DNA of 63,809 nt, filler included, from Octopus bimaculoides (lineage: Eukaryota), in assembly GCF_001194135.2 (NCBI RefSeq). It is 5 parts of 5 records of this genome, joined end to end, with 100 filler letters (N's around TTAATTAATTAA, not from the genome) between each part and the next. Parts side by side here need not be neighbours in the genome. Positions count along the whole stretch, not along the records: positions 35,565 to 61,534 come from NC_069001.1; 4 more parts are not named here. One strand, 5' to 3'. Below are positions 1-63,809 of the stretch, in pieces. The position numbers and the translations under genes were made by a program. Under the pieces are notes generated by a model, which saw only the letters and a program-made list of their open reading frames with translations, ran no database searches and was not told the DNA's origin. Position 1 is the stretch's first letter. Every line of letters begins with the position of its first letter.

Positions 1-25705: not shown

Positions 25706-27547
25706 TGCCTTACATGCCAAAATGAAGCTAAATTTATATTAGTATGTGAGCAAAGGTATTAAGTATTATTAATCTCGAATATTTTTTCCAAGGTGGAGCT
25801 GAATGACTGAAACGTGTAAAAGAATAAACTACACTAAATATGATGACACTGACATCACTCAAACATAAGGACGGCCTTACAGCATTGATAGGATAACTCA
25901 TACTGAAATTGCTCCATGTACTCCTCTAACAAATTGATCGACAGCCCGTTCCTAGAGGTTAAGCCGATATCACCACCTCCACCGCAATCACCATCACTGC
26001 CGCCATCGACACCACTAATAGTTTAAAAACAGCAACAGCGACAAGAAACATCAAAAGCCAGCAACCAACTAGTCTACGTGATTGCCACTCTATCTACTGG
26101 CAATAACAGCCAAATCACCCACAAGCAACTCTTCCATTTTAAAAAAGTAAAAGTACACTTGATAATGGAGTTCTAGATGTGTTATGCCTGAAAGAAGATA
26201 AGGTCATATTTGGAATGCTTTTGATGATAGTGCTGTTTGATTGAGCCTGACCAGGGACTAAACAATAACAACTTGACTTCCGTATTAATATTTGTATAAC
26301 AAATAATCTCGGACTGTTTTGGGCGATAGACTGTTATTACTAACTTACAAGTCAATAACTACAGAGAAGGTGACTGCTACAAAAACGTCTCTTTGCGATA
26401 TAAACATTAATGAAACATGCCAGACAACGTCACTCAAAACACTGTAGCAAAGAACTTTCAATAAGCAAGTATAAAGTCATATTTTAAAAATAACTTATTG
26501 GAAAATATCCATAACTGCAATATTGACAATAACACTGATATGCACAACTAAGAAATTCTATAAAAGCAACAAAAGAAATAACTTTCTAATACACACTCCA
26601 CTGTCTGCTCACATACCTGCTGTCTCCTCGCTCTTCCTCTTTCACTACTACTACGACGGCTTTTGCTGCTCGGACCTGGCTGATCTTGTTCTATTGTCAG
26701 ACATGCTTTACTCACTGGTCTTTTCTTTCGGCATCCATATTTTTTCTGCTCACCTCCTCACTAACCATTTTGCTCAGATCTTTTTTCCAAAATAGTCACC
26801 GCTCTAGAAATTCCTCTCTGCTTATGTTTTCCTTGCAGTTGTTCCAGTTGAATAACTTCTACGATGATGTCACCAGTCTAGGAAGATTGCAAAGACCATA
26901 GGGACACTTCATAAAATAATATACACAGTATAATGGTAGTGAGAAGCCTGTGGCAAAACTAGTACGAGTTATTCAAACGTCTAACGAACCATCACATATG
27001 GTGAGCATTAAACACAGTCATTTAACATTTGGAAATACATGCAAACCACTGGAAATCCAATCATCATTATATCTTGTTCTAACTGTATAAATATTCTCAG
27101 CATGAAGTAGAATAAGCGCATAGATCACAGACACTAACCTAATTCATAGATATTCTATAAATATCTAACATGTAAAACTAAAGAGAACGGTCGTCAATAA
27201 AATATGTATATACTGACGTTGTGTCCATCAAAAATGATCGGATTTATTTGTCTTGCAAGTACATCTGAATCTTTTTGATTTAAGTCCTGCTTACATTTCA
27301 ACTTGCTTTCCTTCAGTTATTCTTACAAATTTTACCTGGAGCTTTTGCTTCTGACTTTTCTTGTGTTTCTTGTCGTTTTACAATAGCCCTTTCCTCCAAT
27401 TCGTATCAAGCAGATATTTCTAGTGACAATGTTCGTTCTCTTTCTGTAGTTCGAAGCCCAGCAGTTTCTCTAAAGCAACAAAATGATTTCGTCTGTTATA
27501 TATTTGAAAAGTCCCCTCTTCATTTCCTCACTCTTACTTGTCTTCAC

Positions 27548-27609
<62 letters not shown>

Positions 27610-27678
27610 GTCTGTCTGTCTGTCTATCTATCTATATATCTATCTATCTATCTATCTACCTATCTATCTATCTATCTA
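27548..27678. repeat. (TCTA)n/(TCTG)n repeat
   Basis: Directly visible. Confidence 0.95.
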
Positions 27679-28023
27679 CATATAAACGCGCGCGCGCGCA
27701 CTCACACACACACACACACACACAGAGGAAGAAGGAGAATTCTCTCGCTCCAAGAGTACTTCCTTTCTTCATTTCCCAACATCTTCCCTCCATATGCAAT
27801 TTCTCCCTCTCACTCATTTTCTCATTCTAGCTCTCTCTCTCTCTCCTTCTCTTTCTCTCTCTCTCTCCTTCTCTTTCTCTCTCTCTCTCCTTCTCTTTCT
27901 CTCTCTCTCTCCTTCTCTTTCTCTCTCTCTCTCTTTTTCTTTCTGTCATTCTTTTAATCACTTGATCTCTGACATCATTCTATCTTGCCTATGTAAGTTT
28001 TATTTATTCATTCTTCTTACAGG

Positions 28024-28409
28024 AAGCGTAGGAGTGACAGTGTGATAAGAAGCTTGCTTCCGAACCACATGGTTCTGGGTTCAGTTCCACTGCGTGGTAC
28101 CTTGGGCAAGTGTCTTCTACTATAGCCTCGCGCTGACCAAAGCATTGTGAGTGGACTTGGTAGACGGAAACTGAAAGAAGCTCGTCATATATATATATAT
28201 ATATATANNNNNNNNNNNNNNNNNNNNNNNNNNNNNNNNNNNNNNNNNNNNNNNNNNNNNNNNNNNNNNNNNNNNNNNNNNNNNNNNNNNNNNNNNNNNN
28301 NNNNNNNNNNNNNNNNNNNNNNNNNNNNNNNNNNNNNNNNNNNNNNNNNNNNNNNNNNNNNNNNNNNNNNNNNNNNNNNNNNNNNNNNNNNNNNNNNNNN
28401 NNNNNNGTG

Positions 28410-28444
<35 letters not shown>

Positions 28445-28655
28445 ATTTGTGTGTCTGTTTTGTCCTCTTACCATCGCTTGACAACCGATGTTGGTGCTTT
28501 TACGTCCCCGTAACTTAGCGGCTCTGAAAAAGAGACCGACAGAGTAAGTATTAGACTTACAAAGAATAAGTCCTGGGATTGATTTGTTCGACTAAAGGCG
28601 GTGTTCCAGCATGGCCACAGTCAAATGACTGAAATAAGTAAAAGAATAAAAGAAT
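28024..28655 (+). mobile_element. SINE family A, full length, N gap in internal microsatellite
   Basis: Head and tail match 18894-19310. Confidence 0.95.
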
Positions 28656-29063
28656 TACATGTACACACTTTCTGCTCTTTCTCTCTTACTTGCACTACTT
28701 CTTTTATTCTTTCTCTAATTCCTTATTGTATTTCTCATACTGCTGGCTTGACTGCCCGTCCACCAACTTTTTCACTAAAAGCTTTTGTCTGTCTCTCTCT
28801 TTTTGTCCATGTCTGTCTGTCTTCTTTTCTCTCTCACCTCTCTCTCTCTCCCTCTCTCTCCTCCCCCCTCTCTCTCTCTCTCTGTATCTGCGTCCCAAGA
28901 AGATTTTCATTTATTAGTAATCAAAAATTATAATCTGCTACGAGAAAAACTCAACTTTCAGATCGACGAACCTACCTCTCTCTATCTGTTTATTTATCTT
29001 TCTCTGTCTATCTGTATTCCTCTATCTTTTACACTTTCTCCCTCTCTCTCTCCNNNNNNNNNN

Positions 29064-29096
<33 letters not shown>

Positions 29097-29698
29097 ACCA
29101 CACACACACACACACACATACTCTTTCTCTCTTTCTCTCTATCACACTTTCTCTCTATCACTCTTTCTCTGTATATGTATGTCTCTCACACATGCTGCTC
29201 CCCATCTCTCTTGATATGATATGGAATTATTCTCATTTTGTTTAAACTTCGTAGTCTTAATGTTTTTGCTTTCAGTTTATGACAGACAGCTGTCACGCAG
29301 AAAATTGCACCTTCCAAAACCTGTTTTCGAATTGGGCAAAAATCAGCAAACTTTAAACTCTGTAACATTTTTCTAAAATTTTTCTGGAATAAATGAATCA
29401 CAAAATCAGATTCAACGTGAACAATTACAGCAATATACTAAATTTGAAAATTTCGTTTTATTTCAAAAGTTCAAAATCTGTAACAACAACAAAGCAAATC
29501 ACATCTTTCTATCTGTCTATCGGTCTCTGTCGTTTATGCTTTTCTCATTGTAAACTTCCCCCTCTCTATAAATATTCAGCACACTCTTTCTTTCTCGATC
29601 TTCCTCTGTATAAGTATACCGCTCATGCTGAGTATGTGTGTGCTTGTATGTGTGCGTGCGCGTGCGTCAGTATGTGTGTGTGTGTGCGTGTGTCAGTG

Positions 29699-29753
<55 letters not shown>

Positions 29754-29972
29754 TGTTAGATGTGTATAAGGAATTTCATTTGGGTGACAGAGTGGAAAGA
29801 CCCTCACATGGCATCGGCGGCGAGCTCAAGAGACACCTGAACAGAGAAGGAATAGAGTAGATGGTATACGAACACGTGCCTCTGTCACACGGTTTCGGGA
29901 GGCACCCGAGCATAGGATGCATCGATTAGATGATAAGTGCACAAGAGACTCTGACGCACAGATTCGGGAGAC

Positions 29973-30137
29973 GATGCCCCATTTCAGTTCAAACGAATCC
30001 AATTTCCAGTAAGTCATAGTTTTGCCACGACCATCAACAAATCGGAAGGGCAAACATTTTCGGTTGTTGATTTACACCTTGAAGAGCCCTGCATCACCCA
30101 TGATCACCTTTACGTTGGCTGTTCATTAGCAGGAACT
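29973..30137 (+). mobile_element. Helitron PIF1-like helicase C-terminal relic
   Basis: Translates to PFQFKRIQFPVSHSFATTINKSEGQTFSVVDLHLEEPCITHDHLYVGCS, matching the Helitron pattern FPV.L.FAMTINKSQGQT...HGQLYVACSR. Confidence 0.85.
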
Positions 30138-30143
30138 GCATAT

Positions 30144-30189
<46 letters not shown>

Positions 30190-30224
30190 GTATATATCGA
30201 TATTGGTATTGATATATTGGTGAA

Positions 30225-30960
30225 CAGTTGACGGCATTGGAGGTCATAACGATAAAAGTTGTAGCTGTAAAGTGTTACCTGACATGCAAGACTAGAAGCC
30301 ATCTAGATATTGAAAAAGTGTTACCTGTATCGCGTTGGACATCAAAATGCCGACACCATGACAGCTATTTAAGGCGGGGCCAGCAGGAAGGAACACAGCA
30401 GGTGTTCTAACTGCAACTGCACGGCGGAGTTTATCTCCAAAATCTTTGAACAGGGCCTTAGGTTCCATTCAGGCGGCTATGTGAAGCTGCTGGAGGTTAT
30501 GGCTGTGGAAGGTTGCTGCTGGAAGGCTATATGGGTGGCAATAAGATTCGGCTCTTGGTTATTCTCCGAGAAAGAGCCAGAAGTGGTTGTCAGAGTATTT
30601 CGACGACTTCACCAGCATCAATTTCTGGCCTCCTAATCCCCTCGATTGTAATGCCGTAGATTACTAATGTGTCGAGCGTGTTTGAGAAAGATACCAACCG
30701 CTCTGACTGCATTAGTAAGGCTGATCTGTTGGCCAAGATCAAGGTGTTCGAAGATTTTCCTAGAAACATAGTGAGGAAAGCATGCCTCAGGTTCCGGATC
30801 TGTCTTGAGGCCATGGTGGAAACTGAGAGCTATTACGTTGAGTAAGCTTTTATCTCCCAACTATAATCTAGCTGATACTTTTTGAGTTTTTAAAATACTT
30901 TTATTTTGGGATGAAATACGGTGTTTTCTTTTCCTTTTATGCAAACCGTCAAATTTAGCC
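30225..30960 (+). mobile_element. IS630-Tc1-mariner DD37D (maT-type) relic, internally deleted
   Basis: WQ*DSA...WPPNPLDCNAVD with Asp codons at 30545 and 30659 (37 residues between); C-terminus FEKDTNRS...ETESYYVE* ends 30845. Confidence 0.85.
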
Positions 30961-30967
30961 AGATGTC

Positions 30968-31010
<43 letters not shown>

Positions 31011-31107
31011 ATATATATATATATATATATACTTCATTATTAAAGCTGCAAAAAACTGCTACTCAAGGTTTCACATTCCCGTTTGTCGGACAAAACACGT
31101 ATATACT

Positions 31108-31155
<48 letters not shown>

Positions 31156-34100
31156 CACGCACACACACAAGCACACACGCACACACACATATATATAAGT
31201 TGATGAGTTGACAAAATCTCTAGATCACCCAACTAAATGCAATGCATTTTCTTTTTGCTTGCTACGAGCCAAGAAGTGAATGTCTATGCAATCGCATTTC
31301 CTGCAAGAAATAGCAGCTATATCTTCCTTAAGTGAAGTCCTTAGTATCTTAAGATATCGATATAGTATGTTTAAAACAAAAGTGATATCGTCACGGCTGG
31401 AATGTCTTTGGTTCTAGATCTCGATTTGAACGGACCTGGATGAAAGCTATTTTGCAACTTTTATTTTTATCTCTCTACGTTTTGAGTACAAATTCTACCA
31501 GGCTCATCTTGCAATAAGTCATGTAACAATAATGCATTTGGTTTCCTTTCATTCTCCACTCCAGCGAATGATGTCTTTGTCCATCTTATTCAAAAGTAAT
31601 CTTATTCTTAATGGTCGTTCATTCATTCACACTGACGCTGAACGCCTTAGTAAATATGAAAACAATATATGATATGCAGTAAAATTATTCTGCTACGTAG
31701 CCAAGCAGTTTACCTACATCGTACGTGTAGTTTCCAGTTCAAAATAAAGTTTGTTTCTTCTTTATTGTTGATATACTGTGGATGTGTTATTTTTTCACTA
31801 GGGGTTTCACTTCCTTTCTCTCCTTCCTTCAACCGCAGAATAGCATAGTTGTTTCCCCCTCCCCGTCATCTGTGTTTGAGGTAATTAATTAAGATTCAGT
31901 TTAAACCATTGGGGGAATATTAAAATTTAATAGCTTCACCGAAGTCTTACACCGAGCATGAGAGAGCTTTTTCACAGTCACTCAACTTGCTAGAAATAAT
32001 ATCTAAATTATTCTTACATCACCCTTCTCTTTTAAATAGATTCCATTGTTTAGTGTATCCGTCTCTCTTTTAAATAGAGAAGGATACATTAAACAATGGA
32101 ATCTCCGATAAAAAACAAAAAGAGAGAAAATAGAAAAGATTAGATGGTCAAAGTTGATACCCCTTTCATTGAAGGTTAATTCAGCGGGGCTGATCGAGGG
32201 CGAAAGAGCAACTTTACTTTCGAAGAGTTCGAAAGAAAACGGACACATCTAAGACGCTCTGCTAACGAAAGGAAAAGAAAATGCTGCTACGTGGAGTGTT
32301 AATGGATAAAACACTATACCAGCAGCTACTTTTTATTAATTGCTCATCAGTGGCTTTTGTTTCCGCTTTTGGATGAACTGGTATTAAAAATATCTAACAA
32401 TATATTATTGGAACGGTATAGTTCTATTTTTATTTATTATTTATATTTCTTTATTTCTATTGTTATTTTCATTTATTTATTTTTCACATTTCTTCTAGAG
32501 CTGCTTCAATGACTGATCGCTACAAGCCCTTTGCACCTGCTGCTGCTGTATAGGATAAAGTTCTTTGTTGAAGAGAAAGGGTTGTTATATTAGTAGTTGC
32601 TTCTTTCTTTCTGACAGTGTCGACAACGTCAGCGACAAGAACAACAATAACATTTAGAGTAATGTTAAAGAAACGTTTTTCATATTTGCCCTCGGAGTGA
32701 ACTATTGAGACTTCAGCTTAAAACTGATGTCTACTTCACTATTATCATCAACACATGTCTACTCTTCAGCTCTGACAAGAATTTCTCTTTCCGTTGCGCC
32801 ACGTGACTTCAATGTATAACCCCGGCAATTTCACCATTAAAGCTCGTGTCATATTAAATGCAACTTTTGTCTTGACCTTCAGGCATTATTCACTGAAAAC
32901 TGACCATCGGCAACGTACATGTCTATAAGACTAGTTGTGTTACTCTTTTGTAAGTACAACAGTAATAATGTAAGCTAAGGAGAGGGGAGTGAGTAGAGCG
33001 ACGTGTCTGTTCTTAGAAATAATTTTCAAAACGTAAATACACCAGACCCTTTTCTCTCTTATCTCTTTTATTGGTACTTTTGATGCTTTATACTTTTTCT
33101 AAATTGACCGACTGGTGCCATTGATTATTAAACCTAAGAAGTGCACTCACTCGACCATTTCACTAACATTGACCTGTTTGTTGGAAGTTGGGGTTTGTGT
33201 ACATAAGCTGACAATTGAGCGCTCTCAGTGAAACGATCACACTTCGAAATTGCGAACTTCCTATTAATAGCACTCGTAACACAGACTCCTTTTGCTTGAT
33301 TTTTCAGTAAGTAGCTAGAACTATATTCTGTCTCTAAAACCTTTTATTCTTTAATTCATTTCTAAAATAAAGCATTATATTGGCAGGTATATATTCAAGA
33401 TAGCATGAAATAAAAAAAAGGGGGTAAACAATGTTAATTTGATAAACTCAGTGTGTGAACCTACATAGAAATCCCTTCTCTTTTATATGGAAAATGTTGA
33501 TAGATTTACATATGTTCTGAGATTTGCGTTCACAAGTAGTCGTATGGTCGGCGTGTAAACTTACCAGAAGCATTTAATAGATAGATATATCTATATGTTT
33601 TTATGGATGTTCATGATAAGTATATATAAAGGAAAATACGAAATGTCTTTTAATACTAGTTAACTAACGCCGAAAATAGAACAAACTATGTAGTAAAATG
33701 AGTCTGTTAAAGTATAGTTTTTTCAAGCAAAAATTAGAAGATATTCTTTAAAAGTAGATACTAACGTATATGCGTGTAGTAGGTGTGGGGTGGAATAATC
33801 AATTGAGATTAATCAATTGAGATTAAGAAATTCGCTTTACAAGCACACGGCACATTGGTTCAATGTCTTTTACTATATCAGTGCTTCTGAGCCAAATTTT
33901 GCCTGTGAATCCCTTTGAGTCCTATTTTACGAAGGTGGACTTTCATTGCCATTCAATGTTTAAAAAATCCTGTAATATGTTTAATACTAAATATTATTTG
34001 GAATACTATTAAAAGATTGTTAAAATATTTTGTGTATTGTAGATGTATAAGCAATTTATTGCATGTAAATTTTAACAACAAAATTTTATATGAACCCGGT

Positions 34101-34239
34101 TGAGAGCCGCTGTACTATATCCTGTGAGAGGAATTTGGTAGACGGAAATAGTGGTGAAGTCCAGCGCGCGCGCGTGTGTGTGTACACATATATATATATT
34201 GTCTGAATTTTATATACCCTCGTCAGAGATAGCTGACAT

Positions 34240-34296
34240 GGAAGGGGAAATGGCAACCACTCTGGAGTGGAGAGCGGTCGCCATTTCGCCTTTTCC
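34240..34296. repeat. GC-rich imperfect hairpin, 24-26-nt arms
   Basis: GGAAGGGGAAATGGCAACCACTCT / AGAGCGGTCGCCATTTCGCCTTTTCC. Confidence 0.85.
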
Positions 34297-34456
34297 TGAT
34301 GATGTCTGAAAAGAAGCAGTAATTTTAGCAAAACATATTAAGCAACACTCATAATAAATCTAAAAACATAAAAATAAACAAGCTTTTGATGGTTTTATAG
34401 ACATTTCAAAATTATGATGCTCTAATGCTAGGTGTTTCCATTATTTTGTCCAACCC

Positions 34457-34558
<102 letters not shown>

Positions 34559-34771
34559 CAAATTCCTGAAATGGCCTAAAAACCGGTGTTATTGTTTATG
34601 TTGTGTCTCATATACTCCATAACTTGAAGGTTCGATAAAGAGTCTATAAAATTATTCAGAAACTGAAATAAGCAATCAGGCCCATATGAACAACTAATTC
34701 TTGCACAAAGTGCTCCTGTATGGCCGTTAGAAAATGTCTTAAATCTGTAAAATATTTGTTTCCAATTTAGA

Positions 34772-34965
34772 CGCAAGGCCAGCAATCTTCGAAGCGTGGA
34801 TGTTAGTCAATTACATCGACCCATTATTTCATTTGTACTTTACTTTATCGACCCCAGTGGAATGAAAGGCAGTGTTGCTCTCGACGAAATTTGAGCTCAG
34901 AACATAAAACCAGAGCAAATACTGAATGACATTTTCCCCAACTTTCTAACTATTCTGCCAATCAA
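34772..34965 (-). mobile_element. SINE family B
   Basis: TTTATCGACCCCAGTGGAATGAAAGGC...ATTTGAGCTCAGAAC is the reverse complement of family B. Confidence 0.75.
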
Positions 34966-35407
34966 CCCGCCGTAAAGTCAAAAAAATAAAAGAACAACTT
35001 TATTGTTAAATCGTCCAAAGGCTAGAATGCTTCGTGATATTCGTTCCGACGCATTGCGTTATGAGTTCAAATCCTATCGAGGTTAGGTTTAATTCATCTT
35101 TTCGGAGTTAATCGATAAAATACCAGTTGGTTTTGATAGCTAAGCGTATGAACCATGGAGTAGACTATCTCTCTTGGACACCTTGACTTAATGAGATCGG
35201 GGTGGTACTTAACGCTGTGAGGAGGTGCGTGGAGGCTGTAGCGAGGTGGAAGGAGAGGGTAGGAAAGGAGATGTAAGTACTTGAGTGTCATTAGGTATTA
35301 GTCAATTCGAAGCTATAGAAGACAGTAACCTAAGGTGCTGCGCAGTTAGATCAAATTGGAAAGAGAAAGTTTATCGCATTTTCTAGAGAGAAAGAGCGAG
35401 CGAGACA

Positions 35408-35464
<57 letters not shown>

Positions 35465-35508
35465 NNNNNNNNNNNNNNNNNNNNNNNNNNNNNNNNNNNN
35501 NNNNNNNN

Positions 35509-35520
35509 TTAATTAATTAA
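35509..35520. other. Assembly linker TTAATTAATTAA
   Basis: 44N-12-44N join. Confidence 0.9.
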
Positions 35521-35564
35521 NNNNNNNNNNNNNNNNNNNNNNNNNNNNNNNNNNNNNNNNNNNN

Positions 35565-35945
35565 CTGTTTCTGTCTATGGCTAGTGCTTTGCTATACCTA
35601 ACCGCTTCTGCTTTTATTGCTCTCTTGAGGGCAAACCACCATTTGTTATTGATGATGGCTCCTGTCAAAGCCCTCTTTACTAACGTGCTAATCCGGTCTC
35701 TGAAAACTGGTCTCGACGGGAAAGACGCGTTTAGTTTCCAGTAACCGGAGCCCTGCCTATGTGTCTTATCTAAGTCTAGCGTACACGTCACAAGTTTGTG
35801 ATCCGTGTAGCTGACTATGTGAAATTGTGGACACCCTATGCTATCTCTATCTACTCTCCTACACAGTATTCTATCTAGATACGATCTCGACGACCCGATG
35901 CGGTTTGTCCATGTCCACATTGGCGCATTCGGGTAATCGAGTCGG
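35565..35945 (-). mobile_element. Tx1/L1-type LINE, APE endonuclease C-terminal fragment
   Basis: SRSYLDRIL...YTDHKLV...GSGYWKLNAS...WWFALK matches the end of the L1/Tx1 APE domain. Confidence 0.85.
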
Positions 35946-36949
35946 TAGATAGATAGATAGATGCAGAGATAGATAGATATATGGAGTGATAGTGAGATAC
36001 ATGGGTAATTACATAGATATATATATAGACACACAGACAGGTGGGATACAGAAAGATAGATAGATAAGTAGATAGATAAGCAGATAGAAAGATCCCGTCG
36101 AAACAATGCACACAAGTGGTCTGTTTATAGAGATGAAAGGGTTGAACCGCGTATTAAGCTTAATCTCTCCTTCGAATTATCGCTGTTTGATATGGTGCAT
36201 GCTGTATCGTGTATCAGTTGTCAAAGAGATCGGAGAGCAACGTCAGATGAAGCGTTTTGCTCAAGAACACAACGCAGCACCCTAACCACTAAGCTACGCG
36301 CCCTCACAGATAGATATATGGATATATACTTTAATAATTATACATAGGTATACAGAGGGGAGAGATATCAAAGTTAGAAAGAGGAAGAAAGATTGAGATG
36401 CTTCTATCCTATAGGGATATATACATTAATATATAAGCGTACATACCTGCAGTGAACTATATCAGAAAGTTTTCTCTCTTCAAAACGACACACATTTAGT
36501 AACCTCATTTGTCAATGTTACTCAGACGTCTTACCCTGTGTTATATATATCCTGTTGGTATATCTTGTAATATATCCCGCTGTAAGCAACTGTTTTCCCA
36601 ATCGTCGCCAAATATACTTCTAAGGAAATTTGCTTCAGTTGAAGACTTAACAACACATAGATGCACTCTTAATGCAGCTTTTTAACACACACATACACTC
36701 CTATATACACACACATACGTGTGTGGGGAGATGTGTATGTATAAGGGGATATATAAACTTAGATTCATATATAGGAATACGTTCAATATATACGATATGT
36801 GTATGTGTAACATCTATAAATTTGCCTAACAAACCATAAATTTTGTTGCTATCACTTTTATATATAATCATATATCAGGTTATCTCATAAGTTCTATACG
36901 AATTCTAAATGAAGAAATCAAGTCACCAAATACTATATGTAATTGAAAT

Positions 36950-37320
36950 TTAATCATCAATGTATTTTCCCTGATTATCTATGACATCCTTCCATCTATT
37001 TAAAAGCGTTTTAATCCCATCAATGTAAGACTCTTATGGTTTCAAGGCGAAGAACTCTGAAATGTCAGTTTCGACCTCCTCCTCGCTTGCGAAAGTTATG
37101 TTCCCCAGATGATTCTGTAAACTACAAAACAAATAGTAGTCTGAAGGAACAAGGTCTGGAGAATGAGATGAATGAGGATTTTTTTCCCCAACCAACGAGG
37201 GCGCGTGGTGAGACAGCCCATGTGATCTATATTAAAGCCGGTGGCGACTTCCTTTGCTTCTGTGTTTGTTTTGGTAATGGCGCTTGTAAGACGTCTTGTG
37301 TGTGGAAGTGTGATTATTTC
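36950..37320 (-). mobile_element. Mariner transposase C-terminal relic
   Basis: PHSSHSPDLVPSDYYLFCSLQNHL...FFALKP*ESYIDGIKTLLNRWKDVIDNQGKYIDD*. Confidence 0.9.
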
Positions 37321-37906
37321 ACAAATGTTCTTTGTGTAGGTGTGTAGGCTGGGTGAATTTTTAATGCAGATCATATAGTCATTTATGGATTTAAGGAACG
37401 GGTTAAAATAATGCCGAAACGTTGCAGGTATATATTTATACATACGAATTTTTAAGTATATAAACACACACGCACACACACATACACAGGCTCATACANN
37501 NNNNNNNNNNNNNNNNNNNNNNNNNNNNNNNNNNNNNNNNNNNNNTATATATATATATATATATATGTAGACACATACAAATATATTTTGGCACTTATTT
37601 ATATATATGTTTGTGTATGTCTGTGTGTGCGTGTATGCATATGTGACTGTATATGTTTGTCGGTGTCTGTGAGTCCGTGTTTGTATATGTGTAGTTCCGT
37701 ACACAAGTACGTAAATTAACGCATACTTATAGATAGATTGATACAAAAAGATACATCAGTTTATAAGTAGTAATACATTATTATTAAAAAATAATTCCAC
37801 AATTAGCCATAGTCATATAAACTATGAATTTCCGTTGAATGTGAAAGTTATTGAACTTTCATGCCGAAACTCACCGACACATATATTTATAATCGTATGT
37901 ATCATT

Positions 37907-37943
<37 letters not shown>

Positions 37944-38832
37944 ATACATAAGTATAAAAACATATGTACGTTTATAGTATTATGTATGCATACTCACGCA
38001 CGCACATGTCTATACATATAACCAACAACATGTCAGTGAGGCACGTTCCACATAAAATCATATATAAAATACACTTTAATTTGAGTTAAATAAATCTGCC
38101 AGTGAGCCATAAGTTTTCATGCTGTTTGTGTTCTATTTCTAAACCAGAAGTATATATCACAGGAACTTTCACCATGTTACTAGTCTTGCATATAAATGTC
38201 TGCTTAGTCATACATACATACATTTTGTTTCAAATTTCTCAAAGCCAATTTCTATATTTAATTCTAAACTAATCAACCTTCTTCAAATTTGCTAACCTCT
38301 CTAATGGAACGATATATTTCCCCCGGGAGAAAGTGGTCAAACGTTCTGGAACATTTAATGTAATGTTAGGATGTGTTTTATTATGGGCTAATTTATATTT
38401 TAAGCTCTAGATATATTTGGATAGTAAAGTAGTCAGGTATAGTTCTGATTCTTTAGATCAAAGTATACTTTATTTAGTGGGGTATATGTATTTGTTTTTT
38501 TTTTCTTGCAATTTCTATAATTAATTCTGAATACGCTAGAGTTGTTTTAATTGCAAATGGTTGCACCTAGAATTTGATAGTTTCCTGAAGCTAACGACTG
38601 CACTGTCTGGTAGACCTTATTTCAGAGGGATAAAAAATTTATTTAGATAGCAATGTAGCCAAGTGCATTTCTGATTCGCTGGATGCGTACATATTCATCG
38701 ATATGACATAGCGATTCAGTAATCTATCTATCTATCTATCTGCCTGTCTCTTTCTCTGTATAGATATATACATACATATATATACATATATATACAAACG
38801 TATATATATACATATATATGTGTATGTTTGTG

Positions 38833-38877
<45 letters not shown>

Positions 38878-39054
38878 GCATATATAAACCATGTATATAA
38901 TATATACATATAATATACAAATACATGTATATGTGTGTGTACGTGTGCGTATGTGTATGTGTGTGTACGCGTGTGTATGTGTGTGTGCATGGAAAACTCA
39001 TATATGTCTGAATGTACGTATTGTTACATTACTAAACATTCAGTTTTATATTTA

Positions 39055-39090
39055 ACTAACAGGACCCGTGAATATTTCACGGAATTAATG
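39055..39090 (-). mobile_element. Possible Helitron 3' terminus
   Basis: Hairpin CCGTGAA-ATA-TTCACGG (39066-82) then GTCCTG-TTAG|T on the minus strand; canonical end is CTRR|T. Confidence 0.35.
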
Positions 39091-39566
39091 GTAAACTGAT
39101 TGTGTCATTACTGAAGACTCTATCCTAAAACCTGAAATAATATCCTGTGATGTCTTTCAAAACATAGTCGCTCATTGAACAGTGAAAGAGTGTGGGACGC
39201 GTTGGTTACTTAATGCACTGCATATATATACATTTTATATACTTTATGCACACTTTTATAGATTTAATACACAGTACTCATACAATAAATATTCAAGCAT
39301 AATTTTCCATTTTCCCCCAAAATAAAAGAGAAAATATCCTGTACATATGATACGCCGTTTAGTTAAATTGCATGTAAATTGCACGCAAATAACCGTGAGT
39401 TTCACAGAATTGCACTTGCGTTAAGTGGTAGGTTGTATAAAAAGAAGTATTTCAATTAAAACAAATGCACTTTTCACTAGCCAATCACCACTGCCACCTC
39501 TACCACCAGCACAATTATTATCACCACCGCTACCACCATAATCATCCTCTCTCTCGCCCTTCTCTC

Positions 39567-39629
<63 letters not shown>

Positions 39630-41299
39630 CTTTAACCTCACAATCAGAACATCACCTCTCTGCTAAAATTATTTTATATCTCCTCTTCTATATCATCACT
39701 ACCTTCAATTAACATTTTAAACCACGTAATGAATATTATATTCCCCCTACCTCACGTCATGAATCCTTCTTTCTCCATCTTTTTCTTTCTCCCTTTTTCT
39801 GTCTCACTCTTCACGTTTTCCTTTTTTTCTCCCTCCTTTTTCTTTCTCCATTCTTTCCCTTCAACTAATCACGTGAAAGAGTTACAATTATATTCCCCCT
39901 ATCTTGTGTCATGGCCGCCTCTCTCCCTTTTTTCTCCATCTCTTTTCTTATCACGTGAAAGCGTTGACGACGGGCTAAGTAACGGAATGACAAACAAATT
40001 TTTTGTTAATGTACCAACGTCGTTAAAATAATATAAAATAGTATAAACTGTTAAATTTCCGTGCGCAAGGGCCACACCTCATTTTGCTAAAACTAGTTCA
40101 AACCGGCTGCTAATATTCTAATAGACCAATATGTTTTTAAAATCCAGATATGTTTGGGTGCTAAAGTATCTTTACAACGAATTTTAGTATATGCTTTGTA
40201 TATAGATTTCTGCATTAATGAATCATTTTTCATCTTTACTGAATACAGCAACCTCTTCCATTATAAAGGAGGCCATTTGAAGTAGAAACCATCTCTCTCA
40301 TAATTCATTGGTATTCTGGTAGAAATTCTGCGTTTTAGTGCAAGTTTCTTTGAAAAGCTTCTGTGAGATAAAATATTATATCTAGCACCTATTTCTGATT
40401 CTATACACTTTATATATTCGTAGACACAGTGGTATTGTATTTCCATTGATACACACGCGCACACGTGTATTTATAGGCATTCTGCTCTCTTCCTCTCCCC
40501 TCCCATACCCATCTTCCCCCTCTCTTACATCCACCTTCCCCTTCTCCCTGCTCGTCAACACCCCCTCATAAGCTCATCCCACCACACCCCAACACACTCC
40601 TACTCTACCTTCCCACTCCACCCCATCCAATTCCTTACACCCACCACCCACCCCTACCCACATACCCCATCCTACCCACAGACCCCTACCTCTACCNNNN
40701 NNNNNNNNNNNNNNNNNNNNNNNNNNNNNNNNNNNNNNNNNNNNNNNNNNNNNNNNNNNNNNNNNNNNNNNNNNNNNNNNNNNNNNNNNNNNNNNNNNNN
40801 NNNNNNNNNNNNNNNNNNNNNNNNNNNNNNNNNNNNNNNNNNNNNNNNNNNNNNNNNNNNNNNNNNNNNNNNNNNNNNNNNNNNNNNNNNNNNNNNNNNN
40901 NNNNNNNNNNNNNNNNNNNNNNNNNNNNNNNNNNNNNNNNNNNNNNNNNNNNNNNNNNNNNNNNNNNNNNNNNNNNNNNNNNNNNNNNNNNNNNNNNNNN
41001 NNNNNNNNNNNNNNNNNNNNNNNNNNNNNNNNNNNNNNNNNNNNNNNNNNNNNNNNNNNNNNNNNNNNNNNNNNNNNNNNNNNNNNNNNNNNNNNNNNNN
41101 NNNNNNNNNNNNNNNNNNNNNNNNNNNNNNNNNNNNNNNNNNNNNNNNNNNNNNNNNNNNNNNNNNNNNNNNNNNNNNNNNNNNNNNNNNNNNNNNNNNN
41201 NNNNNNNNNNNNNNNNNNNNNNNNNNNNNNNNNNNNNNNNNNNNNNNNNNNNNNNNNNNNNNNNNNNNNNNNNNNNNNNNNNNNNNNNNNNNNNNNNNA

Positions 41300-41375
<76 letters not shown>

Positions 41376-41615
41376 CACATATATATATACATGTCTGCGT
41401 GCGTGTGTGTATCTCGTTCTCTCTCTAGATATGTATATATATATATACGTATATTTTTAGCTATATATAGTTATATTTCTATATACATATATACATGTGT
41501 GTATATAAATGCATGTATACACATTTATATATACGATCATGTATAACTATATTCGTGCATGTATATATATATATATATATCACTCTCTTCTTACATATAC
41601 ATGTGTGTATTTATA

Positions 41616-41668
<53 letters not shown>

Positions 41669-42539
41669 TCATATATACATATGTATATCTTTATATATAT
41701 ATGCATATGTGTGTGTGTGTGTGTGTGTGTGTACACGCAAACACATACAAATACAAATGTAGTGCTTTGGTGAAATTGGCTGAATGTCAAGTACACCAAG
41801 CTAATTACATCACCTTCTTCCCTGCAGGCGTCATATCCTATTGTTGTATTATAAAGCCTAAGCTTTGTGTTGTCTCATAAAGGATTTTGAGTTTCAATTC
41901 CTCCAAGATATAATGTTTGTGCGTCCGTTTTCCTTTGCAGATCTCGTAAATTAATTACGACTAATAACCATATGTGTTCTCTACCAATTATAACCCTCAC
42001 CTTTATAGCATGCATCCGCCACCAACATCACAGCCATCTTCACACATTTTCGTGTATACTATAACTTTATCGGCAGTACCATACAATACCACCGTTACAA
42101 ACAATATCAACTGATATTGACTTCAAACTCCACCACCTGCAACTACTATGACCGCATACATCTGACTGAAATTGACAAACCAACATGCTCAACACCGCTT
42201 CTACTGTCAGTATAACCGACTCTAATGCTACGAATGATGAAAATTATGACGTGGGCCTCGACATCGTATTGCAGAAACTTTCGCTTATAATGGTTTCAAA
42301 TTTTGGTATAAGACCAGCAAACGTCTGTGCTATGAAGAGGCAATTCAATCAACTCCTGTACTCAACTACTGCACATGCTATGGATCCTGTAAGAAAGAAA
42401 GGAAGATAATTTCGTCATCAACAGTATTTGGCCTTAAAATGTAAGGAGGTTACGTCGCTAAGCCTTCGTTTCACTTGCCACATATTCCACCAACTTGTCG
42501 TTTTATATTATTTGCTATTGATGGCGATTCTATCCTAAA

Positions 42540-42745
42540 GCGGTGAGAAGGCAGAATTGCTAGCATACCGGGCAAAATGCTTACTGGCATTTTGTCTGTC
42601 TTTACATTCTGACTTCAAATTTAACGTAGTTTGACATTACCCTTCATTCTGGGTAGACAAAATAAGTATCAATTGAGCATTTAGGTCGATGTTATCGACT
42701 TACTTCTCCCCGAAATTACCTGCCTTAAGTCAAATTTTGAAATCA
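42540..42745 (+). mobile_element. SINE family B, degraded
   Basis: GGCAGAATTGCTAGCATACCGGGCAAAATGCTTA head similar to 59022-59060. Confidence 0.6.
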
Positions 42746-42829
42746 GTAATGATGACTCTATCCGTTCTTTCAACATCTTAGAGACAACAAGGAATTTCCC
42801 TCATACCACAACGTTTGTGGTTTATCCTG

Positions 42830-43780
42830 GAAAAGCCACATTGGCGTATGCTGCTTTCAAAATTTTAATTGCTTCCTGGATGAAGGTACAACCCCATGGT
42901 TTTGCATTCTCTCGTAGACCAATGAGATTGCTATCCCTAATATTTCTATTGAACCCTTATACGGCAACACCTGAGGAATATATATTAGAATTGATGGCGG
43001 TCCGAGTAAAGAAAATTTGGTAATGGAAGATTGGGTTGGTTGATTCCAGGGTAAGCTGGACACAGGAAGTGTGATATGACGAGGAAGAGACGAGTGGGAC
43101 GTGAGGGTCTTTGCTAGAACTCCACTGAAGATAAAGCTGCATGGTTAAGGGTGAGATACATGATCCATTGCCGAAACAAGTTCCAGGGAGGTCATATTAG
43201 TGTTTGATATGATGTTTTTTATATGGTTTGCTACGAGACGATCCCTTATGAAAGCAAATTCAGCAGATTTAGAGCTAATGGACTTACAGAAGAAAAGAAA
43301 TTGAATGGCTACAATGTATTTCGTAATGTAGAAGGAGGAAGGTGTTTTTACATTATATTTCTCGTGGCCATATAGGTGAAAGCTGCCTAAATATCTGAAA
43401 TATTGTTGAATACGAGAAGTGGAAACGCAGAATAAGGTCGTAACATCACAGTGTTGCACTACCATTGCCACATACCGTCTAAAGCATGGAAGAAGAGTCC
43501 TCCGATGACGAGAAGCAACGTTGGAATGTATCGGAACGTATTATGAACATATACATGATTGTTTGGATTCTTGCTGCTCGCCATACACCTCACAAACTAT
43601 CTGTTTGGTAAATATCGACAACTCATTTATTGGCTGATTTCGATAAACAAGAGCCTGTATTCTAATTAGTTTTATTAAAGTAGTGTAGCTTTGACTGAGA
43701 AGACATCCAGTTATTTCAAATATTCCTTGCAGCAGTGACTCATGTGTATTATGAACCCATATCATCTAAAGGGAGACAAC
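42830..43780 (-). mobile_element. Heavily decayed non-LTR (L1/Tx1-like) reverse transcriptase region
   Basis: Peptides in order FEITGCLLSQSYTTLIKLIRIQ..NQPI, FAFIRDRLVANHIKNII...LELVSAMDHVSH, YKGSIEILGI resemble successive RT motifs; many lesions. Confidence 0.55.
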
Positions 43781-44379
43781 AGCAATGAAATATTCATGTC
43801 CGAATCTGTGTAAGTCTATATCGAAGGAATTATTGGTTAATTAAGGAATTCCTAGAAGTTTTGATCTATGTAGGTGTAATATCCAGCTGAAGGTGATTCA
43901 GTAGCTTCAAGCGAAAAGTAAGGATGATAAAAAAAAATATAAATTGTTAACGACACTTATTTCAGAACCCTATGTCACGTTCCAAATTTTCAGAAATAAA
44001 TTCCTTGGAATGTTTTTGAATGCAAAAGAATGTTATTGAAGTTGCGAGTGTATGTGTGTAAGTATGTGTGTGCTGTGAGTGCGCTTGTGTTTCTAAAGGA
44101 GATTGAGAAACAGAGAGAGTGTGCGTGTGTATGCGCACGTGATATTTTTAAGGAAATTTTCTTTTCAGAGTATTATTTAATTGCAAAGTGAAGCCTTGTA
44201 ATATAATCTACAACGAAGCAAGCCTAGAAAGAACTGTTAACAGAAAAGGTCACAGGGCGCCTAGAATTTTATTTACTCATTAGAAAGTCATATATCAGAA
44301 AATACGACGTAGACATAGACACATGCACATATACACTAATCTGTATATACGAATGCATATATATATTATTATTGGGGGA

Positions 44380-44912
44380 AAGAGCAGTGCGTGCCATCAA
44401 TATGACACTGGGGTAAAATATACGAAGCCCATGACTACCAGTTTGATAGGAGTACACCAGGCACATGCATCACAACCAAACGTGCGCGACATGTGATCTC
44501 ATATCATATCAAGATACACAGCGCATGACCCTGCACGTGTGAGCCATGTTAGAATTCTCTTCAGTTCGAGTAGCCTATCCCACTCACAAGGTCTCTGAAT
44601 AAAGGTGGTTTAAGGATGTTGAACGAAACACTCATGTTTCTAACGGTGAATTATTCAAACCCCAAAGAATTCGTCTCAACACACGGCTATGATGCTCCCG
44701 CACTACTTCTGCTTGTAATGAGAGATGCACATATCTTCAGCCACTGTGGAACATGCTCAACTGGTTAAGGTCAAATAACTAACAAGCAGATCTGTGGTAT
44801 TAAGCAGAATATTTGCTGTAGCCCATTTTTTATACCAAGACAAAACCACGTACATGATAACACTTCCAATCAGTTAAGATGAGAAGCCATGAGAGCCACA
44901 GCCTGGTACTGT
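44380..44912 (+). mobile_element. Interspersed repeat family D, longer copy
   Basis: Inverted homology to 11420-11790. Confidence 0.8.
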
Positions 44913-45123
44913 ATGTATCTATCTATCTCTCTACCTAAGTACGTATGTATGTATGTATGTATGTGCGATACAAACAAGGTAATATTTTTTCGAATGTAAC
45001 ATTGCCGTGGCAAGAGCAGAAATAATGTTTAAATTAACTTTAGAAAGGCAGAAGTTGTCAACAAACAGCCATTGGAGTCGAACCTATATCCCCACGGCAC
45101 CGGTAATTCGAACACTTCCAATA

Positions 45124-45575
45124 TTAGGTCGCCAAGTATGAAATTTGTAGAAAAGGAACAAAGTTTCCTAATAAATACAAGGAATACTTTTATTCTTCAA
45201 AGTAGGCACCCATATTGTCAATACACGTTTGCCATTTCACCGGTAGCTTGTCCATCCCGGAACTGTAAAAGCCTGACAATCTAGAGTCGATAAAATCTTA
45301 GAAGGCCTGTTTTACAGCATCTTTGGAATTATATTTTTTCCTATCGAAGAGTTATTCAAATTCTGGAAGAAGTTGTAGTCAGTGGGGACAAGATCAGGTG
45401 AATATGATGGAGAACTTCCAACTCCTGTAGTTTCGGCAATGTCATTTTTGTGATGTGTTGTATGGCGTTGTCATGCAATAAAACAGGAGTGGATCTGTTG
45501 ACTAGACTAGGCTGATATTTTTAGGTTTCCGCATCATTTGGTCCAGTTGGCTGCAGTGTACTTCTTTATACAATT
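45124..45575 (-). mobile_element. Mariner 3' half with terminal inverted repeat
   Basis: VLLHDNA...SYSPDLVPTDYNFF...KWQTCIDNMGAYFEE* (stop 45190-92); TA|TTAGGTCGCC mariner-like end. Confidence 0.9.
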
Positions 45576-46813
45576 CCAAATAATTTTAAATTATAAAAGT
45601 ATAATAGAATTCTAAAACTTTAAATGCTTGTGGGGATCCATCCAAGTAAAACTAGAATCAAAGGGATCCTGAGAACTGTTTGAGAACCACTACAGTAAGC
45701 CCTTCAAGGCAGTGTCTCAACATGGTTGCAGTTCAGTGATTGAAACAAGTAAAACAACGCCAATCGTTTATGGATTTGATATGATATCCTACACTCATTC
45801 AAGAGATTGTGTGGTCCTGTTCGTAAAACGGGAAATATATTTTGTCTTGTTTCTGTAAAAGAGGATGGTTGTAATTTCATCCGTATAACCGTGACTAGTT
45901 AAATTTAGCAGTAGTAGCAGTGACATAAATGAAGTTGATCGATTAAATCAATTAGTATCCCTCGTCTACACGTGTGTACCTCGATACTAACGTAAGAAAT
46001 GGTTATTTCAAATTATTGGCAAATAGAATTATTCCGACAATATACGTGCTAATCTAACACTACCTCGTTGTATGTATCCTTCAATTAAATGCCGAAATGG
46101 CACTCCTTAGAATTTGGAAACGAAATAAATTCCATTACAGAAATTGCGTTTAAATTGACATAGAAATTTTGTATTGCAAAAATATAAAAAAATGGACTGA
46201 AAAGAAACACCATATTAACATTTATTTTCGGTATGTTAGTTTTTAGATGTTTAATTGAGATATTTACTTAGGCCATTTCAAAAATGGTTTAACCTCCAAA
46301 CTGCAGACACCTAATTATCGATCTTCGATTAACCCCATTTCTAAAATGCTGAAATATTAACATACTAATGCTACAACGGCTTAAAGTAAAAGAAGGTGAC
46401 GGTAGTTTCACGGAGAACTGTCAGTGTTGAATACATGCGAGTTTCTTTCCGGTTCTTTGCGATCTGAGCTCAAACCCATGCTGAGATCAAATTTACCATT
46501 TTATTTTTTCGAATAAAGAAGAGTTTAAAAAGCTCGCTCTACAGCCGCATGAGTTTGGAAAAGTAACTTTTAAAGGAAAAACGGACCTACCAATGCCTGG
46601 TGAATGAATGGAAACTGTTGGAAGCACTGATTGTATATGTGCACGTTGTATATGTATGTATATAGATAAATATACAACCCCTTGATATGTATCTAATTTC
46701 CTGACCGCTAAAGAACGAGACTCTCGAACCTTGAGCCACTCATGTTTTCTGACATATATAAAACACACACACACACACGCACGCACGCACGCACGTGTGT
46801 GTGTGTGTGTGTG

Positions 46814-47053
46814 TTAGAAAGAATATTAAGGCAGTCAAATATCTGGATGCTTGTACATTTAAAGATTTTTATTAATATGTGACATGTTTTTATAAATCAG
46901 TGCTTGCATTTATTCTTGTAGATTCTCCAGATTTAATTGGAAAATCTACAAGAATAGATGCAAGCGCTAATTTATAAAAACATGTGACATATTAATAAAA
47001 ATCTGTAAATGCACAACCATCCAGATATCTGAATACCTTATTATTTTTTCTAA
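46814..47053. repeat. 240-bp foldback palindrome (about 115-bp arms, 8-nt loop)
   Basis: Arms are reverse complements with scattered mismatches, centre 46930-46937. Confidence 0.95.
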
Positions 47054-48308
47054 TATATAATTCCTGTACATCATCTCCAAACCTTCTAATATATATAATA
47101 GTCAAAGCAATTAATAAAAAAACTACAAAAGATGCGTGGGACGTTCACAGTTAAAACATTAGGCTCGTACTCAAAGACGGAAAAGTTGTAGAGTAATTGT
47201 GTAACGTTCCAGAAATAGTCCATCCTCGGATACTAAACTAAAGTACAAGCGAGACTGGGAAGAGAGGAAATGGGATAAATATGTGAAGACTGATAAAAAA
47301 AAAAATCATGGATTAGGTTCACATATTACACATACACTTATTTCCACTTATATACGTCTGTATGTGTATGCGTAAGTGTATGTATGTGCCCGTGCGCGCG
47401 CGTGTGTCTGTGTGCATGTGTTGATATATATGGACGCGTACATTAGATATATTGGTGATGAAACCTTAAATTAAATATAGTATAATACCAAATATTCTAT
47501 TAGTGGAATCTACGAGATGATTTTTAAATTGATGAACACCCACATATGCTGTGATACACGTGTACATAGAGTAATCGCTGTAATATCCACTCCTTTCTGC
47601 CTGGCTGGTCTCCTATTTCTACATGCATCATTGACAAAAATCATATCAGAAGAATCATGATTTTCGCTAAAATGTACTCATAGCAAAATATTGAAACCAC
47701 AAACTTCATGGACATAATCCGTCGGTATTATTATAATCCATTTCAATCTGCTTATAATCACTTCAAACAAAACAGGTTTAAACCTGCTGAGTTATATCAC
47801 GAGCAAATGAGCATATTTTGAAGCCAGCTACATTATTATTAAAAGGCCTTAATTTTTCCTTTCATAAGCACGTGTCTCTATGAAATAACAACCGATAAAA
47901 ATGTTGGTTGATTGCTTGGTTCATTGGTTGGTTTGTTGGTTTCTTTCGTAACGCTTCTATTCTTATAGAGACAGACTACGTGAGAGAAAGAAATATACAA
48001 TAAGAGTAAACCTAACAGTCACACGATGACTAGAGAAAATAATTAGATGCAGAGAGTGAAGGGAGGGGGAGTAGGTGAATGATATTGTTATTTCCATAAC
48101 TTAAGGATTTAATACAAATATGAAATTTGTTTTTATTTAAGGTAACAGATGCTTTTATTTCGAAATTTAGCATTCATTTCATAATTCACTGAAAGTTGAA
48201 ATATAATCATTTTATGTATCCAACATTTCCTGATATCACCCACAGCGAGAAAAGTAACACATCTTGTGAGTCGTAACACTCTGTGTGCAAATGTTATATA
48301 CAGACACG

Positions 48309-48890
48309 TGCAGGCGTCGCTGTGTGGCAAGAAGCTTGTTTTTTTACTCATCTTTTTTGTATTCATTTCATTCATTAATGTCTGTGTCCAGCTCGCAGCT
48401 TTATGTCTGTTTGCCGTTGTTTGTCCCCTCAATGTAATGCCTTTATGGCAAAATTTATGAAATAAAGAAGCTCGCTTCCAATCCACATGGTTTCGGATTC
48501 AGTCCCACTACGTGCTATCTTGGGCATGTTTATTCTACGATAGCTTCGGGTAGACCACAGACTTGTGAATGGATTTGGTAGACGAAAACTGAAAGACGCT
48601 CGTCGTATGTATGTATGTGTGTGTGTGTGTGTGTGTGAATATATGTATGTATGTATGTATGCATGTAAATGTTTTTGTGTGTATCTTTCAGTTTGTGTTT
48701 GTTCCCCCACATTCACCTGACAACGGATCTTGGTGTGTTTCTGTCTCCGTAGTGTAGCGGTTCGGGAAAAGAGAGCGATAGAACAAATCATAGGCTTGCA
48801 AAAATAATAAGTCCTGAAGTGAATCTCTTTGATTAAAACCCTTGAAGGAGGTACTTCAAGATGGCCACAGTCAAATGACTGAATCATAAA
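48309..48890 (+). mobile_element. SINE family A interrupted by a 128-bp insert in its head
   Basis: Head split at duplicated AAGAAGCT (48329-36, 48465-72). Confidence 0.85.
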
Positions 48891-50452
48891 AACGAATATA
48901 TCAAGAAAGTGAATCTTTGAGCGTTGTATATGCCATGTTTTGTTTATATATTAACCATAGTTAGAAAAGTTACACATCATGTGATCGATAACATTCTGGG
49001 TGTACATGTTACATAGGTATATGAAGTTAATTTATAAATACTGTATGTATGCTATGTTTACTGATATTAACCATTAGTGAGAAAATTATATTTCCAAACT
49101 TACCAGTCATACGTCTGGTAACATTGTAGTATATTAATGGCTGCCTATTATTATTATCACAAAACACATTTCAGACATACCTTTCAGTTACACGTTCAGC
49201 AGTAAATTAGTTTTCTTACGCAGCAATATGTGATAACAATTTGTAATATTTAATCTACTTCTTTTAGAAACATATATGTAGTTAGTTTGTTTTCATACAG
49301 CCACAGCAAAGTAACGTATTTCCTTCTAATATTAAAACAGGTTTCCAAACAGATATCATCTAATAATTTGGTTAATCTTAATAGCATTTGTATCTAACTA
49401 CCATCAACGAAATACCCAGTCATTCATCACTTTTGTTCTTCTAAAATTCGAAATTTGTTTTATACTTTCTCTTAGATCGTAAAAGCTGATACCATACCTA
49501 TCATTCTCATAACTTTCCCTTTGAACATAATTCTAAATATATATAATTATACTGGCATAAATTACTTTTGCACACTTACAGTAGAAGCATACATAAACAA
49601 CAGCAGTTAAACAAAACCTTGTAAAATAATATAAACAAAATATAACTATTATCGAGATATGTTTAATTCAAATAATTTCGAATTATAACAAACCAAAATA
49701 TTATTCTTTTATAATCAATTGTAAACCATATCTATCTTAAATATTCTTAATATAATCGTATTAAATACATCTTTAATGGTTCTTGAAAGCAGTATTAATA
49801 CGTAAGAGTTTGAAAACATGCTTAATATAGAGAAATACAAATTATCGCCTATCCATTTTGCAGCTATATACACATAGTTTCAGTAAATAAAACTCTACTC
49901 TTTCACTCTCAATCCCTCACCCACACACACACTCTCTCTATCTCTCTCTGTCTCTCGATCTATCTAAATACCTATTTATCTATCTCTTCAAATATATATA
50001 TATNNNNNNNNNNNNNNNNNNNNNNNNNNNNNNNNNNNNNNNNNNNNNNNNNNNNNNNNNNNNNNNNNNNNNNNNNNNNNNNNNNNNNNNNNNNNNNNNN
50101 NNNNNNNNNNNNNNNNNNNNNNNNNNNNNNNNNNNNNNNNNNNNNNNNNNNNNNNNNNNNNNNNNNNNNNNNNNNNNNNNNNNNNNNNNNNNNNNNNNNN
50201 NNNNNNNNNNNNNNNNNNNNNNNNNNNNNNNNNNNNNNNNNNNNNNNNNNNNNNNNNNNNNNNNNNNNNNNNNNNNNNNNNNNNNNNNNNNNNNNNNNNN
50301 NNNNNNNNNNNNNNNNNNNNNNNNNNNNNTATATTTCTATAACGTACCTTTCTAGAAAAATCTTTCTTTTCGTGATACGGGACTTGACTGCCCTTTCTAG
50401 CATGTAAGAGATCTACATAGTGGATTTCTCTCCGTGTATAGAATTTTATGCA

Positions 50453-50496
<44 letters not shown>

Positions 50497-50507
50497 GGAT
50501 GTATATA

Positions 50508-50544
<37 letters not shown>

Positions 50545-52507
50545 GTATGTAGGTGAGTAGGTACGTACGTACGTATATATTTTGGAAGGTTTGTATGTAT
50601 GCATGACTGCATATCTCCGTCCATGTGTGGACGTATGTACAAGTATTTGTGTATATAAACATACACATATACACGTACATACGTCAACACATTTATATAT
50701 ATGTAAACATTTATGTGTATTCCCTTAACGAATACGAACACACCAGTAACTCTTAATCAAGACATTCAAGTTTTAGCTTTCACTCAAAATTCTTGTGGCT
50801 ATCCTGAATAACAAACACCTAAATATTCTTAGTAAATCTACCAAAGCAGCCATGTAGCAGCTATCTACTTGTGAATGGCCTTGTGTTTACGATTTTTGTT
50901 ATTTCTGTATTCAAATTTCTGTTCAGTTGATAATCATATTATTCATCCTGTTTTCGTTTCCATTGTTGCGGTTTTTAATATTTCTTCTCGAACGAAAATA
51001 GAGAAGAAAAAAATAACAACAACAACAACAAAAAAAACGAAGAGACAGAAGCAATGAACGAAAGCGTTTGATTGATTTTTATCGCCTACCCTCAGGCATG
51101 AGATCTTTAATAAGAAACAGGAAACCTTGTGTAAAATTCTTCCATAGAGGTCTTTCGGGTTCCTCTCTTATCTTGGTTATGAAATGTACTTGTTAATGGG
51201 AAGGTGAATAAGAATATTCTCTTTTTTTTTTAAATCACGCAATTTAGCGAAATTTATTTGACGAGAAGGCCAAGGGTTGATAACATGCTAATGCAATTTG
51301 TATTTAGTTTCTCGCTGATAAAATGATAAACAGCATTTTGTGAGTTCTGAAAGAAGCGGAGATGTGTTTGAAAAAGAAGAGAAGCGAAAAAAAGAAAAAC
51401 ACGAAAAAAGCCTGAAACAAAACAGAATAGTAATAAAATAAACAAAATTACTTCTCAATGGCTGCAAGTGTGAACAATGCAGCGGAAGAAGGAATCTTTT
51501 GCAATGAAAATGTTTTTACCTTCTACAATAGGGTTGTAAAAATATACATGACACCAATTTAGCATCGAAATTTTTGGCATTGTTAATCTTGTGAACAGCG
51601 TAGTCTAATATCGAGTAGAATAATAGAACAACGTAATACAATAAGTTGCGTGAAGGGCTATGTTTGGCCATTTTTATCTGACAGCAGGGGTAGTTCTATT
51701 ACTTTGTATTGGGTTAAGTAACGAGCTGTAAATGCCTAACGAAAATCCTAAACTGGATGTCAGCTAATATTGCTTTCCGAGAATATAACAACTCAACATC
51801 TTAACCTCTATTACGTCAGCAGAATCTATCTTAAATTGCTGCCTTCCATGTTTAAAACACAAAACAAAATGAAGGAAATTATAAAATGACAAAGGATACA
51901 ATTGGTAAACTAATCCTCGGTACATGATTTCGAAACATAGGCAGCAATATGGTAACGTTTAGAAGGCCTTTGATCATAGAATTATTTATTCTGGTCTGAT
52001 CTTGAGATAAGTAAGGAAACTGAACAAACGTGGCGCATCTACGTGCTACTCAATCTGCAAGAAATAACAGTGAAAATTCAAATTACATCATAGAGTTTTG
52101 GGGAAAGGAACGGGTACATTGACTGGTATAGTTTGAAAATTGACCAAATGGTCAAGTATATGAGATTGGTAATAAACTTGTTAGCAATAGCACGAATGAT
52201 TGTTACAGAGTTTGGCAAAGCTTGTTGCAATCTTTCCCATTGATGAATCATCAACATGCCAAATCTGCAGGATTCCATAAAGAGAAACAATAAAAAAAAA
52301 GATAAATAAATTCCAGCGAATATATTCCAGTTATGCCTGTTTCAACAAGAAGAATACTCCGGTGCTACTAAAATCATAGCGACACAAACTTCTTAAAGTG
52401 AGGCAGTTTGCATGTGCAGCCTTCAGAATCGCTACAGATTTTGGTTCTTAATATCGGCATGGGTAAACAACGAATACGTTTAACGTATCAAGAAAGGCAT
52501 TGCTACC

Positions 52508-52642
52508 AAAATTCATTCACAAGGCTTTGGTCGGCCCGAGGCTATAGTAGAAGACACTTACCTGAGGTGCAAAGCAGTGGGACTGAACCCAGAACCATGT
52601 GGTTGGTAAGCAAGCTACTTACTGCACAGTCAGTCATGCACC

Positions 52643-52644
<2 letters not shown>
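52508..52644 (-). mobile_element. SINE family A, 5' half
   Basis: CAAGGCTTTGGTCGGCCCGAGGCTATAGTAGAAGACACT is an exact family A segment. Confidence 0.9.
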
Positions 52645-52690
<46 letters not shown>

Positions 52691-52744
52691 CACNNNNNNN
52701 NNNNNNNNNNNNNNNNNNNNNNNNNNNNNNNNNNNNNNNNNNNN

Positions 52745-52785
<41 letters not shown>

Positions 52786-53207
52786 TACATATATCTGCCT
52801 GTGTTTACTAATACGGGTTGGGTCTGCATGAGCGAGAGAGAGAAAAAATATAAGGGTTTTGTTTTATTTTTTTTTTAGGTTTTGAACTATATATTTAATA
52901 GCGTTTGCAAATGTACATGTGGATTGGGTGTTTGTTTGTTCGTGTATAAATGAATGAATAATGGATGAAAAAAATAGAGAACAAGTAAAACTTTAACCGC
53001 AGTGAGGTCAAATGATGACGGTTATCTATGAGAATTTATGGTCAAGGTCAGTAACATTCGAATATATGTTAGTGAGAATATTTGTGCTTTTAAAAGAATA
53101 GTCTTCATATTGTGTGCATCTGTTTGTATGAGTGTGTGTTCAATAACAATGAAGTTGCTCTTCTAAATTGATGTTCGTGTGCTGTTGGTGGTGGTGTGTG
53201 TGTGTAG

Positions 53208-53250
<43 letters not shown>

Positions 53251-54864
53251 CGTGCGTTTGGGTTTGTCTGTTTATGTGTGAGTATGTGTGTGAGACCTCA
53301 TAGGTTTAGACTTGGTAGATCAGACTAGTTTTCGAAGAAAAACAAATGTAAAAACATACCTAAAATTACCTAAATAAATCTAATCAAATATTTTTTTTTA
53401 ATATAAAATTCAATAATTCTGTGGCAAGTTATAAATACAAAAACTAGGGTCATAATCCTCACTTAGATCAAGGGTGGGAGGGTGGCACAATATGAATGGA
53501 GGAAAGGGAGAGACTTGTAAGATAAAAATGATACGGGTGGAATTCTGAAAGCGTTTCTACATTGCTTACGCTAATCGTCATAGTATCATTTGTCGTCGCT
53601 AGACGACGGAGATTCACTTGGCCCAGACATACTTCACACAATGTCATACCCCAGATGAAGAAAGGGTCATGAGCTGCACTTCTGTGTGTAGTAACGCTGG
53701 TGCAGCTACCTCCCATTGAAACTTCTTGTAGAAATCTTAAATTCATGCTTGGGCAACAGTTCTTGTCTTTATGGAATCTTTCGCCCCAAAACTAGTTACT
53801 AAAGCTAGTTTGGGGTCTTTACGGATATATCTAATTATTTTACTTGCATTCAGGCCTGGTGTATAACCTGTGCATCTACAAACACTAGGTCGAGTGACGT
53901 GTTGCGTAACACCGTGCACGGCACTTCATTTCAAATTGTTGCTGTATACTTGATACTCGTTTACAGCTGAGTAAACTGGAGCAACATAAAATGAAATTTC
54001 TTGTACAAAGATACATAACACGCCACCTGGTGATGGAATTGAAGCTACAAACCCACGATCACTAGAGTCGATAACTGTAAGCATTTTGCTTACATCGAAA
54101 TTGTTTTAGGGTGATTATTTAAATCAATACACTGCACAATATGAGTAATTTACCGAGAAGGAAGTTGCTAAACCATCGACTCATGTGACACAACGTTAAA
54201 TGAAGTGCTTTGCACAGGCACACACACTACGACAGCCGCTGCCGGAATTGAACTCCACGACCTTACGATGATAAATTGCTAACCTTAGGTATTACGCTTA
54301 CATGTAAAGAGATCTAAGGTGATCATTCTATTCAACACACTGCACAATATGAATAATGTGCAACGATGCAGGTTGCAAAAGCATCGATTATTACATCACT
54401 AATCCATTTTACGAGAAACAAATCTATATTCTTTGCAATGTAGCAAACCAACTGAAGAAGCATGTCGCTATTGGAATCAATTTAGTCATTAAATACAGAA
54501 ATAATGTATATCTGCAAGAATGCGGATGAAAATCGACTGCTAAAGCTTCATGTATATGCAGACAAATTTAGCATAATAGATAACAATAGCTTGTATTAGC
54601 ATCTACGTACTTGCATTGGAAGATATCTGCAATGCACTGATGCATAGCTGTTTTAGATTTGATAAGTAAATCTCGTCGTGACAGCCGTACCGCTGAGATT
54701 TTGTTATCTCACAAGTATAGACTCTGTTTCATAAACACAGACGTACAGACATGCAAATATACTGGCACTCAGACATATGTCATTGCACTGAAGTAAACAT
54801 ACTCCAAAATTTATATAAAATATTTAATATCTATTTTTTAACATGTCTATGTAAGTACACCGTG

Positions 54865-55773
54865 TCGAGTATATATTATTAAAAAGTTCCCAGAATCATT
54901 ATGATTAATAAAAAAAAAAAATTATTTGCCGAAGTTTTGGCATCATCTCCTTCGAAATAGTCACCTTGCGAAGAAATACGCCGGTCCCGTCGTTCATACC
55001 ACTTTAGTAATTCGGCCTCGAAGTTGTTTTCAATAAACGAGTCGAGGATTTGATGCGATTCGATCTGGATCTTGACACCGGTGTTAAAACAGCGACATTT
55101 GAGCTGCATTTTCATCTTGAAGAAAATGTGCGAGTCTCCGGGTGCTAAATCTGGCAAACAGAGCAGTTGTGGAAGCGGTACCATTTAGATTTTGACGGGA
55201 AACTTACCAGTGAAGACAGCTCGCTGAAGAATCCAATTTTTTGTGCCCCGCAGAACAGTTCGCTGTCACCGAACGCCCTAATTGAAACGTTTCAAAACGT
55301 CGCAATAAAATGCTCAATTGACAGTCTGGCCCCGCGGGGTAGGATTCTCGATGCACAATACCACACTACCAGGGGTGACGCTTACGGCAGGTTTTTCCAG
55401 TTCAATCATCAATTTCCAGGGATGTTCTTCCGCTTTTGAAGCGCCTGTGCCACTCGGAACATTGAATACGACCCATTGCCCTGTCGCTGTGAGCTTTCCG
55501 AAGCACGTTCAATGTCTTTGTAGCAGACTTTCAATGTTCAACGCAAGATTTCATGTTGACGGCTTGTACCTGTCCATCACAACATTGCAGATTACACTAT
55601 ACACGTGATCCCAATGGCACAAATTCTACACATTGCGAAGTGAGCACTGCGATTCCACTCGTCATAATGCCGCATGAAGGTCACTGGCAGCCCTCACTGT
55701 GCACGCAACCGTGTGCTGGCATCTGCTAGTGTGCTACAGATCTAATCCGGGTGGGTTTTTATTCCACATCGTA
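54865..55773 (-). mobile_element. Internally deleted mariner element with both ends
   Basis: N-terminal AMGRIQCSEWHRRFKSGRTSLE joined to GIVHRES...FYCDVLKR...PDLAPGDSHIF...SQGDYFEGD; degenerate TIRs at both ends. Confidence 0.9.
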
Positions 55774-55880
55774 CATATATATGTGTGTGTGCGTGTGTGT
55801 GTATATATATCTATCTATCTATCTATCTATGGCTCTGTCTGTCTGTCTGTGTCTATCTCTCTCTCTCTCTCTCTCTCTCT

Positions 55881-55919
<39 letters not shown>

Positions 55920-56034
55920 NNNNNNNNNNNNNNNNNNNNNNNNNNNNNNNNNNNNNNNNNNNNNNNNNNNNNNNNNNNNNNNNNNNNNNNNNNNNNNNNN
56001 NNNNNNNNNNNNNNNNNNNNNNNNNNNNNNNNNN

Positions 56035-56086
<52 letters not shown>

Positions 56087-57399
56087 ATGTAATTATCAAA
56101 CTATGTATATTTGTATCTATACCTGTGTGTTTGTATGTATATTTGTGTGATTTTGTGTCAATGAGTCTGCGTATCAAGCAATGAAATATATGTTACATAA
56201 CGGAAATACACGTATATATGTATTACGTATACCATATAGTCATCTGTGCGCACACTTGGGTGTGTCTGTCAGTGAATGTGTGTACGTGTGTGTGTTTGTG
56301 TATGAGTTCGTGTGGGTTCGTGCATGTGTGTGTGTTTGTCTTTGTGTGTGTATATTTAACAACTCAAAATTGGAAATTGTTCTCACTATATTTTATAGCA
56401 TACAAGAAATTGCCAAACAATTGTTTTTTTTGCCTGATTTTCAGTTTTCCGTTAACACGTAACTATGTTAGTTTCTTATTCTTTTCGTTGTTGCAGATTT
56501 GACAAGAATCATCACCACCACCGTTGTCGTCGTCGTCGTCATCATCATCATCATCATAATCTTCATCATCATCATCACTATCATCATCACCATATTCATC
56601 ATCAACATCTTCACCATTATTATTAGTATTATTGATTGCCATATGATGTATTATTTAACAGTAACTAAAATACTGTATCCAATAAATTTATATATAAATT
56701 TATAAATACATAAATAAGTAAATGAATAAATACATCGACAAATCACAGTAAAGTCATTACTCTCTAGCTGCATTAATAATTGCAAACGGGATGCTTGGAG
56801 ATTTCATGTTTCCTAAACTCTTTTATATCTATTCTTACGCAAAAATCTATAAATTTTCATAACATCTTTTTCTGTTTAAAACAGTTACGATAATAATCTA
56901 AACAAGACATTGATTTAATTGTAAAATTATAGACTTAGCTAATATGGAGTCTTAACACGAATGTAACAAATAATTTAACGTAATGCATATAATAATAATA
57001 CAATCTATCTTAAGTATAACTCGGTAGGTGTGAAGTTAACGAAATGTATATGAAGATTTCTAGTCCAGTTAATAAATTCATTTCGATGGCTAACTCCTGA
57101 CCTCACAATAGTTCATTGCTTTTCTTAACGGTCTTCCATTGTTAATTCTCTTGCTGGCTTGTCTGCATAATTGTGAATCATATATCGATGAACTTCGAAT
57201 TTTAGTGAGAGAAGAGTTGTAATTCTTCATGTCTGTACACTGCTTGCTTTAAATATTTTCCAACTTTATTCAATCACCGTTCTTGAGATTTCTTTGCTAT
57301 AATAGAATAATAGAATATAAGCGTAATGAGAACTGGATCGAATCGATTATACATATGAAATATTTATATAATATATCAAATTATGTTATTTCCTATTGA

Positions 57400-57570
57400 T
57401 CTCAAAATTTGGCACAAGCCCAGCTGCTGTTTTGATTAAATCGGCTACGGTATTTCAAGAGTATTTATTCTATTGATGAAAAGCAAACTTTACTTCGGCG
57501 GAATTAGAACTCGGAACGTAAAAACGGACGAAATGTTGCTAAGCATTTTGTGCGGCAAGCTAACGACCTC
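57400..57570 (-). mobile_element. SINE family B, degraded
   Basis: CTTCGGCGGAATTAGAACTCGGAACGTAAAAACGGACGAAAT...CTAAGCATTTTG is the reverse complement of the family B head. Confidence 0.55.
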
Positions 57571-58641
57571 AAGCTGTCACCTCATAGCCTTATCTTTTAT
57601 TTAATATTAATGGTTATAACAAGGTCGCAAACCAGGAGGATCGTTTACTGCTCAGGCATTCAGGTAGAATCAGCTTGTTATAAGAGAGTGTCACAAAGCT
57701 TTACTTTGGAATTTCAGATCAAATCCATCCGATAGGCTTCTCTACAGTTTTCCTTCGTCAAGTTTCTTTCACAAGGTATGGGTTGATAAGACGCTCTACA
57801 AACTACATTCTGCATTACTTACATTGTGCGATCGATCCCCAACACTCGTCCTTAAGAAACAAACTGCGTTTACAACAAGAAGTGATATAAGCATACTTAA
57901 ATATATTTTACTACGTCCTGACGGTGCGCCGAATTCGAGCTACATCTGTTTGCTAGAATTATTCAGTCAGAAATGTTCACAAAGTTAATAACTACCTCCA
58001 TTCCTAACCTTTGTTGAACAATGAAAAGAGATTCATGATTGATATGAAGAATTTCTTATTCATTCATTCTAAATTAACAAGTGTTTTAGTTTCCAGTAAC
58101 CGATTTTTTTTTTTTCAATACGTTAATTTAGAGTTCTATTGTATATATTGTCATATTCTTCAGTCTTCTGTTACATGATTCAATTTAACATTACGTCTTC
58201 TCACCTCGCAACTCTTCTCTATCTACATATTATATTTATAGGAAAGCAATGTCATTGTACAGAGAGGCCGCAAGCCTTATTTTGAGCTGAGCCGGAATGT
58301 AGAAGCCAGACGTTTCATCAATTCTATTTTTTCACCCGTTCATCATTGTCTTTCTACTTTTCTTTTTCATAACAGTTCCATAATTAAGTTTGTGTATTAG
58401 AAAATAGGCACAGCTTACTTCACAATAGATTTCGTATTATCATGATTTTCTGCAGAACGAACAAAAAGTAACGGCTTGAAAAGGGCTTTTATAATCATTA
58501 TTATTATGATGTACTTGCATAGCAAGCGACCTGATCTGAGATCGTGTGCTGGAAAGAAAACAATAGCAGCGTGGAAGGTGTTTATAAGCCATTTAACAAA
58601 CACACAAAAACCGTTAGATTCACTTCAACATTTAAATTTAA

Positions 58642-58692
58642 TTTGCCAAAATATTTTCGTCGCTTTCAGAACGCGACCTGTTCACTGACAAA
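58642..58692 (-). ncRNA. Type I hammerhead fold with G3:C8 variant core
   Basis: TTTGTCA-GTGAACA-G-GTCGC(GTTCTGAAA)GCGAC-GAAA-ATAT-TT|TGGCAAA. Confidence 0.6.
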
Positions 58693-58715
58693 ACTCCGTG
58701 CTGCACCTCGGAGTT

Positions 58716-58764
58716 TTGTCAGTGAACAGGTCGCGATCTCAAAGCGACGAAAATATTTTGGCAG
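58716..58764 (+). ncRNA. Type I hammerhead fold with G3:C8 variant core
   Basis: TTGTCA-GTGAACA-G-GTCGC(GATCTCAAA)GCGAC-GAAA-ATAT-TT|TGGCAG; predicted cut after 58758. Confidence 0.6.
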
Positions 58765-59021
58765 CTTAAATTTAAATGTTGAATTGAATCTAACGGGGTT
58801 TTTTTTAATGTTTTATAAATGGCTTATAAACACCTTCCACGCTGCAATTATTATTATTGTTATTATATTATACTGTGATAAATTTCACAAGGTTTCCGGA
58901 AGTCAGCCATAACTCTACTACAATACTAAGGAGACAGAAAAAACTATCGATCAGTCATGGCTTAAGTGGTGATTACACTATTTGTCAGCAGTTTTGATTT
59001 TATAACGCCCGCATATTAACC

Positions 59022-59212
59022 AGGGCAGATATTGCCGGGCAGAATGCTTAGCGGCATTTCGTCTATCGTTAAGTTCTGTGTTCAAATTCCGCCGAGGTCG
59101 ACTTTTCCTTTCATCATTTCAGGGTCCATAAAATATGTACCAGTTGGACACTTGGGTTAATGTAATCGGCTTCACCCTTCCCCGAATGTACAGGCCTTAT
59201 GCCCAAAATTGG
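59022..59212 (+). mobile_element. SINE family B, near-full copy
   Basis: B-box-like GTTCAAATTCC then GCCGAGGTCGACTTTTCCTTTCATC. Confidence 0.8.
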
Positions 59213-59619
59213 ACGGCATGTCAGCCATAACTCTATTACAATACTAAGGAGGGAGAAATGAATCTAAGTCGCTTCACGAAAGATTTACAGATTCATCTCT
59301 CCCTCGAAGTTATCATTAGCAGAGTGTAGAATGGTAGGAATTTTATTGACAACATTGCTTATTATTTAGAGAAGAGAGGCATAACCTGAAAGCAAACTAT
59401 GAATTTATCTCTTTGCACTAGGCATACAGATTTCTTTCTCTCTGGAGATAAAATGACTGCAAGGGTTCATGTAATATTGCTTCTAGAAATAAATTAAATG
59501 TTTACACTGGGCATAAAGGTTAATTTCTTTCCTGACGTTGTTATGGCCAAGAGTTAAAACGTTAGCAGCGTTTTTTTTTTATAACTTACATTATTATTTC
59601 AACAGCAACACGTCAGTGT

Positions 59620-60150
59620 TGTTTGCAAACATATTTAAAGATATGTTCAATATTTCTTTTCCTTTCACGAACGCCAAACATTAACAGGTGTGCAATAGTT
59701 TTTCAGCATAAATGTTTTATATGGCAGCATCACACAGCGATTATCAGTGACAATGCTTCCGACTTCTCCTGTTCTGCTATCGCAGCGGATGTATTCAAGA
59801 TGTCTGTATAAACTGAAAGACATTTCTTCTGGAAAGCTTTTAAGGAATTTCTGTTGATATGATCCATTTTACTAGACAAGGAGATAAGGGATTATCATCG
59901 CCACAGGTTTCTAACACCATAAATTTCTTAACAAGTGAATGCAGTTTCCTATATTTGTTTTGAACCGGAATTCCTGCCGAACCTCAACTGTCAAAACATC
60001 TTAGTTTCTCATTTTATCCTCAAAGTATAGAATAATTAACTGACGTCAATGAATAAGCCCACGTTTCTGAAATTCCATTATGGGGATGTGCACGATTAGG
60101 ACTTCGAACACATGGAGTTCCTTTCAACCATTCAATAGCTCCGTAAGATC
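59620..60150 (-). mobile_element. Helitron Rep (HUH endonuclease) relic
   Basis: MEFQKRGLIH*...CGDDNPLSPC (frameshift)...DNRCVMLPYKTFMLKNYCTPVNV matches Helitron EFQKRGLPH, CG..NP.SPC and DNRWVVPYNP.L..Y..HINV. Confidence 0.75.
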
Positions 60151-61495
60151 TATGCCTTAATTCTGGCCGATTTTCATTTTTTTTTTTTTTCATTTTTCTT
60201 TTTGCCATTTTTTACTGTTTTCAATCTCTTGGCATTTTACATTACAGTTCTATGTTAGAAAAAGTTTATACTTGTTGTACTTTCCTACTACTGAAGCAGT
60301 AGTAGGAAATTAAAACTGACCCCCCCCCCAAAAAAAAAACACTGACAAGCTAGATCTCTAACAAGTCTTTCTTCCTGATACCTTAGTAGCTTCTAAGCTG
60401 AAGCAAAGACAGCATGTTCTTTGTCTATCTCCTTACCTTCTTGGAAGTATGAGGTAAAATTATAATAATATGTCCATGTGTTTTAATCTAATTTAATTTT
60501 ATGTATTTATGGAGCTGAAGATTGTTCTGCATTTAAATTGATGTATTGATTGCATTGTTCAATTAAATGGAGTCGCTTGAAACGATCGTACTGCATCGCC
60601 TCTGGATATTCTGTTGCTTATTTGGATTATATATATGTAATTATAAATAGATATCTATATATACACACACACTCACACGCATACACGCATTCACTCACAT
60701 ACACACATACAAATATACACTCACCACTCACCTATGATTCCTCTATGGCTTGAAATCATGCCGATCGAAACACAAAACAGTGCATTTCACGAAATCCCAT
60801 CACACACACACAGACGATTGGACAGATTCTCGGAGATATAATAGGCATGATAACTGCGCTGCAGAGGGAAAATATATTCAACGGATACTTTGCCATCTAG
60901 ATGTAGCACAAATCGTCTCTAATCCGAATATTGGCAGCGTTAAAGTGATTACCGGATTAACTTGAAGAATGAATTGTGTCTTCTGTTATGTTATGGAGAA
61001 TCTACGAAGAATAAAACCTATGTTTAGCTTATAATGACAGCTCAACAGTCTTTGTGAGTGGTATTTTTGCTTGGTTTGGCTTAGAATTTTTCCGCAACTG
61101 CTTGTTGTTGAACATCTCTATAATTTGGCAGATGACCAAATATAGAAGAGATTTCTGAAAATATTCCTGTTCGTCATATTAATCTTCTTCTTCTTCTTTT
61201 TCTACTACTACTACTACTACAACTACTACTACTACCGTTGTTATTTTTATTATCGTTATTCTTGCATGCATCACAAACGTCACGACAGAGTAAGATTGAC
61301 ACGGCAGACGAAATTTCGAGTTACAACAGCAATGAGAATGACAAGCAAAATTTTATATGACAACGTTAAATCTTACCATAAATAGATAATCTCTTTTTAA
61401 CTTCATTCTTAAATTGGACAGGAGACATGATGGGACACCGCCTCGAATAATTTAGTCTTACAAAAGCATGCCATCATGTATGTAGCTATGTATAT

Positions 61496-61534
<39 letters not shown>

Positions 61535-61578
61535 NNNNNNNNNNNNNNNNNNNNNNNNNNNNNNNNNNNNNNNNNNNN

Positions 61579-61590
61579 TTAATTAATTAA
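61579..61590. other. Assembly linker TTAATTAATTAA
   Basis: 44N-12-44N join. Confidence 0.9.
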
Positions 61591-62202
61591 NNNNNNNNNN
61601 NNNNNNNNNNNNNNNNNNNNNNNNNNNNNNNNNNCATGTGTACATACATATATGTACATACCTACATCTACATGTATATATAGACGCATACCCAGGTACA
61701 GGACGTCAGAAAAAGGAACAGGAACATAAAGCACAAAAACGGACTTTTTTTTACAGACAACAGAACGAACACATAGGAAAACAGACGAGCCACTTGAACT
61801 TTTTCTTCATCAGCTGCCTCTATTCTAAACTAGGCGTTTCAAAAGCAAATGAAAGACAGAAGATGGATTATACGAGAATTTATTATTAATCATGACAATT
61901 GTTTTGACACATCTAGCATTGTTTCCTCTTGGGTGGGACACTCATCAACTGGTTCAGAAGCATCCAGTGATGCAGATGTATCTCATCAGGTGATAAATAA
62001 GTGCGACTTGTTAAAATGACTGTTCCGTAATGTAACTTTTCATTTTGTAGAGAGAAAAGCAGCCAGACGGAGAAAATATCTTCATTTATATAGAGAATAA
62101 AAATAAAATTACAGATAGTAAAAAAAGAAATGAATACGCAATCCAGCAATAAAAGTTTATATATATATATATATCTGTAAATAATATGTGACAATAATTT
62201 GG

Positions 62203-62276
62203 TAGCCATGATAAAACTCCGAGTTTTGGATGTCGGGGCGGAAAGCCACGCCGCCATCTCTTCAGTTACCTGGCCA
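62203..62276 (-). ncRNA. Type I hammerhead copy with G12A core mutation, predicted inactive
   Basis: Same fold as 62547-62620 but AAAA replaces GAAA (plus-strand T62227). Confidence 0.65.
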
Positions 62277-62546
62277 TTGAAAAAATGCTATAAAAATGAC
62301 CGTTAAACAAAGGGAAATTACTGTATGGTTGACCGTTATTAAGACAAAAGAGCTATTAGAATGACCGCTAAGTGAGGGGAGGGAGTAAAGGTAATGGAGT
62401 AAAAATGTCCATAGTATTTGCGTAAGTGCACAAGTCCATACAAACACATGCGTGTCCGCACACCCACATACATGCGCCTATATGGATATACTCATCACCC
62501 ACATATTCTCCAAGAAATATATACTCGCACACATACACACACACGA

Positions 62547-62620
62547 TGGCCAGATAACTGAAGAGATGGCGGTGTGGGTTTCCGCCCCGACATCCGAAAC
62601 TTGGAGTTTTATCATGGCTA
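62547..62620 (+). ncRNA. Type I hammerhead ribozyme fold with intact core
   Basis: TGGCCA-GATAA-CTGAAGA-GATG..CATC-C-GAAA-CT(TGG)AG-TT|TTATC-A-TGGCTA: 11-bp bulged helix I, 3-bp helix III, GUU triplet, predicted cut after 62608. Confidence 0.75.
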
Positions 62621-62743
62621 CCGAATAATTGTCACATATTATTTATAGTTAAATTCCTCTATTTGCATAATATCGAGGTCTCTTTCTTTCTTTTGTTGTN
62701 NNNNNNNNNNNNNNNNNNNNNNNNNNNNNNNNNNNNNNNNNNN

Positions 62744-62755
62744 TTAATTAATTAA
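62744..62755. other. Assembly linker TTAATTAATTAA
   Basis: 44N-12-44N join. Confidence 0.9.
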
Positions 62756-62914
62756 NNNNNNNNNNNNNNNNNNNNNNNNNNNNNNNNNNNNNNNNNNNNT
62801 AAACACAAATACAATTTTATTATTAGTGGTAAATTATACATTAATATACGCTGTCTTTAAACCTAATATAATACTATAATACCCGATCATACTGAAATTT
62901 ATAATTTATTTAAA

Positions 62915-63338
62915 CCAGAAAAATGTATGTCTAAGATAATGGCTACATCTGAAAGCATTGTATGTGAGTTTATTTATTAACNNNNNNNNNNCTAAGATAA
63001 TGGCTACATCTGAAAGCATTGTATGTGAGTTTATTTATTAACTTACTCTCAGAGAATAATATAAAAAATAATTCTAGATTACACAGCGAGCAATATCTCT
63101 TATGTTTGTCATAAGGGAAAGATTTCCCAATAATTGACCATTCTAACGAATATTGCTTATTTTGTTCCTTCAGTTCCCAAATGAATTTACTAAGACTAGT
63201 ACTCGCTATTTTACTTCTATCTCTAAAGGTACTATAATGGTTAGATAATCTTTTACAGATTTGTCCCAAAGAACAACCCGTGTATAGGCTAACATCTGTC
63301 TGAGTCTTTACCTTACATTGATAAACTACACTCTTCAC
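62915..63338 (-). mobile_element. Penelope-like element, GIY-YIG endonuclease C-terminal fragment
   Basis: VVYQCKV...LYTG...RLSNHYSTF...TSLSKFIWELK...YSLEWSII...YCSLCNLE...LINK. Confidence 0.9.
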
Positions 63339-63404
63339 TCACACATTTGGGCCTTCAAACTTCAATCTTCTGGTGTTAACCTCTGTTACTGTAATCATAG
63401 TACG

Positions 63405-63437
<33 letters not shown>

Positions 63438-63515
63438 TATATCGGGGTTCTCATCACTATCTTCCCCAATTCCCTTTGATTTAAGTATTTTAAAATTATG
63501 AGCTGCATGTCCTCA

Positions 63516-63809
63516 GCAGATAAGAAAAAGTTTGCCAATGTTCTGTGCCCTGAGGACCAAAGTATTTCGTGTTGCAAGACAGTGTGTGAGAGAGAATCGT
63601 GATGTCGTGGGAGACAAAGGTTTTCGCATGGATGATGGTACACTTGCACTGAATGAGGCTGCAAAGAAAGAGGTTTGGAGACACCACTACAAAAGATTGC
63701 TCAATAAAGAAAATGAATGGGAGAAAGAGAGTCTGCCAAATGTCGACCCAACAGAGAGGCCAGCTATCCGAGTCGACAGTACCATGGTAGATAAAGCAAT
63801 TAAGAGTAT
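63516..63809 (+). mobile_element. RTE-clade LINE fragment (region between APE and RT), runs off the window
   Basis: VFRVARQCVRENRDVVG...KKEVWRHHYKRLLNKENEW...VDKAIKS, with a frameshift near 63561. Confidence 0.9.

What the first reader, a model, noticed from the sequence alone, without database searches (positions are those of the whole stretch)
58566..58845. Palindromic element with two hammerhead folds whose core is the compensatory G3:C8 variant (GUGAACA)
Seen: each arm, read outward from the centre, folds in exact type I HHR register. It has a 6-7-bp helix I, the core GTGAACA, one extra G, a 5-bp helix II GTCGC/GCGAC, GAAA, a palindromic helix III AAATATTT and a UUU triplet. Known: C3 and G8 form a Watson-Crick pair in the active hammerhead and the double swap rescues single mutants. 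Minimal HHRs with palindromic helix III act as dimers in Penelope-like elements. Inference: both positions have switched while all other core positions are kept, which points to selection for function. A CUGANGA pattern search would miss this family.
Basis: partly seen in the sequence, partly recalled or inferred. Interest (0 to 1): 0.88.

Follow-up and report, generated by a model that had tools for sequence, protein, structure and literature searches.

The report
Retrotransposon relic with variant hammerhead ribozyme
A 340-bp palindromic insert in a repeat-rich animal-like genome looks like two back-to-back fragments of a Penelope-like retrotransposon, each carrying a minimal hammerhead ribozyme in which a conserved core base pair (C3-G8) is flipped to G3-C8, a flip I found reported only for engineered ribozymes.

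Summary
A near-perfect palindrome (58566-58845, centre 58703|58704) carries one hammerhead-like motif per arm, each reading outward. The motif has a 6-7 bp helix I, core GUGAACA, one unpaired G, a 5-bp helix II, GAA, a loopless palindromic helix III and U17. It is not chance at window scale: about 1e-3 matches are expected in the piece. Rfam does not detect it. The insert is bracketed by an 11-bp direct repeat (ATTATTATTAT). It has a 58-nt extension on one side only, and both 3' ends point outward, which fits the known inverted, 5'-truncated PLE insertion. The papers I could search report U3-A8 as the only natural 3-8 covariation. G3-C8 appears only as an engineered, partly active double mutant. 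No second copy could be reached, so selection on G3-C8 is inferred, not shown. This locus is probably inert, because each transcript holds one ribozyme locked in a -190 kcal/mol hairpin. Verdict: probably a new core variant of a known ribozyme kind, of moderate interest.

The parts
58497..58507 (+). Left copy of the 11-bp direct repeat ATTATTATTAT (candidate target-site duplication or microsatellite target)
   Evidence: There are only 4 exact occurrences in the piece. Two of them, in the same orientation, bracket the insert (sequence).
58508..58565 (-). One-sided 58-nt extension of the left arm beyond the end of the palindrome (candidate PLE 'tail')
   Evidence: The arm alignment shows the left arm running on past ...CCACGCTGC before it reaches the ATT repeat, while the right arm abuts the repeat directly. 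A tail at one end only is a described PLE insertion signature, normally 30-40 bp.
58566..58703 (-). Left arm: 5'-truncated element copy read on the - strand, 3' end outward
   Evidence: Inverted repeat; blastn gives 89% identity to the right arm; alignment.
58704..58846 (+). Right arm: 5'-truncated element copy read on the + strand, 3' end outward
   Evidence: The arm ends 87-88 nt after the predicted cleavage site.
58716..58764 (+). Right-arm minimal type I hammerhead motif. Helix I 58716-21/58759-64; G3 58722; U4 G5 A6 58723-25; A7 58726; C8 58727; A9 58728; unpaired G 58729; helix II 58730-34/58744-48; loop 2 58735-43; G12 A13 A14 58749-51; helix III AAUAUU 58752-57; U17 58758; predicted cut 58758|58759
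   Evidence: Sequence, descriptor hit, and a single-arm minimum-energy fold that forms helices I and II as required.
58642..58691 (-). Left-arm minimal type I hammerhead motif, mirror image of the right one. Core 58685-58679; unpaired G 58678; helix II 58677-73/58663-59; GAA 58658-56; helix III 58655-50; U17 58649; predicted cut 58649|58648; 7-bp helix I 58692-86/58648-42
58847..58857 (+). Right copy of the 11-bp direct repeat ATTATTATTAT

Best explanation
The element (58508-58846) is one old, dead-on-arrival insertion made by a Penelope-like retroelement (PLE) or a non-autonomous derivative. Two heavily 5'-truncated copies of the element's 3'-terminal (pseudo-LTR) region are joined head-to-head, with both 3' ends against the target DNA. 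This is the expected product when both cleaved target strands prime reverse transcription of element RNA and the two short cDNAs meet in the middle (inferred). Each arm carries the element's minimal type I hammerhead. That ribozyme has no helix III hairpin, so it can act only when two sense copies pair through the palindrome AAUAUU, as in tandem PLE transcripts. In this lineage the core pair C3-G8 has been replaced by G3-C8 and every other conserved core nucleotide is kept. I read that as a compensated, selected change in the source element. By analogy with engineered C3G/G8C mutants it probably still allows low-level cleavage after U17. The locus in this window is probably not an active ribozyme, because any transcript would fold into a long perfect hairpin. 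Shown here: the sequence anatomy, the non-chance match and the insertion geometry. Inferred: the PLE origin, the double-priming mechanism, selection on G3-C8 and any catalytic activity.
For: 1. The motif is present in both arms and is not chance at window scale.
2. It has PLE min-HHR hallmarks that played no part in its detection. These are an unpaired nucleotide between A9 and 10.1 (G 58729), G10.1-C11.1 (58730/58748), a palindromic loopless helix III, a helix II longer than the canonical 4 bp, and two motifs on opposite strands about 110 bp apart. The paper describes 'dual min-HHRs ~100-700 bp apart in opposite strands' and says most motifs are solitary remnants of truncated PLEs (PMC4209133).
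3. PLE insertions are described as highly 5'-truncated, often with an adjacent inverted 5'-truncated copy forming inverted repeats, a 30-40 bp tail at one end only, and a bias toward microsatellite targets (PMC8557442). Here an 11-bp ATTATTATTAT repeat brackets the insert and only the left side has an extension.
4. A purified PLE protein cleaves and extends both target strands, and it starts reverse transcription 85-92 nt downstream of the hammerhead cut site (111-118 bp into the ORF, with the cut site 26 bp into the ORF). Here the distance from cut site to arm end is 87-88 nt (PMC11167929).
5. The 3-8 pair is known to covary in nature as U3-A8 (PMC3088659; PMC4209133). The engineered C3G/G8C double mutant partly restores cleavage, including in a PLE hammerhead.
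6. The differences between the arms lie in the central loop, in loop 2 and in helix I, where G-U becomes A-U and pairing is kept. None lies in the core, helix II or helix III.
Against: - No second copy was found in the piece or in any collection I could reach. Family-level conservation and covariation, the real test of selection, are therefore missing.
- No reverse transcriptase or GIY-YIG reading frame, and no Pfam domain of any kind, lies in the 26-kb piece.
- The one-sided extension is 58 nt, longer than the 30-40 bp described for PLE tails.
- Rfam hammerhead models give no hit.
- The intermolecular helix III is only six A-U pairs. Cofold predictions prefer other dimers, and the single-arm fold is no more stable than shuffled sequence (z about -1.2).
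- The depletion of arm differences at constrained sites is not significant (p about 0.06-0.11).
- If the first-stage scan covered very many windows, a chance match somewhere is not negligible: about 1.7e-8 per base per strand.
Confidence: 0.6

Rival explanations
1. It is a genuine PLE or retrozyme hammerhead relic, but G3 and C8 are decay mutations in a catalytically dead motif that kept transposing, because cleavage is not needed for insertion.
For: Hammerhead catalytic mutants do not affect PLE insertion in vitro, and no RNA-seq reads end at the cut site (PMC11167929). Naiad PLEs proliferate without any canonical hammerhead. There is no family evidence here.
Against: The other nine conserved core nucleotides and all three helices are intact in both arms. 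If two random hits fell among the 11 core positions, the chance that they were exactly the 3/8 pair and complementary is about 1/165 (my calculation). The pairing-restoring double change is the one combination known to retain activity.
Confidence: 0.18
2. It is an unrelated palindromic repeat (a MITE or foldback DNA transposon, or a local inverted duplication) whose arm resembles a hammerhead by chance.
For: The shape is palindromic with flanking direct repeats. A second, unrelated 240-bp palindrome lies in the same piece (46814-47053). Chance matches are expected at genome scale. There is no Rfam hit and no PLE reading frame nearby.
Against: About 1e-3 matches are expected in the piece. Several PLE-specific features that the descriptor does not require are also present: G10.1-C11.1, opposite-strand pairing, outward orientation and the distance from cut site to arm end. 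The inverted repeat does not reach the left direct repeat but stops 58 nt short of it, which is unlike a terminal inverted repeat abutting its target-site duplication.
Confidence: 0.12
3. Whatever its origin, the unit that matters today is the 290-nt perfect hairpin, acting as a source of small RNAs (endo-siRNA, piRNA or miRNA-like). The hammerhead motif would then be irrelevant.
For: The hairpin is -190 kcal/mol with z = -29. The only Rfam similarities are generic matches to miRNA-precursor hairpins, all far below their gathering scores.
Against: There are no expression data. The Rfam matches simply reflect any long hairpin. This reading does not explain the hammerhead-specific junction sequences. 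It is compatible with the best explanation rather than an alternative origin.
Confidence: 0.07

Closest known systems
Minimal hammerhead ribozymes (min-HHR) of Penelope-like elements (Cervera & de la Pena 2014, PMC4209133; Lunse, Weinberg & Breaker 2017, cited in PMC6765202)
   Same: Both have type I topology and no helix III hairpin, only a short palindrome, so both depend on dimers. Both have an unpaired nucleotide between A9 and 10.1, G10.1-C11.1 and a helix II longer than 4 bp. Both occur as solitary remnants and as pairs on opposite strands. A 3-8 core covariation (U3-A8) is already documented in this family.
   Different: The core pair here is G3-C8, not C3-G8 or U3-A8. No associated RT/GIY-YIG reading frame or pseudo-LTR tandem is present in the window. 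No multi-copy family could be examined, and cleavage was not tested.
Inverted, 5'-truncated PLE insertion structures with a one-sided 'tail' (Craig et al. 2021, PMC8557442; PAc in vitro system, PMC11167929)
   Same: The two arms are inverted with their 3' ends outward. Only one side has an extension. The target is an (ATT)n-like simple repeat. The distance from cut site to 3' end (87-88 nt) is close to that implied for PAc (85-92 nt).
   Different: Both copies are truncated to about 140-200 nt, so the whole insertion is just a palindrome. The extension is 58 nt, not 30-40 nt. The PLE clade is unknown.
Engineered C3G/G8C double-mutant hammerheads (Martick & Scott 2006 as cited in PMC11167929; the PAc hammerhead in PMC11167929; a G3-C8 variant mentioned in PMC3884650)
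   Same: The core base-pair swap is the same. The double mutant partly restores the cleavage lost in either single mutant, including in a PLE hammerhead.
   Different: Those are laboratory constructs. This is a genomic sequence. The papers I could search report only U3-A8 as a natural covariation.
Metazoan non-LTR retrozymes (Cervera & de la Pena 2020, PMC7229834)
   Same: Both are short (170-400 nt), AT-rich, highly self-paired non-coding elements with type I hammerheads, and both are thought to derive from PLE pseudo-LTRs (bioRxiv 10.64898/2026.07.22.740005).
   Different: Retrozymes are direct tandem repeats with one sense ribozyme per unit, so monomers can be excised and circularised. Here the two motifs lie on opposite strands, there is no tandem repeat, and a transcript has only one cut site.

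Membership tests
Hammerhead ribozyme, type I | Three-way junction in the order helix I strand, 7-nt core strand, helix II hairpin, GAA, helix III, H17, helix I strand | tested here: met
   Helices I (6-7 bp) and II (5 bp) are in register in both arms. Helix III exists only as a loopless 6-nt palindrome, so it must form between two molecules.
Hammerhead ribozyme, type I | Conserved core nucleotides U4 G5 A6 A9 G12 A13 A14 A15.1 U16.1, and H17 not G | tested here: met
   All are present in both arms. On the + strand they are at 58723-25, 58728, 58749-52, 58757 and 58758 (U17).
Hammerhead ribozyme, type I | C at position 3 and G at position 8 | tested here: not met
   G3 is at 58722 and C8 at 58727. 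The identities are swapped and Watson-Crick pairing is kept. U3-A8 is an accepted natural exception.
Hammerhead ribozyme, type I | Match to the curated covariance models (Rfam hammerhead families) | tested here: not met
   There is no hammerhead hit at the gathering threshold over the piece, nor at E<=10 on 58400-59000.
Hammerhead ribozyme, type I | Site-specific self-cleavage leaving 2',3'-cyclic phosphate and 5'-OH ends | not testable with these tools
   This needs an in vitro cleavage assay or RNA end mapping.
PLE minimal hammerhead (min-HHR) | Unpaired nucleotide between A9 and 10.1 | tested here: met
   G at 58729 on the + strand and at 58678 on the - strand. The feature is defined.
PLE minimal hammerhead (min-HHR) | G10.1-C11.1 closing pair and an enlarged helix II | tested here: met
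   G 58730 pairs with C 58748. Helix II is 5 bp, against the canonical 4 bp. The published families have 6-8 bp.
PLE minimal hammerhead (min-HHR) | Helix III absent or minimal, with palindromic 15.2-16.2 | tested here: met
   AAUAUU at 58752-58757 is a perfect palindrome with no loop.
PLE minimal hammerhead (min-HHR) | Lies in the pseudo-LTR of an element encoding RT and a GIY-YIG endonuclease | tested here: inconclusive
   No Pfam domain was found in 20 stop-free segments of the piece. However, the literature says most min-HHRs are solitary remnants of truncated PLEs.
PLE minimal hammerhead (min-HHR) | Belongs to a multi-copy consensus family with compensatory changes in the helices | not testable with these tools
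   The source genome is not in any searchable collection. Protein-route and DNA-pattern scans found nothing related.
PLE insertion anatomy | 5'-truncated copy with an adjacent inverted 5'-truncated copy | tested here: met
   The head-to-head arms have no spacer, and the sense strands read outward. The feature is described.
PLE insertion anatomy | 30-40 bp tail at one end only, and a microsatellite target | tested here: inconclusive
   There is a one-sided extension, but it is 58 nt. The flanks are the 11-bp direct repeat ATTATTATTAT.
Non-LTR retrozyme | Direct tandem repeats of 170-400 bp, each with a sense hammerhead | tested here: not met
   No direct repeat of the arm exists. The only other copy is inverted.
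MITE or foldback DNA transposon | Terminal inverted repeats directly abutting a fixed-length target-site duplication on both sides | tested here: not met
   The right arm abuts the 11-bp repeat, but the left arm ends 58 nt away from it.

The most novel reading that the evidence does not exclude
G3-C8 hammerheads are the normal, functional ribozyme of a whole PLE or retrozyme lineage in this animal group. They may include PLE clades now described as lacking canonical hammerheads, such as the Naiads. Every CUGANGA-anchored descriptor and covariance model has overlooked them. This would be the second natural covariation of the catalytic 3-8 pair.
Probability: 0.2. Interest if true: 0.7.

Novelty: new variant of a known kind. 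Interest (0 to 1): 0.5.

Why it matters
The C3-G8 pair links the two core strands in the active hammerhead fold. The papers I could search report it changing in nature only to U3-A8. A retroelement family that uses G3-C8 would give natural support to the partial rescue seen in engineered mutants. It would show that motif searches anchored on CUGANGA under-count hammerheads in animal genomes. It would also offer a natural test of why C-G is so strongly preferred over G-C at this position, for example through avoidance of G3-C17 mispairing; this element has U17. If it proves to be a single decayed relic, it is just one more dead retrotransposon fragment.

Tried and rejected
1. Rfam, at gathering threshold over the piece and at E<=10 around the element, gave no hammerhead. 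The only hits were generic hairpin similarities to miRNA precursors, far below threshold.
2. I looked for other copies by translating the 122-aa open frame that spans the palindrome and searching the 5.8-billion-protein collection, which includes Logan assemblies. Nothing was found.
3. The exact-pattern scan GTCANTGANNANGTCGC-N(5-12)-GCGACGAAA found nothing in viral contigs. It found 2 hits in metagenome contigs and 3 in prokaryotic genomes. The three I read lie in G+C-rich stretches with no wider resemblance to the arm, and all five loci are 56-68% G+C, so I treat them as chance.
4. I tried to reach the source genome through a LINE-like fragment at 35567-36124. This returned only two short contigs, one Logan contig of 1.5 kb at 53% protein identity and one ENA contig of 0.56 kb at 84% DNA identity.
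5. Low-stringency blastn of the arm and the tail against the piece found no further copies.
6. I considered another register that would give a canonical core: CUGACAA at 58687 followed by the central hairpin as helix II. I rejected it because G8 is A and 8 nt separate that helix from the nearest GAA (by inspection).
7. Cofolding two sense copies predicts domain-swapped duplexes, not the helix III dimer, so it is uninformative about dimer activity.
8. A test for depletion of arm differences at constrained sites was not significant.
9. The supplements of the two key PLE papers are not held, and Lunse et al. 2017 is not held. I therefore could not check whether G3-C8 variants are listed there.
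10. My impression that the piece is cephalopod or mollusc DNA rests on memory of a SINE-like sequence. I could not verify it and did not use it.

Full report
**Setting.** The usable piece (35565-61534) is about 35% G+C. It is full of microsatellites and assembly gaps and has no tRNA genes. None of the 20 stop-free segments I scanned against Pfam matched a domain. It reads as repeat-rich eukaryotic, probably animal, non-coding DNA. I could not establish the organism.

A near-perfect palindrome is centred at 58703|58704. The inner arms 58595-58703 / 58704-58812 and the outer arms 58559-58610 / 58801-58852 are each 87% complementary. As RNA the whole element folds into a single hairpin of -190 kcal/mol (z = -29).

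Read outward from the centre, each arm contains the following, given for the + strand arm:
- helix I: UUGUCA 58716-21 with UGGCAG 58759-64
- core: GUGAACA 58722-28
- one unpaired G: 58729
- helix II: GUCGC 58730-34 with GCGAC 58744-48, around a 9-nt loop
- G12 A13 A14: 58749-51
- helix III: the palindrome AAUAUU 58752-57
- U17: 58758

The mirror motif lies on the - strand with its core at 58685-58679. There helix I is 7 bp, because G1.6 and C1.7 are both A.

In register helix III is six nucleotides with no loop, so it can only form between two molecules.

**More than chance.** I wrote a deliberately permissive descriptor: any Watson-Crick 3-8 pair, 0-1 extra base, helix II >=4 bp, helix III >=3 bp with a 0-30 nt loop, helix I >=5 bp. 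It finds only these two arms in the piece. It finds nothing in 4 Mb of second-order Markov sequence and one match in 60 Mb of composition-matched random sequence. That is about 1e-3 expected matches in the piece. At genome scale tens to hundreds of chance matches would be expected, so the look-elsewhere caveat is real. The two arms are copies of each other and count once. Rfam's hammerhead models do not see the motif even at E<=10. A single arm adopts the helix I plus helix II fold as its minimum-energy structure, but it is no more stable than shuffled sequence (z about -1.2).

**What it is.** The decisive comparison is with the minimal hammerheads of Penelope-like elements (PLEs). Cervera & de la Pena (PMC4209133) list features that emerged from their hits without being part of their descriptor:
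- a conserved unpaired nucleotide between A9 and 10.1
- a highly conserved G10.1-C11.1 pair
- an enlarged helix II
- palindromic 15.2-16.2 with little or no helix III, so the ribozyme works only as a dimer

They also report that most motifs are solitary remnants of truncated PLEs, that some occur as pairs 100-700 bp apart on opposite strands, and that one family shows the core covariation U3-A8. Every one of these architectural features is present here. The two predicted cut sites are about 110 bp apart on opposite strands.

**Insertion anatomy.** PLE insertions are strongly 5'-truncated. They often have an inverted 5'-truncated copy next to them, a 30-40 bp 'tail' at one end only, and a bias toward microsatellite targets (PMC8557442). 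Here the exact 11-mer ATTATTATTAT occurs four times in the piece. Two of those copies, in the same orientation, bracket the element at 58497-58507 and 58847-58857. The right arm abuts its copy directly. The left arm runs on for 58 nt (58508-58565) before reaching the other copy.

The sense strands of both arms point outward. That geometry is expected if both cleaved target strands prime cDNA synthesis from the 3' region of element RNA. A purified PLE protein does cleave and extend both strands, and it initiates reverse transcription internally, 85-92 nt downstream of the hammerhead cut site (PMC11167929). Here the cut site lies 87-88 nt from the arm end. A DNA-transposon (MITE) reading fits poorly, because the left inverted repeat does not reach the flanking direct repeat.

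**The G3-C8 core.** Full-text searches found natural covariation at 3-8 only as U3-A8 (PMC3088659; PMC4209133). G3-C8 appears only as an engineered double mutant. It partly restores the activity lost in either single mutant, including in a PLE hammerhead (PMC11167929; a G3-C8 variant is also mentioned in PMC3884650). I could not read Lunse et al. 2017 or the supplements of the PLE papers, so a prior listing cannot be excluded.

Both arms share G3-C8, so it was already in the template RNA. If two of the 11 conserved core positions had mutated at random, the chance that they were exactly 3 and 8 and complementary is about 1/165 (my calculation). This favours a compensated, selected change over simple decay. 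It remains an argument from one locus.

Differences between the arms fall in the central loop, in loop 2 (two differences) and in the helix I 3' strand, where G-U becomes A-U in the left arm. None falls in the core, helix II or helix III. The depletion at constrained sites is not significant (p about 0.06-0.11).

**How it most likely works.** In the source element, tandem or multimeric transcripts would bring two sense motifs together. Their AAUAUU segments would pair to build the shared helix III, and each core, closed by G3-C8 in place of C3-G8, would cleave after U17. Cleavage would probably be slow and might need help from protein, as reported for PLE hammerheads. U17 rather than C17 would avoid a G3-C17 mispairing; this is inferred by analogy with the C3-G17 trap discussed in PMC3884650.

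The locus in this window is almost certainly inert as a ribozyme. A transcript of either strand carries one sense motif and its complete antisense, locked in the long hairpin. At most it could yield small RNAs.

**What is missing.** No other copy exists in the piece. The source genome is not in any collection I could search:
- the protein route through the spanning open frame found nothing
- pattern scans of viral, metagenomic and prokaryotic collections found nothing related
- a LINE-like fragment led only to two short unrelated contigs

Family conservation, helix covariation, linkage to an RT/GIY-YIG reading frame, and catalysis therefore remain untested.

**Verdict.** The hammerhead and PLE interpretation is well supported by independent hallmarks and by the insertion anatomy. 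The claim of selection for a functional G3-C8 core is plausible but unproven. I rate it a new variant of a known kind, of moderate interest (0.5). The interest would rise if a genome-wide family with G3-C8 is found.

Noticed in passing
window 58902-59258: A roughly 280-bp insert (58941-59219) is bracketed by a 39-nt direct repeat (58902-58940 / 59220-59258, 92% identical). By eye it has tRNA-type box A/B-like motifs and looks like a SINE with an unusually long target-site duplication. ARAGORN calls no tRNA there.
   Followed up: partly
window 46814-47053: A second, unrelated palindrome has 116-nt arms, 89% complementarity and an 8-nt spacer. It lies directly next to a (CA/GT)n microsatellite. 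My descriptor finds no hammerhead-like motif in it. It could be a MITE or another inverted retro-insertion.
   Followed up: partly
window 35567-36124 (- strand): A LINE-like reading-frame fragment is cut off by the edge of the piece. Its nearest relatives are a Logan contig (SRR11869391, 53% protein identity) and an ENA metagenome scaffold (ERZ23491053). The ENA scaffold is 84% identical in DNA to 35751-35947 and has a weak Exo_endo_phos hit. Pfam gives no hit for the window fragment itself.
   Followed up: partly
window 58508-58565: The one-sided extension shares two 8-mers (CAGGTCGC and CGATCTCA) with the helix II region of the hammerhead arm, but in swapped order. About 0.1 shared 8-mers would be expected by chance. 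I have no explanation.
   Followed up: no
window 54882-55184 (- strand): A 101-aa open frame contains ...DLAPGDSHIFFKMK...GDYFEGD. From memory this resembles the C-terminus of a mariner/Tc1 transposase. Pfam gave no hit at E<=0.01, so the resemblance is unverified.
   Followed up: partly
window 40600-41750, 49960-50580, 52640-52800, 55880-56100: There are long (TA)n, (CA)n and (CT)n microsatellite blocks with embedded runs of N. They match one another as inverted or direct repeats. They are probably hard-to-assemble regions and not real features.
   Followed up: no
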